Sequence record: NC_028925.1
DNA length: 64,000 bases
Direction: 5' to 3' (one strand)
Source of the DNA: Escherichia phage vB_EcoM_VR25
The notes beneath the pieces were generated by a model that was not told where the DNA came from, did not search any database, and saw only the letters and a program-made list of their open reading frames with translations. Made by a program: the position numbers and the translations under genes. Below are positions 1 to 64,000 of the stretch, piece by piece; positions within the stretch are counted from its first letter, which is position 1, and every line of letters starts with the position of its first letter.

Positions 1-2235
1 TTATTCCTTATTGGCCGCTTCCACGGCCTTCATGATTTGAGCAACGTTCTGTACTTGTTCAGTTGACATGGCGTTACGGTTATATAAAAAGTGTGAAACA
101 ATCGGGTGATTCTTTTCAAATTCAAAAACCATTTTATCGCTTGTTACTGAAGCGTTTTTGGTCAGGTCGTCATAAATCTTATTACAAAGGACCAATGTTT
201 CCTGCATGGTCCTGTCAACCGTTCCACTGTTATATGCGTTATAAGAAAAGAACTTATTGAACTGCATTAGTTCAGCATAGTCAGTGGTCACATCTTTCTG
301 AATATCTTTCGCATAAAAATACTTGAACATAAAATTCAGTTCTGCATATTCAGACAGGATAGGAATATAATAACGCGAACGGCTTGAAGCGGCAATGTAC
401 TGGTCCGCATCAACCAAATCAATCAATTCCACATAACGATTGACTGCAGCTTCAATCAGACAATCACACTGCGCCAACTTGGTAACCTTTTTCTGAAGTT
501 GTGGACGAATAACACAGAATTCATTGATTTCCAACAGATTCGCCAGTTTACACAATGTCTGGGTCCCGAAGTTCGTAACGCCATATTCCTGATTCAACGG
601 GGAAATACTATTGCGGTTAATGAATACAGCATAACCATCGATTTCCTCTGCATCAGCAGCACATGTAAATTCTTCCACAGACTGCCATCTACCATTAGTT
701 TTAGTCCAACGAATCACGGATGGAGTCTTTGACTTAACACGCTTTTTCGGGTCAGCAACCGGAATCCAGTCTTTTACAAGAGCAGTCAGTTCAGATGTAC
801 GATAGATATTAACTGTATCGCCTTTAAAACGTTCCTGAAGTTGAACCATCAAGCGTGTCTGAATTTCGCTGGTCGGGTCAACAAACAGTAGACTACTACC
901 CTGCACTGTCGGAACTTTACCCGATGCTTTAAGCTTTTTGGCTTTCGCGCCGGTATCATACAACATTGAACTGATACCACGAATCATCGCAATTCGCCCT
1001 TTAGCATCGTCAATAACAATGTTCAAGGTATCATTCTGAATACCAAACATGCTCGTCAGACTTGCTGTATTCGAGTTCGAGCTTGAGTTACGCAGACGTT
1101 TCAGACGAGTATCACGATAGATATCGTAGACAACCCCGGCATTAATCAGGTCTTTGTCCATCTCAAACATTTCATACATCTGGTTAAAAGTCAATTGTGA
1201 TTTTGTAAATTTTGTATCAGCATTAGTGGCTTTCAAAAAATTACGAGCTTCATAACTCAGACTCTGCAATTCGCGATACGTATGACGGAGGCATTCTGAT
1301 TCCTGCCATTTCTTACAATCATCTTCCATGACTTTCTTATCAAGGGCTTCAATACGTTCAACGATATTTGCGACCGTACGTTTGTCCAGTGATAATGCTT
1401 CGCGAGAAGGTGCGATATCTAGCGAACCCATCGGGAACTTAATAAAGACGACATCATTTTTGGCAGTCATCCAGGTTTTCTTTGTATAACCACCATCAAT
1501 CGGATAAACAATCCCACCGTAAATTGCGTAAAGACCATACCGCTCTGGGCTGCTATAATCAATACGTTTTGGAGCATAATAATCATCGAATTCCGGGAAG
1601 TAATTAATTTCGTTCGCGCCTTGTACATCAGCCAGCCCAGCAAACGGACGCATGATATATGCAATCTCATGTCGGAACTTACCGAAATCATTACTATCGA
1701 CCGGGACAACAACTTCAACCCCTGTACGGTCACCAGGTTTCATTGGTTCGCTAAAGGTTGGCTTAATCTGTGGACCATCGCCATCCATATAAGCGACATA
1801 ACCATTAACTTGACCATCATGATATGAAATCAGGCTAAACGTCTCTGTATAACTAAACGGAGATTTAGAGCCCAGACCAAAGCCACCAATAAAATCGTTG
1901 GATTCAGCCTTGGATGATGCAAAGAAACTGTTATACAGACCTGGAGTATTTTCATCACCACGAATCTGGAAATCACTCATACCTGGGCCAAAGTCACGAC
2001 ATACAAAACGTGGGTCTAGTTCACCAGGAGCTTGCACAATGAATTTATCCTGACAGCCATTGAGCATATGAGCATCAATCATGTTAGTAATAAGCTCACG
2101 AACAACAGCACGCACTTTATTTGTGTAAAGGTCGCTGGTCAAAATCTTAAATACTTTTGGTGACGCCTGGATTGTAAATGCAGATGCCTTTGCGCCATTA
2201 CCAAGGATTGTTTCTTTTTCAGTTTCTAAAATCAT
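1..2235 (-). CDS. rIIA: rIIA protein (membrane-associated, GHKL-ATPase-like N-terminal region), 744 aa
   Basis: Complete 744-aa ORF with stop at window position 1-3; sequence recalled as T4 rIIA-like; first gene of the T-even early array. Confidence 0.9.
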   Translation of the reverse strand: MILETEKETILGNGAKASAFTIQASPKVFKILTSDLYTNKVRAVVRELITNMIDAHMLNGCQDKFIVQAPGELDPRFVCRDFGPGMSDFQIRGDENTPGLYNSFFASSKAESNDFIGGFGLGSKSPFSYTETFSLISYHDGQVNGYVAYMDGDGPQIKPTFSEPMKPGDRTGVEVVVPVDSNDFGKFRHEIAYIMRPFAGLADVQGANEINYFPEFDDYYAPKRIDYSSPERYGLYAIYGGIVYPIDGGYTKKTWMTAKNDVVFIKFPMGSLDIAPSREALSLDKRTVANIVERIEALDKKVMEDDCKKWQESECLRHTYRELQSLSYEARNFLKATNADTKFTKSQLTFNQMYEMFEMDKDLINAGVVYDIYRDTRLKRLRNSSSNSNTASLTSMFGIQNDTLNIVIDDAKGRIAMIRGISSMLYDTGAKAKKLKASGKVPTVQGSSLLFVDPTSEIQTRLMVQLQERFKGDTVNIYRTSELTALVKDWIPVADPKKRVKSKTPSVIRWTKTNGRWQSVEEFTCAADAEEIDGYAVFINRNSISPLNQEYGVTNFGTQTLCKLANLLEINEFCVIRPQLQKKVTKLAQCDCLIEAAVNRYVELIDLVDADQYIAASSRSRYYIPILSEYAELNFMFKYFYAKDIQKDVTTDYAELMQFNKFFSYNAYNSGTVDRTMQETLVLCNKIYDDLTKNASVTSDKMVFEFEKNHPIVSHFLYNRNAMSTEQVQNVAQIMKAVEAANKE

Positions 2236-2242
2236 GTTTTTC

Positions 2243-2452
2243 TCACTTTATATTACGTTTGAATAAGTCTGCAACTTCAAGAAGTTCATCCTTTGTTGCG
2301 GTGTCTGAAGCTATTTTAATACGGATTTCTTTGAAGCGTTCTTTAAACTCTTCAGCTTCTCTTATATCAAAAAATCGTTGGATAACACGGTATTCTTTAT
2401 GGACAACCTTGTCAAACAGTTCCAGATTCACTTTGAAGTTTGTCATTTCCAA
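2243..2452 (-). CDS. rIIA.1-like small protein, 69 aa
   Basis: Small ORF immediately adjacent to rIIA in the same orientation; positional equivalent of T4 rIIA.1. Confidence 0.55.
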   Translation of the reverse strand: MEMTNFKVNLELFDKVVHKEYRVIQRFFDIREAEEFKERFKEIRIKIASDTATKDELLEVADLFKRNIK

Positions 2453-2711
2453 TCTCCTGTAATATTTTTCTCATACTACGCATGGTAGCTTTATGTTCTT
2501 GGTCATGGTATATCAATGCAAGGAGTGCTTCAATTCGCTCCTCTGGGACCTTCTGACCATCCTTTATGCTCATGGCTGATGTTCTTACAGCCAACAAGTA
2601 ACTTCGCTTCCTGTCGCTATCTGGGAGCTCCTGTACCTTCCTCAGACCTGCTTCCATGATGCATCGCGCGACATTCTGCAGATTAACTAAACTTCCGTCA
2701 GACATAATCAT
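2412..2711 (-). CDS. hypothetical protein, 99 aa
   Basis: ORF in the minus-strand array; overlaps the neighbouring start by about 40 nt so the exact limits are uncertain. Confidence 0.4.
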   Translation of the reverse strand: MIMSDGSLVNLQNVARCIMEAGLRKVQELPDSDRKRSYLLAVRTSAMSIKDGQKVPEERIEALLALIYHDQEHKATMRSMRKILQEIGNDKLQSESGTV

Positions 2712-2766
2712 ATTTTCACCTCAAAGACATCTTAACACAATTTTTGTGGCTTGTACATAATAAAAA

Positions 2767-2784
2767 GGTCTCCCGAAGGAGACC
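2767..2784 (-). terminator. stem-loop ggtctcc-cgaa-ggagacc followed by a T-run on the minus strand
   Basis: Inverted repeat with a UUCG-type loop flanked by A/T runs, read directly from sequence. Confidence 0.5.
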
Positions 2785-2789
2785 AAATT

Positions 2790-2942
2790 TTATTCTACTT
2801 TATAGACTTGACCATACGCTATGAAAGTTTCACCTTCCCAGGTCTCACATGTGATTGTTACGAATTCTGCAAACAAAGGTTTTTTCTCTGCCCAGAGAAA
2901 ACCGTATTCACCTGTGGCGAGCGTAATCCAGTATTTAGTCAT
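2790..2942 (-). CDS. hypothetical small protein, about 50 aa
   Basis: AGGAGA Shine-Dalgarno 5 nt upstream of an internal ATG of the 62-aa track ORF; lies between the gene 39 stop and a terminator hairpin. Confidence 0.4.
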   Translation of the reverse strand: MTKYWITLATGEYGFLWAEKKPLFAEFVTITCETWEGETFIAYGQVYKVE

Positions 2943-2982
2943 ATTGTCTCCTAGTAGCGGGAGAATATTCTCCCACATCTAT

Positions 2983-4815
2983 TTATAGCGTCGCATTCAT
3001 CCAATCTTTGCGCAGCTTCGGTTCTTTACCGAAAAGCATTTCGAACAGTTCTTTCCAGTTTTCAGGTAATTGAACAACTTCGAATACTGGTTCGAGCAAT
3101 ACTCGCTTGTACTCGGAATCTTCCAGAGAACCCAGCCCCTTGATATATCTGATGGTATGCTTTGGAAGTTTATCCTTAGCTTCTTCATAATCAGGGAGAG
3201 AATAGAACCATTCTTGTTTATCTTTGAGCTGTGCAATAATAACAGGAGTTTTCACAAAGCGAATACGTCCTTCATGGAACAGCTCCGGCCAGTTACTGAA
3301 AAATGCCAATAACGATGGATAGATACTACCGACGCCATCCACATCCGCATCTGTCATGATAGCGATATTTCGGTAATTCATATTCTCGGCTGGTTGTCCA
3401 ATCGTTAATCCAGTAATCGCACACACATCAAAGGCTTCTGCGTTTTTCATAACTTCAACAGCTTTCAGACCCCATGTGTTTTTGAACTTACCGCGCAACG
3501 GATATGCACCTTGTAATTCGCGGTCACGAACCTTGATGAATGGACCCGTTGCAGAATCACCTTCGGTCAGGAACAAAGTCGTTTCCAGCTTGTCATTGCC
3601 CCATTCGTTGGCCTTGATATGCTTTTGTACCTTAGCCTTTGAAGCTTTCTTATTCGCCTTAGTCTCTGCTGCTTTCTCTGCAGCCAATTTACGAGCCAAT
3701 GCAGCTTCCACAATCGGCATAATCAGCGATTCATTTTTCAGAATAGCTTGTGCGATTTTCTTAGCATCAATTTGGATATGATTTCGAATCTCGCCAGCAG
3801 GAGAAGTCAATCGCTCCTTGGTCTGGGAATCAAATCGCATATTGCTCATATCGCGGATGAACATAAGCATGGTGAGGCATTCTTTGACTCGTGCTTTAGT
3901 AACTTCGATACCTTTGTATTTGCGCTTAATTGCTGGTTGGAGGTGTTCACAGATATCATCCATAACACATTCAACGTGGTGCCCACCATTCTTTGTATGA
4001 ATGTTGTTGACATAAGTCAGCTGACGGAAGCCGTCTGGGCTGGTCGTGAAAGCCATTGATACTGTATCAGTTTCCTGGATAACAACTTCGGTACCGAATT
4101 GCTTGGAGAACTTCTTGAAGTTGCCATCAACCTTTTTACCATTAAAGGTGAACTGAATATCCGGATAAACAACCGCAAGAGTCTGCAGACGGTCCAATGT
4201 AATATCCAGATAAATCTGGGACAAACTATTTTCTTCGAAGTGACTAAAGTCCGGAACAAAGATAACAGTTGTGCCTTTACCCTTAGATTTCTTGGTAGAC
4301 CAACCTTTGTTTTCCATACCGTTGGAGCAGTTAACAGTAATTTCATTTGCACCATCAGCGGTAATCCCTGTAAACAATACAGAGAAAATATTGGTCAGAG
4401 AAGACCCGACGCCATTCATCCCGCCAGTTTTACGTTCAGCATCATCACCGAAGTTACCACCTGCTTTTGGAATAGTCCATGCTGCAACAGGGCCAGGGAT
4501 TTGTTCACCGTTTTGGTCTGTAACCATTGCTTGTGGAATACCACGGCCATTATCAGAAACCGAAATCTGATTATCTTTAATTTGGACATCAATTTTATTG
4601 GCAAATTTAAAACTGGTGCGAATTGCTTCATCAACAGAGTTATCGATAATTTCATCAATCAGTTTTACAATACCAGGAACATAGCTTACGGACTTATATT
4701 CACCAAACAAGAATCGCTCATGCGCTTCATTTGAACTGGAACCAATATACATCCCAGAACGTTTTTTGATATGCTCGACGTCCGAGAGTACTTTAATTTC
4801 ATTATTAATCATCAT
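2983..4815 (-). CDS. 39: DNA topoisomerase II large subunit, uninterrupted 610 aa (GyrB-like)
   Basis: GyrB-type ATPase and TOPRIM-like sequence; one continuous ORF, so no separate gene 60 as in T4; T2-type organisation. Confidence 0.9.
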   Translation of the reverse strand: MMINNEIKVLSDVEHIKKRSGMYIGSSSNEAHERFLFGEYKSVSYVPGIVKLIDEIIDNSVDEAIRTSFKFANKIDVQIKDNQISVSDNGRGIPQAMVTDQNGEQIPGPVAAWTIPKAGGNFGDDAERKTGGMNGVGSSLTNIFSVLFTGITADGANEITVNCSNGMENKGWSTKKSKGKGTTVIFVPDFSHFEENSLSQIYLDITLDRLQTLAVVYPDIQFTFNGKKVDGNFKKFSKQFGTEVVIQETDTVSMAFTTSPDGFRQLTYVNNIHTKNGGHHVECVMDDICEHLQPAIKRKYKGIEVTKARVKECLTMLMFIRDMSNMRFDSQTKERLTSPAGEIRNHIQIDAKKIAQAILKNESLIMPIVEAALARKLAAEKAAETKANKKASKAKVQKHIKANEWGNDKLETTLFLTEGDSATGPFIKVRDRELQGAYPLRGKFKNTWGLKAVEVMKNAEAFDVCAITGLTIGQPAENMNYRNIAIMTDADVDGVGSIYPSLLAFFSNWPELFHEGRIRFVKTPVIIAQLKDKQEWFYSLPDYEEAKDKLPKHTIRYIKGLGSLEDSEYKRVLLEPVFEVVQLPENWKELFEMLFGKEPKLRKDWMNATL

Positions 4816-4865
4816 CTTTCCTCTTGTGTATGGAGGTATTATAAGTCACATATTTTAAAGCAAAA

Positions 4866-4879
4866 AGGCCCGAAGGCCT
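4866..4879 (-). terminator. stem-loop aggcc-cgaa-ggcct with flanking A/T runs
   Basis: Inverted repeat immediately upstream of gene 39 on the plus map, i.e. downstream of the lipoprotein gene on the minus strand. Confidence 0.5.
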
Positions 4880-5139
4880 TATTCAAATCGAATGGTTGAA
4901 TTCTTGAACAACAATCCAGAACAAACAGTTCCTTTGACCTGTTTACCGGTCGGACCCACTGCTGTAAAACCAGTACGTTGGAAGTCATCTTCAGAACACC
5001 CAAACAAACTATAACCAGTGATTTGGATTTGCTCAAAACCATTGGCATTCAAAACCTTAGTAGCATTATCGGCGTCAGTGCACCCGACCAGAGAAACGGC
5101 AAGAACCAGTGCAGTAATAGAACGATTTACGTATTTCAT
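4879..5139 (-). CDS. putative lipoprotein, 86 aa
   Basis: N-terminal signal peptide ending in lipobox LVGC, with two further Cys in the mature part. Confidence 0.6.
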   Translation of the reverse strand: MKYVNRSITALVLAVSLVGCTDADNATKVLNANGFEQIQITGYSLFGCSEDDFQRTGFTAVGPTGKQVKGTVCSGLLFKNSTIRFE

Positions 5140-5145
5140 AATTTC

Positions 5146-5319
5146 TCACTTAAGCAGGTCGTAGAACCCGCCATTAACATGTTTAGGAGCAGAGACTAAC
5201 CGAACAGCCAGCCGATGGCAATCAGGACAAACATCATTATCTCTTTCAGAGATTTTCTTGATTTTTTCGTATTCTTTTGCGCAGTCTTCAGATTGGCATT
5301 TGTAATCATAAAGTGGCAT
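5146..5319 (-). CDS. FmdB-family zinc-ribbon protein, about 57 aa (not in ORF track, under 60 aa)
   Basis: Hand translation MPLYDYKCQSEDCAKEYE...CPDCH matches the MPxYxYxC...CPxC FmdB zinc-ribbon signature; coordinates approximate. Confidence 0.5.
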   Translation of the reverse strand: MPLYDYKCQSEDCAKEYEKIKKISERDNDVCPDCHRLAVRLVSAPKHVNGGFYDLLK

Positions 5320-5326
5320 CTCTAAA

Positions 5327-5707
5327 TTATTCCTTAAAGTGTGCTTTCAACATCTGGAAAACTGACCAGGCTTCTTCATTATTACTAATGGTGATTTTAG
5401 TCAATGGGAATGCAGTGATTTCTGGAGCTTCAGTTTCTTCAGCGTCAGGTACACCATCTTCATCGCCGTCATCTTTTTCTTCTTCAAAGAAATGGAATTC
5501 CTCTTCTGTTATGAATAGACTCTCCATCCCGCCAGTTGACAATTCTATTTTATACACATCGCCACCTTCAATTTTGACTGGTCTAAACCCTTCGCCATTG
5601 ATTATAGCATCAGCTATATTATCATTATCCGTGCATAACAAACGGAATCTACTTTCAGAAACATTGTCTTTAAAATAATACCACTTATCAGTTTCAAATT
5701 TAGACAT
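5327..5707 (-). CDS. hypothetical acidic protein, about 126 aa
   Basis: Internal ATG forms an ATGTCTAA overlap with the stop of the upstream gene; the N-terminal extension in the track is probably spurious. Confidence 0.5.
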   Translation of the reverse strand: MSKFETDKWYYFKDNVSESRFRLLCTDNDNIADAIINGEGFRPVKIEGGDVYKIELSTGGMESLFITEEEFHFFEEEKDDGDEDGVPDAEETEAPEITAFPLTKITISNNEEAWSVFQMLKAHFKE

Positions 5708-5924
5708 TATAAATCTCCTTCCAAAAATCTGTACCATCTTCTGACTCTTCGCGGAACAAAGCATAGCTTGGTAGCTGTGCGTCTTTATTTTCATACACAT
5801 AAATGATATCAGTTGTGCAAAGAAACTCATTGATGTTTTTCTTAACAATCACTTTATCACTTTCAGCAGTGTCCCAAAACTCTTCAGCGGTCAGGGAAGT
5901 GGTCACACAATCTTCATTGAACAT
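5700..5924 (-). CDS. hypothetical protein, 74 aa
   Basis: ORF in the compact gene array, coupled to the downstream gene. Confidence 0.45.
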   Translation of the reverse strand: MFNEDCVTTSLTAEEFWDTAESDKVIVKKNINEFLCTTDIIYVYENKDAQLPSYALFREESEDGTDFWKEIYNV

Positions 5925-5974
5925 AATATTCTCCTCATTGATAGGGCAAAATTACCCTATCATTATTTTATAAT

Positions 5975-6478
5975 TTAAGCAAAATGAATATCAGCATACT
6001 CAACGATAAAGCTTTCAGGAATTACCTTAAAGGTACCAAGGAACACAATATTATACAGTTTAACCCCCTCTTCAACCCATTGGTCTGTGATATAACCAGA
6101 CATACTAGTGGTTTCATAAGTCGGACCATACTTGCAAATGTATTCAAATGGCTTAGGCGAAACAAAAAAGACACCTTTACCTAATTTCCATTTAAAATCA
6201 ACACCAACATGAGACTGGTCAATGGTTTCAACTTCTTCAACTACAGGGGCAATGTATCCAGTGAATTCAGTTGATTCCAGGAATTTAGCACGCACGTAGC
6301 CGAATTGTGTTTCTGTCTGACCATTTTTAGGAATAACACGTACTTTTACTTCAGCGTTTTCAAGTCTGACACCTTCTTTAAGTTGAATACTAACAACTTC
6401 AACTAAACGGCCTGCGGCTTTTGAACGAGATTGTTTGGATACGCGAACGATACCGCCGATATCGGAAATAGTAATCAT
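5975..6478 (-). CDS. hypothetical protein, 167 aa; C-terminal domain paralogous to 6556-7311 (position of T4 motB)
   Basis: Shares a C-terminal motif (TDQWVEEGVKLYNIVFLGTFKVIPES) with the next gene (TDQWIEDGVELLNVVHVGEFTVVPRS). Confidence 0.5.
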   Translation of the reverse strand: MITISDIGGIVRVSKQSRSKAAGRLVEVVSIQLKEGVRLENAEVKVRVIPKNGQTETQFGYVRAKFLESTEFTGYIAPVVEEVETIDQSHVGVDFKWKLGKGVFFVSPKPFEYICKYGPTYETTSMSGYITDQWVEEGVKLYNIVFLGTFKVIPESFIVEYADIHFA

Positions 6479-6555
6479 AATTTTCTCTCTTGGTTAATAA
6501 GTTTATTCTCCAGTGGGACCATTATACTCTGGCCCCAAGAGTTTGTACACTAAAC

Positions 6556-7311
6556 TTAATTAAAAATTTGAACAACCATGGAACGCGGGACAACAGTAAA
6601 TTCACCAACATGGACGACGTTCAGGAGTTCAACACCATCTTCAATCCACTGGTCTGTTACCCAACCACAAATGGAACTATTAAATGGACGTTTGATTTGA
6701 ACTGGTTTGCACAGCAAGTCAACAGGGTCACCCAGTTCGCTAACTTCTTTCAACAGTACAGATTCACGCGGGTAAAGGATAGCTTCAAGATGCTCGTCTG
6801 ATTCATTGACTGCAGTAAATTCAAAGATGTTTAAGTGAGTGCTGTACTTAACTGTTTTTACAGTAAATGGAGCAAAGCCAAAAATACCTTTCAGCACACG
6901 CCAACCTGCATGCAGTGCGACAGTCTTTCCAAACTGACTATCATCTTCAATAAGCTGATAGGTTTTACCAACTTTGATAGGAGTTTCTTCAACTTCTTTG
7001 AAAAGTTGAATCTCAGCTTCATAAACCATAATTTTTTCCACTTCATTAGTATCCAGACGACGGGCATGCAAAATATATGCTTTATCAAACCAGTTACTTT
7101 TTACAAAAGTTTCAACAACAAATTCACCTTCACCTAAAGCATCAGTCAAAGTATTATACCCAGAAATCATAGCTGCGTTTTGAATAATAGGTTCAATCAG
7201 ATGATAAGTTTTGTTAATTTCAATAGTCATATTTTGTTTCTCAAGTTTTAATGGTTTAATTGGGCGAACATACATGCTTGTGATATCAAAGTCAATAAAT
7301 TCTGGTTTCAT
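6556..7311 (-). CDS. hypothetical protein, 251 aa, paralogous C-terminal domain
   Basis: See 5975-6478; long ORF in the array. Confidence 0.5.
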   Translation of the reverse strand: MKPEFIDFDITSMYVRPIKPLKLEKQNMTIEINKTYHLIEPIIQNAAMISGYNTLTDALGEGEFVVETFVKSNWFDKAYILHARRLDTNEVEKIMVYEAEIQLFKEVEETPIKVGKTYQLIEDDSQFGKTVALHAGWRVLKGIFGFAPFTVKTVKYSTHLNIFEFTAVNESDEHLEAILYPRESVLLKEVSELGDPVDLLCKPVQIKRPFNSSICGWVTDQWIEDGVELLNVVHVGEFTVVPRSMVVQIFN

Positions 7312-7568
7312 TATGCCACCTCGTTGAACATCGCTAGTTGATTAGGTTGCACAACCATAATTTCACGACGACCTTTTGCGTTTGACACGTTCAGGTAGAT
7401 GCCTTTGTTCATGTCTGTTTCTTTATCATATACTGCAACTTTATTGACAGTAAAGATTTTACCACGAATATTTGTAAATGCACATTCAAACGCTTTGGTC
7501 AGACCTGCTTCAGCAGCTTGAATAGCAGACATTTCATATTGTTGGCCAATTTTAAAAGAAGTAATCAT
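7311..7568 (-). CDS. hypothetical protein, about 85 aa
   Basis: Start moved to an internal ATG preceded by GAGGA; the upstream ATG lies inside the promoter -10 region. Confidence 0.5.
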   Translation of the reverse strand: MITSFKIGQQYEMSAIQAAEAGLTKAFECAFTNIRGKIFTVNKVAVYDKETDMNKGIYLNVSNAKGRREIMVVQPNQLAMFNEVA

Positions 7569-7597
7569 TTTGTTTTCCTCATCAGTAGTTGATGAGA

Positions 7598-7631
7598 TGA
7601 TTATGTCTCTTTCCATTGGCCTTGTACACTA
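7598..7631 (-). promoter_or_regulatory. early-type promoter (-35 GTGTACA, about 17 nt spacer, -10 CATAAT) with conserved leader
   Basis: Hexamers read on the minus strand; followed by the repeated ATCTCATCAACTACTGATGAGGA leader and an ATG. Confidence 0.5.
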
Positions 7632-7635
7632 CTTT

Positions 7636-8319
7636 TTATCGTTTTTTCGGTAAAGATAACGGGTCTGCATCTTCTTCGGCAGGAACTTCATCTAAACCAA
7701 GAGCATAGCGCTGTGCGTACTTCAGCATAAGAATATCTTTCGCACAATCATGCACACTATCATGCGCTACAAATCCATCCAAAGTCCCCTTCGGTAACGG
7801 AGTTTCACACATCTTACGGACGAGTGACAGTGCTTCGATTGCTGTCCGGATATCTCGCTGGTTCCAGAATACAACCGGTTCCAGGTCATAGGTATTCAAT
7901 TCACGCTCAGGGATACCCTCATTGCGTTGCAGGTCGCGAATAAGGTCAACAAACAACGGGAAGTCAAAAGACATTCCACGACACCACATAAGGCTTTCGT
8001 ATTTGTTAATTCCGTTGCCCTTCAGATAGTCAATCGCTTGTTGGATGCCAGTCAGAGTATCGACATCATTTGCAGTTGGCGCCAGGTTAACACGTGCTTC
8101 TGGAGATTGTTTTTTCCACCAACCCATGGTTGTTGTGTCAAACAGACGTTTACCTTTCTGGTATTCTAGGCTGAACTTAATGCGTTTACCGCGATTAACC
8201 AGAGTTTCGAATGATTCCACCACTGCAGGGTCAGATTCGAATGTAATCAGAGCCAGGTCAATAACGGCTCCCTTCGAGCCGTTTCCCAGAGTTTCAAAGT
8301 CAATAATAGCATCAATCAT
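7636..8319 (-). CDS. dexA: exonuclease A (DnaQ-like 3'-5' exonuclease), 227 aa
   Basis: N-terminal IIDFETLG exonuclease motif; same length and position as T4 DexA. Confidence 0.8.
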   Translation of the reverse strand: MIDAIIDFETLGNGSKGAVIDLALITFESDPAVVESFETLVNRGKRIKFSLEYQKGKRLFDTTTMGWWKKQSPEARVNLAPTANDVDTLTGIQQAIDYLKGNGINKYESLMWCRGMSFDFPLFVDLIRDLQRNEGIPERELNTYDLEPVVFWNQRDIRTAIEALSLVRKMCETPLPKGTLDGFVAHDSVHDCAKDILMLKYAQRYALGLDEVPAEEDADPLSLPKKR

Positions 8320-8551
8320 CGCACATCTCTTTTAATTTCTGAATTTCACCAGCAACATAGTCGGAGATAAAAATCCCGGGCTCTTCATTGTTAAAATATT
8401 CAATCGCAGCCATACGTTTCTGGATAAGGCTCAGTTCCAGTAAAACGTAATTGCCCTGTTGGACGATAGTCGGATTATCTTCGTAAAATTCAACGGCATC
8501 ATGAATACCGTAGATAAGATTATCTAAATCTTCTTTATATACCTTATACAT
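8312..8551 (-). CDS. hypothetical protein, 79 aa
   Basis: ORF between dexA and dda, overlapping both ends by a few nt. Confidence 0.45.
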   Translation of the reverse strand: MYKVYKEDLDNLIYGIHDAVEFYEDNPTIVQQGNYVLLELSLIQKRMAAIEYFNNEEPGIFISDYVAGEIQKLKEMCDD

Positions 8552-9872
8552 AATATGCGTCGTACCTCGCTCGTGTGATTCCTACATAAGCCAACTGGCT
8601 CGCTAATGAAGCTTCAGCCATATGGATGCATGGAGTATAGATGAATGCTTTGTTTACTGAAACACCCTGCGCCTTGTGGATTGTACTGACTGGAAGAGCA
8701 CGAACTTTCAAGAAGGTCCGGCGTGCTTTCCAGAAGTCTTTCCACTCTGGACGTTTACCAGCAGCTTTCATCTGTTTGTATGTATCAGCAACTTTCGCCA
8801 GATATGCCTGGAATTTTGGTTGCTGGTCTTCTGGTAAAACTTTGATACGGTCAACCTGATACTCTTCATCTTCATCAATTGACTCAACTTCCAGGTCCCA
8901 GTAATTAATTACCAACTGGTGCGATTCCCCTTTACAACGGAGAATGGTGGAAGTGTATTTGCAATCCTTGATACGAACCAACTGACCATTATTAAAAATG
9001 GTTTCGCTGAATTTCTTACCTTCAAATTCCAGCTCTTTCATGTGTGGCTCTTGCATAACCAGGACTTCATACGGTAAAAATGCTTTATCCGTTTCATAGA
9101 GCTTGCGACGAATAATATTGTTCAGTTTTTCAACTGATTTATTCGTGTACGCATACATCCTATTTTCCATCAACATATCAGCATCTTTTACATGACTGAA
9201 ATAGTTTACCATGAAATCCTTTAAAGCGGTTTGTGAGGTGAAACCTTGTACACCATGACCTTCATACATGCAATCACGGAACCAACCACCGTTACGAATT
9301 TCTGTCGCCACTTCAATGATAGGAGCATTGCTTCGCATGACCTCAGTCAGATGAATCTGTTTGAACTTAGGATGCGTAAAGAATGGACTTATCTTTTGCT
9401 GTGTGCTTCCCGGGTCAACTGGCTGCAGCTGGTGCATATCACCAATCCCAAGAATGGTACACCACTCTGGAACAGAGTTGCAAATAATCTTAAACAGAGG
9501 CCCGTCATACATACTTGCTTCATCACAAATCAGAACATTACATTTTGACATATCAGGCATTTCGCGCTGTTCAAAAATGTTTTGGTCTTCATATGTGGTC
9601 GGGTTAATCTTCAGGATGCTATGGATTGTATTCGCTGTTTGACCAGACAATTTGGATAAAACCTTTTTTGCCTGGTGAGTTGGTGCAGCGAGCACAATTC
9701 CCAAAACTCCATTACGCACCAGGTGGTCAATGACAAATTTTGTCAGAGTAGTCTTACCTGTACCAGCTGGACCATTCAGAGTGATACATTCCCCTGAACG
9801 TCGCTGAATAGCTTCAGTGATATAATCAAAAGCTTCTTTTTGTCCTTTGTTCAAGTCTTCAAATTTAATCAT
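8544..9872 (-). CDS. dda: Dda SF1 DNA helicase, 442 aa
   Basis: Walker A GPAGTGKTT and SF1 helicase motifs; size and position match T4 Dda. Confidence 0.9.
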   Translation of the reverse strand: MIKFEDLNKGQKEAFDYITEAIQRRSGECITLNGPAGTGKTTLTKFVIDHLVRNGVLGIVLAAPTHQAKKVLSKLSGQTANTIHSILKINPTTYEDQNIFEQREMPDMSKCNVLICDEASMYDGPLFKIICNSVPEWCTILGIGDMHQLQPVDPGSTQQKISPFFTHPKFKQIHLTEVMRSNAPIIEVATEIRNGGWFRDCMYEGHGVQGFTSQTALKDFMVNYFSHVKDADMLMENRMYAYTNKSVEKLNNIIRRKLYETDKAFLPYEVLVMQEPHMKELEFEGKKFSETIFNNGQLVRIKDCKYTSTILRCKGESHQLVINYWDLEVESIDEDEEYQVDRIKVLPEDQQPKFQAYLAKVADTYKQMKAAGKRPEWKDFWKARRTFLKVRALPVSTIHKAQGVSVNKAFIYTPCIHMAEASLASQLAYVGITRARYDAYYV

Positions 9873-10168
9873 GCCAATTTTACTCGCTTAACATATAAAG
9901 TATCTAAAACTAATTTCAATTCTCGTGCGTGTTCTTCAGTAGGAAAAACAGTTTTTGTTTCACGCTTATCAAACCACCATTTCCTGGGAATATACCGTGT
10001 TTCAATACGTCCCATGCGTAAATAGCGGTTTGTAGTATATGAATAGTTGGCAAGTTCATAATCTGCGCCAGCTTTTGTGGTGTATAAGGTCACCTTTCCA
10101 TCATACTCCAATGGGTGTTCAAAACCATCTTTATCTTTGTGGACCAGCACATATGCGTAGTACATCAC
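9869..10168 (-). CDS. hypothetical protein, 99 aa (position of T4 dda.1)
   Basis: ATGA-coupled ORF upstream of dda. Confidence 0.5.
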   Translation of the reverse strand: MMYYAYVLVHKDKDGFEHPLEYDGKVTLYTTKAGADYELANYSYTTNRYLRMGRIETRYIPRKWWFDKRETKTVFPTEEHARELKLVLDTLYVKRVKLA

Positions 10169-10169
10169 A

Positions 10170-10916
10170 TTAACCTCTAATCAGTTTAAAAATTGACGCG
10201 TTCAAAGGTAGACCACGTTTCAGTTTTAATTTACCAATAAAACCAATCTTCTCAAAACGCTCAAGACCTTGAATGATTTTATCATAGCAATCAAAAAGCG
10301 TTTCAGCATTAGTTAATTTCTTGGTAACTTTCCAGTCATTACCCTTGAGCAGGACGTTCAATTTAGTAAGCTCATGACCTTCTGCAATACGGGAACCATC
10401 AATGCGGGCCTTCAGAGCAACCATTTTTAATTGGTTTTCTTTTGACTGCTCTGATTTACTCATTTGGGCATAATGCTTAACGCGATTCCCACGTTTGTGC
10501 TGGATGTTCTTTATATGATTGTATGACTTTTTAATCTGTTCCCATTTTTCTGAAGTCAGATTTAACTTTTCAATCTTCTTAGCAGATGGGCGAGCAATTT
10601 TTACAGCAACATCATCACGACGTTGTTTAAGCTCATCCAGGGACCAATCAGAACGCATGGTATTGTATTTCTTTTTAACAGGAATAACATTACCCTTGAT
10701 ATAACCAATATCATTGTTAAAACGTTCTAATGATAACTTCTCGTCTTCAATAGAGTTATTAAATGCTTCACCGGAATAAGCACAAACTTTTTGGTCAAGA
10801 ATGTTAACCAAGTAATTGAAATCCAGGTTAAAGTCCTTACCACGGCGTTTAGCAGAAGCTTGAGTGTGTTCCAGACGACGTTTAACTTTCAGCGTTTTGG
10901 TTTTTGATAAAGTCAT
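10170..10916 (-). CDS. basic 248-aa protein, positional equivalent of T4 srd
   Basis: Lies between dda.1-like and the ADP-ribosyltransferase genes as srd does in T4; Lys/Arg-rich; contains a degenerate HNH-like segment without the catalytic His. Confidence 0.4.
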   Translation of the reverse strand: MTLSKTKTLKVKRRLEHTQASAKRRGKDFNLDFNYLVNILDQKVCAYSGEAFNNSIEDEKLSLERFNNDIGYIKGNVIPVKKKYNTMRSDWSLDELKQRRDDVAVKIARPSAKKIEKLNLTSEKWEQIKKSYNHIKNIQHKRGNRVKHYAQMSKSEQSKENQLKMVALKARIDGSRIAEGHELTKLNVLLKGNDWKVTKKLTNAETLFDCYDKIIQGLERFEKIGFIGKLKLKRGLPLNASIFKLIRG

Positions 10917-10963
10917 GATATTTTTCTCATCTTACGGACGATTAAATAACTCAGTATGGAATC

Positions 10964-10992
10964 ATTATACACTATTCATCTTTTATGTACAC
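10964..10992 (-). promoter_or_regulatory. early-type promoter (-35 GTGTACA, -10 TGTATAATG) with conserved CCATACTGAGTTA leader
   Basis: Read from sequence; nearly identical cassettes recur at about 20226, 47122 and 47720. Confidence 0.5.
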
Positions 10993-11051
10993 TACTTTTT
11001 CGCCTTTAACGCTTTTATTTTTACCGTGTATAATGGTTCTAAGGTCTTTGG

Positions 11052-11666
11052 TTAATTCAAAACAGTTAAATGCCAAACAGTATACAGGTTATTCAATGGG
11101 TGTGTCTCAATTAAATCTACGCGAAGCGTAGTCCCAGCGGGAAACATAAACTCATCCTCATCATTAACCAGGTGTAAGTTTGACTTCCTGGTTGCTTCTG
11201 GATATGCACCATTGAACTCTTCAGGAGGAGCACCGCAAATCATTTTAAAGATTGCTTCCTGATAGTTATACGCATAAGGTGCATTGTTTATGCAGAAAAT
11301 ATTCCTTGTACCATAGAAGCTATATGATGCGAAATTTCTTGCAACCTGCCAGTCCCTGGAAAAACTCATCACACGATTAAACTCAATTGTTGCACCAACA
11401 TATCTTAAATCTTCCAGGTGTTCCATGGTTTTCTTTGATATACCACGGAACAATGCTGCAGGCGGTGCATTGTTCAGATTGTTGCGGATAATCCTGGTTA
11501 AGTCTTCTTGAATCAGGTCGGGTTTATTTTCCATACACTGCCAGAGTACTGATTGCTCATTATCTGTATAAAGAGCATCAATCTCTGCTTGACATTGGTC
11601 ACGAAAAGACTCACTAGAAGCGGCCGTATCAATAATTCCATTCAAAACGTCATCAGTGTACAGCAT
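11052..11666 (-). CDS. modA: ADP-ribosyltransferase (ModA/ModB family), about 204 aa
   Basis: R-S-E signature read in ALFRG ... SFSRDW ... EDEFMFP; start set at an internal ATG after the conserved leader; modA versus modB assignment is positional only. Confidence 0.6.
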   Translation of the reverse strand: MLYTDDVLNGIIDTAASSESFRDQCQAEIDALYTDNEQSVLWQCMENKPDLIQEDLTRIIRNNLNNAPPAALFRGISKKTMEHLEDLRYVGATIEFNRVMSFSRDWQVARNFASYSFYGTRNIFCINNAPYAYNYQEAIFKMICGAPPEEFNGAYPEATRKSNLHLVNDEDEFMFPAGTTLRVDLIETHPLNNLYTVWHLTVLN

Positions 11667-11694
11667 TTTATTATCCTCATCAGTAGTTGATAAA

Positions 11695-11728
11695 AACATC
11701 TTAACGTGTCTTATTGTTCTTGTACACA
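11695..11728 (-). promoter_or_regulatory. early-type promoter (-35 GTGTACA) with CAACTACTGATGAGGA leader
   Basis: Read from the minus strand upstream of the 11052-11666 start. Confidence 0.45.
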
Positions 11729-12271
11729 GTCAAGAACATAATAATCACCAACAAATCCAGCATCAACTATCACGAATTTCTGGTCAACTGGAACAAACCA
11801 TTCAAGCTCAGAATCAATCATGTCCATGTATTCTTCGCGCCTTAACGTTGCTTCCTGTTTGGAACCAGAGGCAGTATTGAAGAATTTCAGTGGAACATCA
11901 AGCGCGAGCTTACGCATCGCATCATGATAACAAAAAGCCTCGGTCTGATTTAATCTGACAATAGTCCTTGTCACATATTCCATTGCAGCAAAATCCCTGG
12001 CAATGCCATAGTCTTCTGTAAAGGAAGTTATTCTTCCAAATTCAAAAGGTTGCATTGATTCTTTTGCTTCATCTAACAAATCAATCTCTTGCTGGGTAAC
12101 CCCACGATACAAGACTGTATCAGGTACAGATAGCCTTGACTTGATGATTGAGTTGACGTTTGAATGCAAGGTTTTGTCAACCTTTGATGTGCGACATTCA
12201 AACAATGAAGCTATCTCCATTTCGCTAAATTTTAACTGGTTGGGTTCTGTATCAGATTTGATGATGTTCAT
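11711..12271 (-). CDS. modB: ADP-ribosyltransferase (ModA/ModB family), 186 aa
   Basis: LYRGV ... TSFTED ... acidic E-x-E region; paralog of the adjacent gene; assignment positional. Confidence 0.55.
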   Translation of the reverse strand: MNIIKSDTEPNQLKFSEMEIASLFECRTSKVDKTLHSNVNSIIKSRLSVPDTVLYRGVTQQEIDLLDEAKESMQPFEFGRITSFTEDYGIARDFAAMEYVTRTIVRLNQTEAFCYHDAMRKLALDVPLKFFNTASGSKQEATLRREEYMDMIDSELEWFVPVDQKFVIVDAGFVGDYYVLDCVQEQ

Positions 12272-12327
12272 AATGGCCTCTCTGTTGTAAGAAAGGCCAT
12301 TATGTCATTAGGAGGGGAGTAAGTAAA

Positions 12328-12564
12328 CTACTTAAATACTCCAAGTGGGACGCCGAAGATAGCGATGTCTGCGGCCATGCCAATTGGGGATTGGCATGAT
12401 GAGTAAGAACTTTTCGATTCTGTCGGGCGTTTGGCTTTAATTGTCTCGGATTCAATCTTAAGCCTTTGCACACGATTAATTTTTTGTTGCTCGATTTCCT
12501 TATGAGCGTGTTTACGGTCGATATCCTGCGCCGATGTGGGGATATTTGTTAACCAGTTCATCAT
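12328..12564 (-). CDS. hypothetical protein, about 78 aa, hydrophobic C-terminus
   Basis: Start placed at the ATGA overlap with an upstream small ORF. Confidence 0.45.
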   Translation of the reverse strand: MMNWLTNIPTSAQDIDRKHAHKEIEQQKINRVQRLKIESETIKAKRPTESKSSYSSCQSPIGMAADIAIFGVPLGVFK

Positions 12565-12737
12565 TTCCCCCATGGAGCCCACGGCGGTGGGTCGTCGTAA
12601 TATGAGGCCAGGTCGCGTAGAACTTCCATTGGGAGACTAAAACCGTGCTTCTGTATAATCGCATCAAGTTCGTCAACTAGGTCCACACGGGCTTCTGTGT
12701 GAGCTTTAGGCTCTTCAAAAAGTTCAAATAAATCCAT
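12561..12737 (-). CDS. hypothetical acidic protein, about 58 aa (hand-called)
   Basis: Hand translation [20 protein letters not shown]...; TAATG overlap upstream and ATGA overlap downstream; coordinates approximate. Confidence 0.35.
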   Translation of the reverse strand: MDLFELFEEPKAHTEARVDLVDELDAIIQKHGFSLPMEVLRDLASYYDDPPPWAPWGK

Positions 12738-13225
12738 TAGTAGCCACCGATAGGACCGTAACTATACATACGAGCACGTACCTTAGTATCATGCAGGACT
12801 TCTTCTGTTAAAGTAAAGCGCAGCCCGATATCAAAGTGTTTCCAAATCTGACGTTCGACTTCAGTAAGGTCTTCGGTAGTGGAAATCAGATAAGTGCGAC
12901 CTCGAAGACGCTCATTGGAATTCCTGTCAGTATCTTTATAGAAAATATCTGCGGTTCCTTCAGCATAAGGGTCCGGGTGACGATAACCTTTGATATGCAG
13001 GGCTTCAGACACGCTAAAAGGACAACCTTCGGCAACATCAACGTTTTTTCTATGAAATACCTTCATCATGATGTTTTCGGGCAACTTAATATCTTTTAAT
13101 CTTGTTTCCAACTCAGTAACCGAATTCATACCATTGTAAACCATGATAAGACAAGCCGTTGCATCGTAAGGTCGTGTTTGTCCGGCAGAATCACGGACAT
13201 AGAATTCTAATTCATATACTTTCAT
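12737..13225 (-). CDS. hypothetical protein, 162 aa (region of T4 mrh)
   Basis: ORF in the array; identity not recognised from sequence. Confidence 0.45.
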
Positions 13226-13367
13226 AATGTTTTCCTCTTACCGACTAATGGACCATCAGGAACTTTATTTTCCTTGATGTACTTTTCATTTTCTTCCATC
13301 ATTTTACTACCAATTTTCAAAAGCAAATCCAGTGCTTCTTTTGCCCGGCGTTCAGCCTCTTCTTGAG

Positions 13368-13562
13368 TCATGATTTATCCCCGTAGATATCACGCATCAG
13401 TTTAAGCGATGCACGTTCGGTCTTCTTTTCCTGCATGTCTTTAAGCCCGTTAGCAGCCCATTCTTCGGCTTCGCGCTGCATTTCTTCTTCGGCCCGGGCT
13501 ACCCAGGAATCATCAATTCCTGGAGTAACTAACCAATCTTTAAGCCAACTTGTAATTCTCAT
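13368..13562 (-). CDS. hypothetical protein, 64 aa
   Basis: N-terminus [15 protein letters not shown] resembles the N-terminus of the next gene. Confidence 0.45.
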
Positions 13563-13901
13563 TTAATCACACGAGCTGGAAGACGAATCGCAGCTTCCTG
13601 AATCATAGGATGAATAAGATGAATCACCAGTCCACGAACTAACCGCGGCCGCAGTCACCACAATCGAAGTAGTATCGATATGACTTGTACGGCGAGCATC
13701 CAGATGTTCTTTTAACTTTTTAGAATTCAACGGCAATGCACCTACGCCAACATTACCAGCTTTTTCTGGTTGACGAATAACTTCTTCCATCATACCATCA
13801 CCCATGTAAACATATTCTCTTAGTTTTACATCCGATGGCGCGATAGGAACTACACCTTCACCTGGTTTAGTCTTGAATAAATTCTTGAGCCAACTAATCA
13901 T
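13563..13901 (-). CDS. hypothetical protein, 112 aa, Ser-rich C-terminal tail
   Basis: N-terminus MISWLKNLFKTKPG paralogous to 13368-13562; ends SSYSSYDSGSCDSSSSSCD. Confidence 0.45.
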   Translation of the reverse strand: MISWLKNLFKTKPGEGVVPIAPSDVKLREYVYMGDGMMEEVIRQPEKAGNVGVGALPLNSKKLKEHLDARRTSHIDTTSIVVTAAAVSSWTGDSSYSSYDSGSCDSSSSSCD

Positions 13902-14115
13902 AGGAAACCTCGTTTAAATTCAACTTTACCATCATCACAACGGATTTCAATATTGAACAACGGATTTCAATATTGAATTCTAAAGAATCATCATCGTGCA
14001 TCATGAATGAATGTACGATAACCTCATCAAACACACCCAGGCCATACTTAAAATGGACATCATGAGCAATAATTTCATCTAAAGCTTTGTTTGGTTTAAT
14101 CCAACGGTTTAACAT
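13894..14115 (-). CDS. hypothetical protein, 73 aa, C-terminus altered by a 20-bp tandem duplication
   Basis: Direct repeat at 13938-13977 shifts the frame; the single-copy frame would end in a TGA overlapping the next ATG. Confidence 0.4.
   Translation of the reverse strand: MLNRWIKPNKALDEIIAHDVHFKYGLGVFDEVIVHSFMMHDDDSLEFNIEIRCSILKSVVMMVKLNLNEVSYD
13938..13977. repeat. perfect 20-bp direct tandem duplication (caacggatttcaatattgaa x2)
   Basis: Two adjacent identical 20-mers read directly from sequence, inside ORF 13894-14115. Confidence 0.9.
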
Positions 14116-14169
14116 AGTATTCTCCTCTGTAATTGAAATAATTATACCATCTCTATTAAAAGCAAAAAA

Positions 14170-14187
14170 GGGAACCCGAAGGTTCCC
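14170..14187 (-). terminator. stem-loop gggaacc-cgaa-ggttccc with T-run on the minus strand
   Basis: Inverted repeat with UUCG-type loop and flanking A/T runs, downstream of soc. Confidence 0.55.
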
Positions 14188-14192
14188 TTTAA

Positions 14193-14426
14193 TTAAACAA
14201 TATCAGTCGGCGTAAACATTGCCTCGTTTTTGGTCTTCCAGTCAGCAGCATCAGTGACTACAGTTGAGTAGGCCGCTACCGCCGAAGGGAAAGTCTGATA
14301 ATGAGCATTAGCAATACGATGCGCATTAGAATAGATTTCAAACGGAACTGAAACCTCGGTACCTTTAACTTCTTTACCTTCACCAGCTGCATGCGTAAAG
14401 GTTTTGATATTAACGAAACCACCCAT
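14193..14426 (-). CDS. soc: small outer capsid protein Soc, 77 aa
   Basis: Motifs VNIKTF ... AHYQTFPS ... AAYSTV match T4 Soc by recall. Confidence 0.85.
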   Translation of the reverse strand: MGGFVNIKTFTHAAGEGKEVKGTEVSVPFEIYSNAHRIANAHYQTFPSAVAAYSTVVTDAADWKTKNEAMFTPTDIV

Positions 14427-14462
14427 AATAACTCCTTTGTTGTTTAATTACAGGTGTATTTA

Positions 14463-14678
14463 TTACGCATATTTCTTATCAATATAAAAATGACCGCCAC
14501 CTTTGATAAAGACCCAGAATAGATTTCTATCGTCTGTATCCCGACAGTAAAAATCATCTAACTGGAAATAGTTTTCTTCAGGGAATTCAAGATGTCGGCC
14601 GAGTTCTATTGCATCAGAACCGAACGCTTTAGTAGCGGGACGACCGTCATCGTCCCATTTCTTGAAATTGAATTTCAT
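14463..14678 (-). CDS. hypothetical protein, 71 aa (position of soc.1)
   Basis: ORF in the array. Confidence 0.45.
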   Translation of the reverse strand: MKFNFKKWDDDGRPATKAFGSDAIELGRHLEFPEENYFQLDDFYCRDTDDRNLFWVFIKGGGHFYIDKKYA

Positions 14679-14887
14679 TTTGAGTGCTCAGCAATCAGTT
14701 TTAAAGTCTCTTCATTAACCCAATCGAACATGTGCATATGGTCGGATTTAACCGTAATCAATTGAGTAATATGACGGAGCTGATTAGCTAAGAGCTCTTC
14801 AACGAGCTCGTGGTCAGCATTTTTAATTAACCATTCTGCTCTCTTCTTACGAGCTTTCTTAAGCTGACGTTTATTTAAACGAGACAT
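14675..14887 (-). CDS. hypothetical basic protein, 70 aa (position of soc.2)
   Basis: ATGA/TAATG-coupled ORF. Confidence 0.45.
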   Translation of the reverse strand: MSRLNKRQLKKARKKRAEWLIKNADHELVEELLANQLRHITQLITVKSDHMHMFDWVNEETLKLIAEHSK

Positions 14888-15408
14888 TAATAACCTCGGT
14901 CCTGACGAGCAAAGTTCTCAGCATTTTTCAGGTAATACAATTTAAAGATTTCTTCAGCCGTAAGACCAAGGCCCTGGAACATATTCAGAACAAAGTGCAG
15001 AATATCAATCATTTCAAATTTAATTTCGAGCTGGTCTTCAGGAGACAAATCGTTAATCAGGGTTTGTTGCATTTCGCCATGCTGCGCTTTCCATGGTTTC
15101 CATACTGCAGATGCAGCTTTCTCACCATTAGACATGCCACCTAATGCAGTAATCAGTTCACGGAATTCATCATCGATATAATCTTTCTGGTTGCGGAGCC
15201 AGGTAACAACTTCGCCAGCAGTCGCCAGATTATCAGGGTGTTCGTTATATTCTGGTTTTTCTTTTGCTAAACGAACCTGCAATGATTTCTGCATATCAAG
15301 CATTACTTGCAGTGGGTCTTTATCTTCGTGAATCAGAGCATTAAAATATGCTTCTTCGGCTTTGTCAACACCAGCAATCAGTTGTGAACATTCATTAAAA
15401 TGTGCCAT
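14887..15408 (-). CDS. 56: dCTPase/dUTPase-type nucleotide pyrophosphohydrolase (gp56-like), 173 aa
   Basis: Size and position match T4 gp56; all-alpha MazG-like composition. Confidence 0.7.
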   Translation of the reverse strand: MAHFNECSQLIAGVDKAEEAYFNALIHEDKDPLQVMLDMQKSLQVRLAKEKPEYNEHPDNLATAGEVVTWLRNQKDYIDDEFRELITALGGMSNGEKAASAVWKPWKAQHGEMQQTLINDLSPEDQLEIKFEMIDILHFVLNMFQGLGLTAEEIFKLYYLKNAENFARQDRGY

Positions 15409-15490
15409 TATTTTTCCTTATCAATTCATGTTGTTTGTATGTTAATTATATCATATTGAGTTGAAGCATAAATAAAAGAAAGGAGGATGT

Positions 15491-15688
15491 ATGCTAAAAC
15501 TATCTAGTCTAATTCAAGCCATTAAAGGCAGTCGTAAGCGAACGATTTTGGCCCTTTCGATACTCTGTTCAGTTCTTTTATGGAACTTCATTGTTGCCCC
15601 TATTGCATTGGCACATGGTCTTGTGCTTCCAGTCGTTGCCTTCGAATCAGTTGTAGATGTTTCACTGGCATTAATCGGCCTTATATAG
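15491..15688 (+). CDS. small hydrophobic membrane protein, 65 aa
   Basis: AAGGAGG Shine-Dalgarno 4 nt upstream of the ATG; plus strand in a minus-strand region; paralog of the next ORF. Confidence 0.5.
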   Translation: MLKLSSLIQAIKGSRKRTILALSILCSVLLWNFIVAPIALAHGLVLPVVAFESVVDVSLALIGLI

Positions 15689-15696
15689 GTGGAACT

Positions 15697-15897
15697 ATGG
15701 GAACATTATTCTATCAGATATGGAAATTAACCAGTAAGAAAGACAAGAAGCTTATCATGGGATTTTTAGCTCTTGATATTTTCCTGTGGAACTTACTGGT
15801 TGTACCTATCGCCGCAACACAAGGGGTACACTTACCCCAGGTCACAATGGGGCATATCCATTCCATCATCGGTTACTTTACCGGAATCCCTTCCTAA
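15697..15897 (+). CDS. small hydrophobic membrane protein, 66 aa, paralog of 15491-15688
   Basis: AGGTGG Shine-Dalgarno; shared motif FLWN(F/L)(I/L)V(A/V)PIA ... G(L/V)xLP. Confidence 0.5.
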   Translation: MGTLFYQIWKLTSKKDKKLIMGFLALDIFLWNLLVVPIAATQGVHLPQVTMGHIHSIIGYFTGIPS

Positions 15898-16922
15898 ACT
15901 TTTGCGTACTTCGAAAGTCGCATTCTTGCCATCAACCCTTGGGCAACGTTATCAGCCATATATGATTCGATTTGTTCAGGGGTTGCCCCTTCTGATTTAA
16001 CCATCTCATTTATGTCTTTTGTGTGCCACGGCGCATTATCCCAGAACATAACGGCTTCACCAGCCTCAACGAGTTTCTTCATACGTTTAATCGTATCAGG
16101 ATGTCTTGGCTCGTTGTCCATTACCCATACTCTGGTTTCAGCATAAGGAACCGCTTCCAATGACAATGTGCCGCCAGTTATCGCAATGCTGTTAGGGATA
16201 AACAAACTATCAATCGGACCTTCCATTACCCACACGCGCTTACGCTCATCAATCTTGTCTACCCCGTAGACTTTGGAAGCTTCTGGGTGGGCTTTGATGG
16301 TGATATATTTTTGTGGTGCATCTTTGCGAAGAGCTCGTCCTTGGAAAGATTCGATTTCTTTTTTGCCGTTGAAGATAGGAATAACCAAGCGTGGTTCATT
16401 CGTTTCATTCTTATACGTCCCAGGATTAACGGAGTTAACTAATGCAGGCCATTTGTTTGTAAACCATAGCCGGTCCCAAACACCAGCCGGAATACACCGA
16501 CTTTTTACATACTTAACTATCGGATGCGCTTCTGGTAAAGTATCGAGTCTTTCACAAAAAGCAAGCTGCTCGATAACCGGAGTTTTTTCTGGTTCTTTCG
16601 GAGTTTCTGCAACTTCAGTACGTTGTCGACCAAAGGCATTCTCCTTGTACTTCTCGACCATATATTCCCGGTGTAAATCTGGCTCAAACTCTTTTATGTA
16701 TTTGCTTATATGAGTGGAGTAGTCACAGTTAAAACATTTCACATAAACTGCACCATCAGCCGGATTGGTATACGCCCAGAATCGGGCCTTATGTGAATCC
16801 TTCTGGGAGTCGCCACAAACTTTACATCTGCAGTTTGCCTTAAATGTGCTCCCGGTGACTTCTCTATAACGTGGTTGATACGATAAAGCTCTGACCGCAA
16901 ATTCTTTATCAATATATGACAT
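15894..16922 (-). CDS. 61: DNA primase gp61, 342 aa
   Basis: Zinc-ribbon CxxC...CxxC and primase core; same length as T4 gp61. Confidence 0.9.
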   Translation of the reverse strand: MSYIDKEFAVRALSYQPRYREVTGSTFKANCRCKVCGDSQKDSHKARFWAYTNPADGAVYVKCFNCDYSTHISKYIKEFEPDLHREYMVEKYKENAFGRQRTEVAETPKEPEKTPVIEQLAFCERLDTLPEAHPIVKYVKSRCIPAGVWDRLWFTNKWPALVNSVNPGTYKNETNEPRLVIPIFNGKKEIESFQGRALRKDAPQKYITIKAHPEASKVYGVDKIDERKRVWVMEGPIDSLFIPNSIAITGGTLSLEAVPYAETRVWVMDNEPRHPDTIKRMKKLVEAGEAVMFWDNAPWHTKDINEMVKSEGATPEQIESYMADNVAQGLMARMRLSKYAKV

Positions 16923-17141
16923 AGTTTCCTCATTTCAATGGCCCCGGAGGACCATTATACTGTAGGTTTATCGTCTTTGTTCTTACGCTTTTTTGATGGG
17001 ATTTGTTCAGGGCCTTTATTGACAACTGCCCCGGAAGTGGTACCTGTTGCGATATTAGTTGGGTTTCCGCCAGCGTCACCGGCAACCATATCTTCGTTGA
17101 TAAAATCTTTGAATGTTTTCATAACACCCCCTTTCCGCTAT

Positions 17142-17333
17142 TTATACAACGAAGATGGCTTTATCACCATTTGCATCAGTCACTTCATAAGTGTCTTCAT
17201 GATACAACGGAATAATCCAGGTAACACCATCATCAGCAATAACATGGATTGCTTCTTGGTCTTGCGACACGATTTCATATTCTTCAAAAATCTCGAATAC
17301 GGAAATCTTAGAGCCCGTACACATTGCACTCAT
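17142..17333 (-). CDS. hypothetical acidic protein, 63 aa
   Basis: ORF in the array. Confidence 0.4.
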   Translation of the reverse strand: MSAMCTGSKISVFEIFEEYEIVSQDQEAIHVIADDGVTWIIPLYHEDTYEVTDANGDKAIFVV

Positions 17334-17529
17334 ATTGTTCCCTTCTTTTAATCAGTTGGCGATGTGCCTTTTTAAGCTTACGAATCTGACGTTTGGTTGG
17401 TCGTGCAACGTAAGCTTGTGTAGTTACTCGTCCGAAAACTCCATACTTGGGAGACGGAGTATCAATGAAGACTTCCCATTGGCAAGAGTAGCTATATGTT
17501 GCTTTAGAAAATTGAGTTAAAACAAACAT
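17308..17529 (-). CDS. small basic protein with RPTKRQIRKLKKAHR motif, 73 aa
   Basis: Motif shared with 18685-18981 and 41096-41272. Confidence 0.5.
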   Translation of the reverse strand: MFVLTQFSKATYSYSCQWEVFIDTPSPKYGVFGRVTTQAYVARPTKRQIRKLKKAHRQLIKRREQYECNVYGL

Positions 17530-17530
17530 A

Positions 17531-17890
17531 TTAACCTCGTTTCATGAAGGCATTAAAAATCTGGTCGTCAATAGCAATAGACGATTCTTGAGCTTTGGCC
17601 CAAACCCCTTCCAGAATGTCATTCGCTTCAGTAGATATCATGACCCCAATTTCAGGATTTCCAGTTATCCAGATTGCGCAATCGCGCACATTCTTTTTAT
17701 CAAATGGATATCCACGAGTATCTTCATAAGGTCCATCCATTACCATAAATGAACGAGCCTTTATGATAAAATCATCTTTAACGATAATATAACCAATCGC
17801 CTGATTAAACCGAGGCTCACGAAATTCATAACGAGCATTACCATCATTATTGCTGACCAGTTCAAAATCCAGAAAATTATAATAACTCAT
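17531..17890 (-). CDS. hypothetical protein, 119 aa, C-terminal DDQIFNAFMKRG
   Basis: C-terminus and its 3' nucleotide sequence repeated in the next gene. Confidence 0.5.
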   Translation of the reverse strand: MSYYNFLDFELVSNNDGNARYEFREPRFNQAIGYIIVKDDFIIKARSFMVMDGPYEDTRGYPFDKKNVRDCAIWITGNPEIGVMISTEANDILEGVWAKAQESSIAIDDQIFNAFMKRG

Positions 17891-17891
17891 A

Positions 17892-18329
17892 TTAATCTCG
17901 CTTCATAAAGGCATTAAAAATTTGGTCGTCAACTGAATAAACAGGATTTTCCAGAATTTTCAAAAGACTGTTTTTGATGTACTTGCTAGGGATACTTGCA
18001 TTAATAACATCATCAACTAATTCGCTGTTGTGATTAATATTGTTGAATTCAAACCCTTCAAATGTTACTTTATGAGGAACACCCCCAGAAAACAGATGTG
18101 TCAATTCAATCATTGTATTACGCGTAAGCGGTTTGGTTACCATTTTAGGGAAATCTTTCCACTGATTTAATTCTTTGTTAAGAAGTTTATGAGCAAATAC
18201 AATTCTATCATCACTATCAACAAGAAAATAACCCAGATATTGAATCTCGTCGCTCCAAAACACCCTGTAGGCCTGTGCATTTGGATTTTTACAACGAAGT
18301 TTTTTGATAACCAAATTTCTGTTAATCAT
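17892..18329 (-). CDS. hypothetical protein, about 145 aa, C-terminal DDQIFNAFMKRD
   Basis: Start set at an internal ATG just after the sp stop; the longer track ORF overlaps sp. Confidence 0.5.
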   Translation of the reverse strand: MINRNLVIKKLRCKNPNAQAYRVFWSDEIQYLGYFLVDSDDRIVFAHKLLNKELNQWKDFPKMVTKPLTRNTMIELTHLFSGGVPHKVTFEGFEFNNINHNSELVDDVINASIPSKYIKNSLLKILENPVYSVDDQIFNAFMKRD

Positions 18330-18330
18330 T

Positions 18331-18624
18331 TTATTCACCTGTAACTTCTTTGACGATGTTTTCATTTTCAAAGTTAGGGTCACAATACAACACGTAATTA
18401 TACTGCATAACCCCACCAGATGCCAACTGGTCAGATACTTCTTTGACCTTGTTTGGTTGGTCACGTTTAGTGATGTTCATGATGTCCGCATAAATCTGGT
18501 GCTCAACTGCTTCCTGGTCAGCGGTCATTGACCACTCGCATAAGTCTTTATCATAACCAGCGGTAACTGGAGCTGCATGACATGAAGCGAGGACTAAGAT
18601 TGCTGCGATAGATAACTTTTTCAT
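18331..18624 (-). CDS. sp: Spackle periplasmic protein (Sp), 97 aa
   Basis: Signal peptide plus GYDKDLCEWSMTADQ ... GGVMQYNYVLYCD, matching T4 Sp by recall. Confidence 0.9.
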   Translation of the reverse strand: MKKLSIAAILVLASCHAAPVTAGYDKDLCEWSMTADQEAVEHQIYADIMNITKRDQPNKVKEVSDQLASGGVMQYNYVLYCDPNFENENIVKEVTGE

Positions 18625-18645
18625 TTGAATCTCCTTAGTAGTTGA

Positions 18646-18682
18646 TGGGATAATATTAAATCATTATTATCCCGTTGTACAC
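18646..18682 (-). promoter_or_regulatory. early-type promoter (-35 GTGTACA) with ATCCCATCAACTACT leader upstream of sp
   Basis: Read from the minus strand; conserved leader and AGGAG before the ATG. Confidence 0.45.
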
Positions 18683-18684
18683 AC

Positions 18685-18981
18685 TTATTTTACTTTAGCG
18701 TAATCTAAAGTCACTAACTGCGGTTCCATTGCCAATTGACGTTGACGACGGAGGACTGATGCACGGACATACACGCGAAATGCCTTTTTGCATTGGCGAA
18801 TCTGACGCTTAGTTGGGCGAACATCAAATTCATAGAATTCCACAAAGTCCATTTGTCCCTTGGTTTGTTGAGAAATAATAAGTTCCCAACGACTATTTAC
18901 GCGGTCTGCATAAAACTTGTGCTTACCAAAAGACTTGTCCCAAAAACCACTTTTTACGGGTTTCATAATTTGAATAATCAT
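18685..18981 (-). CDS. small basic protein with RPTKRQIRQCKKAFR motif, 98 aa
   Basis: Paralog of 17308-17529. Confidence 0.5.
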   Translation of the reverse strand: MIIQIMKPVKSGFWDKSFGKHKFYADRVNSRWELIISQQTKGQMDFVEFYEFDVRPTKRQIRQCKKAFRVYVRASVLRRQRQLAMEPQLVTLDYAKVK

Positions 18982-19310
18982 TTTTCACCTTCCACAGATT
19001 GACCAGTCATTTTGTAATATTCTTCGCGAGCATTATATAACGCAAATTCAATATCGCTGATGCAAATTTCTTCATTTTCCAGTTGAGATTCAACTGCCAG
19101 GATTAAACTACGTAGGGCTGCACCTTTACGTAAATCAATTTTATGATGACATTTTCCATTAACAAATGCTTCTACCTTGGCGTTGTGTGTATCCGCAGTT
19201 TTGTGTGCATACCAATGAATCCCAGCAGGATGTAATGACACTACACGATTATAAGCTGGAAAACCCAACGGGGTGATAACCAGAGTCACTTCAACTTTAT
19301 CAGTAATCAT
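18978..19310 (-). CDS. hypothetical protein, 110 aa
   Basis: ATGA-coupled ORF. Confidence 0.5.
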   Translation of the reverse strand: MITDKVEVTLVITPLGFPAYNRVVSLHPAGIHWYAHKTADTHNAKVEAFVNGKCHHKIDLRKGAALRSLILAVESQLENEEICISDIEFALYNAREEYYKMTGQSVEGEK

Positions 19311-19513
19311 TTTGTTTCCTCACTACGCCAATCTGATTCAAAAACTAGATTATCACCAACAAATGCTTTAACTAACGCATTATTAACTTCAGCAAATTGT
19401 GAAGTGACCCACTGGATTTGGTCTTTATCGGATACGTCCAGAGTCACTTCTTTAGTAAACATATTACCATTTTCAAACCAACCAATAAACATAACTTTGG
19501 CTAAATTTCCCAT
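19307..19513 (-). CDS. dmd: Dmd, discriminator of mRNA degradation (antitoxin against RnlA/LsoA), 68 aa
   Basis: KVMFIGWFENGNMFTKEVT ... EVNNALVKAF matches T4 Dmd by recall. Confidence 0.85.
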   Translation of the reverse strand: MGNLAKVMFIGWFENGNMFTKEVTLDVSDKDQIQWVTSQFAEVNNALVKAFVGDNLVFESDWRSEETK

Positions 19514-19804
19514 TTAGATTTCCTCACAAAAGGCCCATTCAGCGTGATAAACTGTTGCGCCAGGGGTTGCATTCATTTGAACCAAGTCTACAGGTGAAAT
19601 CACACGATATAGCTTAGGTTCTCCTCCAATTGAACGTGCTGCACGTCCAGCATAAATCTTCGCCAAACCAATGTCTTCAGTAAAGAAAACACGATTTAGA
19701 TTTTTCTTACGACCAGTTTCTGACAGGACTCCAGTTTCTTCTGGAGGACAAAGCATGTTATTGATATTTGCCAGACTGCATGACCCATGATAGAAAGTTT
19801 TCAT
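19514..19804 (-). CDS. hypothetical protein, 96 aa, N-terminal FYHGS motif
   Basis: Not present between dmd and 41 in T4 as recalled; own promoter and leader cassette upstream. Confidence 0.5.
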   Translation of the reverse strand: MKTFYHGSCSLANINNMLCPPEETGVLSETGRKKNLNRVFFTEDIGLAKIYAGRAARSIGGEPKLYRVISPVDLVQMNATPGATVYHAEWAFCEEI

Positions 19805-19828
19805 TTTATTCTCCAGTAGTTGATAGGG

Positions 19829-19860
19829 TCATTATACTATAAAGAAAAAGGGGTGTACAC
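19829..19860 (-). promoter_or_regulatory. early-type promoter whose -35 GTGTACA sits in the loop of hairpin ggggtgtacacccc (PeSL-like)
   Basis: -10 TATAAT and -35 read on the minus strand; palindrome 19850-19864 overlaps the -35. Confidence 0.5.
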
Positions 19861-19872
19861 CCCTTTTATCAC

Positions 19873-20175
19873 TTATGCCAACTCATAATTGTGCATTGTC
19901 AGACAACGAATTTTTCCAGTAGTTGGGTGCATAACAGTCACACTAATTGTGTAATCATCACACACGTTAACAAAAGGTTCCGCGATAACAAATACTTCAC
20001 CGCCTGCCAACAGATACTCACGAAGGCTTGAGCGAACCGCTGAAGGGTGAACATCGCTTTTGAGCTTTATTAATTTACCGGTTTGAATGCCAGATGCGAT
20101 AAGAGCAGCACAGGTTTCATCACGGCGAGCGAATTGTCCAAAGTAGTAACGATTCATGTCGGTTTGATTAAACAT
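19873..20175 (-). CDS. hypothetical protein, 100 aa
   Basis: ORF bounded by a promoter/terminator cassette upstream and a hairpin downstream. Confidence 0.5.
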   Translation of the reverse strand: MFNQTDMNRYYFGQFARRDETCAALIASGIQTGKLIKLKSDVHPSAVRSSLREYLLAGGEVFVIAEPFVNVCDDYTISVTVMHPTTGKIRCLTMHNYELA

Positions 20176-20225
20176 ATGGTTTTCCTTTTTAGTGGGTTGG
20201 TTTATTGTGTAACTCAGTATGGAAT

Positions 20226-20257
20226 CATTATGCCCTAGTAGAATTCAGTTGTACACC
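20226..20257 (-). promoter_or_regulatory. early-type promoter (-35 GTGTACA, -10 CATAAT) with CCATACTGAGTTA leader
   Basis: Read from sequence; same cassette as at about 10964, 47122 and 47720. Confidence 0.5.
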
Positions 20258-20276
20258 CTTTTTAAAATAAAAAAAA

Positions 20277-20290
20277 GGACCCGAAGGTCC
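20277..20290 (-). terminator. stem-loop ggacc-cgaa-ggtcc followed by T8 on the minus strand
   Basis: Perfect inverted repeat with UUCG loop and an 8-nt T-run; downstream of gene 41. Confidence 0.65.
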
Positions 20291-20293
20291 TTG

Positions 20294-21733
20294 TTAGAAT
20301 TTCATCTGCGCCGCAAGGTCGTCCAGGTCGCTCCTGTTGACCCTGGTTTGTCTATTCATTTCAGCCTGACGATTCATCTCACCAGTGGCTTCTTTCACCG
20401 TAGGGCCTTGTTTAGGAGTTGAATCATCATCAACCTCATACCAGCGCTGATTACCTTTCTTAACACCCATTTTGAATTTATTATAGTAGTTCTTATCACC
20501 ATAACGAGACTTAAGCTGTTTGATTAACTGCAGTCCCATTTGAGCGAATTCTTCGGTCTCAACAACACCCAACATAAAGTCGGCCGTGTGAGCAATACCA
20601 AAGGATTCTGCGATGTCAGCCATGTCAATCTCGGCTGCAACGTTCGCGCCCCTTGTTGTCTGTGCTGCAGTCCACAGGACCACATTTTTCTCGACCGCCA
20701 GACCACGAAGTTCTTCTGCAACCATCTTAATCAGACCGTAACTATTCTCGGTAAACGTTTTCAGTCTTGAGCTTGCACAAATTGCCAGGTAGTCAACAAT
20801 AATCACATCCGGCACAAATCCTTGCTTCAGTTTGTACTCGTTCAGTAATGCACGGAAGGTATCCGCATGCGCGCCCCCAGTTGGATATTGTTTTATCTTC
20901 AGAGTCCCGAGAGTCCCGGAAGCACGCCATTTTTCCATCTTACTTTTGTATTCTGCCCATGATATATGTCCTTCATCAATATCATCCAGAGATACATCAA
21001 GCAAGTTGGCATCAATACGTTTGGCACATACTTCTTCAGCCATTTCCATGCTTATATAAAGAACATTATGACCAGTCTGAAGATAGTCAGCGGCTAACGA
21101 ACAAAGTCCCAGAGATTTGCCGACGTTTGTTCCGGCCAGTAAAACGTTCTCTGTACCATACTCAACTCCACCCTTCGTGATTTTATTCAGGATGTTAATA
21201 CGGAACGGAACTTTCTTCGATTTGTTTAGATAAGTCTGGAATCGAGCTTCGTAATCGTTTAACCAGTCATGACCCAGAGCAGAGTCAAAACAGATAGACA
21301 ATGCATCGCGCATGATGTCAGGGATAGCACCAATATCCGGGATTCGTTTATCACGTTTATCTTTCGGAAGTTCGGCATTACTCTGAATTTCGATAATCCT
21401 GGATGTTGCATTGAACATCGCAGACTTCTGTACATACTTCTCGGTTTCTTTAACCAGCCATTCCTGGTCTTCTGGGGTATCAGCCAGGACTCCTAAGAGT
21501 TTCTTTGTGCCTTCATATTCAACTTCAGAAAGGTCAGAACCGTCGAGCGCGATATCAAGTGCAGTCTTAGTTGGAACTGCTTGATATTCTTTTACATGTT
21601 CGTTAATCGTATTGAAAAGGGTCTTCGCAGGACCCTTTTCAAAATATGTATTATTCAGATATGGCCAGACTTTAACAAAATATTCCTTGTTAAAGAGTAG
21701 CTGGGATAAAATAGTTTCTACCACTTCCACCAC
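20294..21733 (-). CDS. 41: replicative DNA helicase gp41 (DnaB family), 479 aa
   Basis: Walker A GTNVGKS and DnaB-like motifs; position between dmd side and gene 40. Confidence 0.9.
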   Translation of the reverse strand: MVEVVETILSQLLFNKEYFVKVWPYLNNTYFEKGPAKTLFNTINEHVKEYQAVPTKTALDIALDGSDLSEVEYEGTKKLLGVLADTPEDQEWLVKETEKYVQKSAMFNATSRIIEIQSNAELPKDKRDKRIPDIGAIPDIMRDALSICFDSALGHDWLNDYEARFQTYLNKSKKVPFRINILNKITKGGVEYGTENVLLAGTNVGKSLGLCSLAADYLQTGHNVLYISMEMAEEVCAKRIDANLLDVSLDDIDEGHISWAEYKSKMEKWRASGTLGTLKIKQYPTGGAHADTFRALLNEYKLKQGFVPDVIIVDYLAICASSRLKTFTENSYGLIKMVAEELRGLAVEKNVVLWTAAQTTRGANVAAEIDMADIAESFGIAHTADFMLGVVETEEFAQMGLQLIKQLKSRYGDKNYYNKFKMGVKKGNQRWYEVDDDSTPKQGPTVKEATGEMNRQAEMNRQTRVNRSDLDDLAAQMKF

Positions 21734-22062
21734 CTCTTTTTCATTTTAATCTTATCAATTTCATCTTGTATTTGCATTGTAACACACTTTTCTACATGCA
21801 CTGCAAGCTCCGCTTTGCGGTCTTCAGAAGGGGTGCCGAAATCAACTGAAACTTTTCCAGATGGTTCAATTTTAATTCCGGTTACGTACACAATGTGACT
21901 GGACCCATCGGGAAGTGATAACAGAATTTCCTGTCGTACAGTTCCCATGGATTGCCGGATAATCTCCAAACTTTTTTCGTAGTAAGGTACAGAAGGAGCC
22001 TTAGCTCCCTCCGCATCTTTCTCGAAATTATCTAAATCAGATAAATCGATATCATTCATCAA
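21718..22062 (-). CDS. 40: gp40 head vertex assembly protein, 114 aa
   Basis: Size and position between 41 and uvsX as in T4. Confidence 0.6.
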   Translation of the reverse strand: MMNDIDLSDLDNFEKDAEGAKAPSVPYYEKSLEIIRQSMGTVRQEILLSLPDGSSHIVYVTGIKIEPSGKVSVDFGTPSEDRKAELAVHVEKCVTMQIQDEIDKIKMKKRWWKW

Positions 22063-23230
22063 GGTCTTCCATCATATCTAAATCGTTTTCGATATCTGCC
22101 GCAGATGGTTTTGTCTTACCCACCGGAGCAGAGTATTTTTCAACCTTGGAGGCAATAAGCTCATCAACTTCGGCATCAACAACAGCATTGCTATCGATTG
22201 CACCCAGTTGGTAATGACGTTTGATTGCATCACGGAAAGGTTCGTGCTTGAACAGTGGGCCCCAGAATTCGGTGCAGTTAGTATCTTTGGCTCGCCATGA
22301 TTTTTCTTCGCGGACCATTTCACCGGTCTCAACATCAAGATATTCACGGTTATACCAACCAACTTTCGGCTTCACCACAAATCCGATTTCCATTGCCATA
22401 TCGAGCAGGCCAGAATACGGGTCAATACCACCATCGAATTTTACATCAATGAAGAATTTACTTTTCTCTTTGACCATGCGAGATTTTTCGGCGTTCAGAA
22501 CAAATTGGAAGCCTTCAAGTTCTTTACCAGTTTCTTTAATCTGGCGTTTGCCGATAATGAATACGGTATCCGCAGAATACATAACACCAGTACCACCGGT
22601 CATAACTGTTTTGCTATACATCTCAATCGTCTCGATTGTATGGTTAACCGCGACACAAGGGATATCCTTGATACTAAAGAACGGTGTTACAATACGGAAC
22701 AGAGATTTCAGGGATTTAGCACGAGTCATATCGCCGACGACTTTTTCGTTCAATGCATCTTCTGTTTCTTTTTTCGATGCCATGTTACCGATTGAGTCAA
22801 TAAAGATAATGACTTTTTCGCCACGCTCAATTGCTTCAAGCTGGTTAACCATATCAACTTTCAATTGTTCGACCGACTGGATTGGTGTGTGGATAACACG
22901 TTCCGGGTCTACTTTCATTGCACGAAGATATGCTTCTGTGATACCAAATTCTGAATCATAGAACAAACAGATTGCTTCGGGGTATTTGTTCATATATGCA
23001 GAGACCATCGTTAAACCCATATTGGATTTAAAGTGTTTTGACGGACCAGCAAAAATAGTCAAACCTGACTGCATACCACCATCTAGTGCACCGCTGATTG
23101 CAATGTTCAGCATAGGGATTTTTGTACGAACTACATCTTTATCATTAAAGAACTTGGACTTGGTAAGAGTCGCGGTCATTTTGGATGTAGAAGCTTTAAT
23201 CAAACGGGATTTCAAATCTGCAATAGACAT
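22052..23230 (-). CDS. uvsX: UvsX recombinase (RecA-like), 392 aa
   Basis: RecA-type fold sequence; size and position match T4 UvsX. Confidence 0.9.
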   Translation of the reverse strand: MSIADLKSRLIKASTSKMTATLTKSKFFNDKDVVRTKIPMLNIAISGALDGGMQSGLTIFAGPSKHFKSNMGLTMVSAYMNKYPEAICLFYDSEFGITEAYLRAMKVDPERVIHTPIQSVEQLKVDMVNQLEAIERGEKVIIFIDSIGNMASKKETEDALNEKVVGDMTRAKSLKSLFRIVTPFFSIKDIPCVAVNHTIETIEMYSKTVMTGGTGVMYSADTVFIIGKRQIKETGKELEGFQFVLNAEKSRMVKEKSKFFIDVKFDGGIDPYSGLLDMAMEIGFVVKPKVGWYNREYLDVETGEMVREEKSWRAKDTNCTEFWGPLFKHEPFRDAIKRHYQLGAIDSNAVVDAEVDELIASKVEKYSAPVGKTKPSAADIENDLDMMEDLDE

Positions 23231-23421
23231 TCATTTTTTCCATAGGCATCATCATATTTTTCTCACAGGTTTAAGATAGGATAATTATATCACTGTATTT
23301 TTAGAGCAATTAACTTAGTAAACGTTTCCACGTTTCCAGTTTTCTTCAGCCAAATACTTATTATGCTTTTCTAATAACAACAAACCAATTACTGTTACAA
23401 CAATCAGAAGTAATAATAACA

Positions 23422-23925
23422 TCAGTTAATACCTTGACGAGCTTTTTCTTTGGCAATACATTTGTTGATATAAGTCAGACGAGCTTTAGCAGAACGCTGA
23501 TACAATGCATTATACTCTTTTGCTTCTGGAGCGCCTGTCTCCATTGCACGATAAGCTTCTGCACGCATTACATTAATTTGCATACCAATATAAGCTGCGC
23601 ATGTTTCAGCGATGCGAGCAACCATATCCAGGTCATTCTGGCGCTTGGTTTCTGCTTCCAGTTTAGCGATTACTTCATCATGCTTCGCGGCTTGTTCGCG
23701 CTGATATTCAACTTCACGTTGAGCATAATTTGCACAGTTATTTCCACACTGACTATTGGCACGTTTGTAAATCAGACCAGTCCCGCCTTTAAAATCAAAG
23801 GAACCATTATAGCGGGCTTTATCCGCAGCAACACGAGCTTGTCCAACTTCATCAGCACGCACAACATCGCCTTGGTAAGCACAACCAGACAATAACAGAA
23901 CTGCAGCAATCGCTAACTTTTTCAT
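23422..23925 (-). CDS. putative lipoprotein, about 167 aa
   Basis: Start at an internal ATG with GAGGA Shine-Dalgarno; signal peptide with lipobox LSGC; occupies the slot where T4 has beta-gt and 42. Confidence 0.6.
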   Translation of the reverse strand: MKKLAIAAVLLLSGCAYQGDVVRADEVGQARVAADKARYNGSFDFKGGTGLIYKRANSQCGNNCANYAQREVEYQREQAAKHDEVIAKLEAETKRQNDLDMVARIAETCAAYIGMQINVMRAEAYRAMETGAPEAKEYNALYQRSAKARLTYINKCIAKEKARQGIN

Positions 23926-24072
23926 TGTATTTTCCTCAATTAAAACATTCAAACTTGATTTGTAAAATTAACATTATCCAAGCCAAAATAAGAGTTGGAA
24001 TCATTGGTGGAACTGTCACTGCAAAGTAAACAGTCATACCAACAAATATCAGTAAAAGTAAACTAGTTATAA

Positions 24073-24315
24073 TCATTGTTTCACCACAATAATTTGTGCG
24101 TTTGTTTTACGTTCAGCAACGATTGCCCAAATCAATGCAATTACCCAACCAATCATCGTCCAACCAAACAGAAGGTTGATGAAAAAGATTCCGACATTGC
24201 TTCGGGTGCCACGCAGTAATGCGATAATCCATGGTAAGAAATATCCGATGAACATAACGACAAGAGAACCAAAACCAAACACACCAGCACCTACGATTAA
24301 AGCTTCCATTTTCAT
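24073..24315 (-). CDS. imm: superinfection immunity protein Imm (membrane), about 80 aa
   Basis: Two hydrophobic helices with LLFGWTMIGWVIALIWAI signature; immediately upstream of gene 43 as in T4; start ambiguous between two nearby ATGs. Confidence 0.7.
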   Translation of the reverse strand: MKMEALIVGAGVFGFGSLVVMFIGYFLPWIIALLRGTRSNVGIFFINLLFGWTMIGWVIALIWAIVAERKTNAQIIVVKQ

Positions 24316-24370
24316 ATCCTCATTTAGTTGATGAAAGAATAATACGGCAATCCATTGCCGTTGTAAACAC

Positions 24371-27085
24371 TTAAAAGTCAAACATATCAAAAAGAGTTGC
24401 TTTCTTTTCGTAATCAACCTTTGCAGCTTCAGAGAAACCTGTCAATGGCTTAACAAAAGTCTTCTGGAACAGTGTGTTGTAGTCCATCCATTGCAGGACC
24501 TGGTCGCGGATTTCAATCGGGAGTTCAATCCCCGATGGCCATGCAATCACAGTTTCACCAAACGGGTTGCCGACTTTAAGAGGAAGCACATACACTTTTT
24601 CCCCTTCCATGATTTGCGGAACAGTCTTCAGACCTTTAGTTGCACGCATATAAGCGAGCACACCTTTGATATGAGCCGGGCACTTAAATCCAGGGAAACC
24701 ACCTTCGTTATATTTCTGGATGTTGTTAACCGATGATACACCCGCGATGGTCATATAGTTAAGCTCATTAAATTCCTTGTTGAATTCCTTGAAGTATGTC
24801 TGCAGAGATTCTTCACCTTCTTGCAACATACGACGGATACATTCTTTCAGAGCTTTCTGGCATGCCTTTGGAGTACTCGACTTTTGAGTTTCCAGTCCCA
24901 TGATTTTCAGTTTCGGAACAGCATATCGTGTGCCTTCCATATCATATACGTTCAGTGCATAACGCTTCTTCGCTGTCCAGAATCCACCAACACCTTTAGA
25001 ACCCAGCGGAGGACATGCAATTGCTTCACGGTCCATAAACATAAGGTGCTGTTTGTTGTTCATGTATTCAGCCAGTTCACGGAAAGCTTTATCGATTGCC
25101 GGTTCCAGACGGTCTTTTGCAAACTTGTCCATGAAGTCAACCAGGTGGTTTGTATCACGGAATTTAGATTCGCCACCAACCTTTTTAATCAGGTTATCGC
25201 ACTGGATATAAATGGAGTCAGTATCACCATAGAATACGTAAGTCTGACCTTGTGTACCACAAACACCATCAAAGTATTCGTTAACTTTACGTTCAATCCA
25301 CTGCAATGCCAACTGCCCGAAAGATGTAATCGCAGTTGCATTTCGCAGGTCAAAGTAACGGAACCAGATATTGCCCAGGGCACCATAACAGCTATTGATA
25401 AGCAGTTTACGGTTAATCTGTGCGGTCATACCAGCAACTTCTTCCATCTGTGCTTTATACAGCATACCATTCAGGACGGTTTGATTCAGACCATGTAAGG
25501 TTGTTTTCATATTGTCATCAAAGTCATGACGATAATCAACTTCTGGTTCGGTTGTGCCGGTTCCTGGATTACTCAGAGCTTCCTTAATCAGTTCACCATT
25601 ACGTTGAGCAGCAAGCATATAACCTTTGTGTTCTTTACGCTGATTAAACACCTTGGTGACTTCTGTCGGAATAATACCCGCAACATCTTTAAAATACATC
25701 ATACCATTTGGCGCACAACTAAATGCATCAGATGGACGGTCAGCAGTTCCTGCGATGTATTCGTGCATATGGGCTGGTGCAAATGACCCGGCAATCGTTT
25801 CTGGACTGATGTTAATCTGTCGGATGATGCTCGGATAAAGAGATGTTAAGTCGCAGCTCATTACATATTTGTATGCGTTCGGAATCGGTTCCTTAACAAA
25901 TGCACCAGGGAACGATTGACGAACATGTGATTTGGTTTCCGGGATAACCTTGTTTTGAGTCTTCAGACTGTTAAAGATAATCGCATCCCAAGTTTTGATT
26001 GGGCTGAATACAGACTGAATCTGCATCTTTGCATAATAACCCATCGATTGGCTCAGGTTAATGAACTGTCGCTTACGGTCAATCTGTACAACACGATAAA
26101 CGTCAATGATGTTATAGCTAATGTATCGCTGATGATTTGATTCGCGCAGTTTAGAAATCGGGCCATCATACGGGAGTTTACCAACGCCCAGCTCAGATTC
26201 CGCAACATAGTCCAACGAGTAAGATGGTTGGTTTGTGAAGCTGAACTTTTTGTACAGGTCCAGATAATCCAGAACAGAGACACCCAGAATCTGAATGATT
26301 TCTTGTTCTTCACCAAAGCCGTTGTTAATGACTTTAACTTTTGTACGACGATGTGGACTTAGACGTTTTGCCGTAGCTTCACCAAATACATTTTTTAGGC
26401 GGTTGTAGATATATGGAATATCAAATTTCTCGATGTTCCAACCAGTTAACATAACCGGAGTTTTCTCGTTCCAGAATACCAAATACTGCTGGAGCATTTC
26501 TTCTTCTGAATCGAAAGCCATATAAACAATTTTTTCAAGGATTTCACTCGGGACTTCATCACCACCATCTTCCTGCAGCTTAGCAGCAATATCAATAGAC
26601 CATTGCTCCACAGTAGCGTATGGTGAGCCCAAAAGGTCAAAGACATAGAATTTATCGTCTACCGAATCATAGTGCGTCAGGGCATCAATAGGGTGACGTG
26701 CTTCAGACGGCTCAGGGAACCCATCAGGAGATGTCACCTCGATATCGAAGTTAGCCACACGGATTTTACTTGAATCATATTTGATTTCATGTGGGTAACG
26801 GTCGCTCAGGTATGCGAGTTTGAAATCGTCCATACCCATAGCTTCGAGGCCCATATCGTTCATGCGCTTCATCCATTGCGAAGCATCACGCATGGAATCA
26901 AACTCTTTTTTCACACAACCTTTATTATAGATGTCTGAATATTTTGTTGCTTGGCCTTCACGAGCGTGCATAAAGAGACAAGGAGTATATGGAATTTCAC
27001 GGGTTCGCTCATTACCATTCTTGTCAATATAACGTTCGTGAAGATTATCGCCGATTTGTTCGATAGTTAAATAAAATTCTTGCAT
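24371..27085 (-). CDS. 43: DNA polymerase gp43 (family B), 904 aa
   Basis: Exonuclease FDIE and polymerase YGDTDS motifs; size matches T4 gp43. Confidence 0.95.
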   Translation of the reverse strand: MQEFYLTIEQIGDNLHERYIDKNGNERTREIPYTPCLFMHAREGQATKYSDIYNKGCVKKEFDSMRDASQWMKRMNDMGLEAMGMDDFKLAYLSDRYPHEIKYDSSKIRVANFDIEVTSPDGFPEPSEARHPIDALTHYDSVDDKFYVFDLLGSPYATVEQWSIDIAAKLQEDGGDEVPSEILEKIVYMAFDSEEEMLQQYLVFWNEKTPVMLTGWNIEKFDIPYIYNRLKNVFGEATAKRLSPHRRTKVKVINNGFGEEQEIIQILGVSVLDYLDLYKKFSFTNQPSYSLDYVAESELGVGKLPYDGPISKLRESNHQRYISYNIIDVYRVVQIDRKRQFINLSQSMGYYAKMQIQSVFSPIKTWDAIIFNSLKTQNKVIPETKSHVRQSFPGAFVKEPIPNAYKYVMSCDLTSLYPSIIRQINISPETIAGSFAPAHMHEYIAGTADRPSDAFSCAPNGMMYFKDVAGIIPTEVTKVFNQRKEHKGYMLAAQRNGELIKEALSNPGTGTTEPEVDYRHDFDDNMKTTLHGLNQTVLNGMLYKAQMEEVAGMTAQINRKLLINSCYGALGNIWFRYFDLRNATAITSFGQLALQWIERKVNEYFDGVCGTQGQTYVFYGDTDSIYIQCDNLIKKVGGESKFRDTNHLVDFMDKFAKDRLEPAIDKAFRELAEYMNNKQHLMFMDREAIACPPLGSKGVGGFWTAKKRYALNVYDMEGTRYAVPKLKIMGLETQKSSTPKACQKALKECIRRMLQEGEESLQTYFKEFNKEFNELNYMTIAGVSSVNNIQKYNEGGFPGFKCPAHIKGVLAYMRATKGLKTVPQIMEGEKVYVLPLKVGNPFGETVIAWPSGIELPIEIRDQVLQWMDYNTLFQKTFVKPLTGFSEAAKVDYEKKATLFDMFDF

Positions 27086-27150
27086 TTGGTTTCCTTTATA
27101 GTCGAGTGATTGACTTTTGTTTTATGACTTGACGCTATTATACTACAAAA

Positions 27151-27164
27151 GGGACCGAAGTCCC
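27151..27164 (-). terminator. stem-loop gggac-cgaa-gtccc upstream of gene 43
   Basis: Inverted repeat with UUCG loop; may also act as a regulatory hairpin. Confidence 0.45.
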
Positions 27165-27170
27165 TTTGCT

Positions 27171-27377
27171 TTAAATTTCTACTACTTGTTTTTGCATTTG
27201 TGGATGGCGATTTTCATCATAAGTAAAACACATTATAACTTTACGCTCAGGGTGCTTTTCTAAAGTTTCTTTTACCTGATATTGGATTTGTTCATCTATA
27301 GGAAGATTTATCCAGGCTGGTGCAGGGATAATAATATTACCCATATCTGAAACGGTTAGTTGAGCAATAGAATTCAT
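27171..27377 (-). CDS. hypothetical protein, about 68 aa
   Basis: ATG one nt after the regA stop; no counterpart between regA and 43 in T4 as recalled. Confidence 0.45.
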   Translation of the reverse strand: MNSIAQLTVSDMGNIIIPAPAWINLPIDEQIQYQVKETLEKHPERKVIMCFTYDENRHPQMQKQVVEI

Positions 27378-27378
27378 A

Positions 27379-27747
27379 TTAATTACCAATTGTGTATTTG
27401 GCCACAAGTTTCCAGTCGTCTTTTTGTTTGAAGGAGATAACACGGAAGTTGTTTGTTACTGCGAACAATTCATTATGCTCTTCTTCTTTGATAGCGATTA
27501 AGCCCCAGTCTTCGAGCAGTTGAGCGATGGAATCACGGCGCTGATAGTCTTCACCATCAATATCCACCTGGCGACCATCCATGCGCAGCATTTCTTTGAA
27601 GTGGACAATATAGTAACGGCCTTGCTTTTGGAGGATGTGGCAGCTCTGGTACAGCACACGGTCTTTATTATTCGCGATGCCCATACGGGTCAGAGTTTCT
27701 TTAACTTTCAGGAAGTCTTCAGGTTGCTTTAATGTAATTTCAATCAT
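27379..27747 (-). CDS. regA: translational repressor RegA, 122 aa
   Basis: Near-identical length and sequence to T4 RegA by recall (MIEITLKQPEDFLKVKETLTRMGIANN...). Confidence 0.9.
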   Translation of the reverse strand: MIEITLKQPEDFLKVKETLTRMGIANNKDRVLYQSCHILQKQGRYYIVHFKEMLRMDGRQVDIDGEDYQRRDSIAQLLEDWGLIAIKEEEHNELFAVTNNFRVISFKQKDDWKLVAKYTIGN

Positions 27748-27748
27748 T

Positions 27749-28327
27749 TTACCATTCCAATATTTGTTTTTTAATTTCTTTTTGTTCTTTCACATTACTG
27801 GTAACGGTCTTTAAGAATTCATCCGTTACCAGACCTTTTGTCTTTTTCAAAACATCTTTAAGACTGCCTTTAACTTTTAACGTCTCAAGATACATCAAAG
27901 CATCATCTGCATTAATTGTATAATATTTCATTAGAAGCTTAATCACTAGCTGGACGTTGACCGCATCGGGTTCAGCCTTCGCCCATTTACCATATCGCTT
28001 ACCTTGCGGGACCGCGTGCAACAGATAATTATAATGCTGCTGGTCTGTTAACCCGGCACCGATTAAGTTCATCACATTGACCTGCATAATACAATCAACA
28101 TGTTGGCTCAGGGCATTGTCCAACCAAAATTTATTATAGTTTTCCGATTGAATCAGGCACCGAGGCTTTTTACTCACGGTGACATCATTAAGAATCGCAA
28201 ACAATTCATTTTCGGCTTTCTCTTTGTATGAATCAGACAATTCCTGAATTTTGTTAAAGTCGCGTGATTTCCACGCAACCTCATGTTCGTTTAATTGAAC
28301 GTCATCATCAAAGAGACTTACAGCCAT
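27749..28327 (-). CDS. 62: clamp loader small subunit gp62, 192 aa
   Basis: Position between regA and 44; size close to T4 gp62. Confidence 0.8.
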   Translation of the reverse strand: MAVSLFDDDVQLNEHEVAWKSRDFNKIQELSDSYKEKAENELFAILNDVTVSKKPRCLIQSENYNKFWLDNALSQHVDCIMQVNVMNLIGAGLTDQQHYNYLLHAVPQGKRYGKWAKAEPDAVNVQLVIKLLMKYYTINADDALMYLETLKVKGSLKDVLKKTKGLVTDEFLKTVTSNVKEQKEIKKQILEW

Positions 28328-29295
28328 TTCATTTCCCCAGCCAGTTGAGCAAACAAGTAGGTCAGGTGAACTTCGGTGTTCGCTGCCAGCCCGTGATACT
28401 GATTGTTCTCACCCACAATTTCATACATACGGATGATGCTTGCGCCGGTCAGTTTGCCGTACATTTCATCAGCGAGCTTGGCAATGAAGTTTGAATAATC
28501 ATTTGCAAATTTCGGCGCCAGACCACGAAGAACTTTAAAGTTACGGTCTTTAAGGGCATCAATCACATCATCGATTGGAGTGCGATTATTTGTCACGATA
28601 CTTAAGATACCAGAATCGATAACACCCTTCGCAGAGTAACGGTCAAGCTCGTTAATTGTCTTACGCAAGTCCGGGAAGTTATGCTTAACCAGGGCAGCAA
28701 CAACTTTCAGGTCTTCGATTTCAACACCTTCGTTCTTACAGATAGCCACTGAACGATGAATCATCTGCTTGAGCATGGAGGTACGGTCTTCATCGGTTGA
28801 CTCACCGAATTTAATCACACGGCAACGGGACTGCAATGGAGTGATGATACCATCGATGTTGTTCGCGGTCATAATGATAGAACAGTTACTTGAATAAGCT
28901 TCCATGAAACTACGAAGATGTCGCTGGGATTCTGCCAGACCCGCACGGTCAAACTCATCGATAACGATTACCTTACGGCGTCCTTCGATTGATTTGGATG
29001 ATGCAAAGCGAGTCAATTCATTACGCACAAAGTCAATTCGGCAATCGGAGCCGTTAACAAACAGCATATCAGAATTCGTATCCGCGCACATAGCTTTCGC
29101 AACTGTTGTCTTACCAGTGCCAGGGGAACTACTGACCAGAATCAAGTTAGGAATCAAACCTTTTTTAACAATCGCCTCTAATGTTTCTTTATCATGAGCC
29201 GGCAGAATACACTCTGATAATGTACCCGGGCGGTATTTTTGTTCCCACATGAAGTCGGATTCGTTGACTGTTAGACCGTTAATTACTGTTGCCAT
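28318..29295 (-). CDS. 44: clamp loader AAA+ subunit gp44, about 325 aa
   Basis: Walker A SSSPGTGKTT; start set at an internal ATG with GAGGA Shine-Dalgarno. Confidence 0.9.
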   Translation of the reverse strand: MATVINGLTVNESDFMWEQKYRPGTLSECILPAHDKETLEAIVKKGLIPNLILVSSSPGTGKTTVAKAMCADTNSDMLFVNGSDCRIDFVRNELTRFASSKSIEGRRKVIVIDEFDRAGLAESQRHLRSFMEAYSSNCSIIMTANNIDGIITPLQSRCRVIKFGESTDEDRTSMLKQMIHRSVAICKNEGVEIEDLKVVAALVKHNFPDLRKTINELDRYSAKGVIDSGILSIVTNNRTPIDDVIDALKDRNFKVLRGLAPKFANDYSNFIAKLADEMYGKLTGASIIRMYEIVGENNQYHGLAANTEVHLTYLFAQLAGEMKWL

Positions 29296-29352
29296 TATTA
29301 TTTTCCTCATATTAGTTTTACTTTGTACTCCATGGGGCCGAAGCCCCATTTA

Positions 29353-30048
29353 TTAATCTTGGAATTCGTGGCTAGAGCCTTGTTCCATTGCAATCACATA
29401 ACTTGCTTGTGTGCCTTCAAACTTCGTAGCAAATTTATCATCTTTCGCCCAAAGCATAACACGGTAATCAGCCGGAATCATTTTCATGTTCAGTTTGTTA
29501 ATGATAAATTTAAACGCTGCATCACCTTCGTAATCACCACACACCAGGGAATAAAGCGGGCGCGCTAACTCTTTATCTTCAAGCTGGTTATAACCATGGA
29601 TAACAATCTTACCATCTTTGTTGGTGATAGCAAAAGTATCCAGAGACAAACCACCGGCCACACGCAGAAGCTGCTGCAGGTCACTACCTTTCAGGTCGAA
29701 GATAACCTTAGCTACCGGGAAAGGAATCTTCTTAGCAGGGAACACGATAGTGCTCGGGTCAGCTGCAGGCCAGTGAATCGTTGAACGTTGGTCTTTGATA
29801 ATGATGTTTGATGCATCTTCAGCCAGAGATACTTCAGCTTGGTCAGTTACCAGGCCCAGGATACTTAAGAAGCCGTTCAGGTCATAAATTGCAGCTTCAA
29901 AGTCAATTGTATCATTGATTTCAGATTCACCATATGACGCTCCAGTTACGGAACGAGTCAGGATAGTATTACCTGGTTTAAGCATAATGCCAGAGTAGAT
30001 GGAGGTGAAGTTTTTCAGAACTGCGATAGTGTCTTTAGAGAATTTCAT
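29353..30048 (-). CDS. 45: sliding clamp gp45, 231 aa
   Basis: Sequence matches T4 gp45 by recall (MKFSKDT..., PAADPSTIVFP, LLWAK). Confidence 0.9.
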   Translation of the reverse strand: MKFSKDTIAVLKNFTSIYSGIMLKPGNTILTRSVTGASYGESEINDTIDFEAAIYDLNGFLSILGLVTDQAEVSLAEDASNIIIKDQRSTIHWPAADPSTIVFPAKKIPFPVAKVIFDLKGSDLQQLLRVAGGLSLDTFAITNKDGKIVIHGYNQLEDKELARPLYSLVCGDYEGDAAFKFIINKLNMKMIPADYRVMLWAKDDKFATKFEGTQASYVIAMEQGSSHEFQD

Positions 30049-30078
30049 TTAATTACCTTTTATTCAAATCAAAATTAA

Positions 30079-30504
30079 TTAAGCAACAACTGCCATTTGT
30101 TTGCGGATAGCTTCCGGAAGAGATTCAATATACTCTGGAAGTTGCGCAGCAATAATAGAACCAGCTTGGACCAGGTGGTCATCGAAGTCAACACAGTAAT
30201 CATCTTCTAGACGTTCGGAGCCGTCACGGTCGATAACCAGTTTAGCACCAGCTGCCAGAGATTCGGTGTAATGACGTTGCATCAGTTCAATCCACTTATC
30301 AGATACATCAGTATCGATAACACCATACAGCATAAATTTAACTTCTTGAGGAAGTGATTTCAGACGGGTAGCAGATACTTCATCACATGCCAGGACCCAG
30401 GATTTACGGATGCGGTTTTGGTTATGTGGGTTAGCGTCAGTGCGGATGGTTTTAACTTGGATATCTTTAGCAGTTACGTTGTTCATAATATTCTCTCTAT
30501 TCAA
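30079..30504 (-). CDS. rpbA: RNA polymerase binding protein RpbA-like, 141 aa
   Basis: Positional equivalent of T4 rpbA downstream of gene 45; start may be an internal ATG. Confidence 0.5.
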   Translation of the reverse strand: MNRENIMNNVTAKDIQVKTIRTDANPHNQNRIRKSWVLACDEVSATRLKSLPQEVKFMLYGVIDTDVSDKWIELMQRHYTESLAAGAKLVIDRDGSERLEDDYCVDFDDHLVQAGSIIAAQLPEYIESLPEAIRKQMAVVA

Positions 30505-30509
30505 TTCAA

Positions 30510-30761
30510 TTAATCAAAGTATTCATATGCGAACCAGGCTTTGTGTCTGTTCGCGATTATTTTAACATATTCTTCACCGAAAGCGTTTTGCAAGTCACGT
30601 TCAGTAACTAGGTGTTCATCTTTCGAAAAGGTATTTACTAACACATATCGTTTAATTTCGGGGACAGCCAGTAAATGCTGCCCGGTTAAGAAGTCAGCCA
30701 TAACAGCCTCTATTATAACATCCTTGTTTAAAGCATTATTCCATAACAGTGAATCGACCAA
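30510..30761 (-). CDS. hypothetical protein, 83 aa
   Basis: ORF between rpbA and 46. Confidence 0.45.
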   Translation of the reverse strand: MVDSLLWNNALNKDVIIEAVMADFLTGQHLLAVPEIKRYVLVNTFSKDEHLVTERDLQNAFGEEYVKIIANRHKAWFAYEYFD

Positions 30762-32430
30762 CTTTTTTCATCTGGAGATGTTGCCCGTATGCTTCCGGGT
30801 CATGGTCTCGGTGACTGATAATAAAGATGTTGGTGTCTTCCAATTTGTTCAGGATGGTAGCAATTGCTTTAACACCCTCTACATCAGTAGCTGAATCGAA
30901 AACTTCGTCCAGAATCAATGTGTTGATATTGACACCAGATACTTTTGCAGCAATATCACGCCATGTAAACAGCAATGCAATATCGATACGAGCTTTTTCA
31001 CCCTGGCTAAATGATGCATAGCTAAAGTCTTCACGCCCACGAGATTTAATCGTTTCGTTGAATTCTTCATCAAGCGTAAAACTATAATCAGCTTCCATAA
31101 CTTTCAGATAAGCATTAATTTGCTTATTAAAGATAGGAATATATTTCTTAATAATCGCGCCTTTGATTCCAGAATCTTTCAACATATCCGTTAAGATACC
31201 ACGTTGATATTTTTCCATAACAAGGTTTGATTTCTGTTTGACTATTTTATCAAGCTGGTCTTGAAGCGTTTTAATATCATCGGCATGGTCAATGAATTCA
31301 GACTTAGCTTGCTCAATTAACGTCTTAACCTTTTTAGCTTTATCCACAGTCTGGATTAATGTTTGTTTCTTAGTTTGAATCTCTTGAGCTATTGTACGTT
31401 GGTTTTGTCTTGCTTCAGCGTACGCATCAAATCGCTCCTGAATGGAGGCCTGGAGAGCTTTATGGCTATCAGACTCACGATTATACTCTTCAATCTTTGT
31501 CTCAATTCTGGGGACTATGGAGTCTCCTGGCGACAATTGACTCAAACACGTTTGGCAACAACCGCCTTTCTCGTACAAACCGATTACCTTACGGAAGCTA
31601 TCGATTTTCGATTTAATCAGGAACGATTCTTGCTTGACTTTCGTCAGTTCCTGTTCAGGGTCTTCGCCCAAAATAATCTCGGTCAATCTTGTCGTTGCTT
31701 CATCAATCGTTGATTTGATATCACGTGCTTCTGAAGCCAAATCATCATACATCGTTTGCAACCGCAGCAGATTATCACCTGATAATTTTTTCTGCTTTTC
31801 AACGTTGTCCTGGTAGATTTTAATCTGTTGCACAACACCATCATGCTGAACATCAATCACCTGGATTTGGCTATTGACTTCGCGGATAAGAGATTTGTTC
31901 AGCTTATCCATATCGGCCAGTACAGAAACCTCTAACAGGTCTTCGACAAGTTTTCTTCTTGCAGGAGTGGATAGGCCCATGAAAGGGGTATATCCAGCTG
32001 TGCCGAGTACGACAATCTGTTTGAAACTGGCGTATGACATTCCGATAAGCTGTTCAAATTCTGCTTGGAAGTCTTTACTGCTGGCAGATTCATCAAGACG
32101 TTCACCGCCACAAGAGATTTCAAAAACATTGGGTTTTTGCCCACGTTTGATATAGTATTCTTTTCCATCATATTCCATCCACAATTCAACGAGCATATCT
32201 TTTTTGTTGCTCGAGTTAATCAACTGCCCTTTCTTAACATCACGAAAAGGCTTACCAAACAATGCAAATGTAACGGCTTCAAGGAAGGTTGATTTACCTG
32301 CACCGTTCTTACCGGTCACCAGAGTTTTCTGGACCTTATCGAGTTGAACCGTAATTGCTTGCGCTCCAACTGACATGATATTTTTATAGATAACTTTCTT
32401 TAGCTTAAAAGTCTTCATCGTAATAAGCAT
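30736..32430 (-). CDS. 46: recombination nuclease subunit gp46 (Rad50/SbcC-like ATPase), 564 aa
   Basis: Walker A GKNGAGKST, long coiled coil and C-terminal ABC signature. Confidence 0.9.
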   Translation of the reverse strand: MLITMKTFKLKKVIYKNIMSVGAQAITVQLDKVQKTLVTGKNGAGKSTFLEAVTFALFGKPFRDVKKGQLINSSNKKDMLVELWMEYDGKEYYIKRGQKPNVFEISCGGERLDESASSKDFQAEFEQLIGMSYASFKQIVVLGTAGYTPFMGLSTPARRKLVEDLLEVSVLADMDKLNKSLIREVNSQIQVIDVQHDGVVQQIKIYQDNVEKQKKLSGDNLLRLQTMYDDLASEARDIKSTIDEATTRLTEIILGEDPEQELTKVKQESFLIKSKIDSFRKVIGLYEKGGCCQTCLSQLSPGDSIVPRIETKIEEYNRESDSHKALQASIQERFDAYAEARQNQRTIAQEIQTKKQTLIQTVDKAKKVKTLIEQAKSEFIDHADDIKTLQDQLDKIVKQKSNLVMEKYQRGILTDMLKDSGIKGAIIKKYIPIFNKQINAYLKVMEADYSFTLDEEFNETIKSRGREDFSYASFSQGEKARIDIALLFTWRDIAAKVSGVNINTLILDEVFDSATDVEGVKAIATILNKLEDTNIFIISHRDHDPEAYGQHLQMKKVGRFTVME

Positions 32431-32668
32431 CCTTGATGCAAGATTCTGCCATATGAATTAATGTCTCTGGTGTATCATCTTCCATTACATTAAAGCTAAA
32501 TTCTACAGCCCAATCAGTGACTACATAGACTTTGATAAGTTGACCGGTTTCCCGGTCAGTAATGGCTTCAAACCAATACTTAATAGTATTCGGTTGGTTA
32601 TCATCGTCAACCACATCACATTCGCGGATATGTTCAAGACCCGCTTCATTAAAATCATAAAGTCTCAC
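32405..32668 (-). CDS. hypothetical acidic protein, 87 aa (position of 46.1)
   Basis: ORF between 46 and 47. Confidence 0.45.
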   Translation of the reverse strand: MRLYDFNEAGLEHIRECDVVDDDNQPNTIKYWFEAITDRETGQLIKVYVVTDWAVEFSFNVMEDDTPETLIHMAESCIKDAYYDEDF

Positions 32669-33684
32669 GGTTGCACCTCAAGGTATAATTTGTTGGCCAA
32701 TGCTTTAAGAGCTTTTGATTCTTTTTCATTGGCATCAGGTAATGCATCGATATATTCTGCCATCATATCCGTTAAGCGTTTTATGTCTAGCTCTTCATCT
32801 GCATCTGTTGTGTCTACACTATTGTCAACCTTATTGACAATACGCAAGTCATGCACGCGCTTTTCTAATTCAGATTCAAACTTGGTCAGTTCTTTATCGA
32901 CTTTTTCTACAATAACACGGACTGATAAGTCTTTGAAGTCGTCGTAGTTAATAGTTTCGTTTGGATAGAAAATCTTCCGATGCCAGGTGGTTTCATTCGG
33001 AATAAATTTCATCTCTTCGGTTTCGGTATTAAATTCCCAGAACCCGCGAGGGTCGTTCTCATCGCCTGCTGTTAATGTCCATGGTGTACCGATGTACTTA
33101 ACGTTTGCAGCTTCTGAAATGGTATGGAAGTGTCCAGACCAAACTTGCTTGTACTTCTTAAGGAAATCAGGCTCAAGCCCGTGTGATTTCAATCCTTTAT
33201 AGAAATAAAACCCGGTTAATTCCCAGTGACCGATGCAATATTCAGCGCCAGAGGTTTTGATGTGGTCATGAATAGCTGTCGCGTTCTCATCACACATCCA
33301 TGGAATCATATCAATCTGACAGCCGTCAAAATCAACAGTTGTTGGCTTATCGTAGATTTTAACATGGTCATACTTATTCAGGAGTTCGGTGATAGCGTTA
33401 GGATGAATCTTATTCTTCAGATTCATGTCATGGTTCCCGATTATCGTGTGCAGAGTAATTCCTGCTTCACGAAGGAGTTCCATAATCTCGCGGCTGAATT
33501 CCATTGTCTTATGCGTTACGGCCTTACGGACATCAAAGATATCACCATATTGAATCCAGACTTTAATTCCATTCGCCTTAGAATATGCAATCGCCTGTAA
33601 AATACCATCGCGTTGAATGTTTTGAGCCCATGGGTCGTCAGCTTTGACACCCAAGTGCCAATCACCTAAATTTAAAATTTTCAT
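32665..33684 (-). CDS. 47: recombination nuclease subunit gp47 (Mre11/SbcD-like phosphoesterase), 339 aa
   Basis: N-terminal LGDWHLG and GNHD phosphoesterase motifs. Confidence 0.9.
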   Translation of the reverse strand: MKILNLGDWHLGVKADDPWAQNIQRDGILQAIAYSKANGIKVWIQYGDIFDVRKAVTHKTMEFSREIMELLREAGITLHTIIGNHDMNLKNKIHPNAITELLNKYDHVKIYDKPTTVDFDGCQIDMIPWMCDENATAIHDHIKTSGAEYCIGHWELTGFYFYKGLKSHGLEPDFLKKYKQVWSGHFHTISEAANVKYIGTPWTLTAGDENDPRGFWEFNTETEEMKFIPNETTWHRKIFYPNETINYDDFKDLSVRVIVEKVDKELTKFESELEKRVHDLRIVNKVDNSVDTTDADEELDIKRLTDMMAEYIDALPDANEKESKALKALANKLYLEVQP

Positions 33685-33734
33685 ATACTCTCCTCAGTTG
33701 GTTCATTTTATCATCCCGATTATAAAGCAAAAAA

Positions 33735-33751
33735 GGAAGCACTAGGCTTCC
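33735..33751 (-). terminator. stem-loop ggaagc-acta-ggcttcc with flanking A/T runs
   Basis: Inverted repeat read from sequence; overlaps the 3' end of a hand-called small ORF (about 33738-33912) that is not listed as a separate feature. Confidence 0.4.
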
Positions 33752-34001
33752 TTTCCAATTAATACACCATACAGAGGTTCATGAGAAGACTTGAACTTGA
33801 TGGTTTTATAGGTAATAGTACCTTCATTTTCTGCTTTAATACGAGCGGCTTCAAATTGAAGCATCATCTCATTTTTGTCAGATTTAATCTTATCAAAATC
33901 CGTCGAACTCGTCATTCATACGCCCTCTTAAACCTTTTCGTATTCGTCGTTCAAGCTATTAAAAATCCGGATGTTCGTCATTCATTAACCTTCTCCAAAT
34001 C

Positions 34002-34205
34002 CTACCAGCGTTTCCACCATTTTTTAAGCTGGTGTGAATCAACCCACACCTTCGCTACTGGCTCAATCTGAAAAATACCGTCAGAATACTGGCCAATCAT
34101 TTTGTATTCGGTTTCGGTCTGCTTAATACAGATATTACCATATGAGCGAAGTCTGAAAGCGGCTCCAACAAGAAGCCGTTTAAAAGGTTTATTTACTAAT
34201 GCCAT
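34002..34205 (-). CDS. hypothetical basic protein, 67 aa
   Basis: ORF in the array. Confidence 0.35.
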   Translation of the reverse strand: MALVNKPFKRLLVGAAFRLRSYGNICIKQTETEYKMIGQYSDGIFQIEPVAKVWVDSHQLKKWWKRW

Positions 34206-34500
34206 TTACGATTTCCCAAATTTGCTTGCGAGTAGTTTCCCACATCAACTTAATCAGGTCTTCCGTAACTGGTTGGCGGTAAATTCCACGCAGTTTAACT
34301 AAAGCATATTTGTATGCTTCAAAATTGTTTTCCAGCACTGCCCCTTGAGCATGCTTATTCAGTCGTTCAATTTCACGAGCATTCTTTTTCAGAATCTTCG
34401 TGGCTTGGCTGGTAGCTTCGAGTGCGTTCGCTTCTTCGAGACGTTCCTGTGCTTCTTCAATCTGCTTATCGGTCAGTTGAGAAATATCTGGAGCTTGCAT
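34189..34500 (-). CDS. hypothetical protein, 103 aa
   Basis: ORF in the array. Confidence 0.45.
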   Translation of the reverse strand: MQAPDISQLTDKQIEEAQERLEEANALEATSQATKILKKNAREIERLNKHAQGAVLENNFEAYKYALVKLRGIYRQPVTEDLIKLMWETTRKQIWEIVNGISK

Positions 34501-34501
34501 A

Positions 34502-34753
34502 TTAATCCTTGGGAGTTAACTCAATTGTAAAATATAGATTAGCATTATCCACATGATAACGGTAATCAACGTTATTATCCGGTGAAGTAAATTCCAGATT
34601 CCGGACGTTTAAAGGGTCGATATCAATTGGAAGACCTTTTATGTCTCGCAGATAAAGTTTAATGAAATATGGGAGCGCTGTAAAGTCTTCCTCGATTTTA
34701 TCTAAAAAATCGGTAATATCAAATTGATGTTCCATATAAAAAATCCAAATCAC
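34502..34753 (-). CDS. hypothetical protein, 83 aa
   Basis: ORF in the array. Confidence 0.45.
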
Positions 34754-35276
34754 CTTCTTTATCTTTGGCGCTCTTATCAGACCCTGGCGCTTTAACTAAG
34801 GAGGATTCGTACTGTGTCATTTTGTCATAGATGTCCTGGATAAATGTTTCGTCAGCCAGAGCCACCATATCGTCGTCACGTGAATCATACACGTTATGGA
34901 CGAAGTAGCTATATTTCTTTGCCATTTCTTTACGTTCTTTTTTGATACGCTGAACGAAAGCATTGAAGCAAGCCATTGTTATGTAAGCATGTGGATTATC
35001 GTATTTTGTTTCGTCGAAGTTATGAAGACCTTTTATTGCGGCCTCAATTCCGTCCGCTATCATTTCCTGCTTCCAAGATTGGGTATATCCTGAAAAGTTG
35101 AAACGTTTAGACAGACCTTCGGCTATAAGCATAATTGCCAGACCAATAACATCGTTCTGGCGAATAATTTTATTTGGGTCGGTGTTCGCATTCAGCTTCT
35201 GTTTCCACTCCGAAATAGCTTTCAGAAGCTCTTTATTATTTACATAGTTATTCTTGGTTAATTTAATTTCGTTCAT
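34719..35276 (-). CDS. 55: late transcription sigma factor gp55, 185 aa
   Basis: Sequence matches T4 gp55 by recall ([10 protein letters not shown]..., [36 protein letters not shown]). Confidence 0.9.
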
Positions 35277-35324
35277 ATCGCCTCACTTAGTATATGAATA
35301 TTATATCATCCTTGATACAAAGCG

Positions 35325-35591
35325 TTAGCGAAGTAAACAGTAAGCCTGGAAGACCTTCTCCATAATTGCCTTAAATTCGTGGATGTCAATATAAGGGATA
35401 ACCTCAGCATCACTAATGAATTCCATCAGCCGGTCATGCTCGTTGCGGTATTGACCTTCATTCAACATGCTGATATGAGATTCCCAGGAGCCATACCCTT
35501 CTGCGTGTGGGAAGAATGTTATTTTCATGAATTCATCCACCCAAAACGTTCCCAGGTCCTGGACGGATATCATTGTATGATTGATGTGCAT
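35325..35591 (-). CDS. hypothetical protein, 88 aa
   Basis: ORF in the 55-nrdH small-gene block. Confidence 0.45.
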   Translation of the reverse strand: MHINHTMISVQDLGTFWVDEFMKITFFPHAEGYGSWESHISMLNEGQYRNEHDRLMEFISDAEVIPYIDIHEFKAIMEKVFQAYCLLR

Positions 35592-35857
35592 CAGTGCACC
35601 AATTGGGCAGCTTCTAAAACATCATCAAGCTTATCAAACTGGTCAACATAATCAATCCCACCAACTTCATCTTTGGCATACAACCAATACTGCTTGAATT
35701 CATATTCAATAATAAAGTGGTCGCCTTCAATCTGGAGGACACCAACATCATTAAATTGAACTGCATAACCCGTAAAGCGGATATCATTCAGGAGTTCTTC
35801 TTTCATAGTAATCATTTCCAGGTTTTTCTCATAATGAGAGAGTTTAATTTTAATCAT
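35591..35857 (-). CDS. hypothetical protein, 88 aa
   Basis: TAATG-coupled ORF. Confidence 0.45.
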   Translation of the reverse strand: MIKIKLSHYEKNLEMITMKEELLNDIRFTGYAVQFNDVGVLQIEGDHFIIEYEFKQYWLYAKDEVGGIDYVDQFDKLDDVLEAAQLVH

Positions 35858-36198
35858 TTCGCGCCCTTAACAATTTTCAGGTCAACAAAACCTTTCTTGC
35901 GTTGGGAATTCATGCGCTTGATGGCTTTGTCAGAAACTTCTTTGTTTTCACGTGGGAGCGGCAGACCAAACGCTACTACATCAAATTCATTCAGGATATA
36001 CTGGACAAGGCTTTCACGAATACGTGCTTTACCCATTGTCTGACCTTCTGCAATAATCAGTTTCTGTACATCGCCTTCCCATTGGTCCAGAATCTCAGGA
36101 GTAACGAAACCAGATTTCATCAGAGTGTTGACTTTAGCAAATGCGAAATTAGCGATGGTGTTAGTGATAGATGCAGTCATGATATATTCCTCAGTCAA
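35854..36198 (-). CDS. hypothetical protein, 114 aa
   Basis: ATGA-coupled ORF. Confidence 0.45.
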   Translation of the reverse strand: MTEEYIMTASITNTIANFAFAKVNTLMKSGFVTPEILDQWEGDVQKLIIAEGQTMGKARIRESLVQYILNEFDVVAFGLPLPRENKEVSDKAIKRMNSQRKKGFVDLKIVKGAK

Positions 36199-36247
36199 TT
36201 AAAATTTTATTATCCTTGGGGTCATTATACCATGACCCCGTTGGTTT

Positions 36248-36445
36248 TTATTGCGCTTTAGCCGCTTTCCAGCCTTCATACATCATTGCGGCTGATATTA
36301 ATATTGCTCCTGAGCAACTTGAATACTTGTGATTCCAAAACCATTTTAGAAAAACTTCGTCATCAATACCTTGAGCTATCATATTTTCAAAGAACTGACG
36401 ACGAGATTCGGCAACTCGCTGCGATAATTTAGATTCAGGATTCAT
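36248..36445 (-). CDS. hypothetical protein, 65 aa
   Basis: ORF in the array. Confidence 0.4.
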   Translation of the reverse strand: MNPESKLSQRVAESRRQFFENMIAQGIDDEVFLKWFWNHKYSSCSGAILISAAMMYEGWKAAKAQ

Positions 36446-36584
36446 TTAAATTTTCCAATTGCCATTTTCATCAATGAATTTAATCCAGTCATTTACTGAC
36501 CACTTAGTTGTATCACCTTTTGGAGTAACATTTAAAGTGTATAACCCCTGCTTAAAAAACATTCGTTTGATATTCATATTTTCC

Positions 36585-36878
36585 TCAGCTATAACGGTAA
36601 CATTCATTTGATTTACGCTTTGCAACACGATGAGAAGTATTATAATCAAAATCATCCTCAACGTACACATCTTTTTTCAACTGGCGAACTTCTTTACGAA
36701 GTTGGCGGTTCATTTCATTCTTAACTTCAGAATCAACACCACGCATACGCTTCCATTTGTCTGAACGGAAGATATTTTCTTCAACTTGTTCCTGACTTAC
36801 ACCATCAGGTGCCTGACGACGCCCTGAATAACAAAAATCTTTTACAGACAATTCTTTACGACGAATAGTTTTACCCAT
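36585..36878 (-). CDS. hypothetical basic protein, 97 aa
   Basis: ORF in the array. Confidence 0.4.
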   Translation of the reverse strand: MGKTIRRKELSVKDFCYSGRRQAPDGVSQEQVEENIFRSDKWKRMRGVDSEVKNEMNRQLRKEVRQLKKDVYVEDDFDYNTSHRVAKRKSNECYRYS

Positions 36879-36880
36879 AG

Positions 36881-37135
36881 TTACCTCAGCAGTTTGTATC
36901 CAATAAGATTTTTGATATACTGAATATCTTTGATACCCAAATCCAACTTAAGGTCTTTCAGACGTTCACTCAGGGTCAAAAAGGTTACGTGCTTCCAATT
37001 CTTCACTGGGCAACAATAAGTCTTAGGACCATTTGCAATTTCAATATTCTTATCAGTGACGGTGAGAAAAATTAAGCGTTCATCATCAAGGTTCAGGGTG
37101 ATGACATTTTTCATTGCGTGCAATTTAAGGCTCAT
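36881..37135 (-). CDS. hypothetical protein, 84 aa
   Basis: ORF in the array. Confidence 0.4.
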   Translation of the reverse strand: MSLKLHAMKNVITLNLDDERLIFLTVTDKNIEIANGPKTYCCPVKNWKHVTFLTLSERLKDLKLDLGIKDIQYIKNLIGYKLLR

Positions 37136-37314
37136 AATTTAGGTCCTTTTGCAACTGTATTGAACAAGCTACGGTCACACACCATCAACGGAGCATCAGG
37201 CCATTTCAAAGGACGATACCATACATCTTGGTCAGTCACTTTGGTTACCTGTACAGGATAGCCATTTACCGAATAATACCGGTCAACTTTAATTTCTTTA
37301 TCTTGAACAACCAT
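37132..37314 (-). CDS. hypothetical protein, 60 aa
   Basis: Preceded by a promoter and the conserved leader. Confidence 0.45.
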   Translation of the reverse strand: MVVQDKEIKVDRYYSVNGYPVQVTKVTDQDVWYRPLKWPDAPLMVCDRSLFNTVAKGPKL

Positions 37315-37344
37315 TTTGTTTTCCTCATCAGTAGTTGATGGGAT

Positions 37345-37377
37345 AATGATACATCATTCAAAGGGGCTTGTACACCC
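37345..37377 (-). promoter_or_regulatory. early-type promoter with -35 GTGTACA inside hairpin gggg-cttgtaca-cccc, plus conserved leader
   Basis: Read on the minus strand; leader CCCATCAACTACTGATGAGGA precedes the ATG at 37314. Confidence 0.45.
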
Positions 37378-37381
37378 CTTT

Positions 37382-37699
37382 TTAATCTTCAATTAAGTCC
37401 TGGTCATACCCCAGGGATATCAGTTTTGTTTTAAAGGCAGGAATATTGGTCATTTTTTCATCATTGACAAAAATCACCGGGTAACGAATGTTAAGGGTAG
37501 GATATCCAGCACGCTTAGCCAGAGACACGATTAAAGGCCTGTCATAAGCGATTTCAGAGCCTTGTTTGTTAAGGACTGAATAGAATGTATAAGGAAGGTT
37601 TAAGGAGCCCAGAAGGCTCCTGATGTGCATACAACCAGGGCATCGACCGACTTCTTCGGGGATACCATAGATTTCAATCTTAGTCGAGTTTTGGCCCAC
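37382..37699 (-). CDS. nrdH: glutaredoxin-like protein NrdH, 105 aa
   Basis: Redox motif CPGC near the N-terminus; position upstream of nrdG/nrdD. Confidence 0.65.
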   Translation of the reverse strand: MGQNSTKIEIYGIPEEVGRCPGCMHIRSLLGSLNLPYTFYSVLNKQGSEIAYDRPLIVSLAKRAGYPTLNIRYPVIFVNDEKMTNIPAFKTKLISLGYDQDLIED

Positions 37700-37979
37700 A
37701 GGAAATCACTCCTTGGTAGTTCCAGGTTTTAATAACTTCTTCATCGCTGGCGGTTGCATACGGGACATAAACCTGAATAAGGAAACCTGTGTCATCGAAA
37801 GAGAAATAAACCGTCGGTTTGATTCCATGAATCTCAGATAGAGCATAGATATCTTTAAGGTCTTCTTCTTTATCAGCAAAGAATTTCGGGTCCAAGTCAC
37901 AGTCATGGAAGTACCATTCATCACCGAACTTGTCCCACGCGGTCCAATTAGTAGCTACATATTCTTCAAAACGTTTCAT
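37680..37979 (-). CDS. hypothetical protein, 99 aa
   Basis: ORF in the array. Confidence 0.4.
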   Translation of the reverse strand: MKRFEEYVATNWTAWDKFGDEWYFHDCDLDPKFFADKEEDLKDIYALSEIHGIKPTVYFSFDDTGFLIQVYVPYATASDEEVIKTWNYQGVISCGPKLD

Positions 37980-38215
37980 TCTTTCACCTTCAGCATTTTT
38001 GCAATGGTATTATGAATAGCCTGGATTCTTTTGTTGAATTCAGAGCTTTCGAGGCCAGGATTAGTGCTTAACCAACCGATGATAACAAACAGCAAACCAA
38101 ACGGGATAGCCAGAATAAGCAGACAAACGATGAACAACACAAGCGTTATGTTTGCCAGAATATCTGCTGTAGCATTACGAAATTTATTCATATTTACCCT
38201 TAATTGATTAACCAA
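37976..38215 (-). CDS. small membrane protein, 79 aa
   Basis: Central hydrophobic segment LVLFIVCLLILAIPFGLLFVIIGWL. Confidence 0.45.
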   Translation of the reverse strand: MVNQLRVNMNKFRNATADILANITLVLFIVCLLILAIPFGLLFVIIGWLSTNPGLESSEFNKRIQAIHNTIAKMLKVKE

Positions 38216-38305
38216 GCATTGATAAACACTAAACTATACTGCGAATAAAATTCTGGACCAAAATGAAAAATCATATCATTTATAGTATCCATAATATAAT
38301 TCAAT

Positions 38306-38776
38306 TTAATCATGTTTCCACACCCCATCGGTATTTGACCAAAGTCGCTGATTATCCGACCCTCGCCATAGCTTTTTAGTCGGAAGATTTTTCTCATACT
38401 TCCCATCAATAATAACATCAACATATTTAATCATTTCTAGTTGTTTAATATCTTCAAACTTATATCCTGTCCACAGCCAAATGCTTTTATTGGGATAAAG
38501 ATTTTTAATAGTTTGAACCACAGAGTGAATAACATCTCGGTTATCGGGATAGAGAGGGTCTCCTCCAGTTATAGTTAATCCTTCTATATAATCATTATTC
38601 AAACATTCAATTAATTGTTCTAGTGTTTCACCAGTGAATGGAACGCCATTTCTAGCATTCCATGTTGATTTATTATAACACCCTTCGCATTTATGCAAAC
38701 AACCTGTAACGAAAAGAACGGTCCTGCACCCAGGACCATTAATAAAATCGCAAGGATAAATTCTATCATAATTCAT
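38306..38776 (-). CDS. nrdG: anaerobic ribonucleotide reductase activating protein NrdG (radical SAM), 156 aa
   Basis: CxxxCxxC cluster motif (CLHKCEGC); ATGA-coupled to nrdD. Confidence 0.9.
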   Translation of the reverse strand: MNYDRIYPCDFINGPGCRTVLFVTGCLHKCEGCYNKSTWNARNGVPFTGETLEQLIECLNNDYIEGLTITGGDPLYPDNRDVIHSVVQTIKNLYPNKSIWLWTGYKFEDIKQLEMIKYVDVIIDGKYEKNLPTKKLWRGSDNQRLWSNTDGVWKHD

Positions 38777-40590
38777 TGGTGTTTAACCCTATGCATGATT
38801 TCTTTATTTTTGCCGAGATTAAATCCGCGTTCGTTCGGGTTTCCAAGATAGCCGCATGTTCTTCTTATGGTGTTCATCTTTTTGGGGTCAGTTTCTCCAC
38901 AAATAGAACAAACAAATCCGTTTTCAGTAGGAGTCATTTCATGAGTACTTCCACATGTAAAACATTTATCCACTGGCATATTAACACCAAAATAATCTAA
39001 ATGCTGTGCAGCATAATCCCATACGGTCTCAAGACCTTTTAAATTGTTTTTCATGTCAGGTAATTCAACATAAGAAATGTGACCACCTGTCGCAATGAAA
39101 TGATATGGCGCTTCATGAGAAATCTTTTCAAACGGAGTAATATTTTTTTCTACTGAAACATGGAAACTGTTAGTGTACCATCCTTTATCGGTAACATCTT
39201 TTACACTTCCATATTTTTCTGTATCGAGTTTACAGAATCGATAACACAGGTTTTCAGCAGGAGTGGAGTACAGGCTAAAAGCGAATCCGGTTCTTTCAGT
39301 CCATTGTTTAAGACAAGCATTCATTTTAGTCAAAATTTCTTGTCCAATATCACGACCGACAAGAATATTCAATTCGTGAATACCAATGTATCCTAGGGAC
39401 ACTGAACTTCTACCGTTTTTAAATAACTCAATTATATCATCGTCGGGTTTAAGACGAACCCCGAATGCACCTTCTTGGTAAAGAATAGGGGCAACAGTCG
39501 CTTTAACTCCTTTTAAGGAATTAATTCTACACATCAAAGCTTCAAAACACAAATTCATTCGTTCATTGAATAATTCAACAAATTTCTGTTCATTGAATTG
39601 CGTTCCAATATAAGAATCTAATGCAATACGAGGAAGATTCAGTGTTACAACACCAAGATTATTACGTCCATCAAGAATTTCATTACCAGTCGAATCTTTC
39701 CATACGCTCAAGAAACTACGGCAACCCATTGGAGAAACAGGAACAGATGAGCCGGTGATAGCTTTATTGTTCTTAGCTGAAATAATATCAGGATACATCC
39801 TTTTGCTTGCACACTCTAGAGCAAGCTGCTTGATATCATAGTTCGGGTCGTCTTTATAAAGATTAACACCTTCTTCAACAAACATAACAAGCTTAGGGAA
39901 AATAGGAGTTATTCCATCACGACCAAGACCTTTAATACGATTTTTCAGAATTGCTTTCTGAATCATTCGTTCAGTCCAGTCAGTTCCCGTACCAAATGTA
40001 ATTGTCACAAAAGGGGTCTGTCCGTTTGAACTAAAGAGAGTGTTTACTTCATATTCATAAGCTTGGAATGCATCATATACATCTTTTTCTGTTTTAGATT
40101 GGGCATAATTCAACGCATCAGTGATTTGCCATTTTTCTGCATCCTCAATATGTTTTGCATAGGTGCGTTTAACATAAGGAGAAAATACTTTGTCTACATT
40201 AGCAAAAGTCGTTCCGCCATATTGGTGAGAAGCAACTTGTGCAGTAATTTGTGCCATAATTGCAGTAGCAACACCAATTGATTTAGGAGTTTCAATCTGT
40301 GCATTACCGAGCTTAAATCCGTTTTCAAGCATTCCTTTTAAATCTACTAAACAACAATTAGTAAATGGAAGAGCAGGGGAATAATCAATATCATGGAAAT
40401 GAATAATTCCGCTTTCATGTGCTTTCATAATAAAAGACGCGACCATATTTTTGGCAATGTGTTTAGATACAATACCAGCCATAAGGTCCCGTTGAGTTGG
40501 AAAAACACGAGAATCTTTATTAGCATTCTCGTTTAAAAGGTCTTTATTAGTTTTATGAATCAATCCTTCAATTTCTTTTTCAATTGTCAT
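38773..40590 (-). CDS. nrdD: anaerobic ribonucleoside-triphosphate reductase NrdD, 605 aa, uninterrupted
   Basis: Glycyl-radical C-terminal motif RTCGYLG and Zn-ribbon cysteines; one continuous ORF, no intron. Confidence 0.95.
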   Translation of the reverse strand: MTIEKEIEGLIHKTNKDLLNENANKDSRVFPTQRDLMAGIVSKHIAKNMVASFIMKAHESGIIHFHDIDYSPALPFTNCCLVDLKGMLENGFKLGNAQIETPKSIGVATAIMAQITAQVASHQYGGTTFANVDKVFSPYVKRTYAKHIEDAEKWQITDALNYAQSKTEKDVYDAFQAYEYEVNTLFSSNGQTPFVTITFGTGTDWTERMIQKAILKNRIKGLGRDGITPIFPKLVMFVEEGVNLYKDDPNYDIKQLALECASKRMYPDIISAKNNKAITGSSVPVSPMGCRSFLSVWKDSTGNEILDGRNNLGVVTLNLPRIALDSYIGTQFNEQKFVELFNERMNLCFEALMCRINSLKGVKATVAPILYQEGAFGVRLKPDDDIIELFKNGRSSVSLGYIGIHELNILVGRDIGQEILTKMNACLKQWTERTGFAFSLYSTPAENLCYRFCKLDTEKYGSVKDVTDKGWYTNSFHVSVEKNITPFEKISHEAPYHFIATGGHISYVELPDMKNNLKGLETVWDYAAQHLDYFGVNMPVDKCFTCGSTHEMTPTENGFVCSICGETDPKKMNTIRRTCGYLGNPNERGFNLGKNKEIMHRVKHQ

Positions 40591-41060
40591 TTTAAACTCT
40601 TTCTAAGCTGCTTCTTAAATGAAGCCATTAATTGTGTTTTGGTGTCCGATTCATTATAAGTCATACCGTTCAAAAGCATTTCCTGAATCATTTCTTCTTT
40701 CCCCCGGCGACCAAACTCTTTGGCTTTGTCTGTCACAAAATTGGGGTGAATATTGTTTTCGGTATAATCAGATTTCAGATAGACAAGCAAACTCTCTAAC
40801 CATTCCAGGTAGTCAACATCGCGACCTTTCAGACCCGAGCGGCTGAACTTATGCTTCATTTGTCCTTCTGTTCCATTGCACAGATTGCATAGTAACCCAC
40901 GAACCTTACCGGCTTTTGGCCCATTCAATTCGTGGTCATGGTCAAGATGGTTGGCCTGAACATCGGAGTCCAAATCACGGTGGCAAATTGGACACTTACC
41001 ATTTTGTGCATCATAAAGTTTTTGTTTTTCTTCTTTGTATAATTTTCCAGTCAACAACAT
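40587..41060 (-). CDS. 49: recombination endonuclease VII gp49, 157 aa
   Basis: Sequence matches T4 endo VII by recall (MLLTGKLYKEEKQK..., CPICHRDL ... HDHELNGPKAGKVRGLLCNLCN). Confidence 0.9.
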   Translation of the reverse strand: MLLTGKLYKEEKQKLYDAQNGKCPICHRDLDSDVQANHLDHDHELNGPKAGKVRGLLCNLCNGTEGQMKHKFSRSGLKGRDVDYLEWLESLLVYLKSDYTENNIHPNFVTDKAKEFGRRGKEEMIQEMLLNGMTYNESDTKTQLMASFKKQLRKSLK

Positions 41061-41098
41061 AATATACCCTTACCTGTGTTAGATAAGGGTATTTATTA
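41061..41098 (-). promoter_or_regulatory. hairpin (tacccttA...Taagggta) that includes the gene 49 Shine-Dalgarno, with late-promoter-like AATAAATA
   Basis: Inverted repeat immediately 5' of the gene 49 ATG; the same architecture recurs upstream of e. Confidence 0.5.
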
Positions 41099-41272
41099 AA
41101 TATTATAGAACGAGCGATGTAACCGTTTAAATTGACGAATCATCTTTTTGGTAGGACGAGTATACAATCCCACACAGGTGGCCATAAACCGGTCAGTAGG
41201 ACTTCCTTTGATAAGAAGTTTCCAGACCTTACCACCATTTAACTTTTCGGTATAGACTAATACAGTTTTCAT
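41096..41272 (-). CDS. small basic protein with RPTKKMIRQFKRLHR motif, about 58 aa (hand-called)
   Basis: Third member of the RPTK(R/K)QIR family; TAATG overlap with the upstream gene; coordinates approximate. Confidence 0.4.
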   Translation of the reverse strand: MKTVLVYTEKLNGGKVWKLLIKGSPTDRFMATCVGLYTRPTKKMIRQFKRLHRSFYNI

Positions 41273-41544
41273 TAAACAATCCTAAAACAAGGATAATGAC
41301 ATTCAACGTTACCATTATCAATTATCATATACTCTGTGATACAAGTCCATGACCCTTCAATTTCTATGGTATCAAAAAGGTATTCATCTGTTTCAACAAC
41401 GTCCCAAACATTACATTTAACATCAGGGTCAAAACGTTGTCTTAACGCCTGGATAACATCGCCATTTTTAAATCCTGCGTCTTGAAGCTCTTTCATAAAA
41501 CCTGATTGAGCAGCAGCATGAATATTAACAATTTCTAAAAACAT
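41272..41544 (-). CDS. hypothetical protein, 90 aa
   Basis: ORF in the array. Confidence 0.45.
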   Translation of the reverse strand: MFLEIVNIHAAAQSGFMKELQDAGFKNGDVIQALRQRFDPDVKCNVWDVVETDEYLFDTIEIEGSWTCITEYMIIDNGNVECHYPCFRIV

Positions 41545-41834
41545 TAAAAGACCTCATCAGAAAAGCGAAGTTGAGCTTCAAGCCAATGAATATAATCTGC
41601 TGCGGCAAAAATTAAAGCAGATTCTTCATCGGGTAACTTACGAGAATCCGACAATTCGTAAAGTGAATGTTCAATTAAACGACCTTTATGTCGACCTACT
41701 TCAATTTTGGTACTCATATCCAAACTCCATATCGATTAATTCATTGTTTGAAGGTTCATTATACTCTGTTTCGGAACCATTATAAACAGGTTCCTCTGGC
41801 TCGACAGTTTCCCATCGAGCGGTATACCATGGTT

Positions 41835-42155
41835 TTATAACGTAATCCATTCTCTGATAGTTTGGGTTACGACACGTTCTTGGAGCTCAACCAGTTCAAC
41901 AGTCGGGACCATATGGTCCCAGTCAGTATGATAAGAGCCGGTACGAGTTTCGTTTACAGCCACATGCACATTATGTTTTTTGCTGAAATAAATTGCCTGG
42001 CGATATTGGTATTTGCCATTTTGTGTCCATTCGCCTAATTCAACCGGAACCAAGTAGTCCGAAAATTCAAACTCGTATGATTCGGTAAATGCATCATGGT
42101 CTTCAATGATTTCGCTTAAAACAGCATCAACATCTAATTCATTTTCAATAGTCAT
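41835..42155 (-). CDS. hypothetical acidic protein, 106 aa
   Basis: ORF in the array. Confidence 0.45.
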   Translation of the reverse strand: MTIENELDVDAVLSEIIEDHDAFTESYEFEFSDYLVPVELGEWTQNGKYQYRQAIYFSKKHNVHVAVNETRTGSYHTDWDHMVPTVELVELQERVVTQTIREWITL

Positions 42156-42460
42156 TGGTCACTCCAATAGCTTGATACTTCAAAATCAGGCTCGCCGTCG
42201 TCCCAATACCAAGGACCAACCGGATGCCAATCGCCATGCTTATCTTCTTCGTATTCTTCAGATTCAAGTCCAACGTATTGCCATTGGACTTCATAAGCAG
42301 TGCCACCAATTACGACAGTGTTTTCACCATACGGATTAGCCACAGCAAAGTCAATGCCTTCTTCTTTCGCCAGGGCTACCATGTATTCATAGAGTTTATA
42401 TTCCAGGTCGTCTTCGTTACCATCACCCAGATAAATTGTTTGTCCGCTTAATTCACTCAT
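42152..42460 (-). CDS. hypothetical acidic protein, 102 aa
   Basis: ATGA-coupled ORF. Confidence 0.45.
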   Translation of the reverse strand: MSELSGQTIYLGDGNEDDLEYKLYEYMVALAKEEGIDFAVANPYGENTVVIGGTAYEVQWQYVGLESEEYEEDKHGDWHPVGPWYWDDGEPDFEVSSYWSDQ

Positions 42461-42646
42461 AATTCCACCATAAATTCGTCAATCATTTAAAGTTCCAGAA
42501 TGAAGCACCAACCAGAAATAAAGGCCAACAAATCATTGACGTCAGCCACCAACAAAAATCACCTGCGCCGAAATCATCCAATTTAGCTAGGGTCTTAGCA
42601 TACCCAATACCAATGATAATATACAAAACACCCAACATTAATTCAA

Positions 42647-42910
42647 TCATTTGAAATATTCTCGCAGTTCAGTGAATCCGCCAATATGACTTCCGTCAGG
42701 AGCAAACACTTGTGGCATAGTCAAACCAATTTGAGATTCGCGACCAAGTGCAGCCAGGAGTTGAGCAATCTTCTCATCATCAAACACACCTTTTTCTGGC
42801 ATGACGTTGATGAATTCGTAAGGTTGTTTTTTAACATCCAAAAAACGTTTTGCATTATCGCAGAATACACAGCGATGGATAGATGAATCATAACCATATA
42901 CTTTAAACAT
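42647..42910 (-). CDS. nrdC: thioredoxin/glutaredoxin NrdC, 87 aa
   Basis: Sequence matches T4 NrdC by recall (MFKVYGYDSSIHRCVFCDNAKR ... GLTMPQVFAPDGSHIGGF). Confidence 0.9.
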   Translation of the reverse strand: MFKVYGYDSSIHRCVFCDNAKRFLDVKKQPYEFINVMPEKGVFDDEKIAQLLAALGRESQIGLTMPQVFAPDGSHIGGFTELREYFK

Positions 42911-42911
42911 A

Positions 42912-43169
42912 TTATTCCTTAATTCCTAATACTTGTTTGAAGGTCTCAGTATAATCGGAGTATTGACCGGTTTGTTCTTTATGTTTGTCCATAATATCAT
43001 AAACTTCTGAACGCATATTATTATACGAACGGGTTAAAGCGGATTTCAATACTGAATAACTATCCGGAAATTTACCGTGTTCTTTATAATAGGCCAGAGT
43101 TAATTCACGGACCGCCTTATCAGCAGTCTCAAGATATTCTTTACGCTTTGCCATTTTCTTCTCGCTCAA
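42912..43169 (-). CDS. hypothetical protein, 85 aa
   Basis: ORF in the array. Confidence 0.45.
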
Positions 43170-43443
43170 ATCGGTGTTTACAATGTCTGCATTTATATTG
43201 AAGCGGAGAGCTACGCCAATAAGTCAATTGGACCTGTTCAGTTCCACATTCAGGGCAGTTCGGAACGTTTTTAGAAGCTTGTTCACGTCGTTCGACAATT
43301 TTAATAATTTGGTTCCAATCAGGAATATCTTGACTATAATCATCACAACCGTGAATCTTACCAATCAATTCGGCTCCTTTAATAAAGTTCAATAAACCTG
43401 TATTAGATGCTGAAGCAATGTCTTCTCTTAAACGTTGTTTCAT
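43141..43443 (-). CDS. zinc-ribbon protein, 100 aa
   Basis: CPECG ... CRHC four-cysteine motif at the C-terminus. Confidence 0.5.
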
Positions 43444-44432
43444 TTCAGCAGCTCCAGAGCCTGTTCCAGTTTATCCAGACGATTGGTTGATTCTTCCCAA
43501 AGTCGCTTGGCTTTTGTATAATCTTCAGTTGCCTTTTTATTAACAGCAAGAGCTTCATTATACGCTGTTTCCAGGGCAACAATTTCAGGCGCTTTTTGTT
43601 TCACTGGTTCATTATTCAGATTATCAATCAGGTCTTCAAGGGTAGTAACTTCTTGCGGTGCATTCATAATTTCCTCACTTTTCTTTTTATAGATTTCTGC
43701 ATCAGTTGGTTGCTTTGCGCATTTAACTTCGCGTAATGTCACCACAATTTTCCAACCTTTCCAACCATGAGAACTGGTGATAGGGTCAACTTTAATTTTT
43801 TCAACAGTGTGCATATAATTAAGTGCACACTGCAGCTGATGAGTGAGCGTGCATGCAACATCAAGATACTTTTTGATATTTTCAGGTGTAGCCTCTGGAG
43901 TATAGAACTCATGCTTAACTGTAATAATTACCTGATTTTCACCAGAATCTTTAACCTTTACCATGTTCTCAGCCAGATGGTAGATAGTGCGAAAATCACC
44001 GCCCATCAATTTTGTTGCTGATTTTATGATAGACATTTTGTTATTTCTGAATTCACGCGCCCAACTGTTTGCAAATTCAGAAACAGTATAGCCTTGTTTA
44101 TCAAGATAGTATTTTTCAACATCACCAAACCAATGATACCCAATTGTACCTTTACCACGTCTGGATTCAACACCAAACTTATTAAGAAGGTCTTTATTAA
44201 CCAGGTATGCCAGGACTCGGGAACCTTTAAAAGTTTTCTTGATATCAGCATTACCAGCACGACTCGCAATAGTCGCGATGTCTTTCTTAAAACGACCGGA
44301 TGCAACAATCGATGCGTCAATCTGATTTAACCAGAAATTGATAATCGAAAGGATAGCCGATTCACCTATTAATGGTTTTACTTTTGCATCGATAGTGGTG
44401 TTAAAGGCCTGGATATATTCGTTACGTGTCAT
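43440..44432 (-). CDS. hypothetical protein, 330 aa, C-terminal coiled coil ending ALELLK
   Basis: Long ORF; heptad-like C-terminal region. Confidence 0.55.
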   Translation of the reverse strand: MTRNEYIQAFNTTIDAKVKPLIGESAILSIINFWLNQIDASIVASGRFKKDIATIASRAGNADIKKTFKGSRVLAYLVNKDLLNKFGVESRRGKGTIGYHWFGDVEKYYLDKQGYTVSEFANSWAREFRNNKMSIIKSATKLMGGDFRTIYHLAENMVKVKDSGENQVIITVKHEFYTPEATPENIKKYLDVACTLTHQLQCALNYMHTVEKIKVDPITSSHGWKGWKIVVTLREVKCAKQPTDAEIYKKKSEEIMNAPQEVTTLEDLIDNLNNEPVKQKAPEIVALETAYNEALAVNKKATEDYTKAKRLWEESTNRLDKLEQALELLK

Positions 44433-44490
44433 AGTGTTCTCCTCATAAAGTAGGAATTCATTATACTCCCTCCATCCTTGGAAGTAAACA

Positions 44491-45408
44491 TTATTTTAAT
44501 GCTTTGATTGCAGCTTGCAATTTATTGCGTTGCGTTTCCATGTTCTTGATGCGATTCAGGACATCCTGGATACCCTTCTTCTCATCTTCAATCAGACCAT
44601 TTAAGCGGTTGACTGATTCCTTGATAGCATCCGCATGATAGCTCTCAATAGGCTTCATTGTTGGGTTAAAGATTTCAAGAGAGCTGGATGGCTGGACATT
44701 CCATTTGTACATATTTTTAACGTCCAGTGGTGAAATTTTGGTCTGGTCATAAGATTTAAATTGACCTGCAAATGCTGGGCCATATGCCGCAGTAGGGGTA
44801 CGTTCCATTTCTGGTTCCTTTTTCTCTTGATAAGGGGCATAAGACAAAAGATATTCTTTAGTCAATTTAATATCAATTGCTATAGTTTTAAGGAATTTTT
44901 CCGTTTGGTGGATATAATTTGTATCTTCATCAAACGTGTACGATTCAACAGCATGGCGCATATAAAACAGCGCAATACCCATAACCTCTTTAAAGTTATG
45001 ACAAAGAGCAACATCGCCCTTGGTGGTTGGTTTGAACTTAATCTGTACACCATCATTCTTGATATTGATAATCAAGTTATTGGAGTTAAAATTATAGTTC
45101 TTGATGTTAACCGGAGCTTTGCGAATACGAAATCCGCCGGCCAGAATTTCCTTGATACTCTTACGAACCGTGGCACCAAACAAAAACGCTGGGCGGCGGC
45201 AGTAATCATTCAGAGAGTTAATTCTTACAATACGTTGACCATACCCCTGGGTAGCAGAACCTGATTTGATTTTGCCAAAGTTAACCAAAGAATTCATTGC
45301 GATAAGACGAGTCACACGACCGTCATGTGGTTCATAACTACTAGCATATTCAGCGCGAGTTTTAATTTTCATATCATAGTCCAAATAATTTTTCATAAAA
45401 TTTAGCAA
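44491..45408 (-). CDS. hypothetical protein, 305 aa, C-terminal coiled coil ending AIKALK
   Basis: Long ORF; C-terminal end resembles the neighbouring genes. Confidence 0.55.
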   Translation of the reverse strand: MLNFMKNYLDYDMKIKTRAEYASSYEPHDGRVTRLIAMNSLVNFGKIKSGSATQGYGQRIVRINSLNDYCRRPAFLFGATVRKSIKEILAGGFRIRKAPVNIKNYNFNSNNLIINIKNDGVQIKFKPTTKGDVALCHNFKEVMGIALFYMRHAVESYTFDEDTNYIHQTEKFLKTIAIDIKLTKEYLLSYAPYQEKKEPEMERTPTAAYGPAFAGQFKSYDQTKISPLDVKNMYKWNVQPSSSLEIFNPTMKPIESYHADAIKESVNRLNGLIEDEKKGIQDVLNRIKNMETQRNKLQAAIKALK

Positions 45409-45589
45409 TAGGCCAAAACACCATCATAATTGCCCAAACAAACCAAAGCAGAGGCCATACTAGTGTAATGAATACTGCATCATAACTTGACTCAATTTCG
45501 ACTGGATTCCAATCACCAGATTTATGAATGATAATGGTCGTCATGAATCCTAGCATAAAGTAAAGGAGAATAAAACCTACAATTTCCAT
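45374..45589 (-). CDS. small membrane protein, 71 aa
   Basis: Two hydrophobic segments. Confidence 0.45.
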   Translation of the reverse strand: MEIVGFILLYFMLGFMTTIIIHKSGDWNPVEIESSYDAVFITLVWPLLWFVWAIMMVFWPIAKFYEKLFGL

Positions 45590-45657
45590 ATTAACCTACA
45601 ATATTTGAGAATATCAGCCACAGAATACATAACCAAGAACGGCGAGCCATTCCATAA

Positions 45658-46506
45658 TTAATCCTTAAGCAATTTAATAACGTTCATCAGTTTATGACGT
45701 TCAGCTTTTGCTGCATTGTTCAGTCCTGACAGACGGAAAATTTCATCATCTTGTTGCTGGATGGTGATGTTAAGTTCTTCAATCTGTTTAGTGAAAAGCT
45801 CAATTTGCTCTGAATATTTTTCATTGCTTCGCACTGGAACAGGTTCCATTTTAGGAGCTTGCTCTGAAGGACTCTCAACTACAACTCGGTCTTTAATTTG
45901 ACATAGTTTAATACGCTGGACGCCTCCAGTTTTAACATCATAGAAGGTAAGAACCCCATGATGTTCGAGTTCAGACAAAGCCAAACGGAGATGGAATTTC
46001 CAGTTTTCGTATTGACATCCGCTAAAAGAAGAAATACTGTATTCGCCTTCATTTTGACCTTTAATAACATTAAATAGTTTGTAATCTAAAGAATTATTGG
46101 TTTTAAAGGTCATTTGTTTATCTTGACCGCTTGCTAAACGAGCACCTAATGCCAATAAACGGCGTTGGTTAGTATGAAGGTCTTTGACCACTTCATCAAA
46201 TGTCATGGTGCTAATCGCACGACCATAAAGGTCATAACCTTTATTATAATTTTTAAGTAAAATTTTGGCATTAGCACGAGACAACATACCCGAACGTTGA
46301 AGAGATTTCATGACTCGGTCTTCTAATGTAAGCAAGCCCGTTGTTTTATTAAAGATTTTAGTGAATTCAGCAGAATTAGTACAAACATTGAACTTATTCC
46401 ACATCATATATAAAACATTTAAAACCACATCTTTAGTGCTCGGAATACTGTTAAATTTAACAACTTTTTTAACTTCAGAACGAATTTCATTAATTGCTTG
46501 TGACAT
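45658..46506 (-). CDS. hypothetical protein, 282 aa, C-terminal coiled coil ending VIKLLKD
   Basis: Long ORF; C-terminal end resembles the neighbouring genes. Confidence 0.55.
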   Translation of the reverse strand: MSQAINEIRSEVKKVVKFNSIPSTKDVVLNVLYMMWNKFNVCTNSAEFTKIFNKTTGLLTLEDRVMKSLQRSGMLSRANAKILLKNYNKGYDLYGRAISTMTFDEVVKDLHTNQRRLLALGARLASGQDKQMTFKTNNSLDYKLFNVIKGQNEGEYSISSFSGCQYENWKFHLRLALSELEHHGVLTFYDVKTGGVQRIKLCQIKDRVVVESPSEQAPKMEPVPVRSNEKYSEQIELFTKQIEELNITIQQQDDEIFRLSGLNNAAKAERHKLMNVIKLLKD

Positions 46507-46569
46507 ATTATTTTCCTCAATAGATTAATCAAAGGTCAGAACCATTATACCATCCTTGGTATAAAGCGT

Positions 46570-47094
46570 TTATGCGAGAACCGTCTTTAAACGCTTTTCA
46601 AACTTCTGAAGGAGTACCTGGCGCTCTGCTCTTTGTTTGGTATAGGTTTCAATACGCTCTGAAGTGAGATTGTATTGTTCATTAACTGATTCCCGCATGA
46701 ATTCAGGAATCTCTTTACATGCTTTGATTTCATTGAACTTATCAAGCACTGCTTGTTGTTCAGCAATCAGACCATCATAATATTGGATATCTGATTTGAT
46801 GTTCTGTACATCAGATTCAGTAGGCATATTTTTCTTTGCTCTTGCCGCCTGGTACTCAGCATTAGTCTCTCTTGACCAGAACAAAGAGCGGTTTTTGTTA
46901 GTGTTTTTATACACATCAATAATACCAACTGAATCAACATTCACAATCCAGTTCCAGGCGTTTTTATAAGTTTGACCACCTGATACTGTAATCTCACCTG
47001 CACAAGCAACATCATTAAAGAACTTGCTTTGTGCTTCTGATTTAAAATTACCATTATTGTAATTAATCAGATTAAAGATTGATTTGGCTTCCAT
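46570..47094 (-). CDS. hypothetical protein, 174 aa
   Basis: Preceded by the promoter/leader cassette at about 47122-47153. Confidence 0.5.
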   Translation of the reverse strand: MEAKSIFNLINYNNGNFKSEAQSKFFNDVACAGEITVSGGQTYKNAWNWIVNVDSVGIIDVYKNTNKNRSLFWSRETNAEYQAARAKKNMPTESDVQNIKSDIQYYDGLIAEQQAVLDKFNEIKACKEIPEFMRESVNEQYNLTSERIETYTKQRAERQVLLQKFEKRLKTVLA

Positions 47095-47121
47095 TTTATT
47101 CTCCCGTTTGTTTGGTAACTC

Positions 47122-47153
47122 AGTATGGGAACATTATACGTCTATCCCATACT
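47122..47153 (-). promoter_or_regulatory. early-type promoter (-35 GTGTACA, -10 GTATAATG) with CCCATACTGAGTTACC leader
   Basis: Read from sequence; cassette copy. Confidence 0.5.
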
Positions 47154-47164
47154 GATGTACACAT

Positions 47165-47467
47165 TTAATTAAAAGTTCTTTCAGTATTTTCACCACTGAA
47201 CCAGGCGCTCTTAACGGCTTGTTGCGCGCGATGAATCTGTTCAGCCATATAAACACCAAGGGCCTCTGCTTTTCTTGTCCTGTGGGCTTCTGCGGCGACC
47301 ATTTGCAGCTTATCCATCATGATAAGAGCTTTACATTTCTCCTTCAGAGCATAACGTTTCTTCTCTTCTGGAGTTTTGACCATTCCTCTTAACTTGTGCA
47401 TTTTCAACTTAAAATGGTCAGCAGATTTAAGACATGCATCAATCATGTCAATTTCATACTTTTTCAT
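47165..47467 (-). CDS. hypothetical basic protein, 100 aa
   Basis: ORF between two promoter cassettes. Confidence 0.45.
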   Translation of the reverse strand: MKKYEIDMIDACLKSADHFKLKMHKLRGMVKTPEEKKRYALKEKCKALIMMDKLQMVAAEAHRTRKAEALGVYMAEQIHRAQQAVKSAWFSGENTERTFN

Positions 47468-47473
47468 AATTCC

Positions 47474-47680
47474 TCACTTGCGACGACGTTTTGGTAATGG
47501 TTTAGGGAAGAACATTGCTTTACCTGCAGGGGTCAAAGTCACACGCAAAGCATTACCAATACCAAGGGATGCTTTAACCAGACCTTTGGCTTTTAACTCG
47601 CCAAATGCTTGACGTTGTTCAGGGTCGCGAGTGTTAACCATCAGACCTTTTTCACCAGCAGCTTTGATTAATTCTAACAT
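47474..47680 (-). CDS. hypothetical basic protein, 68 aa
   Basis: GGAG Shine-Dalgarno after the conserved leader. Confidence 0.45.
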   Translation of the reverse strand: MLELIKAAGEKGLMVNTRDPEQRQAFGELKAKGLVKASLGIGNALRVTLTPAGKAMFFPKPLPKRRRK

Positions 47681-47719
47681 TTTATTCTCCAGTTTTTATT
47701 TGGTAACTCAGTATGGAAT

Positions 47720-47751
47720 CATTATGTCTCATGACCATCTGGTTGTACACT
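47720..47751 (-). promoter_or_regulatory. early-type promoter (-35 GTGTACA, -10 CATAAT) with CCATACTGAGTTACC leader
   Basis: Read from sequence; cassette copy. Confidence 0.5.
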
Positions 47752-47769
47752 ACTTTTTAAAATAAAAAA

Positions 47770-47785
47770 GGACCCCGAAGGGTCC
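47770..47785 (-). terminator. stem-loop ggaccc-cgaa-gggtcc followed by a T-run on the minus strand
   Basis: Perfect inverted repeat with UUCG loop; same module as at 20277. Confidence 0.65.
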
Positions 47786-47791
47786 TTTGTA

Positions 47792-48076
47792 TTATTTCTT
47801 ACAACCAACATATTTTGGCATATGACAGAAAACAGAATCGGTAACTACTCGACCCTTTGCCCATGCTTCCTGTGCTTTACCGTGAGTAGTATTCACATAG
47901 CTGGATTTAATATTCTCGATACCTTGAGAATGTGATGCGTGTGCAGAACCATTAGAAGGACCTGCTGACTGACTTGAACCTTGACCGCCTGGGCCTGATG
48001 TGCCTTCAGTAGCCAGTACACCAAAAGACATAACAGCGGCCAACAGGCCTATAGCCACTTTTAATTTTAATTTCAT
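47792..48076 (-). CDS. secreted Gly/Ser-rich protein, 94 aa
   Basis: Signal peptide MKLKLKVAIGLLAAVMSFGVLA; C-terminal Cys pair. Confidence 0.5.
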   Translation of the reverse strand: MKLKLKVAIGLLAAVMSFGVLATEGTSGPGGQGSSQSAGPSNGSAHASHSQGIENIKSSYVNTTHGKAQEAWAKGRVVTDSVFCHMPKYVGCKK

Positions 48077-48139
48077 ATTTTCACCTTTTATTAACTCAAC
48101 ATTGAGTATGTTTACTATACTACAAAATCATTGAAGCAC

Positions 48140-48328
48140 TTAAATTGCACTCCAAAAATTATGGAATCTGATATCATCGATAGCCCAGTTAGCAAACTCG
48201 CGGGTTTGCTTGGGAGTTGGTTTACATATGTACTTATTGTTGATTCGTCTGCCAGTTTCCCGACAGACTGCTTCGAGATACCACCGCCGACCTTTATTGG
48301 GTCTTCCATATGATAAGAAGACCTTCAT
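48140..48328 (-). CDS. small basic protein, about 62 aa, downstream of the NTase gene
   Basis: Internal ATG 7 nt after the NTase stop; sequence GRPNKGRRWY... Confidence 0.4.
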   Translation of the reverse strand: MKVFLSYGRPNKGRRWYLEAVCRETGRRINNKYICKPTPKQTREFANWAIDDIRFHNFWSAI

Positions 48329-48335
48329 TTCTTCA

Positions 48336-49346
48336 TTAACGATAATAGGAATTGTGGTTGTCAAGATATACCTCTTCAACAAACTTGTCCCAGAACTTCA
48401 TGTCTACCTTATCGGGCATACCGTTCTTCGCAGCCCAGACGGCATTGGTTTCGACTTCATCGACGATTGCTTCAAGTTCAGCTTGTACATCTTTAAAAGC
48501 GTGTAGGCCTTGTTTGATTTCAAGGATAAATGGAGCCGTACGTAAAGGATATTGGAGATCGCCTGCTTGATAGATTTCCTTTAACTGGTATCCAGCACGA
48601 TAAGCATGGCTCAGAGCTTTCCAGTCAATACCTTCGTTAGCTTCGGCCTTACGGGCGCGTTCGCCATATTCAGCATCAAGTTTATTCAGAGATTGCTTAA
48701 GCTCGATTAATGACAAAGTAGTTTGGTATTTGCGACCGAGAACAGTATAAAACGTTTGAGGTCCAGTTTTCTCATGGTTATGGAATACCCATTCGCAGAA
48801 TTCGTTCTCTGGGAGACGATGCTTAATATCTTCAACTTTAGTGCGACGTTGTTTAGTCGAACCATCTTCTTGGTAGTCAACCCACTGTTCAGGAATCTGG
48901 TTAACAATTGCCAGTACACCACGTAAAGCCGCCAGTCTAGAACCTTTAACACCATATTTTGAAGCTTGCTTACGGACGTACCCCAAATATGCTTTCATGT
49001 TGGTCGTATAGAACCGTGAACGGTTGTCTTGGATAAATTTCCATACATCTGGTAAATCGGATTTGACTACCAGGTTAGCCGGAGTGTGAATCATGTCCAG
49101 AGCAACAGTTTCGCCTTCAGCCGCCAGTTTAAAGAAATATTTCAGGCTATAAAGCTCGTGGTCAACATCGTCTTTTGTGTTTTTGGTAGCCGTGTTATTC
49201 GTGTTCAAGTTGGTATGGTTCATAGCCGTACCTAACAGAATGTCACGTGGGTGTGGAACAAAGATTTCCTTAAAATCGACATCAGATTCTGGAGTACTTG
49301 TTCCGTAAAGATGGCTACCGAAGTAGCCTTTCATAACTGTTCTCAT
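48336..49346 (-). CDS. Pol-beta-fold nucleotidyltransferase-like protein, 336 aa
   Basis: N-terminal FGSHLYGTSTPESDVDF fits the hG[GS]x(9-13)DhD NTase signature; ATGA-coupled to the upstream membrane protein gene. Confidence 0.55.
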   Translation of the reverse strand: MRTVMKGYFGSHLYGTSTPESDVDFKEIFVPHPRDILLGTAMNHTNLNTNNTATKNTKDDVDHELYSLKYFFKLAAEGETVALDMIHTPANLVVKSDLPDVWKFIQDNRSRFYTTNMKAYLGYVRKQASKYGVKGSRLAALRGVLAIVNQIPEQWVDYQEDGSTKQRRTKVEDIKHRLPENEFCEWVFHNHEKTGPQTFYTVLGRKYQTTLSLIELKQSLNKLDAEYGERARKAEANEGIDWKALSHAYRAGYQLKEIYQAGDLQYPLRTAPFILEIKQGLHAFKDVQAELEAIVDEVETNAVWAAKNGMPDKVDMKFWDKFVEEVYLDNHNSYYR

Positions 49347-49795
49347 TTCTTCGCCTCAAAATGGATTACTGGACATACCTTAGATTTACGAGCTTTAATG
49401 TATTGGACGACAAGGTTTTCTTTAATTTCCTTTCCTTCGCGTTTGGCTTTAATACGTTCCCATTCTTTTTCTTCTTTACGTAAATCATACCAGGCCCAGA
49501 AACTCATTGTACAATACACAACGCCAATGGCTACCGCCAGAATAAGAGCCAGTGTAGCCAGTCCTAAAATAAACCCTAACCCTAAACCAACAGGAGTACT
49601 TAATACAAAGAACTGTTCCAATACACCAGCCCCTGCAACAGTTAAGGCAAAGATTGTACTGCCTGCAAGCACAGAACAAATAAAGCAGACCCATACAATT
49701 TTCCAGAAGTAAGCACACAAAGAGTGTGGTCGAGAATAATGGCCATAAAAACGGTCGTGTAATTTAGTGTGCCAGGCATTTTCATTAATAATCAT
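49343..49795 (-). CDS. membrane protein, 150 aa (2-3 predicted TM helices, basic C-terminal tail)
   Basis: Long hydrophobic stretches IVWVCFICSVLAGSTIFALTVAG and LGFILGLATLALILAVAIGVV. Confidence 0.55.
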   Translation of the reverse strand: MIINENAWHTKLHDRFYGHYSRPHSLCAYFWKIVWVCFICSVLAGSTIFALTVAGAGVLEQFFVLSTPVGLGLGFILGLATLALILAVAIGVVYCTMSFWAWYDLRKEEKEWERIKAKREGKEIKENLVVQYIKARKSKVCPVIHFEAKK

Positions 49796-49804
49796 TGTAA
49801 TTCC

Positions 49805-50359
49805 TTATGCGTTCATAGTTGGGATAACAGTGTTCAGGTATTTTACCAGAACTTTTAATTCGTCTTTAGTGAATACTACTTCAGCTTCACCATCGTGGGT
49901 CTGGATGATAGATAACATATCACGACCTTGATATTGGTAGACACTGAATTCAGTATTATAATCGCCTTCTTCATCACCTTCAAAGGTTTCGCTTGAATGC
50001 ATAATCGCATCACACCCAGGGATTTTCCACTCGAGCTCAGGTACACACTCTTCTTGGAAGAGTTTAAAAATTTTCTCTAAAAATTCTGAACGGTTTTTAA
50101 TGGATAAACAAGCCCATTCAGTTTCCAGATTAAAGCCATTTTCACCTCGATACAACCAAGCCGCAACTTCATCGTTAATTTTAAAGACACGATTATGAGT
50201 TCGAATATACTGCTCTGCATCAATAACAGACAACTTGTACAGGTTCTGAATATCTTGAATGGTTAAAACGACTGTATCATCTTCTTGTTTAAGCACGATT
50301 GCATTATCAATTACATCGGCAGTCAGGTCACCAAACAACCCAGATTTTTCAATAATCAT
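49805..50359 (-). CDS. hypothetical acidic protein, 184 aa
   Basis: ORF in the array. Confidence 0.5.
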   Translation of the reverse strand: MIIEKSGLFGDLTADVIDNAIVLKQEDDTVVLTIQDIQNLYKLSVIDAEQYIRTHNRVFKINDEVAAWLYRGENGFNLETEWACLSIKNRSEFLEKIFKLFQEECVPELEWKIPGCDAIMHSSETFEGDEEGDYNTEFSVYQYQGRDMLSIIQTHDGEAEVVFTKDELKVLVKYLNTVIPTMNA

Positions 50360-50371
50360 TTTAATTTCCTC

Positions 50372-50662
50372 TTAACGGTTATGTTTTAAAATACTATAAA
50401 GAGCTTCTACTTGGCTTGCATCCAGGTAAATAACATCATCATCTTGCTCAATGGAAATCCCACCGGTATTTCCTTCAACGAAATTACATTCACACACTTC
50501 AACGGTACGGTATACATCACCAGTCGGATGCTCAGGCTCCAGAACAATAATACCATTTTCAGAATTACCACTAGGGTCATATAACATTACAGTTTCCTCG
50601 CTAACCATGAAAAGAATAAACCAATTAAAACAGGCCCTACAGCCATTATTAACCAAGCCCAA
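50372..50662 (-). CDS. hypothetical protein, 96 aa
   Basis: ORF in the array. Confidence 0.45.
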   Translation of the reverse strand: MGLVNNGCRACFNWFILFMVSEETVMLYDPSGNSENGIIVLEPEHPTGDVYRTVEVCECNFVEGNTGGISIEQDDDVIYLDASQVEALYSILKHNR

Positions 50663-50678
50663 GGTTCAAGATAGTAAA

Positions 50679-50936
50679 TCATCTCATGCTCCTATGCCAA
50701 CAGTTGCGTGGCTCACGTTTAAAAACTTTATCATGCATTGATTGACAACCAACACAATATATCACACCTTTAATCGCTTGTCTCCGCGCTTCAGGAATTT
50801 TTTCATCGCAGTCAAAACAGAATTCAGCAGACTCCCTTTCAACTGCAACCTGTGCTCTCGCATGGGTGATAGCGGCTTGTACAACCGCTTCCATCTCTAA
50901 CTGTTCAGCACCATCTTTTGCAAATCCAACAGCCAT
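50679..50936 (-). CDS. DksA/TraR-family C4 zinc-finger protein, 85 aa
   Basis: CFDCDEKIPEARRQAIKGVIYCVGCQ four-Cys motif typical of the TraR/DksA C-terminus. Confidence 0.6.
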   Translation of the reverse strand: MAVGFAKDGAEQLEMEAVVQAAITHARAQVAVERESAEFCFDCDEKIPEARRQAIKGVIYCVGCQSMHDKVFKREPRNCWHRSMR

Positions 50937-51118
50937 TATGCTTTCAACCCATTCAGATATTCAACCAAATTAGCTTTAGAGCTATTCAAATCACGTTTGC
51001 ACTGCTCTATCCCAGAATATGAATATCCTTCGCAATGTTCAACAGCTAGTTCATATGAGTCAATTTCAATATCGCGAGCGAGTTTAATAATTTTTTCAAT
51101 TTGTTCTAAAGTAATCAT
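50936..51118 (-). CDS. hypothetical protein, 60 aa
   Basis: TAATG-coupled ORF. Confidence 0.4.
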   Translation of the reverse strand: MITLEQIEKIIKLARDIEIDSYELAVEHCEGYSYSGIEQCKRDLNSSKANLVEYLNGLKA

Positions 51119-51121
51119 ATG

Positions 51122-51358
51122 TCACCAGTATTTGTTAATGGTAGAAATTAATTCTTGGACTTGAGTATTTTTCAGTTTACACCCGCAACTTTTTAATGTT
51201 TCTTTAAAAAGCTCAACCTCTTTAAGCTGTTCCTTTTCCAGGCGGATTCTGTACCCCCTGTAATCAGCAAATATACTTCTGTCATCAAATATCTTAATTT
51301 CAAGAATATGATTATTGGTTTCATATTCCAATGAAACCATTGTATTTGTAAGTTTCAT
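51122..51358 (-). CDS. hypothetical protein, 78 aa
   Basis: ORF in the array. Confidence 0.4.
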   Translation of the reverse strand: MKLTNTMVSLEYETNNHILEIKIFDDRSIFADYRGYRIRLEKEQLKEVELFKETLKSCGCKLKNTQVQELISTINKYW

Positions 51359-51561
51359 TATTCCACCACATATGATAATGAGAAAATTGCTGATGAAAGA
51401 TGAGTAGCATCTTCTTCACACAGTTCAAATGGAGCTTTCTGCAAGAGCTCAACCACTTCTTCATCAGTGGCACGGTCCATAAAGATTGCATAATCGTTAA
51501 GATAGATAACAACCTCATCACCAGTATTAACTGCATCAATCTTGATGTTCTTAATTCTCAT
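51358..51561 (-). CDS. hypothetical protein, about 67 aa
   Basis: Start at an internal ATG directly after the conserved leader and GAGGAG. Confidence 0.45.
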   Translation of the reverse strand: MRIKNIKIDAVNTGDEVVIYLNDYAIFMDRATDEEVVELLQKAPFELCEEDATHLSSAIFSLSYVVE

Positions 51562-51586
51562 TGTATTCTCCTCAGTAGTTGATGGG

Positions 51587-51620
51587 ATAATAGTACACCC
51601 TTTTGATGAGGATGTAAACC
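51587..51620 (-). promoter_or_regulatory. early-type promoter (-35 GTTTACA, -10 TACTAT) with CCCATCAACTACTGAGGAG leader
   Basis: Read on the minus strand; probably heads the operon running to about 47790. Confidence 0.5.
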
Positions 51621-51635
51621 CCCTAAATGAAAAAA

Positions 51636-51657
51636 GGTCCACCCGAAGGCAGACCTT
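51636..51657 (-). terminator. imperfect stem-loop ggtc...cgaa...gacc with flanking A/T runs
   Basis: Read from sequence; weaker stem than the other terminators. Confidence 0.4.
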
Positions 51658-51662
51658 TTGAA

Positions 51663-52046
51663 TTACTCTAATGTTAACAGGTACTTGGTTTGAAAGAAAA
51701 CGCCAACGATATCGTCCAGAGTCGATTGAATAGCCTTTGGTACAACTTTATAGACTCTTTCAGAGCTTTTAATCATTTCATCTAAAAACAAAATTGTATC
51801 TTTCGGCAAGTCCGAGGCGGACGGTAATGCAGCTTTGTATTGTTTCCCACTGTAACCTAACCATTGTTCACTGAACTGGTCGAGTGGACCTTGGATTTCT
51901 GTGAAGTAGAAATCATAAGCTTTATGGCGGGCATAACTTTTGGTTTCAAGATGGGCAGATTTAAAATAAGCCAAAGAGACTAATAGCCACCCAATGTATG
52001 AATCCACCTCAGACCCACGACCTGTTACGAAATCATCGAATTTCAT
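51663..52046 (-). CDS. hypothetical protein, 127 aa
   Basis: ORF in the array. Confidence 0.45.
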   Translation of the reverse strand: MKFDDFVTGRGSEVDSYIGWLLVSLAYFKSAHLETKSYARHKAYDFYFTEIQGPLDQFSEQWLGYSGKQYKAALPSASDLPKDTILFLDEMIKSSERVYKVVPKAIQSTLDDIVGVFFQTKYLLTLE

Positions 52047-52329
52047 CTTCCAATTTTACCTTCATTAATTTAGCGTATTCGACTGCAGCAGCCCGGCCAT
52101 CAATTTGACATGTGATTTCATTTACACATTGACTCTTATTGTTCCATTCAGTTTTAATAAAAGCCCAAAATTGTTCGGACTGCTCGACGCTGGGTTCTTT
52201 GAATTGCGAATAGATTTGCATCGCACTATCTGCGTACTGGGTAAATTTACCATCTGTAGCAGAGGACATATTTGGGCCTAAACAGCCCATTAGTAATAGA
52301 CTTAGAGAAAGTCCTCGAATAAGGTCCAT
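52033..52329 (-). CDS. putative lipoprotein, about 98 aa
   Basis: AAGGAG Shine-Dalgarno before an internal ATG; signal peptide with lipobox LMGC. Confidence 0.5.
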   Translation of the reverse strand: MDLIRGLSLSLLLMGCLGPNMSSATDGKFTQYADSAMQIYSQFKEPSVEQSEQFWAFIKTEWNNKSQCVNEITCQIDGRAAAVEYAKLMKVKLEDEIR

Positions 52330-52403
52330 AAAGGACTCCTTATTGTTGGTCATGATTACGCTTTGCAGCCTTAACATAGCGGAATACTAGTTAGTAACTG
52401 TAT

Positions 52404-52679
52404 TTATAATCTTTTAAACTTGAAACAATATATTGCAAATAAATCAGAAAAATGTCTATCAACCCATATTCTTTGCACTGGGCTAGTAACAGTCAGCATA
52501 TAATGTGCTTTTTGTAAATTTATTCCATTTTTATTCGGGCATTCTTTATTAACAGAATGGTACGTGCTTGCTACTATTTCAATTTCCCTTTCATATCTCT
52601 CGCTATCTGTTTGTGTGGGGATAAATGCAATTCCAGCAATAACAAAAATAGAGATATACGTCCAAATCTTATATATCAT
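52404..52679 (-). CDS. membrane-anchored periplasmic protein, 91 aa (position of T4 rI / rI.1)
   Basis: N-terminal signal-anchor helix; immediately next to tk; identity positional only. Confidence 0.4.
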   Translation of the reverse strand: MIYKIWTYISIFVIAGIAFIPTQTDSERYEREIEIVASTYHSVNKECPNKNGINLQKAHYMLTVTSPVQRIWVDRHFSDLFAIYCFKFKRL

Positions 52680-52686
52680 AAGGACC

Positions 52687-53259
52687 TCAGCTTGTCAATT
52701 CGAGCCAATGTTTCCTGCATAAAGATACGTACGATTCATTCCCACCGACTAACACTTGCTCGCCGTCCTTTACAGCAGCACCGTCGATTACTCGAGCGGT
52801 CATGGTTGCTTTCCGGCCGCAATGGCAGACGCCCTTTAATTCAACCAGTTTATCCGAAATAGCCAGAAGTCTGGCTGAACCGGGAAATAACTGACCCCGA
52901 AAATCTGTTCTTAGCCCGTAACACATAACGGGGATATTGTAATTATCAACCACTCGTGCTAACTGGTCAATTTGCTCTGGTAACAAAAATTGAGCTTCAT
53001 CAACCAGGACACAATGGATATCCTTTTGAGACTCGGCCCATTTATAGAATTCAAACAGGTTCATGTCGGCCGTTACCAGGTTTGCTTCCTGGCTAATACC
53101 AATACGTGATTTAATTTCAGATTCCGAGTCCCGATTATCAATAACAGGTTTTAGCAAAAGCACACTCATTCCACGCTCTTTATAGGAATAAGCTGCAGTC
53201 AGCAATGAAGCTGTTTTGCCTGCATTCATTGCTGCGTAATGATAAATTAAACTCGCCAT
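52687..53259 (-). CDS. tk: thymidine kinase, 190 aa
   Basis: P-loop NAGKT plus C-terminal Zn-ribbon CHCG ... C..H; matches T4 Tk. Confidence 0.9.
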   Translation of the reverse strand: MASLIYHYAAMNAGKTASLLTAAYSYKERGMSVLLLKPVIDNRDSESEIKSRIGISQEANLVTADMNLFEFYKWAESQKDIHCVLVDEAQFLLPEQIDQLARVVDNYNIPVMCYGLRTDFRGQLFPGSARLLAISDKLVELKGVCHCGRKATMTARVIDGAAVKDGEQVLVGGNESYVSLCRKHWLELTS

Positions 53260-53268
53260 ATCACCTTC

Positions 53269-53454
53269 TTATTCTGTAATACTTTCCAGATAATTTTCTA
53301 AATCGTCTGAAGCCTTATTAAGGGCTTCTAGCGCTTTATAATAGTCTTCACGGGAGTAATATTCTGTATGAAGTTCTTCGTCGTATTCGCTTTTAGCATC
53401 AACAACAGTTTCAATCATATCCAGAATTTTATTTTTCTGTTCTTTAGTAATCAT
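53269..53454 (-). CDS. hypothetical acidic protein, 61 aa
   Basis: ORF in the array. Confidence 0.4.
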   Translation of the reverse strand: MITKEQKNKILDMIETVVDAKSEYDEELHTEYYSREDYYKALEALNKASDDLENYLESITE

Positions 53455-53462
53455 AATATACC

Positions 53463-53666
53463 TTAAAGAGTATTCACATAAGCAATAAGCTCGTTTTCTT
53501 TCTTATCAAACTGTTCGGCGATTTTTTCGTAATCTTCAGCGCTCACAGGACCCCATTCATCGTATGATTGCATTCCAGAATTCTCTTCTAGAAGCTCATG
53601 GATAAGCTCAAACAATCTACTTTTCTGACTAATACTTAAACTCATAACCATTGCACCTTTAAACAA
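53463..53666 (-). CDS. hypothetical acidic protein, 67 aa
   Basis: ORF in the array. Confidence 0.4.
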   Translation of the reverse strand: MFKGAMVMSLSISQKSRLFELIHELLEENSGMQSYDEWGPVSAEDYEKIAEQFDKKENELIAYVNTL

Positions 53667-53860
53667 TATTCATCTACGTGTTGGACACGTTTGTTTTTGT
53701 CAATAAAAGTATATTCAACATACTCGCCGATATACCACTTATCTACGTTGTGAGGACTTTTTATAGGACACTTGGTTATCCGTGTTTCGGACCAGTGTCG
53801 AATAATTGTAGCTTTGTTTTTAGGGTCAAATGGGTGTGGATAATGTGCTTTCATAATCAA
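53642..53860 (-). CDS. hypothetical protein, 72 aa
   Basis: ORF overlapping both neighbours by 25-35 nt. Confidence 0.35.
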   Translation of the reverse strand: MIMKAHYPHPFDPKNKATIIRHWSETRITKCPIKSPHNVDKWYIGEYVEYTFIDKNKRVQHVDEYCLKVQWL

Positions 53861-54305
53861 CTACCACCAAATCAATATCAGGAGTAAACATATCAATTAA
53901 CCGGGAAACCTTATCCCAATCACCACCTGCAATACCACAGCCAATCCTGGGAATATAAATCACAGGCTTGAACAAAAGGGATTCTGCTTGTCGATTTAAT
54001 TCTATCATGCAATTTACTAAAGCGCCATAATCCAGATTTGGACCCGGTTCATACTGGGTATAAAGGTTATAGCACATACCAAATCCAGTTGGCTTATGTT
54101 TAAAAACGATAGACATATCACCGAGTTTTTCTCGGGAACCGTATTCAGTTGATGTTTTATCCATTTCTAAAATTTTTGGGTAAGCCTTTGCCAGTTGGCC
54201 AGCAACGCCTGACCCCATTGTATGGAAACAATTACAGCCATGAGCTATGATGTTTCCTTCAAGAAAGAGGGCGACAATATCGCCCTTAATATAGTTAACA
54301 ATCAT
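53826..54305 (-). CDS. macrodomain protein (ADP-ribose binding/hydrolase fold), 159 aa
   Basis: N-terminal GDIV ... HGCNCFHTMGSGVAGQ and C-terminal PRIGCGIAGGDWDKV resemble the two glycine-rich macrodomain loops. Confidence 0.55.
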   Translation of the reverse strand: MIVNYIKGDIVALFLEGNIIAHGCNCFHTMGSGVAGQLAKAYPKILEMDKTSTEYGSREKLGDMSIVFKHKPTGFGMCYNLYTQYEPGPNLDYGALVNCMIELNRQAESLLFKPVIYIPRIGCGIAGGDWDKVSRLIDMFTPDIDLVVVDYESTLSTPI

Positions 54306-54661
54306 TTAGAGTTCAATCCTCTGTTATAGGAATCGACTAACCTGTCAACCATACTGGTGCAGGCCGCTTTATATTTGGCACTCGACAGAATACAATCCAT
54401 TTCAAATAGTTTCTTTTCATATTTGTTGGATAAAATACTCTTTTTCATAAGAGTGTGTTCAACATCATTTTGACCGTCTTTATATGCAGCAGTGAGTTTG
54501 GCACTGAACTGGATTACACAATCCACATTGCTTGATGCGCAATAATCTTTGGCCGTCCTCGTTGCATATTCTATGATGCTATTATTATCATCGCTCTGTA
54601 CTGAAGCTATTCCTCCCGTGCTGAATACTAACCCTATGGCTAAAGTTATGACTCTTACCAT
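54302..54661 (-). CDS. secreted protein, 119 aa
   Basis: N-terminal signal peptide; several Cys in the mature region. Confidence 0.45.
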   Translation of the reverse strand: MVRVITLAIGLVFSTGGIASVQSDDNNSIIEYATRTAKDYCASSNVDCVIQFSAKLTAAYKDGQNDVEHTLMKKSILSNKYEKKLFEMDCILSSAKYKAACTSMVDRLVDSYNRGLNSK

Positions 54662-55204
54662 TTAATCCACCGTTTTTAATAGGCCTCGTGATTTTAAGTA
54701 GTTAGCTTTTTCTAGGACTTGCGAAGCATACGTGTTTCCAGCTTTCACATTCCACCCTGCGTTATATGATGATAGTGTTTTTCTTATGTCCCCCTTGTGA
54801 ATGTTTAACCAGTATGAAAACTCAATATAAGCCCAGCGTGCACTGTTCTCTCTCTTGCTTATCATCTTGATTATTTCTTTATCTGTCATTGTCCACCCAA
54901 CCTGTTTTACGCGCTCGCGCACGGTTGGAAGATAATTTTGGAATATACCATATGCATGATGCTTATCTTTATTTAATCCTGTATTAACACCAGCAGATGA
55001 TTCCTGCCAGGTTAAACCAGCCATGATATATCCCAAACCATTATGTTGGTGCGGATTTTCTTTGTACTTACCATTTTTCTGGAACTGTTCTCCAAACGCA
55101 TAAGCATATTGGAGGTTCTCCATTTGTTCATTACTGAAAGTAGGCTCTACGCTATGGGCAGACATACTAACTGTCAATAGTAAAGTGGCTATTACTTTTT
55201 TCAT
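54662..55204 (-). CDS. secreted lytic transglycosylase (SLT-domain), 180 aa
   Basis: Signal peptide plus SLT motifs WQESS, AYGIFQ and SYNAGWN. Confidence 0.6.
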   Translation of the reverse strand: MKKVIATLLLTVSMSAHSVEPTFSNEQMENLQYAYAFGEQFQKNGKYKENPHQHNGLGYIMAGLTWQESSAGVNTGLNKDKHHAYGIFQNYLPTVRERVKQVGWTMTDKEIIKMISKRENSARWAYIEFSYWLNIHKGDIRKTLSSYNAGWNVKAGNTYASQVLEKANYLKSRGLLKTVD

Positions 55205-55214
55205 GAATTCCCCA

Positions 55215-55673
55215 TTAGATATAAATCACTTTTGTGCTAATTTTTCCTTCCAGACGATTAGAGTTAACAAACGCCATACGACAACACATGGTTGGAGACT
55301 TCCCAGGAAGAGCTGGGTTAACTGTCATTCCTAACCATAAGTTCTTGTCTGTGATTTCCAGACGAAGTGGACGGTAGTTCACATTCGGGTCAATTTGTGC
55401 TTCAACTTCCGGGAGTGGTTTCATCTCCAGGAATTCAACAATTTCTTTTACATGTGGTGTGATTTTTCCAAACAAGTCAAAAACATATTGTTCGTCAATT
55501 TCACGTTGGATTGCACGGTCCAACAGGTGTGGACTGTACTTAATGAAGAATGCTTCAAGGCCTGCTTCTTTACAAGCCTTGTTGATAGCATTATTAATTT
55601 TGAGGAACTCCGTTTCAAAAATACGACGAAGTTTATTGCGGCGAATGTAAACACTTGAATCGATAGTAGTCAT
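55215..55673 (-). CDS. regB: RegB site-specific endoribonuclease, about 152 aa
   Basis: Sequence matches T4 RegB by recall (IRRNKLRR.FE.EF ... YSPHLLDRAIQREIDE ... RPLRLEITD.NLWLG); start at the internal ATG after the promoter and leader. Confidence 0.9.
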   Translation of the reverse strand: MTTIDSSVYIRRNKLRRIFETEFLKINNAINKACKEAGLEAFFIKYSPHLLDRAIQREIDEQYVFDLFGKITPHVKEIVEFLEMKPLPEVEAQIDPNVNYRPLRLEITDKNLWLGMTVNPALPGKSPTMCCRMAFVNSNRLEGKISTKVIYI

Positions 55674-55698
55674 GATTATCTCCTTTTGTTTGATGGGA

Positions 55699-55730
55699 TA
55701 ATCATAACTCATTTCAACCTGCTTGTACAC
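55699..55730 (-). promoter_or_regulatory. early-type promoter (-35 GTGTACA, -10 TATGAT) with ATCCCATCAAAC leader upstream of regB
   Basis: Read on the minus strand. Confidence 0.45.
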
Positions 55731-56035
55731 TATTCTTTAAAACGAATTAGCTTATTTAATGACTGTGAGACTTCAGCACGAACAGCGTGTAAATTCTTAA
55801 GCTGTTCAAGGCGTTGCTCGTAGTAAGCAATTTCATCTTCTTCAAGACAGTCGTTTGAATCTTCTTTAAGATAGTTCCCGTAGTCCTGAAAGGCCTTACG
55901 AATAACTTCCTGGAAATCATCTAGACTTTGAATTTTTGGCTGTTTCGATGTGAATCCAAACGGATTGGAATCATTTATGCGGCGTTGAGAAGCGGTTGAT
56001 AACTCATAACCAAAACCAGAATTAATCTGCGCCAT
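55730..56035 (-). CDS. hypothetical protein, about 101 aa
   Basis: Start at a TAATG overlap with the upstream gene. Confidence 0.45.
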
Positions 56036-56298
56036 TAGTATTTTTCCTCGGGTCGAAATACTGCACGACATGCCCACATGCTGGCTTCTTTTAGATGTTG
56101 CTTAGCATACTTAAGAGCCTGCACTGCATCCATATCTTCTTTGGTTTGTTGCTCTGTTTCATTTTCTTTCAAGATATATGCTTCTTCAATCAGAGCATCA
56201 AACATCAATCCAAGACGAACTTCTGCATCTTTAATAGCGTTCACTTTACCGATTTTATCGTCGGTATGTGGCTTGTAACCTTTGATATCTTCAATCAT
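56035..56298 (-). CDS. hypothetical protein, 87 aa
   Basis: ORF in the array. Confidence 0.45.
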
Positions 56299-56528
56299 TT
56301 CACTTCCTCGCCAGTTGCGATATCATATTCCACCAAACGAAGGCCGTCGGTCCAACCCTGAACGGAGATATAGGTAGTTGGGTAAACCAGTTCTTTACCG
56401 TTCCATTGACCGCCGTCCCAGACTTCCAGAAAGTCTTGTTCACCTGGACCATTAAACCATTCAACGAATCTTTTCAAGGCTGCATCAGAGCCTTCAATCG
56501 TCAGTTTAGACATATTTTTTCCAGTCAC
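56295..56528 (-). CDS. hypothetical protein, 77 aa
   Basis: ATGA-coupled ORF. Confidence 0.45.
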   Translation of the reverse strand: MTGKNMSKLTIEGSDAALKRFVEWFNGPGEQDFLEVWDGGQWNGKELVYPTTYISVQGWTDGLRLVEYDIATGEEVK

Positions 56529-56802
56529 TAATTAATCGCACATCCTGGTCATACGTCAGGAGGCTACGAGTTATAATACCCTTACATGGTCCAGAAATAA
56601 ATTCCAGAGTAAAGTAAGGAACCAACTTCATCAAGCGAATACTCGGAGCAGTGCAACGAAATCTGGACCCAATAAAAGGTCCAGACAAAAACACATACTC
56701 AAAGAAATTTGCTTTATTAAAGATTTCAAAATTCTTTACGAAATCTTCAGACCTAACCTTTGGAATAAAATAGATTTGGTCAAAAAGCTCTTCATGAGTC
56801 AT
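56506..56802 (-). CDS. hypothetical protein, 98 aa
   Basis: ORF in the array. Confidence 0.45.
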   Translation of the reverse strand: MTHEELFDQIYFIPKVRSEDFVKNFEIFNKANFFEYVFLSGPFIGSRFRCTAPSIRLMKLVPYFTLEFISGPCKGIITRSLLTYDQDVRLISDWKKYV

Positions 56803-57329
56803 TATTGCATTCCTATCACAAAGAATAACGGCAAAGGCTTATCACCTTGACACATAAATTTATTCATCATTACCTGATAAGCTTCATAGAACTTATCCAT
56901 TGCAGGGAGGCGAATAGGTTCTTCAATAATGATTAAAAGACGCGTAAAACGCAATCCACGGTACTTATGGAAATTATCTTCATCAAGGAAACTGCGTACA
57001 GTATCATAGACAACGAATCCAGGTCGTTCAACTTGAAGATGTGGTTGTGCCTTAGAAACCCGCTTTATTATATCACAGATTTCTCGGGAGCGATGTGAAG
57101 AACTCGACATAACAATCACATCATTACCCTTGGAAACCCAATCCGCAGCGAACTGTGCAAGGGCACTTGTTTTACCTGTTTGACGACCACCATCAAGTCG
57201 AAGAGTACCAAACTCTTGCATTCTTGAAGCAGGTTCATACCAGGTGTATTGGTCTGAATCTAAGCGTTCAATGGCGCGTTCAGCGAAGGCGTGCATTAAG
57301 GTTAGATAAATTGGAGTTAAAAATTTCAT
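56802..57329 (-). CDS. small P-loop NTPase-like protein, 175 aa
   Basis: Walker A-like GGRQTGKTS and Walker B-like LLIIIEEP. Confidence 0.5.
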   Translation of the reverse strand: MKFLTPIYLTLMHAFAERAIERLDSDQYTWYEPASRMQEFGTLRLDGGRQTGKTSALAQFAADWVSKGNDVIVMSSSSHRSREICDIIKRVSKAQPHLQVERPGFVVYDTVRSFLDEDNFHKYRGLRFTRLLIIIEEPIRLPAMDKFYEAYQVMMNKFMCQGDKPLPLFFVIGMQ

Positions 57330-57490
57330 AGTTGTCTCTTAGTTGTAGGGCCATTCCTTGGCACATTAATTCGTCCATGTATCCGAATGTAAACCCCTTA
57401 CCGCACTCGGGCTCGACCTTATTACAGGTAGGGAAGGGTCCATCACTCAGAGGACACGACGTTCATGAGGAGAGGGTCGGTTTGCCTTTA

Positions 57491-57790
57491 TTAAAAAGAA
57501 CCAGAGCCTTTAATTGTGTTCTGGCGACCTTTATTTTCGAATTCAGAATGGTCGATTTCGTATGCTTGTGCTACGCCAAAGGCCTTTTTAACTTTAGATA
57601 AAGAACCTTTAGATGTAACAATATTAAAAGTATTGCCTTTGGTAAAATCAACCAAATCCACTTGCACACCCTGTTTACCGAGGCTTGCTACAATAGCATC
57701 AACATATTGTTGGTCTAAATTGCCTTGAACCCCAATTTGAAATGCTTTAGGAACTTTGGCTTCTGTGATAAATTCTTGATAAGTTAACAT
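57491..57790 (-). CDS. internal protein with capsid-targeting leader (MLTYQEFITE), 99 aa
   Basis: N-terminal 10 residues match the T4 IP targeting sequence MKTYQEFIAE; divergent body. Confidence 0.6.
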   Translation of the reverse strand: MLTYQEFITEAKVPKAFQIGVQGNLDQQYVDAIVASLGKQGVQVDLVDFTKGNTFNIVTSKGSLSKVKKAFGVAQAYEIDHSEFENKGRQNTIKGSGSF

Positions 57791-57819
57791 TATACACTAT
57801 CCCATCATAAAGTAAACAG

Positions 57820-58083
57820 TTACGCTTTACCGCCAGAAACAATACCAAAGGTCTCAAAGTCCCATTCAATATCGTCAACATCAACTTTCTTACCAGCAAC
57901 CACAAATGCGATTTCGCGACGTTTTGCATAGGTAACAATTTCTTTGCCATCGCCGCCAAAGAAAGAATAACCATTGCGCTTCATGGTGCCAAAGTCTTCA
58001 GCATCACCAGCGAAGGCACGGACTTTAAAAGCACCAGTAGGAGCTTTAGCAGATTCAGTAATAAATTCTTGATAAGTTTTCAT
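57820..58083 (-). CDS. internal protein with capsid-targeting leader (MKTYQEFITE), 87 aa
   Basis: As above. Confidence 0.65.
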   Translation of the reverse strand: MKTYQEFITESAKAPTGAFKVRAFAGDAEDFGTMKRNGYSFFGGDGKEIVTYAKRREIAFVVAGKKVDVDDIEWDFETFGIVSGGKA

Positions 58084-58096
58084 AATGTCTCTTTAG

Positions 58097-58411
58097 TTAA
58101 GCTTTAGGGAAATCGCGCAAAAACGCATCATAAAGTTTATTACCAATGCGACGGAATGCTTTTGCAGCATGAACGTTATCTGGGTTTGCAATTTTAATCT
58201 GCATTACATGACTACCAGCCCATGATTTAGCTTCGTCATAATAACCTTTAATTTCTTTAATAGTCTTGCGTTTTCCACCAGGACCATCAACAGTAATTTT
58301 CCACGAACCAGTGCTTGTTTCACTTGGTGGGGTTAACTGTTCAATCCAGACATAACCACCTTCAACACGTTGTTGAGTAGATTCAGTAATAAATTCTTGA
58401 TAAGTTTTCAT
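58097..58411 (-). CDS. internal protein with capsid-targeting leader (MKTYQEFITE), about 104 aa
   Basis: Start at the internal ATG that begins MKTYQEFITE. Confidence 0.65.
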   Translation of the reverse strand: MKTYQEFITESTQQRVEGGYVWIEQLTPPSETSTGSWKITVDGPGGKRKTIKEIKGYYDEAKSWAGSHVMQIKIANPDNVHAAKAFRRIGNKLYDAFLRDFPKA

Positions 58412-58439
58412 TTTATATTCCATGTTTGGTTGATAAAAT

Positions 58440-58471
58440 CATTATACAACCTTTTTAGTTAAGCGTACACA
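58440..58471 (-). promoter_or_regulatory. early-type promoter (-35 GTGTACG, -10 TATAAT) upstream of an internal-protein gene
   Basis: Read on the minus strand. Confidence 0.4.
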
Positions 58472-58875
58472 GCTTTCCCATAGTATTTGTACCAGGTAGG
58501 CTTTTGAGAAATTTTCTCATTCAGTCTGGATTGACTGATTTCAATTGACCAGATTGATGGTTGATAATCATTCTTCCATTCATCAGGAATATCATTTAAA
58601 TCTTGGGTAGAAATATCTTTTATATTAAACCCTCGCTTTAAACATTCAGCAATAAGTTCTTGATGGCGGTTTTTAAGGAACAAAAGCTTATCATAAAAGA
58701 AGGTGACATGACCAGTTCCTAAAAGAAAAGATGATGGGATTTTAAAGTCAGACACCTTTTTACCATTTTGTACATGCTTACGAACAGCCCCAAACACGCG
58801 AGGAAGCTCACGGTATTCAGCCATAAGGTGTTGGTCAGCAAGTTCAGATACCAGGGTTAAATTAATGCGAGTCAT
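58459..58875 (-). CDS. denV: endonuclease V (pyrimidine-dimer DNA glycosylase) DenV, 138 aa
   Basis: Sequence matches T4 DenV by recall ([35 protein letters not shown] ... [13 protein letters not shown]). Confidence 0.95.
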
Positions 58876-58902
58876 GTTTGTTCCTCCAAGTAGTTGATGG
58901 GA

Positions 58903-58935
58903 TAATAATACATCAATACGAGGAGGTTGTAAACT
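58903..58935 (-). promoter_or_regulatory. early-type promoter (-35 GTTTACA, -10 TATTAT) with CCCATCAACTACTTGGAGGA leader upstream of denV
   Basis: Read on the minus strand. Confidence 0.45.
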
Positions 58936-59216
58936 TATTTTGTGGAAGCAGCCGAGATATATTTTTCAAGACGCTGTTTCATCAGCGAGCCGTTCTTAGC
59001 GATTTCTTCCGGTTTATCGCACATACGCAATAGAGCTTCAAGCTTAGTGATATCAGATGTCCGCTCAAATTTGCGAGTATCTACCTTACTAGCAAGTTCG
59101 GAAATACGCGCTAACAGACTTTCGGCTTCTACCAAAGCTGTGCCCAGCTTAGTTGCAAATGCGTCAGTAGCTTCATTAAGAGTGGTCACGGTCAAAAATT
59201 CATTATAGGTTTTCAT
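58935..59216 (-). CDS. internal protein with capsid-targeting leader ([10 protein letters not shown]), 93 aa
   Basis: Degenerate form of the IP leader; lies between e and denV. Confidence 0.55.
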
Positions 59217-59697
59217 ATACTTTCCAAGTTCCTGTTTTAAATGTTGAGATTACACGTTTCGCTCGATTAGGTGTTTGTTTGTACCATTTGGATTGAGCCA
59301 GGTTAACAGCAGCTTCGTCCCAACGTTTCTGTTGAAGCAACCGAAGGGAGTTAGTAAACCCAGCAACGCCGGCTTCACCCATTTGGAAGACCATATTAAT
59401 CAGGGCACAGCGACGAACTTCGTCAAGACTATCATACACTGGTTTTAATTTAGCATTACGCATAACACTCGCACGTGCTTTTTCCACTGAACGGTTAAAC
59501 AAGGTTTCAGCTTCAACCTGGGTAATCCTACCGTTGCAGACGCGACCCATGAGCTTGTCGAGCTCGGCACGAGCAACATCTTTCGATGGGTTCTTAGTTA
59601 TCAGTTGCCCGATACCGATGGTCCAATATCCTTCGGTATCTTTATACAAATCCAACTTACAACCTTCATCTATGCGTAACATTTCGAATATATTCAT
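59203..59697 (-). CDS. e: lysozyme (endolysin, T4 e type), 164 aa
   Basis: Sequence matches T4 lysozyme by recall ([12 protein letters not shown] ... [13 protein letters not shown] ... [18 protein letters not shown]). Confidence 0.95.
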
Positions 59698-59722
59698 AAT
59701 ACCCCCTTATATAGGGGTATTT
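59698..59722 (-). promoter_or_regulatory. hairpin (tacccccTTATATAgggggta) that includes the e-gene Shine-Dalgarno, with late-promoter-like AATAAATA
   Basis: Inverted repeat immediately 5' of the e ATG; T4 e is known to be translationally silenced in early transcripts by such a hairpin. Confidence 0.55.
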
Positions 59723-59723
59723 A

Positions 59724-60185
59724 TTATCCGAAAATTTGAGTCAAAACCTTGTACATCGATTTACCCATTACGTATTGCCATTGACTCGGTTTAATCAGAG
59801 CGAAAGCATCAAACTCTGGGACCGAACTACCATCCGGGAAGGTATGATATGCGGAGCATTTACTATGTCTGAATTGCTCATGCTCGACCGGGACCGTGTA
59901 CAAAAACAGGTGAAGGTTTTTGTTATCTGAATAACGGAACTCGCCTAGGTCTTTTAAGAATGCCGGGTCATACCGGGTAAAGCCTGTTTCTTCTTCACAT
60001 TCACGCATAGCTGCTTCAATCGGGGATTCACCGGCTTCAACATGACCCTTAGGGATATCCCATTTATGCGCAGGCATACCCGGTTTGCGAGAACCAGTCA
60101 CACGACCCATGAATAACTCTTTATCTTCAGTCATGAAAATAATGCCAGCAGATAATTCTTTCACCACGTTTTTCTTACTCATCAT
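59724..60185 (-). CDS. nudE: Nudix hydrolase NudE, about 153 aa
   Basis: Nudix box GHVEAGESPIEAAMRECEEETG; start at an internal ATG; the long N-terminal extension in the track is probably spurious. Confidence 0.8.
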   Translation of the reverse strand: MMSKKNVVKELSAGIIFMTEDKELFMGRVTGSRKPGMPAHKWDIPKGHVEAGESPIEAAMRECEEETGFTRYDPAFLKDLGEFRYSDNKNLHLFLYTVPVEHEQFRHSKCSAYHTFPDGSSVPEFDAFALIKPSQWQYVMGKSMYKVLTQIFG

Positions 60186-60411
60186 CACGTTCCCAAGATT
60201 TTTTAAAGATTTCAGCCATAATAATTTCAATACGTGTTTCTGTTGATGGTGATTCACTATCAGAAGTTTGAACTCTGTAATCGGAAATTGGTCGGAACAT
60301 ATCCAAGTCACTTTCCAAATCTTCTTTTATTTTCTCTTCTGATGTTCCAGTATCATAGGAATACAGATAAGAATCACATGACTCAGATTTAATATAAATT
60401 GCAATACTCAT
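60175..60411 (-). CDS. hypothetical acidic protein, 78 aa
   Basis: ORF in the array. Confidence 0.45.
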   Translation of the reverse strand: MSIAIYIKSESCDSYLYSYDTGTSEEKIKEDLESDLDMFRPISDYRVQTSDSESPSTETRIEIIMAEIFKKSWERDDE

Positions 60412-60995
60412 TTACGGCATTCCTCAATAAAAGAATTTAATGTATTTTTCTTAGCGATATCGTCGTATACCTTTTTAACTTTAGAAATACGAAAAGGTAC
60501 TTCAATAGTCATAGTCCATAAAAATGATGCAATAAGTCCAACAGCAGCAGAAGAAATGCACGCGCCCATTACAGCCACGGGGGCTTCATTTTTACCTGTC
60601 AAGAAAAACAACAGGATTGGTAAAAATAAGATTCCAGACCACGCATAAAACCTGGAACAAATTAACTTATCAAATTCATCTTTCCAGGTACGAAATCCAT
60701 ATTTCTTGCTATAAGAAATTAATGGGTCGGGTGTCTGTTCTTTGAGTGGTTCTGGTTGCCAGCCATTTACGATATAGCCCATTCTGAACTCCTTAATTAA
60801 AAGCTCTTTCATATTATAGTTGCAACCGGACCAATCTACCGTACTAGCTGCAATTCCTTCATCACCATCATCAAGATTCCGCCAGGACTTTTTAATAATC
60901 ATATTCTCACCACTTGGGATAATAATTCCAGCATTTTCTGACCTACGGATGAAGTTTGCATCAATGCCCATACACCCGGGTTCATAAAGGGCCAT
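60408..60995 (-). CDS. hypothetical protein with C-terminal membrane segments, 195 aa
   Basis: Hydrophobic stretches in the C-terminal half (ILFLPILLFFL, AVMGACISSAAVGLIASFLW). Confidence 0.5.
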   Translation of the reverse strand: MALYEPGCMGIDANFIRRSENAGIIIPSGENMIIKKSWRNLDDGDEGIAASTVDWSGCNYNMKELLIKEFRMGYIVNGWQPEPLKEQTPDPLISYSKKYGFRTWKDEFDKLICSRFYAWSGILFLPILLFFLTGKNEAPVAVMGACISSAAVGLIASFLWTMTIEVPFRISKVKKVYDDIAKKNTLNSFIEECRK

Positions 60996-61684
60996 TACCA
61001 GCCCTCCATAGGGAATTCCAGATATACTTGAGCGTTAACGCGGATTTCATTTGTAATCTTTTTAACACGGTCGGTATTACGAGACACACGACCAAACCAG
61101 CGCCAACCGTTACCAACTGTTTTCGTTCCAGTGTGCCAGGTCTGCCAGTTGAATTCACACAACGTGCGGTCAGGAGCTTCTTGAACTAAAAGTTCACCTG
61201 CCTTGATTTTTTCCAGAACTTCCTGGTGCCACCGGCGATAGATAAGTTCGCCATCAGGAATCTGACTGAATTCTGAAGTTCCCAGAGCAAAATTAGTAGG
61301 GCAAACAGAAGCGTTAACCAGACCCAGGATGTGTTCAGAATGGTAACGAGGGTTATCATAATCAGGTTGTCCTGCTGTAATAAAATGTTGTCCTGCTGGA
61401 ATATCTGGACGTGGTACATCATCATGGTGGAACCCTGGAATAGCAGGATACCAGCCAGGCATTAACATGTGGACACGGGAATCAAATACAATATCAGGGC
61501 CACATTGCCAATCTTCAGGCAGGTTTTCAATAAAGCTACGAGTAATAGGACCACCGTGTTTATGAGCAAAATAAGCATCGCAATTAAAGAACATAGGCTC
61601 ATTTTTGATTTGGTCATTACTGATATCTTGAGCAAATTGGCCAACTTCACGCATTTTACTATTAAAAGTTTTTGAGCTATTCAT
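60995..61684 (-). CDS. hypothetical protein, 229 aa
   Basis: Long ORF in the array. Confidence 0.5.
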   Translation of the reverse strand: MNSSKTFNSKMREVGQFAQDISNDQIKNEPMFFNCDAYFAHKHGGPITRSFIENLPEDWQCGPDIVFDSRVHMLMPGWYPAIPGFHHDDVPRPDIPAGQHFITAGQPDYDNPRYHSEHILGLVNASVCPTNFALGTSEFSQIPDGELIYRRWHQEVLEKIKAGELLVQEAPDRTLCEFNWQTWHTGTKTVGNGWRWFGRVSRNTDRVKKITNEIRVNAQVYLEFPMEGW

Positions 61685-61743
61685 AATATTTTCCTCATTG
61701 ATTGTGGGACCATTGTGTCATAGTCCCACTTGGATGTACACAC

Positions 61744-62703
61744 TTATTTTGAAAAAGGTTTAATCAAATGTTGGTTAGCCTTGAAACGTTTAACATAGTC
61801 TTCGCGACCCAGGGTGTTGTACATATTAACCACTTCCTGGTAATGTTCCCAGGCATACTCACGGAACCATCCAGAAGTAATGGAGGTACAGACTTTTTCT
61901 AGTGCAATATGGAAGCTCACGGATGGAGATATATTGAACTCATTAGGAACCTGCGAACGCTCCAGAGCAAGTACACATGCTTCTTCATAAACCCCTGCCA
62001 GTTTAATAACATCAGGAAGTGCTTCAAATTTTTCACGTGAGGTCATGACTTCTGAATCATCCTTCATATAGAACTTATATGCAGGCTTATCAGCAAGCGC
62101 CACGGCCTCGTGGATGGAGTCATGGTCAAGGGTATAGATTGTATCATTAAAGAAAGTTTTCTTGCCCACGTCTAGTTTAGGGTGACTATATGACAGTGTT
62201 TCTGTCTGACGTTGTAACATAATTTTCTGCAGTTCATCATTAAGAACAACACCCTTATTACGAAGGTAATTAATATGGCTCATGGTCTTCAGGAAGAATG
62301 GATTGTTCTTCAGGTAACGATGAGACAATTTAATTGCCAGACAAATATCAGGGGTCGCCCAATAAAAACCAGATAGACGGTCTTTCTGAATATTTGCCTT
62401 CGCATATTTGAGCAGACGATAACTGGAGGTAAAATCTTCCTCTTGTAGCTCATCAGTCAACTCACGAACACTTGTCAGGGCGCGGACGATATATGCTTCA
62501 AAATAGGTTTCTTTACCGTTGTGCATACACTTAAAAGCTTGCACATCTGGGTTATCCACATGAACATGCTGCCCCATCATCTGGGTTTTAAAGCTGTTCC
62601 AGGAACCCTGGTCAGCGATAAAATCCCAATCAGAGTTTTCAATTTTCTTACTTTCAATCAGACCGGCGTTATGTAACGCGCGAGAACCAATAACTAACAT
62701 CAT
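61744..62703 (-). CDS. hypothetical protein, 319 aa, possible nucleotidyltransferase-like N-terminus
   Basis: N-terminal VIGSRALHNAG...SDWDF loosely fits a GS...DxD pattern, with longer than usual spacing. Confidence 0.45.
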   Translation of the reverse strand: MMLVIGSRALHNAGLIESKKIENSDWDFIADQGSWNSFKTQMMGQHVHVDNPDVQAFKCMHNGKETYFEAYIVRALTSVRELTDELQEEDFTSSYRLLKYAKANIQKDRLSGFYWATPDICLAIKLSHRYLKNNPFFLKTMSHINYLRNKGVVLNDELQKIMLQRQTETLSYSHPKLDVGKKTFFNDTIYTLDHDSIHEAVALADKPAYKFYMKDDSEVMTSREKFEALPDVIKLAGVYEEACVLALERSQVPNEFNISPSVSFHIALEKVCTSITSGWFREYAWEHYQEVVNMYNTLGREDYVKRFKANQHLIKPFSK

Positions 62704-62724
62704 AATATTTTCCTCAGAATTAAA

Positions 62725-62961
62725 TTAAATGTCCCAGCGGGCGCTATCATATTCATCCCATAGAGCTTCATGGGAGTTACAAACGATAGGAGCAATGACT
62801 CCGTTAATATCTTCGTTGTAAGGGCAGATAGTACAAAATGCATCTTCGAAACGAACATTGTAATCAGACTTCTTATACGCGATGTCAAAAATCTTTTTAA
62901 ACTTTTCACGAGTAATGGTTTTAGCAACCACTTCAGTACCAATACTTTCGTAATAAATCAT
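62725..62961 (-). CDS. hypothetical protein, 78 aa
   Basis: ORF in the array. Confidence 0.4.
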   Translation of the reverse strand: MIYYESIGTEVVAKTITREKFKKIFDIAYKKSDYNVRFEDAFCTICPYNEDINGVIAPIVCNSHEALWDEYDSARWDI

Positions 62962-62971
62962 GGTTATCTCC

Positions 62972-63172
62972 TCAGATAGGACCGTAAAGGTATGTCCAAC
63001 GTTTAACGAAAGAAACTACTTCTTCCAAGGTATCGCAAACCTCTGTAGTGCCCGGAACGCCATCGCCACTGATGGTTACTTTAATGCCATCTGAAACTTC
63101 CTGGAGATTAACCTCCAGTTGGTTGGCTTTGGCTTCGTTCAGAACTTTGATTAATTCGTTTGCGATAGACAT
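62972..63172 (-). CDS. hypothetical protein, 66 aa
   Basis: ORF in the array. Confidence 0.4.
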   Translation of the reverse strand: MSIANELIKVLNEAKANQLEVNLQEVSDGIKVTISGDGVPGTTEVCDTLEEVVSFVKRWTYLYGPI

Positions 63173-63236
63173 TTTTATTCTCCTGTTCTGATAACGTGAT
63201 TGTCATCAGTTGATAAGAGAATAGTAACATGGTTTT

Positions 63237-63581
63237 CTAGAGTTGTATACCACTTCTGCAATATTCTAAAAATAATTTATTGTTGTCTACTGTATCCCAC
63301 CGGCGCCAAGATGAATTCCAGACCAAAGCATTATCACCACAATCGTTAAGCTTGAAATGGTCGTAATACATAGCTATACGCTTGGTCTCGTCAGCGGAGA
63401 ATCCTAATATAGACTCGCCATGAGTATGGTACATATGGTGATGCATGGAGAGGTCGCATTTATAAAACGTTTCACGCTTACCGCGGACGAACAAGAATGC
63501 TTGTCCATCCATATAAAATTCTTTATCTGTTTTTAAAAGATATTTGAATACTGAATCTCTGTGCATAGGTCCTCCTATCAC
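63237..63581 (-). CDS. hypothetical His-rich protein, 114 aa
   Basis: MHHHMYHTHGES cluster. Confidence 0.4.
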   Translation of the reverse strand: MIGGPMHRDSVFKYLLKTDKEFYMDGQAFLFVRGKRETFYKCDLSMHHHMYHTHGESILGFSADETKRIAMYYDHFKLNDCGDNALVWNSSWRRWDTVDNNKLFLEYCRSGIQL

Positions 63582-63596
63582 ATCCTTGTGATAATT

Positions 63597-63821
63597 TTAG
63601 CAGCTGCTCGGGTACCAGATTTTACCATCCGGGTGAGCAACAAAGGTGCGTCCAGCTTCTTCGCCATAACAAGAGCTATTCAACCAGTCTTCAAGACGAA
63701 CTTCACCATCATAATCGTCGAGCTCAATACCGAAATCTTGAGCAGAAGCCATATCTTTAACTTTCTTATACAACGCAGCCAGTTCAAGAGCTGCTTTTTC
63801 TAATTCATTAATATCAGACAT
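63597..63821 (-). CDS. hypothetical acidic protein, 74 aa
   Basis: ORF in the array. Confidence 0.4.
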   Translation of the reverse strand: MSDINELEKAALELAALYKKVKDMASAQDFGIELDDYDGEVRLEDWLNSSCYGEEAGRTFVAHPDGKIWYPSSC

Positions 63822-64000
63822 TTTTATTCCTTAGCAAGACATAGAGGAGTTAAACCAGAAACCTTTACCTTCTGGGATACCATAATCACCGTGAATCCAG
63901 TCATATTTTTTATATTCTGGGCTGCCCGCAGGAATATATCGCTGAAGACTGTCAGCATATACATGAAAGTATTCACCAGTTTTATCGGCCAGCTGTTCAC

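Follow-up and report, generated by a model that had tools for sequence, protein, structure and literature searches.

The window analysed here, the whole 64,000-nucleotide stretch of the Escherichia phage vB_EcoM_VR25 genome (NC_028925.1), spans the region from rIIA to e.x and is 98% identical to coliphage vB_EcoM-VR7 (Gaprivervirus); all of its genes lie on the minus strand. At positions 7575–7600 the minus strand reads TCATCTCATCAACTACTGATGAGGAA, which differs once (ATCTC in place of ATCCC) from the consensus leader quoted in an earlier note on this DNA, and which stands just ahead of the gene for an 85-amino-acid homologue of VR7 ORF013c. The core of this sequence, the 10-mer ATCAACTACT (hereafter the block), occurs exactly seven times in the window, every time on the minus strand; the shuffle expectation is 0.19 ± 0.46 copies, and none of 100 shuffles reached seven. 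Its exact reverse complement is absent from both the window and VR7, so no antisense partner was found. Counting three or four degenerate copies as well, there are 10 or 11; three of the degenerate ones precede regB, imm and an internal-protein gene, and there is perhaps a further one in front of the ORF at 61741. The exact copies and these three degenerate ones are as follows (SD, Shine-Dalgarno sequence).

7566–7629, minus strand: the locus itself, which reads GTGTAC-aaggccaatggaaagaga-CATAAT-catctc-ATCAACTACT-gatgaggaaaacaaa-ATG; -35 box GTGTAC 7629–7624, -10 box CATAAT 7605–7600, discriminator CATCTC 7599–7594, block 7593–7584, SD GAGGA 7580–7576 (GGAA, without GGAG), ATG 7568–7566; ORF013c homologue, extending to 7311; member of repeat families D1, D2, D3 and D5.
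11664–11727, minus strand: -35 box GTGTAC 11727–11722 within the stem GTTCTTG/CAAGAAC, -10 box TAAGAT 11703–11698, block 11691–11682, then GATGAGGATAATAAA, ATG 11666–11664; gene modA.
18622–18682, minus strand: -35 box 18682–18677, -10 box TAATAT 18658–18653, discriminator TATCCC, block 18646–18637, then AAGGAGATTCAA, ATG 18624–18622; gene sp (spackle; PF25676).
19802–19867, minus strand: terminator-like hairpin AAAAGGGG-TGTACA-CCCCTTTT 19867–19846 with the -35 box (19860–19855) in its loop, -10 box TATAAT 19836–19831, GACCCT, block 19824–19815, then GGAGAATAAA, a perfect RegB/S1 site, ATG 19804–19802; 96-amino-acid ORF upstream of dmd.
37312–37384, minus strand: exact match to the quoted 23-mer; hairpin AAAAGGGG-TGTACAAG-CCCCTTT around the -35 box (37375–37370), -10 box TATCAT 37351–37346, TATCCC, block 37339–37330, then GATGAGGAAAACAAA (GGAA), ATG 37314–37312; gene 55.6.
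51559–51660, minus strand: upstream intrinsic terminator GGTCTGCC-TTCG-GGTGGACC followed by T6, -35 box GTTTAC 51619–51614, -10 box TACTAT 51595–51590, TATCCC, block 51583–51574, then GAGGAGAATACA (C at RegB position 9), ATG 51561–51559; gene mobD.5.
58873–58934, minus strand: -35 box GTTTAC 58934–58929, -10 box TATTAT 58910–58905, TATCCC, block 58898–58889, then TGGAGGAACAAAC, ATG 58875–58873; gene denV (PF03013).
55671–55730, minus strand, degenerate: -35 box GTGTAC 55730–55725, -10 box TATGAT 55706–55701, TATCCC, ATCAAACAAA 55694–55685, then AGGAGATAATC, ATG 55673; gene regB.
24313–24368, minus strand, degenerate: -35 box GTTTAC 24368–24363, spacer hairpin ACGGCAAT-GGAT-TGCCGT, -10 box TATTAT 24344–24339, ATCAACTAAA 24332–24323, then TGAGGATATG; gene imm.
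58409–58470, minus strand, degenerate: -35 box GTGTAC 58470–58465, -10 box TATAAT 58446–58441, ATCAACCAAA 58434–58425; internal-protein-type gene (MKTYQEFI...); repeat family D12.

An unbiased repeat search independently returned a 51–76-nt promoter cassette around the block as the largest direct-repeat family of the window (family D1, nine copies); family D5 consists of the three near-identical copies that carry GATGAGGA (7563–7638, 11661–11736 and 37309–37384), and throughout families D1–D5 the repeated motif takes in the SD and start codon of the small early gene or ORFan that follows. The genes downstream of the cassettes encode 60–204 amino acids. The conserved leader had been credited to at least eight early genes, a number that is reached only when degenerate copies are counted along with the seven exact ones, and its conserved length of about 20 nt was overstated, since the invariant part is the 10-mer and the SD region varies among copies. 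Alignment of the leader copies, the check that had been proposed, bears this out: the block is invariant in all seven, but neither the SD region nor the leading ATCCC is (TATCCC is present in 4 of 7). The quoted 23-mer itself is found at three places with at most 3 mismatches (7576, 37322 and 51566; none in shuffles), at five with at most 4 and at seven with at most 6. An SD does follow the block as described, in the form GATGAGGA in three copies and GAGGAG, GGAG, AAGGAG and TGGAGG in one each, but no GGAG is present in the quoted sequence, whose last bases are GAGGAA. An A-rich spacer leads from the SD to the ATG, giving a 5' UTR of 20–25 nt.

The block begins exactly 6 nt past the -10 box (TAnnAT) in every copy, and an 18-nt spacer separates the latter from the -35 box, GT(G/T)TAC, again in every copy; the seven exact and three degenerate copies all read GT[GT]TAC-N18-[TC]AnnnT on the early-gene strand, as T-even early promoters do. 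The description of these sequences as early-gene leaders is well founded, in that they lie directly downstream of sigma-70-type early promoters in a register that is fixed in all copies. Nineteen credible early promoters can be aligned in the window, and these share an A-rich, UP-like region with the consensus aaaAa just 5' of the -35 box; the exact block is present in seven of them and a degenerate one in three or four, so that across the whole set it is only moderately conserved, most strongly at A+1, T+2 and A+8. A generic sigma-70 and terminator scan gave 55 promoter-like sites where 50 were expected and is non-discriminating by itself, although the cassette promoters, and the hairpins that overlap their -35 boxes, are among its calls.

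Because the usual 7-nt rule after the -10 box puts the transcription start at the A of ATCAAC, the leading ATCCC, or first 5–6 bases of the quoted motif, is to judge by spacing the promoter discriminator (-6 to -1) and would be untranscribed, not part of the leader; we infer +1 from the same spacing. In the window, VR7 and T4 taken together, anything between 0 and about 20 nt separates the block from the SD, whereas the register of block and -10 box is fixed, and at T4 positions 70696 and 27080 and VR7 positions 25297 and 145741 the block remains at +1 with the SD 10–20 nt further on. This argues that the block goes with the transcription start rather than with the ribosome-binding site.

About half of the copies (4–5 of 10) have a stem-loop that overlaps or adjoins the -35 box. 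The clear ones are at 19867–19846 (the clearest), 37384–37362, 11736–11715, 51660–51630 and 24361–24344, and stem-loops are absent or weak at 7629, 18682, 58934 and 55730. The leaders themselves, folded from +1, have z values of +0.4 to +1.7, and so are not more structured than shuffles and mostly less. These values bear on the idea that the palindrome TCATCA-ACTAC-TGATGA forms a 5'-terminal hairpin that protects the mRNA from 5'-end-dependent RNase E decay or modulates access to the SD. Three copies (7576, 11674 and 37322) can form its 6-bp stem and 5-nt loop, with a folding energy of -5.2 kcal/mol on the assumption of a start 2 nt further upstream, and some T4 copies contain the related TATCA-ACTAC-TGATA. 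From the predicted +1 A, however, only 4 bp and about -1 kcal/mol are left, the z of -1.16 is not significant, and the 3' arm is confined to 3 of 7 copies, the others having GAGGAG, GGAG or AAGGAG in place of GATGA without compensation; moreover, a scan of the whole window against Rfam at gathering thresholds gave no hits. We consider such a hairpin extremely unlikely.

The repeat is real but ordinary, a feature already known in kind, and T4 has the same ten bases. In the first 78 kb of T4 (NC_000866) the block stands in the same register, for example in TACTAT-taccct-ATCAACTACTGAGGAGAATAAAATG before trna.4; T4 promoters that carry it include those of trna.4, e.8, imm.1, nrdC.9 and denV as well as those at 70696, 27080 and 53943, and the T4 denV leader has the near-identical ATCAACTACA / ATCAACTACAGGAG. 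The VR7 genome contains about 16 promoter-linked copies, every one on the early-gene strand. In RB69 the block is present in degenerate versions, and the early promoters of RB49 have only the ATC or ATCAA start in common with it. The same cassette layout is present in T4-like IMG/VR contigs, JS98 included; in an IMG/VR scan with the 14-mer ATCAACTACTGAGG, 111 of 121 matches lacked an in-register -10 box and were chance-like, and eight were T4-like cassettes. A 42-nt cassette query gave matches of at least 99% in 105 phage records, at 12–15 places in each of the three best listed. Literature searches for the sequence string and for descriptions of VR7 or JS98 early promoters gave nothing specific.

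The early-promoter logos of the window and T4 are alike. Like those of the window, the T4 early promoters (sigma-70, Alt-enhanced) have a -35 GTTTAC, a 17–18-nt spacer, a -10 TAnnAT and a 6-nt discriminator, followed by ATCAACTACT(GA) at +1, GAGGAG and an A-rich spacer to the ATG, and the gene classes they serve are also the same (denV, sp, imm, regB, trna.4, internal proteins and mobD.5). They differ in the third position of the -35 hexamer, which is mostly G in the window (GTGTAC) and T in T4 (GTTTAC), in the discriminator, for which TATCCC is typical of the window and ACAACT of T4, and in the presence of the block at 55.6 and mobD.5 in the window but not in T4. At nrdC.5 the block occurs in JS98 and is missing from both T4 and the window, and this gain or loss, together with the lineage-typical discriminators, indicates concerted evolution. 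T4 early promoters have been described as "uber" sigma-70 promoters with "additional regions of consensus" (Hinton 2010, PMC2988021), and C is preferred at -3 to -1 (Nolan 2006, PMC1524935).

Composite units of this type have been named promoter-early stem-loop (PeSL) cassettes in T4-type phages (Arbiol 2010, PMC2839356; Comeau 2014, PMC4122927). The published PeSL alignments extend from an AT-rich upstream region by way of the stem-loop, -35, -10 and SD to the ATG, and in RB49/phi1 mini-circles the crossovers fall between the -10 box and the SD or ATG. The window's cassettes have this composite build, including the homology tract from the -10 box to the SD, and like PeSLs they are repeated before small early or variable genes; PeSLs are located at indel or replacement junctions between close relatives, and two of the 13 breakpoints between the window and VR7 coincide with cassettes. 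They differ in that the defining stem-loop is clear in only about half of the copies, and in the portions of the publications covered here the +1 to +10 block is not singled out.

The repeat likely represents the initially transcribed sequence and the 5' UTR, short and unstructured, of a T-even early promoter cassette (PeSL). Every copy is built to one plan. A-rich sequence comes first, and in many copies a G/C stem-loop or terminator lies ahead of or across the -35 box. This box, GT(G/T)TAC, is separated by 18 variable nucleotides from the -10 box, TAnnAT; a discriminator of 6 nt, frequently TATCCC, leads to the predicted start A with ATCAACTACT, and a GAGG or GGAG SD and an A-rich spacer then run to the ATG, so that the 5' UTR is only 20–25 nt long. 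Host sigma-70 RNA polymerase would fire these promoters straight after infection. The G-free block, with only A, C and U from +1 to +10, probably aids initiation and escape at a very tightly bound promoter, and probably keeps the tiny leader single-stranded so that the SD is open to ribosomes and protein S1; the lack of G in the block and the leaders' being no more structured than shuffles fit an open translation initiation region. The common sequence would also provide homology for recombination between cassettes, which would homogenise them and shuffle the genes they flank, and RegB sensitivity would be a separate, optional property that depends on the 11-nt stretch from GGA onwards.

Could the conserved sequence be nothing but a footprint of that recombination, left by recent PeSL gene conversion or duplication, with +1 to +10 not under selection? 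The lineage-typical discriminators and the gain or loss of the block at orthologous promoters are what this would produce, and the mini-circle crossovers of PeSLs do fall between the -10 box and SD (PMC2839356). Cassettes also coincide with breakpoints between the window and VR7, in 2 of 13 cases (58910 and 61747). The first of these is the start of a VR7 synteny break within the denV promoter; at the second a VR7-only ORF adjoins the cassette at 61741; and the cassette after dexA precedes motB.2 in T4 and an apparently unrelated ORF in the window (N-terminal residues only compared). Identity among the seven copies, however, is only 40% in the -35/-10 spacer and 34% in the upstream region, near background, with the block invariant in a set that was chosen for the exact block, so these are not recent duplicates of whole cassettes. 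Conversion tracts of just 10 nt are implausible, and although these genomes have diverged extensively in other regions, T4 still has the 10-mer and RB69 a degenerate form of it. A pure footprint is therefore very unlikely.

The earlier note had proposed that the conserved leader marks early mRNAs for RegB/S1 cleavage within the SD, as a shared RegB target or operator giving coordinated shut-off, and this RegB/operator interpretation is only partly supported. RegB is encoded in the window as stated, by an intact gene at 55673–55215 (Pfam PF10715, E 3.8e-72), and in T4 24 of 68 intergenic GGAG/U sites are efficiently cut, most of them SDs of early mRNAs (Durand et al. 2006, PMC1702504). The T4 RegB/S1 site is the 11-mer GGAGRAYARAA, which was derived from early leaders of the same type as the window's; in it the A-rich 7 nt on the 3' side of GGAG/U are required and the 5' sequence is not, and 48-nt windows around 26 cut sites have no other conserved position (PMC1702504). 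The site thus starts at GGA and runs 3', and the block lies 5' of it and outside it, which does not support the block as the target that had been suggested. The same study reports that a perfect A-rich tail does not rescue GGAA, which remains "very poorly cut", that cleavage of GGAU demands a strict tail (motB.2 and 55.2), that no C is tolerated at position 9, the reason why T4 denV is a poor substrate, and that the T4 mobD.5 transcript is RegB-insensitive (PMC1702504). T4 denV is also one of the leaders that carry the near-identical block.

In the seven leaders of the window the fourth position after GGA makes GGAA twice (7576, the quoted copy, and 37322), GGAG four times and GGAU once, so that GGAG/U is not present throughout; the RAYARAA tail fits at 19814, 11676 and both GGAA copies, but not at 51571 (C at position 9), 18629 or 58881. 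Judged against the T4 consensus the copies fall out as follows.

19814: GGAGAAUAAAA, 11/11 match; predicted cleavable.
11676: GGAUAAUAAAA, 11/11 match, identical to the RegB-cut T4 motB.2 site; predicted cleavable.
7576 and 37322: GGAAAACAAAA, GGAA; predicted poor.
51571: 10/11, C at position 9 (the copy matched by the 23-mer at 51566); predicted poor.
18629 and 58881: two deviations each; uncertain.

The SD-plus-spacer of the first two fits the consensus, and that of 51571 nearly does, but RegB sensitivity is predicted for only 2–3 of the 7 leaders; from sequence, the modA mRNA and that of the 96-amino-acid ORF upstream of dmd should be cut and those of the ORF013c homologue, 55.6 and mobD.5 should not. 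Of the sites in the window that lie close to a start codon, eight match at 10 or more of the 11 positions, and five of the eight are in leaders without the block, which makes RegB targeting a separable property of the SD-and-spacer module that the block does not determine. Given also the variable distance from block to SD, a conserved leader that serves as the shared RegB target is highly improbable. A RegA operator was considered as a further reading; known RegA sites are AU-rich and overlap the AUG, and are not known to lie at +1 to +10. We note that a perfect RegB-type 11-mer, GGATAATAAAA, is present at 36215–36240 (minus strand) with no obvious start codon adjoining; it directly follows the hairpin GGGGTCAT-GGTATA-ATGACCCC, which has TATAAT inside it.

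A second conserved early-leader family, ATACTGAGTTAC, has four copies on the minus strand, with +1 at about 47714, 47126, 20220 and 10957; these belong to four more of the 19 early promoters. Two of the four then have a perfect RegB/S1 site, GGAGAATAAAATG, and two are preceded by a common terminator and UP region (GGACCC-GAAG-GGTCC and a T run), which extends them to 68–87-nt repeats. This family may be derived from the main one, as ATCAACTACTGAG minus CAACT is ATACTGAG. It works without the block, which indicates that the block is not essential for early expression. At 14120–14190 (minus strand), upstream of the mrh.2 homologue, a terminator is followed by TGCTTT-N12-TATAAT, an arrangement reminiscent of a middle promoter with its MotA box; the corresponding place in T4 is occupied by a typical early promoter.

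The decamer does have one mildly interesting aspect, which is that its G-free +1 to +10 sequence is identical in T4 and VR25 and degenerate in RB69. Sigma-70 classically prefers to start at C(-1)A(+1)T(+2), and AUC likewise begins the T7 A1 and lambda PL transcripts. Exact identity over 10 nt between genera with only about 65–80% DNA identity exceeds what start-site preference alone would lead one to expect. Conceivably the decamer AUCAACUACU, from T4 to the VR7 group and in a subset of immediate-early mRNAs, is itself a functional tag beyond an optimum for start site and escape; at the DNA level it could act as an operator through which T-even early promoters are shut off, or at the RNA level some host or phage factor could recognise it as a 5'-end signal, with a role that could lie in translation enhancement, selective decay or 5'-end modification. 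Our literature search found no experimental account of the function of the +1 to +10 block, and we regard a tag of this sort as unlikely.

The gene content of the window and VR7 also differs at 4830–4863, 14463–14887, 35853–35859, 41811–42157 and 61747–61750. The VR7-only genes are ORF006c, segF, ORF070c, a MobE-like homing endonuclease and ORF135c, and several of the content differences involve homing endonucleases and not promoter cassettes. An extra 93-amino-acid gene at 58935–59216 (minus strand), between e and denV, is absent from VR7 and ends at the denV promoter; its product starts MKTYNEFL, an N-terminus of the internal-protein capsid-targeting type, and T4 has ipII and ipIII here. At 38191–40591 the window has nrdG (38306–38776) and nrdD (38773–40590; PF13597, E 2.5e-170) where VR7 has only about 125 bp, so the anaerobic ribonucleotide reductase is present in VR25 and missing from VR7.

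The importance of the cassette is mainly for annotation, as it marks immediate-early transcription units, flags likely recombination junctions in this phage group and fixes gene starts. An example of the last is the ORF at 7311–7616 (minus strand), whose longest-ORF start, like the annotated start of VR7 gp013 (7970–8275), is an ATG within its own -35/-10 spacer; the SD-associated start at 7568 gives a protein of 85 and not 101 amino acids, and in both phages the ORF as called probably reaches too far upstream, into the promoter. In three copies (7582, 11680 and 37328, minus strand) the GATGAGG variant gives rise to an additional ATG at +12, upstream of the main one. The resulting mini-ORF, MRKTK, lacks an SD of its own and is not kept in the other copies, and so is probably incidental; at the locus itself its stop overlaps the main start (AAAATGA).

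Follow-up and report, generated by a model that had tools for sequence, protein, structure and literature searches.

Two small open reading frames, lying end to end on the minus strand of Escherichia phage vB_EcoM_VR25 (NC_028925.1), encode proteins that begin alike, and one of these proteins ends in a run dominated by serine. Are the two related by descent, and is a tail of such simple composition of any use to the protein that carries it? The earlier note took the pair for paralogs and the tail for a possible modification or interaction site. Both frames are present in the 64-kb stretch of DNA analysed as a whole (the window), with the N-termini and the tail that it quoted, and the two parts of its reading fared differently.

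The srh and mrh.1 genes and their operon

Around the two frames the DNA is 97% identical to that of Escherichia phage vB_EcoM_VR7, the gene order is that of VR7, and about 300 T4-like phage genomes match the region. By sequence comparison the window is thus from a T4-like coliphage (Gaprivervirus, Tevenvirinae) approximately 97% identical to VR7. Gene order, taken from the VR7 and T4 annotations and from PHROG and Pfam scans, runs on the minus strand from gene 56 through two small ORFs (PHROG 'head' ORFs), soc, mrh.2, mrh.1, srh, modA.4, modA.3, modA.2, an ORF023c-like gene and modB to modA; primase is also among the neighbors of the locus. The features closest to the pair are the following.

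14193-14426, minus strand: soc
14190-14167, minus strand: intrinsic terminator of soc, from a terminator scan
14149-14141, minus strand: extended -10 element TGGTATAAT, upstream of mrh.2 and downstream of the soc terminator, read directly from the sequence
13894-14115, minus strand: mrh.2, the upstream gene of the same early operon, whose product is matched by phrog_1873 over residues 1-61 only
13563-13901, minus strand: mrh.1, 112 aa, DUF7206
13368-13562, minus strand: srh, 64 aa
13222-13371, minus strand: modA.4
12737-13225, minus strand: modA.3, Pfam T4_MRH

Synteny with T4 holds, and the place of mrh.1 directly after mrh.2 and between soc and modB is one on which VR7, T4 and 22 related loci agree. 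The locus is T4's classic dispensable host-takeover region, and mrh.2-mrh.1-srh-modA.4-modA.3 is a host-takeover operon between soc and modB, with the genes for the ADP-ribosyltransferases ModA and ModB 1.3-2.8 kb downstream. Unlike in T4, where mrh lies between mrh.1 and srh, the latter two abut here: the TAA of mrh.1 (13563-13565) is immediately followed by the ATG of srh (13560-13562), and the srh stop in turn overlaps the start of modA.4. A GAGG Shine-Dalgarno sequence is present 6 nt 5′ of the mrh.1 ATG; srh has no obvious counterpart and, given the position of the mrh.1 stop at its ATG, translational coupling is likely. A further Shine-Dalgarno sequence, GAGGAG, read directly from the sequence, precedes mrh.2. 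The TGGTATAAT site is not listed by the promoter scan because its -35 element is weak. From the soc terminator, the -10 element, GAGGAG and the abutting or overlapping starts and stops, the genes resemble a single translationally coupled early operon.

In T4, the mrh.1, srh and mrh.2 RNAs are of the early class, and proteomics detected the Srh and Mrh.2 proteins, with Mrh.1 entered as 'NA' (PMC9697503, supplement file 4). That T4 Mrh.1 is missing there is perhaps due to unfavorable tryptic peptides, which, from its sequence, are only very long or very short. A separate peculiarity is that mrh.2 of the present phage has a frameshifting 20-bp tandem duplication at 13937-13977 (TRF: period 20, 2.0 copies, 100% match), which is not present in VR7, VR26 or VR20.

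The identities of srh and mrh.1 are virtually certain. The 64-aa srh product matches phrog_2441 throughout (E=4.3e-31, residues 1-64 against 1-67 of a 67-column profile), is by tblastn 100% identical to VR7 Srh and 49% identical to T4 Srh, and its gene is where the VR7 annotation has srh. With T4 Srh it shares the full-length family match, the operon and the C-terminus, which is conserved across the family in a 13-sequence alignment; the N-termini differ, with KKMLEWF in T4 and SWLKDWL here. Mrh.1 scores 121.2 bits with Pfam PF23836 (DUF7206; cut-off 25.6), residues 1-112 aligning to 1-107 of a 107-column profile, matches phrog_2031 at 3.9e-35, and is identical to VR7 Mrh.1 at all 112 of 112 residues (ADR32403.1). 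It carries the marks of the family, an EY(V/I)Y(M/V)GDG(M/T)xEE core and an SCD end with two or four Cys in the tail. T4 Mrh.1 (UniProt P20706; 46% identity over residues 1-48) is of the same family and has the same place after mrh.2, the N-terminal helix, the EYVYMGDG core and a Ser/Cys/Asp tail ending in SCD, but it has another linker and four Cys in its tail (DSCGSSCDSSCSSTSCD) where the present protein has two.

The Srh name stands for 'similarity to rpoH', and the protein bears the label 'postulated decoy of sigma-32'. When the Srh profile is aligned to E. coli RpoH by hhalign, 12 columns are paired (Srh 16-27 with RpoH 213-224; P=0.053, probability 1%), so that, on sequence comparison, the decoy label remains a postulate. 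According to a passage in PMC6070864, which cites Mosig et al. 1998, T4 srh/mrh have an effect on late transcription at 42 C, and likewise in rpoH mutants. For mrh.1 and DUF7206, a literature search gave no relevant paper. Emp, a 109-aa early protein of Tevenvirinae (AV110 Gp94, described in bioRxiv), was considered as a possible Mrh.1 and rejected, since Gp94 adjoins motA and is thus the product of a different gene.

A short N-terminal motif in neighboring small proteins

The resemblance that gave rise to the idea of paralogy lies in the following two segments.

13518-13562, minus strand: N-terminal amphipathic motif of Srh, residues 1-15, aligned by hhalign to Mrh.1 residues 2-14
13860-13901, minus strand: N-terminal amphipathic helix of Mrh.1, MISWLKNLFKTKPG, residues 1-14, with an AF2 helix at residues 3-8

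What they have in common is 12 residues, SWLK[ND]ΦΦ..PG, which may also be written W-[LI]-K-x-Φ-Φ followed by P-G. Their best local alignment, which includes SWLKNLFKTKPG on the Mrh.1 side, has a score of 28. Of 20,000 random 17-mers with the composition of the window, 17 attain it, as do 102 of 20,000 shuffled versions of the Srh N-terminus. Among the 323 other ORF N-termini in the window there is a single comparable score (29), and it comes from the same gene cluster. The likeness that the earlier note saw is therefore real but short, and on these sequence scores more than chance.

Its extension to paralogy is another matter. Srh belongs to phrog_2441 and Mrh.1 to phrog_2031/DUF7206, which are separate families. 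BLASTP of one full-length protein against the other gives no alignment at E<=100, and hhalign of a 13-sequence Srh alignment (A2) against a 21-sequence Mrh.1 alignment (A3) pairs just 12 columns (Srh 4-15 with Mrh.1 2-14, ISWLKNLFKTKPG; P=0.0023, probability 12.7%). Neither comparison finds significant similarity over most of the length, as would be expected of paralogs. The description of the proteins as paralogous is accordingly not supported; as judged from sequence, Srh and Mrh.1 share an N-terminal amphipathic-helix motif, and whole-protein paralogy cannot be demonstrated.

The motif itself is not confined to the pair. M-x(0-5)-W-[LI]-[KT] begins 4 of the 324 ATG-initiated ORFs of at least 40 aa in the 64-kb window, and all four are within 12328-14115: the ORF023c-like gene (MMNWLT), srh, mrh.1 and mrh.2 (MLNRWIK). 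For the W-[LI]-[KT] tripeptide the background is 4.4e-4 per residue. Within each family the motif is kept across genera. In Srh, (S/P)W(L/I)K(D/N)WL..P is found in most relatives, T4 reading KKMLEWFNRP, and in Mrh.1, where the family consensus is M-I-x-W-L-K-x-L-F, K6, F9 and P13 are nearly invariant. The codons used are AGT TGG CTT AAA in srh and AGT TGG CTC AAG in mrh.1, and such synonymous differences point to constraint on the peptide and to the lack of a recent duplication.

An older duplication is a different proposition. Tandem duplication of a single small early gene might have given rise to Srh and Mrh.1, with Mrh.2 and the ORF023c-like protein perhaps among the products, as true paralogs that have eroded until only the N-terminal helix is recognizable. 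The genes are adjacent and co-oriented, four small neighbors and no other ORF of the 64 kb carry the motif, the hhalign P value over its 12 columns is low, and small phage proteins diverge rapidly. However, the similarity is limited to those 12 residues, the families differ in length, predicted secondary structure and conserved motifs, T4 Srh is without the SWLK core, and the motif DNA agrees at no more than about two-thirds of positions and has synonymous differences, which does not suit a recent duplication. Convergence of unrelated proteins on an amphipathic helix would explain the motif just as simply, and common descent of the whole proteins is considered unlikely.

If the motif is selected as a peptide, a membrane tag is one candidate use. 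The C-termini of MinD and FtsA are membrane-targeting amphipathic helices, which in E. coli MG1655 read KGFLKRLFGG and GSWIKRLNSWLRKEF, respectively. WLKNLF of Mrh.1 resembles FLKRLF of MinD, and both SWLKDWL of Srh and MNWIKRFLDW of an Srh-like protein of Klebsiella phage resemble SWIKRLNSWL of FtsA. In each there is a short amphipathic pattern, W/F-L/I-K-x-Φ-Φ, with comparable hydrophobic moments, but the helix is C-terminal in the host proteins and N-terminal in those of the phage, and the resemblance is one of motif and not of homology. The hydrophobic moment of the N-terminal helix is 0.64-0.66, which puts it at the 87th-92nd percentile among the window's N-termini (Srh 0.66, 92nd). By this analogy, a putative membrane-targeting role for the helix is tentatively suggested. 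As a caution against it, the hydrophobic moment is no higher than that percentile and T4 Srh lacks SWLK identity. In Mrh.1 the helix would serve as an anchor, perhaps to the inner membrane, in the manner of the MinD and FtsA helices. A transmembrane segment at IVVTAAAV of Mrh.1, a distinct proposal, was rejected, as it has only some eight hydrophobic residues and is not kept in distant members.

The conserved C-terminal tail of Mrh.1

Mrh.1 consists, in order, of the N-terminal helix, a EYVYMGDGMMEEV hairpin, an optional PLNSxxLKxxL..RR helix, a short hydrophobic stretch and the C-terminal tail. The parts on which the argument turns are these.

13779-13817, minus strand: core motif EYVYMGDGMMEEV of Mrh.1, residues 29-41, a predicted beta-hairpin
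13566-13625, minus strand: Mrh.1 tail DSSYSSYDSGSCDSSSSSCD, residues 93-112, the full protein ending in SSYSSYDSGSCDSSSSSCD
13590-13592, minus strand: codon of Mrh.1 Cys104
13569-13571, minus strand: codon of Mrh.1 Cys111

Two AF2 runs, with alignments of 35 and 52 sequences, gave a mean pLDDT of 55 and 59 and a pTM of about 0.2. The core hairpin is the sole block with a pLDDT of about 81, and the tail, at about 50, is disordered. In the models Mrh.1 is without a confident globular fold, having conserved short elements split by a variable linker, and it looks like a largely disordered protein with such elements at both ends. The mean identity of the core in 52 diverse sequences is 0.88, with Y32, G34 and G36 invariant; that of the linker, in the 52-sequence alignment, is 0.32. 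The linker is a mosaic. One variant reads PEKAGNVGxGALPLNSKKLKEHL..RR and another, which is coiled-coil-like, reads KSKDLYSTMSEEDLQKRLTRLQEQRAQ; homolog P0021 combines the two, and a third is found in T4. A profile search of the PDB found no relative, its one chance match being a capsid protein at E=1.5, and there was no match to PADLOC or NCBIfam models.

Relatives were more forthcoming in sequence collections. A word-indexed search gave 46. An exhaustive profile search, run over 1.84 billion representatives, found 38 clusters, some 30 of which were full length, with identities as low as about 35%, and 23 loci came from scanning viral contigs. A 1074-aa match from the search of representatives (P0068) was rejected as an unrelated repeat protein. 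All full-length members end in SCD (SCN in one), with a second S-C-D before it that is usually preceded by Y-D-S-G. CD or CN is the end of 93 of 97 unique sequences, the other four being truncated or frameshifted. Within the final 25 residues there are exactly two Cys in 86 sequences and four, as in T4 (DSCGSSCDSSCSSTSCD), in a further 7, while 88 of 93 homologs have no Cys elsewhere. Of 200 tail Cys, 185 have Ser before them and 174 have Asp after them. Over the last 20 residues the family composition is S 47%, D 18%, G 12%, C 11% and Y 7%, and Glu, His, Lys and Arg are all at zero. From homolog to homolog, the last two Cys are separated by between 4 and 18 residues. The Ser-rich tail of low complexity that caught the attention of the earlier note is thus a family trait, and whereas a lack of conservation in homologs would have told against its importance, it is kept in essentially every full-length one; in the 52-sequence alignment the mean identity of the last 13 residues, 0.88, equals that of the core.

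Beneath this constancy the codons vary: TCG, TCC, TCT, AGC and AGT for Ser, TGT and TGC for Cys, GAT and GAC for Asp, and they do so also in phages with no srh downstream. Such synonymous turnover excludes a purely DNA- or RNA-level constraint and points to selection on the peptide. It bears directly on the reading in which the tail is low-complexity sequence of no function, its DNA being retained as the initiation region of srh or for an overlapping frame. The mrh.1 stop at the srh ATG, the want of an obvious Shine-Dalgarno sequence for srh and the coupling that is likely in consequence would all suit that reading, as would the identity of the last codons, TCG TGT GAT TAA, within the closest genera. 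In distant phages (loci L011-L018 and L025), however, srh is not downstream of mrh.1, and SCD is kept there by AGC TGT GAT, AGT TGC GAC or TCC TGC GAC. In the mrh.1 frame the changes fall chiefly on third codon positions, and the rules of composition, with no Glu, His, Lys or Arg and an even number of Cys, are rules of the peptide. A DNA-level constraint, whether from srh initiation or an overlapping frame, is rejected on the codon turnover, and a functionless tail has next to no probability. By the evidence of conservation and codon usage, then, purifying selection acts on the tail, YDSGSCDS(x)nSCD-COOH, as a peptide, and there is little doubt that the tail is functional. The earlier suggestion of a modification or interaction site is to this extent borne out, the tail being conserved with synonymous codon turnover; the candidate kinds are a modification site, a metal site and a docking site.

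Candidate roles of the tail

One such kind is a substrate for modification, with the first 90 or so residues as leader or recognition region and the tail receiving RiPP-like thioethers or azoles, Ser/Tyr phosphorylation or nucleotidylation, or ADP-ribosylation by ModA/ModB. RiPP precursors such as microcin B17 McbA, with their Ser/Cys/Gly-rich cores, and class IIb microcins, with their Ser-rich tails, join a conserved N-terminal part to a C-terminal segment rich in Ser and Cys, and the composition of Mrh.1, with a Ser/Cys/Gly-rich 'core' after a conserved N-terminal region, is similar. The invariance of its extreme C-terminus is suggestive of recognition by an enzyme, and the ADP-ribosyltransferase genes are not far downstream. 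Yet the neighbors (the small ORFs, soc, modA/B, gene 56 and primase) include no YcaO, lanthionine synthetase, radical-SAM enzyme or kinase, and the family has members in many genera, whose accessory genes differ. Arg, for which ModA and ModB are specific, is missing from the tail. Unlike RiPP precursors, Mrh.1 is an intracellular early phage protein with a 'leader' of about 90 aa and a locus lacking modifying enzymes. Modification as the purpose of the tail is rather improbable.

Metal binding of the usual compact type is not suggested either: as a zinc knuckle or ribbon, which calls for four Cys/His ligands at a fixed spacing of the CX2C type, the tail falls short, with only two Cys in 86 of 93 sequences, no His and a spacing of 4-18. 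A disordered Ser/Gly arm, Cys in even number and followed by Asp, an invariant penultimate Cys with a terminal Asp and the variable spacing are better fitted by a flexible arm than by a rigid knuckle. Such an arm would carry two Cys thiolates (four in the T4 type), each flanked by Ser and Asp, together with the free C-terminal Asp, and would either ligate a metal ion or extend into a thiol- or metal-dependent site on some partner, whether of the host or of the phage. For the former, the two thiolates with Asp carboxylates could chelate the metal, possibly across a dimer. Difficulties for a metal arm are that a 4-18 spacing is unlike that of fixed metal knuckles and that two Cys with two Asp would be an uncommon combination of ligands. 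A thiol or metal ligand arm as the role of the tail, an idea reached from composition, disorder and conservation, comes a little short of being probable.

Arms of broadly this kind are already known. The tail of the class Ia ribonucleotide reductase (RNR) alpha subunit (CX2-4C-K-I/L) is DDGCESGACKI in E. coli NrdA and ADDCAACKL in T4, and the loop of IscS with the persulfide Cys328 reads SSGSACTS, to be compared with DSGSCDS in Mrh.1. A further example is the DsrC/TusE arm, in which Cys is penultimate. As in Mrh.1, these arms place Cys, with acidic residues before it, on a disordered segment that is rich in small residues and lies at or beside the C-terminus, the final Cys being one or two positions short of the terminus. 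The spacing differs from the 4-18 of Mrh.1, which also has a terminal Asp, and the relation is one of analogy and not homology. Like those to MinD and FtsA, the resemblances to the RNR and IscS peptides are short, compositionally simple and without statistics.

A stronger version would have the Mrh.1 tail mimic a swinging-arm thiol peptide of the host (RNR alpha tail, IscS loop or TusE/DsrC arm) and so trap or hijack its relay, that is thioredoxin/glutaredoxin, Fe-S assembly or tRNA thiolation. An invariant penultimate Cys on a disordered Ser/Gly-rich arm, with a second Cys 4-10 residues upstream, fits this, as do the NrdA tails and IscS loop just given, but the likeness is compositional only and the ends differ, CKI or CKL as against CD; mimicry of this sort is very unlikely. 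A broader conjecture, in which the SCD...SCD arm mimics or joins a host thiol relay (RNR/thioredoxin, IscS/IscU or Tus/MnmA) or carries a metal or Fe-S, and the MinD-like helix is an inner-membrane tag common to Mrh.2, Mrh.1, Srh and the ORF023c-like protein, is speculative and, taken as a whole, hardly to be expected.

With the ligand arm as the preferred reading of its tail, Mrh.1 would be an early host-takeover protein, possibly tethered to the membrane. The full account, comprising separate early families, a shared N-terminal helix motif, a selected tail, a Cys-Asp ligand arm and a possible membrane anchor, is evenly poised between being right and wrong. The genes as such are not new: srh and mrh.1 are catalogued T4-type early genes, known since the annotation of the T4 genome, and the Mrh.1 protein is already in GenBank. 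The rules of the DUF7206 tail and the shared N-terminal motif are absent from the literature searched. The family has an apparently unstudied arm of Cys, Asp and Ser, selected as a peptide and conserved as well as the family core, and a motif like that of MinD and FtsA is common to the N-termini of four adjacent small early proteins, including Srh with its genetic link to sigma-32. Either the tail or the motif could open to experiment a part of the T4 host-takeover region whose functions have been opaque since the 1990s.

N-terminal motif and possible paralogy among the small early genes

Of the 324 ORFs in the 64 kb window that are 40 aa or longer, only four begin with M-x(1-4)-W-[LI]-[KT], and these are neighbouring small early genes. 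Its carriers span 12328-14115:

12328-12561, minus strand, ORF023c-like gene
13368-13562, minus strand, srh
13563-13901, minus strand, mrh.1
13894-14115, minus strand, mrh.2

Relatives of each of the four families retain the W-[LI]-[KT] at the N-terminus, and, judged by sequence, the motif appears similar to the membrane-targeting helices of MinD and FtsA.

In T4 (L002), mrh (2041-2526 of that locus) is located between mrh.1 and srh; it is missing at the mrh.1-srh junction of the window (13562/13563), and likewise in the close relative VR7. The sole window member of the T4_MRH family (PF24070) is the gene annotated modA.3 (12737-13225). Since T4 Mrh and T4 ModA.3 have weak mutual similarity in BLASTP (23% over 109 aa, E=1e-4), they are the likelier candidates for the region's paralog pair. 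For Srh, the likeness underlying the annotation 'decoy of sigma-32' shrinks, on profile comparison to E. coli RpoH (L028), to 12 Srh residues matched to RpoH 213-224, EDDNWEEQAANR, at P=0.053; the sequence basis of this widely propagated product name is very thin.

mrh.2 and its upstream region

Features within and upstream of mrh.2 are as follows:

13937-13977, minus strand, exact 20-bp tandem duplication (ACAACGGATTTCAATATTGA twice) inside mrh.2 (13894-14115)
within 14141-14190, minus strand, strong intrinsic terminator 3′ of soc, AAAGGGAACC-TTCG-GGTTCCCTTT plus TTTGCTTTT
within 14141-14190, minus strand, extended -10 element TGGTATAAT, directly past the soc terminator
14463-14678 and 14675-14887, minus strand, two small ORFs, phrog_5773 and phrog_5782, carrying the labels 'head'/'virion structural'

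The duplication, not found on sequence comparison with VR7, VR26 and VR20, shifts the frame of about the last 12 codons of mrh.2 (...EIRCSILKSVVMMVKLNLNEVSYD versus ...EIRCDDGKVEFKRGFL) and relocates its stop, which, instead of falling in the ATGA that overlaps mrh.1, lies 8 nt within that gene; the duplication could be a true mutation or an assembly error. The GAGGAG Shine-Dalgarno of mrh.2, like the extended -10, lies directly past the soc terminator, and the extended -10 region is likely an early promoter, which a consensus promoter scan did not call because its -35 element is weak. Farther upstream, the interval between soc and gene 56 holds the homing endonuclease segF in VR7 and T4, but the two small ORFs in the window; at most 54% of this 461-bp stretch (14430-14890) is covered by any phage record at megablast sensitivity.

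Tail and linker of Mrh.1

One repeat lies in the DNA encoding the tail:

13605-13624, repeat of 9-bp period, TCATCTTAT/TCATCCTAT, encoding SSY-SSY in mrh.1

The encoded stretch reads SSYSSYDSG in some relatives and SSYSDSG in others, an indel polymorphism that falls in the less constrained part of the tail. A segment of the ORF023c-like protein (12328-12582, minus strand), ...ESKSSYSSCQSP..., superficially resembles the tail's SSYSSYDSGSC; the likeness is probably coincidental, as the Cys is not kept in relatives, which have SSYNQIQSP or SSYRQTQSP (L013, L017, L018).

The linker (residues 42-85; 13647-13778) is mosaic between phages, with at least three alternative cassettes (relatives P0021, P0024, L009 and L020), two of them in tandem in one Mrh.1 relative, and the N- and C-terminal modules are constant. 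Taken together, the mosaic linker, tandem cassettes and constant ends suggest that recombination has occurred within mrh.1.

What the first reader, a model, noticed from the sequence alone, without database searches (positions are those of the whole stretch)
13894..14115. Perfect 20-bp tandem duplication shifts the reading frame of a small gene
caacggatttcaatattgaa occurs twice in direct tandem at 13938-13977 inside ORF 13894-14115. Twenty is not a multiple of three. Without the duplication the protein would end ...EIRCDDGKVEFKRGFL and its TGA would overlap the ATG of the next gene, the usual coupling here; with it the C-terminus becomes ...EIRCSILKSVVMMVKLNLNEVSYD. This is either a recent slippage mutation inactivating or remodelling the gene, or an assembly artefact.
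Basis: seen in the sequence. Interest (0 to 1): 0.5.

Follow-up and report, generated by a model that had tools for sequence, protein, structure and literature searches.

The report
Frameshifting 20-bp duplication in phage mrh.2
A small, dispensable early gene (mrh.2) of the T4-like coliphage VR25 carries a private, perfect 20-bp tandem duplication that breaks its reading frame and removes a conserved C-terminal strand; this is an ordinary lesion, either a recent mutation or a finishing artefact, not a new biological system.

Summary
The window is the first 64 kb of Escherichia phage vB_EcoM_VR25 (Gaprivervirus, T4-like), and the ORF is its mrh.2 homologue, deposited as the 73-aa protein AIZ02370.1.

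All relatives examined have one copy, a 65-aa protein and an ATGA stop/start overlap with mrh.1. This covers 6 aligned phages, 32 close records and 740 records by tblastn. With one copy removed, mrh.1-mrh.2 is 100% identical to phage VR7.

The frameshift starts after residue 53. It replaces the near-invariant C-terminus (VEFKRGFL), predicted strand 3 of a helix plus three-stranded sheet (pLDDT 90), with 20 unrelated residues. T4 mrh.2 is dispensable in the laboratory, so the phage would survive.

No other gene in the window is broken. Sibling genomes VR20 and VR26 carry no comparable duplicates. The junction is absent from three large DNA collections.

Without reads I cannot separate a genuine recent mutation (about 0.57) from an assembly or finishing artefact (about 0.36). 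Interest is low.

The parts
13938..13957 (-). Copy 1 on the + strand of the 20-bp unit. On the coding (-) strand this is the second copy, TTCAATATTGAAATCCGTTG.
   Evidence: Sequence; TRF period 20, 100% identity; absent as an extra copy in all relatives.
13958..13977 (-). Copy 2 on the + strand; first copy on the coding strand. The unit starts with the perfect 12-bp palindrome TTCAATATTGAA.
   Evidence: Because of the palindrome the two copies form a new 12-bp stem with an 8-nt loop (DNA -9.2 kcal/mol, z -3.6, against -1.3 for single-copy VR7).
13894..14115 (-). Frameshifted mrh.2 ORF as deposited (73 aa, AIZ02370.1 / YP_009209768.1). Residues 1-53 are native and residues 54-73 are out of frame. 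The new stop TAG is at 13894-13896.
   Evidence: PHROG 1873 match over residues 1-61 only; alignment A2.
13898..13937 (-). Remnant of the native mrh.2 3' end (DDGKVEFKRGFL plus TGA), now out of frame. The native TGA at 13898-13900 overlaps the mrh.1 ATG at 13899-13901 as ATGA.
   Evidence: tblastn of VR7 and VR26 Mrh.2: residues 1-53 in frame -2 and residues 47-65 in frame -1, with 96-100% and 100% identity; alignment with relatives.
13563..13901 (-). Downstream gene mrh.1 (112 aa, DUF7206), intact, with its own Shine-Dalgarno sequence GAGG 8 nt upstream of the ATG. The new mrh.2 stop lies 5 nt inside it.
   Evidence: Pfam PF23836, E 3.7e-35. The protein is identical to VR7 Mrh.1 (P0017), with no DNA mismatches to VR7.
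14113..14127 (-). mrh.2 start codon (14115-14113) and Shine-Dalgarno sequence GAGGAG (14127-14122), unchanged relative to the relatives.
   Evidence: Sequence; invariant columns in alignment A1.

Best explanation
A genuine, very recent 20-bp tandem duplication arose in the mrh.2 gene of phage VR25 and became the majority sequence of the stock that was sequenced. It shifts the frame after codon 53. The ribosome then reads 20 unrelated codons and stops at a TAG 5 nt inside mrh.1. The product lacks the conserved C-terminal strand (VEFKRGFL) of a small helix plus three-stranded-sheet protein, so it is most probably non-functional or strongly impaired. The phage tolerates this because mrh.2 is an accessory early gene that is dispensable in laboratory growth. 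mrh.1 keeps its own ribosome-binding site, so polar effects should be small.

Shown: the duplication, its uniqueness, the frame change, the conservation of the lost motif, and the dispensability of the T4 orthologue. Inferred: that the lesion exists in the phage DNA rather than only in the assembly, that the product is inactive, and how the duplication arose.
For: The duplication is perfect and far beyond chance. The window is VR25 and the 73-aa product is what was deposited. The relatives VR7, VR26, TH15, TH54, VR20 and SP18 have one copy, a 65-aa protein and the ATGA overlap. None of 32 close records has two copies. 740 phage records encode a homologue, and in all of them at least 80% of the query is covered. 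The C-terminal residues V58, F60, R62, G63, F64 and L65 are invariant among intact homologues. The AlphaFold2 model of intact Mrh.2 has pLDDT 90.3, with strand 58-64 as the third strand of the sheet. mrh.1 and mrh.2 are otherwise 100% identical to VR7, so the event is young. The assembly otherwise looks clean: mrh.2 is the only gene split across two frames, and the 20-nt insertion is the only isolated frame-breaking indel. The sibling genomes VR26 and VR20 from the same submission have no frame-breaking tandem duplicates and no untrimmed terminal overlaps. T4 mutants with 35-526 bp deletions at mrh.2 are viable (PMC8262927).
Against: No reads or independent isolate confirm the two-copy state. 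The junction is in none of three large DNA collections and the product is a singleton. Only 1 nt (T) of microhomology flanks the unit, whereas T4 rearrangement junctions typically use 3-13 nt. The single-copy sequence has no significant hairpin that would promote slippage. By inference, twenty bases is also a typical k-1 overlap (k=21) or primer length.
Confidence: 0.57

Rival explanations
1. Assembly or finishing artefact. The phage DNA has one copy, and the second copy was created when two sequence ends overlapping by 20 bp were joined without trimming. Possible routes are the ends of a circular-permuted contig re-oriented to start at rIIA, a k-1 overlap from a k=21 graph, or a gap-closing amplicon join.
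For: The duplication is perfect, unique to this record and seen nowhere else. There is only 1 nt of flanking microhomology. The surrounding 0.5 kb is identical to VR7. The record does start at rIIA, as re-oriented T4-like genomes do. The link to a 20-bp overlap or primer length is inference, not a tool result.
Against: The two sibling genomes from the same accession series, VR20 and VR26, have no comparable duplicate anywhere in 170 kb each and no terminal overlap. No other indel of artefact type breaks a gene in the 64-kb window. The depositors annotated the 73-aa ORF as it stands.
Confidence: 0.36
2. The two-copy state is genuine and functional. One version is a remodelled Mrh.2 with a new C-terminal strand. 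Another is a reversible on/off switch through gain and loss of the repeat. A third is a new 12-bp mRNA hairpin that tunes translation of mrh.1, or a recoding event that restores the native frame.
For: The duplication creates a perfect 12-bp stem with an 8-nt loop that the single-copy sequence lacks. A low-confidence single-sequence model places a strand at 59-66 of the new tail. In the shifted frame AAT_TTA_AAC puts the heptamer U_UUA_AAC in phase for a -1 slip (sequence).
Against: There is no conservation: 0 of 740 homologue-bearing records show it. The mutant model is poor (pLDDT 59.8). A -1 slip at U_UUA_AAC would restore only the last four residues (RGFL). No stop codon or take-off/landing arrangement of the T4 gene 60 type is present. 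The 121-nt RNA fold is not more stable than shuffles (z -0.47). The invariant motif is lost.
Confidence: 0.05

Closest known systems
T4 Mrh.2 family (PHROG 1873; PF26878 in precomputed annotation), an 8-kDa early protein of unknown function encoded between soc and mrh.1
   Same: The first 53 residues are 100% identical to VR7 Mrh.2. The genomic position is the same (soc terminator, mrh.2, mrh.1, srh), as are the start codon and Shine-Dalgarno sequence.
   Different: The conserved C-terminal 12 residues, including VEFKRGFL, are replaced by 20 out-of-frame residues. The protein is 73 aa instead of 65-71 aa. The stop lies 5 nt inside mrh.1 instead of forming the ATGA overlap.
Spontaneous short tandem-duplication frameshift mutations, a classical mutation class known from phage T4 rII and lysozyme genetics (my own knowledge, not tested here)
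   Same: Perfect head-to-tail copies, a length that is not a multiple of three, located in a dispensable gene and absent from close relatives.
   Different: Only 1 nt of flanking microhomology. T4 junctions in PMC8262927 use 3-13 nt. Those are deletions, so the comparison is indirect.
Untrimmed-overlap joins in genome assemblies (contig-end or circularisation artefacts)
   Same: An exact duplicate of assembler-overlap size at a single site in a re-oriented, circularly permuted genome.
   Different: No second example in the sibling genomes VR20 and VR26. Read-level evidence is unavailable.
Programmed recoding in T4-like phages (gene 60 translational bypass; -1 frameshift sites)
   Same: A frame discontinuity inside a small early gene, with a nearby hairpin and an in-phase U_UUA_AAC heptamer.
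   Different: It is not conserved in any relative. There is no stop codon at a take-off site and no matching take-off and landing codons flanking a coding gap. The slip would restore only 4 residues.

Membership tests
Mrh.2 family (PHROG 1873 / PF26878) | Significant sequence match to the family profile | tested here: met
   PHROG 1873: E 1e-27 for the 73-aa product (residues 1-61) and 1.4e-32 for the repaired 65-aa form. PF26878.1 is precomputed for P0001 and all homologues. The local Pfam copy lacks this model and gave 0 hits.
Mrh.2 family (PHROG 1873 / PF26878) | Conserved position between soc and mrh.1, same strand, stop/start overlap with mrh.1 | tested here: met
   The position is met. 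The ATGA overlap itself is lost in the deposited frame and is restored if one copy is removed.
Mrh.2 family (PHROG 1873 / PF26878) | Intact C-terminal motif VEFKRGFL (predicted strand 3) | tested here: not met
   Alignments A2 and A3: V58, F60, R62, G63, F64 and L65 are invariant in intact members and absent from the VR25 product. Structure model. The VR25 gene is therefore a disrupted allele of the family, not a normal member.
Slipped-strand tandem duplication (genuine mutation) | Perfect head-to-tail copies absent from close relatives | tested here: met
Slipped-strand tandem duplication (genuine mutation) | Short direct repeat (3 nt or more) at the borders of the duplicated unit in the ancestral sequence | tested here: not met
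   The ancestral sequence is ...TTAGAA[TTCAAT...CCGTTG]TGATG. Only a single T is shared (TRF run of 41 = 2x20+1).
Slipped-strand tandem duplication (genuine mutation) | Presence in the phage DNA itself (reads or amplicon) | not testable with these tools
   No reads are available. The exact product is not on record on any contig other than the VR25 genome.
Assembly artefact from an untrimmed overlap | Similar exact duplicates or terminal overlaps in genomes made with the same pipeline | tested here: not met
   VR26 has only period-12 and period-18 in-frame repeats. VR20 has only a native 11-mer repeat that VR26 shares. Neither record has a terminal overlap.
Assembly artefact from an untrimmed overlap | No read spans both copies | not testable with these tools
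Programmed recoding (bypass or -1 frameshift) | Recoding site conserved among orthologues, with downstream frame conservation | tested here: not met
   All orthologues are single-frame: 740 records, and every one of the 40 sampled rows is a single piece. None has two copies.

The most novel reading that the evidence does not exclude
The duplication is genuine and acts as a reversible switch. A perfect 20-bp tandem repeat can be lost precisely by slippage or recombination, so the phage population could toggle Mrh.2 off and on. At the same time, the new 12-bp hairpin 45 nt upstream of the mrh.1 start could alter translation of the downstream gene. Together these would give a selectable accessory-gene polymorphism in a low-temperature T4-like phage.
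Probability: 0.03. Interest if true: 0.4.

Novelty: already known. Interest (0 to 1): 0.12.

Why it matters
It matters little biologically. At most, one laboratory phage carries a null or altered allele of a dispensable early gene of unknown function. It has practical value as a curation flag. Protein AIZ02370.1 / YP_009209768.1 (RefSeq) is a frameshift product and should be annotated as disrupted or re-verified. Its C-terminal 20 residues should not be used in family alignments. If the mutation is genuine, VR25 is a ready-made natural Mrh.2 C-terminal mutant for anyone studying this conserved uncharacterised protein. It also provides one example of a T4-like tandem duplication with almost no junction homology.

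Tried and rejected
1. **Junction searches.** I searched for the 40-nt two-copy junction in IMG/VR, JGI metagenomes and GTDB genomes and found 0 hits.
2. **Contig look-up.** An exact look-up of the 73-aa product on contigs found nothing on record.
3. **VR25 record.** VR25's own accession (I guessed KP007361) is not in the phage collection.
4. **Systematic pipeline artefact.** I scanned whole VR26 and VR20 for perfect tandem repeats. Only in-frame or native repeats turned up. The VR20 period-11 repeat in gp52 looked suspicious, but VR26 shares it with no gap.
5. **Error-prone assembly.** The 83 gap events against VR7 are almost all compensating pairs in divergent stretches. Only mrh.2 is split across frames.
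6. **Hairpin-promoted slippage in the ancestral sequence.** Single-copy VR7 DNA folds at only -1.3 kcal/mol, no better than shuffles.
7. **Recoding.** An in-phase U_UUA_AAC heptamer exists in the shifted frame, but a -1 slip there restores only RGFL. There is no gene 60-like take-off and landing arrangement. Rejected as coincidence.
8. **Internal TTG-initiated ORF 13898-13960 (MFNIEIRCDDGKVEFKRGFL).** It could re-express the C-terminal fragment, but it has no ribosome-binding site and is not credible.
9. **Function of Mrh.2.** The local Pfam copy gave no hit, the PHROG family has unknown function, and Foldseek against PDB found nothing below E 0.39.
10. **Literature.** No paper on VR25 sequencing methods was retrievable. 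A bare 'mrh.2' search returned unrelated papers, and the T4 genome review is not held.
11. **Mutant structure.** The single-sequence AlphaFold2 model has pLDDT 59.8 and is not informative.

Full report
**What is there**

On the + strand, caacggatttcaatattgaa occupies 13938-13957 and again 13958-13977. Tandem Repeats Finder reports period 20, 2.0 copies and 100% identity with score 82, the best array in the window. A direct scan for perfect tandem repeats of period 10-300 finds no other in the 64 kb. From base composition, the expected number of perfect period-20 tandems is 1.5e-7. The repeat lies in the minus-strand ORF 13894-14115, which is 73 aa and ends ...EIRCSILKSVVMMVKLNLNEVSYD.

**Identity of the locus**

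- The window is the beginning of a T4-like genome, rIIA onwards, and is about 97% identical to Escherichia phage vB_EcoM_VR7, genus Gaprivervirus.
- An exact look-up shows that the 73-aa product is AIZ02370.1 / YP_009209768.1 of Escherichia phage vB_EcoM_VR25. The downstream 112-aa protein is VR25 gp025, which is identical to VR7 Mrh.1. The window is therefore VR25.
- The gene is the homologue of T4 mrh.2. In VR7, VR26, VR20 and SP18 the annotated order is soc, mrh.2 (198 nt, 65 aa), mrh.1, srh, with a 4-nt ATGA overlap between mrh.2 and mrh.1.
- mrh.2 matches PHROG 1873, of unknown function. It carries PF26878 in precomputed annotation, although the local Pfam copy has no hit.
- mrh.1 is DUF7206.
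- A strong intrinsic terminator follows soc at 14190-14167 on the minus strand. mrh.2 has a GAGGAG Shine-Dalgarno sequence.

**Comparison with relatives**

- An alignment of the window with VR7, VR26, TH15, TH54, VR20 and SP18 shows one 20-column gap in all six relatives and nothing else unusual. VR7 is identical to the window at every other position of the gene.
- With one copy removed, the whole of mrh.1, mrh.2 and the upstream intergenic stretch is 100% identical to VR7. The six local mismatches all lie in soc.
- A short-query search found 32 records. Each matches with a span of 66 bp or less in the record, against 86 in the query, so each has one copy.
- The 40-nt junction is absent from IMG/VR, JGI metagenome contigs and GTDB genome contigs.
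- The 73-aa protein is a singleton cluster, while the 65-aa form belongs to a cluster of 48 members seen on many contigs.
- tblastn with the repaired protein finds homologues in 740 phage records, including T4, T2, T6 and the RB phages. All cover at least 80% of the query, and every one of the 40 sampled rows is a single piece.

**Consequence for the protein**

- Among intact homologues, V58, F60, R62, G63, F64 and L65 are invariant and E59 and K61 nearly so. Only the VR25 product lacks this motif.
- An AlphaFold2 model of intact Mrh.2, built from the VR26 sequence with 11 homologues, is confident (pLDDT 90.3). It shows a helix at 10-23 followed by strands at 31-39, 45-52 and 58-64.
- The frameshift begins after residue 53, so it removes the third strand of a three-stranded sheet and substitutes 20 unrelated, more hydrophobic residues. 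I infer loss or severe impairment of function.
- A single-sequence model of the mutant is too poor to argue otherwise (pLDDT 59.8).
- No solved structure resembles the fold (best Foldseek E 0.39), so the function of Mrh.2 remains unknown.
- In T4, CRISPR-escape mutants with 35-526 bp deletions at mrh.2 are viable, and the 39-56 region is classically non-essential (PMC8262927). A null allele is therefore compatible with a viable phage.
- The new stop (TAG, 13894-13896) lies 5 nt inside mrh.1. mrh.1 keeps its own GAGG ribosome-binding site, so I expect little polarity. This is inference.

**Real mutation or artefact?**

Evidence for a genuine mutation:
- The rest of the window is clean. Of 83 alignment gaps against VR7, nearly all are compensating pairs within divergent stretches. 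The 20-nt insertion is the only isolated frame-breaking indel in locally identical DNA.
- Of about 170 VR7 or VR26 ORFs with a hit in the window, mrh.2 is the only one split into two near-perfect pieces in different frames.
- I tested whether the depositors' pipeline leaves untrimmed overlaps. VR26 has only period-12 and period-18 in-frame repeats. VR20 has only an 11-mer repeat in gp52, which is native because VR26 has the same sequence without a gap. Neither record has overlapping ends.

Evidence for an artefact:
- The lesion is seen only in this one record.
- The copies are perfect.
- The unit is flanked by just 1 nt of microhomology. T4 junctions in PMC8262927 use 3-13 nt.
- The ancestral single-copy sequence has no significant hairpin to promote slippage.
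- By inference, 20 nt is a typical k-1 overlap or primer length, and the genome has been re-oriented to start at rIIA.

I put a genuine mutation at about 0.57, an artefact at about 0.36, and any functional or regulated reading at about 0.05.

**Side effect of the duplication**

The unit begins with the perfect palindrome TTCAATATTGAA. Two copies therefore create a new 12-bp stem with an 8-nt loop (-9.2 kcal/mol as DNA, z -3.6, with no shuffle as stable). VR7's single copy folds at -1.3 kcal/mol. In a 121-nt RNA context the overall fold is not exceptional (z -0.47). I regard this as a by-product.

**Recoding considered and rejected**

In the shifted frame, the codons AAT TTA AAC place U_UUA_AAC in phase for a -1 slip, but that would restore only the terminal RGFL. 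No gene 60-like bypass signals exist, and nothing is conserved in the relatives.

**Verdict**

This is an ordinary, private frameshift lesion in a conserved but dispensable early gene of a public phage genome. It is useful mainly as a curation flag and possibly as a natural mutant. Read-level data or a PCR across the site would decide between the two options.

Noticed in passing
window 14463-14887 (-): Between soc and gene 56, VR25 has two small ORFs of 71 and 70 aa. They match PHROG 5773 and PHROG 5782, labelled 'head protein' and 'virion structural protein'. VR7 and VR26 carry the homing endonuclease gene segF at this position instead, and similarity to VR7 stops at window 14463. This is a typical presence/absence polymorphism of a mobile endonuclease.
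   Followed up: partly
window 38306-40590 (-): About 2.4 kb is absent from VR7 and VR26 but present in VR25. It contains ORFs of 156 and 605 aa, the same lengths and position as the annotated nrdG and nrdD (anaerobic ribonucleotide reductase) of VR20. Identity was inferred from length and position only.
   Followed up: partly
window 14141-14165 (-): By eye, directly after the soc terminator (14190-14167) there is a MotA-box-like TTGCTTTTA at 14165-14157. Ten nucleotides further on is a perfect TATAAT at 14146-14141, upstream of the mrh.2 Shine-Dalgarno sequence. This is a candidate T4-type middle promoter for the mrh.2-mrh.1-srh unit. The sigma-70 scan did not report it.
   Followed up: no
window 13923-13950 (-): The promoter scan reports a sigma-70-like site (TTGAAA, 16-nt spacer, TAAAGT, with an extended TG) that starts inside the duplicated unit. 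The region has fewer such matches than shuffles, so it is probably chance.
   Followed up: no
L013-L016 (VR20) record position 164993-165014: There is a perfect 11-bp x2 tandem repeat (TTCTGGAACCA) inside gp52, the topoisomerase II medium subunit. It is native coding sequence (FGSRMVPE), is also present in VR26, and is not an indel. The N-terminus of VR20 gp52 differs from that of VR26 through several indels near the start (165304-165378).
   Followed up: yes
window 5442-5462: There is an in-frame 21-nt insertion relative to VR7 (GCGTCAGGTACACCATCTTCA) inside ORF 5327-5830 (-). It is not a perfect tandem duplicate.
   Followed up: no
window 45056-45110: An imperfect tandem array of period 21, 2.7 copies and 68% matches (TRF score 50). 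Not examined.
   Followed up: no
cluster of the 65-aa Mrh.2, protein P0010: Phage CJ20 annotates its Mrh.2 homologue as 110 aa (QMP18620.1), against 65 aa in the relatives. This is probably an over-extended start-codon call. Not checked.
   Followed up: no

Follow-up and report, generated by a model that had tools for sequence, protein, structure and literature searches.

Why do two short open reading frames between genes 56 and 61 of a T4-like phage run against everything around them, and what would their products do? The question arises in a stretch of 64,000 nucleotides from Escherichia phage vB_EcoM_VR25 (NC_028925.1), the whole of which is referred to here as the window. [quoted passage not shown] By this arrangement, the plus strand on which the pair lies would be the late strand. 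A preliminary description of this DNA had proposed a tandem of paralogous small membrane proteins that might be toxin-like, take part in exclusion or be linked to origin function. Its reading of the locus itself holds: both frames lie on the plus strand, encode 65 and 66 amino acids and are preceded by the Shine-Dalgarno sequences AAGGAGG and AGGTGG. They are indeed read in the opposite direction to their surroundings, every neighbouring gene, including 56 and 61, being on the minus strand. The features of the region are as follows.

14887-15408, minus strand: gene 56 (dCTPase)
15445-15470, minus strand: MotA-type middle promoter of gene 56, with the MotA box TATGCTTCA at 15470-15462 and the -10 element TATAAT at 15450-15445
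15467-15474, plus strand: putative late-type (gp55) promoter core CATAAATA, recognised by the conservation of ATAAATA across six lineages
15480-15486, plus strand: Shine-Dalgarno sequence AAGGAGG of ORF1, read directly from the sequence
15491-15688, plus strand: ORF1, 65 amino acids, ATG at 15491 and TAG at 15686-15688; type A member of PHROG 2024
15687-15692, plus strand: Shine-Dalgarno sequence AGGTGG of ORF2, weaker and overlapping the ORF1 stop codon, likewise read directly
15697-15897, plus strand: ORF2, 66 amino acids, ATG at 15697 and TAA at 15895-15897; type B member of PHROG 2024
15894-15897: overlapping convergent stop codons, TAA of ORF2 and TAG of gene 61
15894-16922, minus strand: gene 61 (DNA primase), convergent with the pair
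18331-18624 of the window: periplasmic exclusion gene sp, about 2.5 kb from the pair

Apart from the pair, the interval between genes 56 and 61 holds no gene in the window, and dam is absent. The stop codons of ORF2 and gene 61 overlap, so that no terminator could fit between the pair and the primase gene. Two terminator-like matches in this region, at 15823-15838 (minus) and 15978-15990 (plus), both lie within coding sequence. Over 601 bases around the pair, the window is 99.2% identical to phage VR7, and the source belongs to the genus Gaprivervirus. The ORF1 protein matches VR25 gp031 and VR7ORF033w exactly, and the ORF2 protein is identical to gp032 of VR25 and VR26; the database entries for VR25 gp031 and gp032 are hypothetical proteins.

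Both products belong to PHROG 2024, a family without an assigned function whose members are elsewhere named RB69ORF029w and VR7ORF033w. The profile matches cover residues 1-65 of 65 for ORF1 (E 3.1e-26) and residues 1-64 for ORF2 (E 3.1e-27). The proposed paralogy is confirmed by these matches and by a BLASTP alignment with 39% identity over the central 38 amino acids (E 3e-7), in which the common motif reads LLWNFIVAPIALAHGLVLP in ORF1 and FLWNLLVVPIAATQGVHLP in ORF2. A search for homologues among T4-like phages, as the preliminary description had suggested, finds the family in about 800 T-even genomes. By tblastn, relatives of the ORF1 type occur in about 700 phage records of Tequatrovirus (including T4 and T2), Mosigvirus (including RB69) and Gaprivervirus. 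Relatives of the ORF2 type occur in about 110 records, from Dhakavirus, several genera of Klebsiella and Enterobacter T4-like phages and some Gaprivervirus. The pair shares length, locus and strand with the catalogued members and differs from them in nothing; it consists of members of a catalogued but uncharacterised family.

The family is under purifying selection, with dN/dS broadly at 0.07-0.5, and at 0.1-0.6 for ORF1. Pairwise dN/dS values within genera are 0.12-0.22 in Tequatrovirus, 0.10 in Mosigvirus, 0.07-0.15 in Dhakavirus and 0.35-0.63 in Gaprivervirus, and in comparisons across genera, synonymous sites have reached saturation although the proteins can still be aligned. Judged by these sequence comparisons, ORF1 and ORF2 are genuine conserved coding genes, far beyond what chance would produce. 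Some homologues carry the label "DNA packaging ATPase", which is rejected as an annotation error since the proteins so named are hydrophobic and only 66 amino acids long. Two others are labelled "holin" or "holin family protein" with no stated basis, and these labels were given no weight.

The predicted architecture of the proteins is simple. Hydropathy analysis places five basic residues among the first 18, a hydrophobic span at about residues 19-41 and a moderately hydrophobic, amphipathic segment at the C-terminus. An AlphaFold2 model built from a 22-sequence alignment has helices at residues 2-13, 15-41 and 51-61, with a mean pLDDT of 77. For the homologue RB69ORF029w, TMHMM has been reported to predict one span at residues 21-41 and no signal peptide (Nolan et al. 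2006, PMC1524935). The three approaches thus agree with the membrane character put forward in the preliminary description, and both products are predicted to be single-pass inner-membrane proteins. The basic cluster is N-terminal and the C-termini are hydrophobic (…SLALIGLI and …GYFTGIPS). By the positive-inside rule, the basic N-terminus suggests an N-in, C-out orientation.

Conservation was counted over 142 distinct family sequences. A tryptophan at position 31 is kept in 134 and the adjoining Asn32 in 141; Pro37 is kept in 141, Gly43 in 140 and Pro47 in 130, and position 52 is acidic (E or D) in 140. The resulting motif, W-N-x4-P followed by G-x3-P and an acidic residue, is complete in ORF1; ORF2 has all of it but the acidic residue, which is replaced by glycine (G52). 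An asparagine in the middle of a membrane span favours helix-helix docking, and its near-invariance here suggests self-association or docking onto another membrane protein.

Comparison with characterised families gives little. Scans of the two ORFs and 18 diverse members against Pfam, NCBIfam and PADLOC returned nothing significant. No type I toxin, Imm or Spackle family of Pfam was matched, and for the ORFs themselves no Pfam family at all appeared at E values up to 10. Two weak matches arose among the 18 members, one to GTA_holin_3TM (sub-threshold, E 0.03, in three) and one to Ldr_toxin (E 0.1, in a single member). A profile search of PDB sequences yielded only chance matches to membrane helices, and Foldseek with the AlphaFold2 model gave no match in PDB and, in BFVD, family members alone.

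The tandem arrangement invites the assumption of a recent duplication, which the divergence of the two copies contradicts: overall identity between ORF1 and ORF2 is only about 25%, far below what each shows to copies from other genera. With the single type B copy of Dhakavirus and the Klebsiella phages, ORF2 shares 70-78% identity, and gp61 is 64-69% identical to gp61 of the same genera. Since the two have diverged about equally, type B seems to have descended vertically along with gene 61. The identity of ORF1 to the copies in T4 and RB69 is 46-51%, where gp61 reaches 60%; a recent import of ORF1 from either phage was rejected, because divergence from these two phages is greater for ORF1 than for gp61. 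These values are most simply read as an ancient duplication, after which most genera lost one of the two types. Type B keeps the ancestral position against gene 61, and type A carries the putative promoter.

Within Gaprivervirus, the two types seem to be faring differently. ORF2 is intact in the window, in VR26 and in about eight other records of the genus. In VR7 it has a +1 frameshift, in VR20 its ATG is followed by a TGA stop and there is a 2-nt deletion, and in EAWsc9 it has lost its start codon and 86 nt. Only residues 28-66 remain in the SP18-type genomes, consistent with the EAWsc9 deletion. ORF1 is intact in all of these genomes with a disrupted ORF2. Phages that have type B alone carry AGGAGG where the ORF2 of the window has the weaker AGGTGG. 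The G52 of the window is the single glycine among the 142 sequences, the other intact Gaprivervirus copies keeping glutamate, and ORF2 of phage P479 has lost the conserved Pro47. The breakage of ORF2 where ORF1 is intact, together with the weaker Shine-Dalgarno sequence and G52, argues that types A and B are functionally redundant, and type B looks redundant and on its way to being lost in this genus.

The alternative is that ORF2 is still a working gene with a role of its own, for instance as a hetero-oligomer partner of ORF1. It is intact in the window and the eight or so further records, its ribosome-binding site is usable and placed for translation after ORF1, and type B is well conserved in other genera (dN/dS 0.07-0.19). 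We nevertheless regard such a role as doubtful, because sister phages with ORF1 intact show three independent disruptions of the gene, type-B-only phages have a stronger Shine-Dalgarno sequence for it, glycine stands at the acidic position in the window lineage alone and Pro47 is missing from P479.

The position of the family gene is tied to gene 61. In every T-even lineage compared, it lies on the late strand and abuts the 3' end of gene 61, and it ends on the gene 61 stop codon in T4, RB69, VR26, the window and a metagenomic T4-like phage (L027). The other side is variable. Between the family gene and gene 56 lie dam in T4, a homing endonuclease in VR5 and two unrelated genes in the Klebsiella phages, and nothing in RB69 or the window. 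The preliminary description was right that the T4 interval contains oriA and dam: in the T4 record, oriA is annotated where gene 56 begins, and its primer RNA is stated to be the gene 56 transcript. The T4 homologue is about 1 kb from oriA, with dam in between. The gene 56 middle promoter of the window has a clear homologue in front of T4 gene 56, next to oriA as annotated there, and the late-type promoter of ORF1 stands back-to-back with this oriA-type promoter. The proposed link to origin function is not borne out by the comparison, for the gene follows gene 61 and its spacing to the gene 56 middle promoter is not constant. Because adjacency to the gene 56 promoter is not conserved across lineages, an origin-linked role is not supported.

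The T4 copy itself has escaped annotation. It has 66 codons (NC_000866, 17738-17938), is preceded by AAGGAGG and falls in the 309-base gap between dam and gene 61, where the reference record shows no gene. Its exact protein sequence was not found in the NCBI or UniRef protein sets; near-identical copies from other Tequatroviruses have been deposited as hypothetical proteins. T4 has methionines at positions 1 and 6, reminiscent of the dual-start motif of lambda S. This motif was rejected, as other lineages do not keep both.

When the pair would be expressed is suggested by the sequence upstream of ORF1. The T4-type late promoter has the consensus TATAAATA at -13 to -6, with a poorly conserved first T (PMC1524935). 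When the 70 bases upstream of the family gene were compared in six lineages, ATAAATA and the ribosome-binding site were the only conserved blocks. The former is invariant, lies 14-22 nt upstream of the start codon and is flanked by bases that differ; the latter is AGGAGG or AAGGAG in all homologues compared. The complete element reads CATAAATA in Gaprivervirus, GATAAATA in T4 (upstream of 17738), AATAAATA in dam-less Tequatroviruses, RB69 and Dhakavirus, and TATAAATA in the Klebsiella phages. ATAAATA is depleted in the window, with seven sites against 21.5 +/- 5.2 expected from shuffles, and the copy at 15468-15474 is the sole one on the plus strand in the 64 kb. Two minus-strand copies precede soc, which is a late gene, and 61.1, the latter as part of a perfect TATAAATA. 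From its conservation in six lineages and its uniqueness on the plus strand, we infer a late promoter at 15467-15474.

Transcription is predicted to start near 15480, which would leave a very short leader of about 11 nt. ORF2 has no promoter motif of its own and is therefore probably co-transcribed with ORF1. Owing to the overlapping stop codons, a late transcript would have to read antisense into gene 61. The literature was searched for a function of the family and for transcript or ribosome-profiling evidence in T4, and nothing relevant was found. The late-promoter supplement of Nolan et al. 2006 (PMC1524935) has no entry near RB69 position 16032.

Relatives outside the T4-like phages offer a further view of the family. 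A profile search of 1.8 billion representative proteins gave 16 matches, including small proteins with the family motif. Some of these come from other T4-like phages, at the same locus, and others from genomes that are not T4-like. One group belongs to an E. coli prophage that is inserted in yegD and occurs in 25 of 5,426 complete genomes, and to related viral contigs; one of its members is 33% identical to ORF1 over 58 amino acids (E 6e-9). The gene order in this prophage is tail tip, a membrane-anchored coiled-coil protein of 81-87 amino acids, a T4 e-like lysozyme on the opposite strand, a GIY-YIG endonuclease, proteins of about 190 and about 105 amino acids and the family member, which is the last gene of the late operon before the attachment site. 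It lies 1.5-2 kb from the lysozyme and the coiled-coil protein. PGAP names the latter DUF2730, although its score of 22.3 bits is below the Pfam threshold of 24.9. The Mu releasin, an accessory protein of lysis, belongs to DUF2730 (PMC9239132). The prophage lysozyme has no signal-anchor and would therefore need a holin. Besides a probable tail-tip fragment, the family member and the DUF2730-like protein are the only annotated small membrane proteins of the late operon. In a second group, the siphophage contigs L023 and L031, the relative follows the tail-tip gene and precedes other tail genes, and its surroundings hold no lysozyme. No relative was found when GTDB representative genomes were scanned with the prophage-type alignment.

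Taken as a whole, the explanation preferred here is that ORF1 and ORF2 are two genuine inner-membrane-protein genes of late type, old paralogues of each other; we put its probability at roughly 0.6. The two ORFs would be transcribed together, rightward, from the gp55/gp33/gp45-type late promoter at 15467-15474, as late genes embedded in an early region that is transcribed leftward. Their transcript would meet no terminator and run antisense into the primase gene 61. In the protein, the basic amphipathic N-terminal helix would remain in the cytoplasm and be followed by a single span with the near-invariant Trp-Asn pair and proline. A short Gly..Pro loop would lead into the amphipathic C-terminal helix, whose near-invariant acidic residue presumably lies at the periplasmic face. 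The polar asparagine in the middle of the membrane may drive oligomerisation or attachment to a partner membrane protein.

What such proteins do can be named only tentatively. The role we favour, though at clearly less than even odds, is that of an accessory lysis or envelope factor acting at the inner membrane at the end of infection, which would resemble a holin or modulate one without being the main holin itself. This idea draws on the inferred late timing, the architecture and the lysozyme neighbourhood in the prophages. Like the small holins and pinholins (lambda S105 and phage 21 S68), the family is small, membrane-embedded, probably late and has polar residues in the span, and its distant relatives in the E. 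coli prophages occupy a terminal late cluster with a lysozyme gene. It differs from them in having one span rather than two or three, in carrying its charged end at the N-terminus instead of the C-terminus, where the charged tail typical of holins is absent, and in matching neither their sequence nor their fold. Searches of Pfam, NCBIfam, PADLOC and PDB sequences and with Foldseek gave no significant similarity to holins, antiholins, spanins or any other characterised family. In the T-even phages examined, no lysozyme, endolysin or holin gene lies near the locus, so the family gene is not adjacent to the endolysin, and these phages already have holin T; T4 lysis depends on gene t. To our knowledge, classical r-mutant genetics mapped no locus at the position of the pair. 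The relatives in L023 and L031 stand among tail genes, and the DUF2730 match of the prophage neighbour is sub-threshold. The short predicted leader counts against the preferred explanation as well. The Mu releasin gp25 (DUF2730) is likewise a small single-pass protein, and a DUF2730-like gene neighbours the family member in the prophages. It is, however, oriented N-out/C-in with a long cytoplasmic coiled coil, whereas the family is predicted to be N-in with a short C-terminal helix, and the two are not homologous.

A further-reaching proposal, which we consider unlikely as it stands, makes the family a late part of envelope and lysis control in T-even phages that has gone unrecognised for decades because the T4 reference genome carries no annotation for it. 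One form it might take is that of a small membrane protein that oligomerises and adjusts the triggering of holin T or lysis inhibition. As an additional layer, the late transcript antisense to gene 61 could help to shut down early replication genes.

Instead of contributing to lysis, the proteins might modulate a host or phage membrane protein, whether in superinfection exclusion, in immunity or by blocking a membrane-based host defence that is set off late in infection. Their size and single-pass architecture are typical of small regulatory membrane proteins, and the docking tendency of a mid-membrane asparagine fits as well. The exclusion gene sp (18331-18624) is about 2.5 kb away, and in the siphophages the relative directly follows the tail-tip gene, as does the exclusion gene cor in phages of the T1/phi80 type. 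The replacement of one type by the other and its loss between genera would fit an arms race. The T4 proteins Imm and Sp are small envelope proteins of T-even phages too, sp being encoded in the gene 61 neighbourhood, but they show no sequence similarity to the family. Moreover, T4 imm and sp belong to the leftward-transcribed early genes and act early, whereas the only conserved promoter of the family is of the late type. The absence of Imm, Spackle and PADLOC matches, the dN/dS of about 0.1 and a motif kept across genera and into prophages, unlike in fast-evolving counter-defence genes, weigh in the same direction and leave a modulator of this kind improbable, if worth keeping in mind.

Far less can be said for the toxin-like peptides that the preliminary description had considered, which would kill or depolarise the host in the manner of type I toxins. 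The family does resemble Hok, Ldr, Ibs and TisB in being short and hydrophobic, with one span and a basic end, and early leftward transcripts from gene 61 towards gene 56 would be antisense to the pair. The Ldr_toxin match in one of 18 members is not significant, however, and no other toxin family was matched. At some 65 amino acids, the proteins exceed most type I toxins, and no dedicated antitoxin RNA feature or cognate antisense RNA gene accompanies the family. Such a peptide would be of little use to a lytic phage already equipped with a holin, and the conservation of the gene within a phage late operon, in the prophages, also makes this reading very improbable. Slighter still is the probability that the antisense transcript is what matters most, through late shut-off of the primase gene and gene 56 or through interference with the oriA-type promoter, with the ORFs being secondary. 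All lineages compared share the stop-on-stop overlap with gene 61, in which no terminator fits, and in the window the late promoter and the MotA box of the gene 56/oriA-type promoter stand back-to-back. The TATAAATA upstream of 61.1 on the minus strand would give convergent late transcription across gene 61. Against this, selection at the protein level is clear from the low dN/dS, the saturated synonymous sites between genera and the invariant residues. The prophage relatives have no primase gene downstream, and adjacency to the gene 56 promoter is not conserved, dam intervening in T4. An antisense effect could coexist with the protein, but not as the main cause of conservation.

Beyond the catalogue entry, the comparisons bring forward the probable late-gene status of the family, the paralogy of types A and B with type B decaying, and the distant prophage relatives near a lysozyme gene. 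They also bring out its near-universal presence beside gene 61 in enterobacterial T-even phages and its omission from the T4 reference annotation. Few viruses have been studied as closely as T4, and yet its reference genome lacks an annotation for a conserved, selected and apparently late membrane-protein gene; screens and proteomics that rely on this annotation would miss it. The tandem pair of the window amounts to a natural experiment, in which two ancient versions adjoin each other and one is decaying, which argues that both do the same job. If the family were indeed an unrecognised component of envelope and lysis control, it would be a holin or holin partner in a group of E. coli prophages. 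If its role were established, a family spread over about 800 sequenced phages and some E. coli prophages would gain a function, and the T-even late programme a further component, most plausibly one at the envelope.

The T4 member of PHROG 2024, the family to which ORF1 and ORF2 belong, has no CDS in the T4 reference record. This 66-aa homologue (NC_000866, 17738-17938; 3239-3439 of the retrieved T4 locus, L003) is located in the dam-61 gap, where it is preceded by GATAAATA and a strong ribosome-binding site. In three sister phages, VR7, VR20 and EAWsc9, the ORF2 homologues are pseudogenes:

VR7, locus L001, 3348-3617: +1 frameshift, for which a sequencing error is also possible
VR20, locus L007, about 3207-3405: stop at codon 2 and 2-nt deletion
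EAWsc9, locus L002, 2334-2452: loss of the start and 86-nt deletion

ORF2 also contains a hairpin, GGGGTACACTTACCCC, at 15823-15838 of the window, with a terminator-like score on the minus strand, approximately 56 nt past the stop codon of gene 61. The segment matching this hairpin is included in the 86-nt deletion of EAWsc9.

Outside the T4-like phages, a relative was found in an AT-rich E. coli prophage of about 34 kb (L028, NZ_LR882990.1, about 1814950-1848650), integrated in yegD via a serine recombinase and present in 25 of 5,426 complete E. coli genomes. Its annotation breaks many of the structural genes into pieces, and GIY-YIG endonuclease genes are present, seemingly an uncommon trait in a temperate phage. 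Distant relatives are also encoded on siphophage-like contigs (L031, 1-12186, and L023), where the following genes share one strand and are arranged in an atypical order: tail fibre, gp38-type adhesin, tail tip, PHROG 2024 relative, minor tail protein, chaperone and tape measure. On a short metagenomic contig (L024, 129-1383), a family member immediately precedes a RelA/SpoT-domain gene of 352 aa.

The surroundings of ORF1 and ORF2 in the window include the following features:

14463-14678, minus strand: small ORF with a sub-threshold DUF7422 match
14675-14887, minus strand: small ORF
15445-15470, minus strand: MotA-type middle promoter of gene 56 (TATGCTTCA, 11 nt spacing, TATAAT)
16955-17122: gene 61.1
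17139-17146, minus strand: perfect TATAAATA, 17 nt 5' of the 61.1 start codon

The two small ORFs occupy the soc-gene 56 interval (14426-14887) in place of segF, a homing endonuclease gene that is present there in VR7 and T4 but absent from the window phage, which also lacks dam. The gene 56 middle promoter and the predicted late promoter of ORF1 stand back-to-back and overlap by a few bases; a homologous middle promoter element is found upstream of T4 gene 56, next to the annotated oriA.

Across the window, the late-promoter core ATAAATA is depleted approximately three-fold, with 7 sites (2980, 14457, 15468, 17139, 41090, 52401 and 59718; only one on the plus strand) against 21.5 +/- 5.2 expected from shuffled sequence. 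Such a depletion would fit selection that keeps an early region clear of stray late promoters. Judged by sequence, late transcripts reading 61.1 and 61 from the element at 17139-17146 would meet the predicted late transcript of ORF1 and ORF2 head-on across gene 61.
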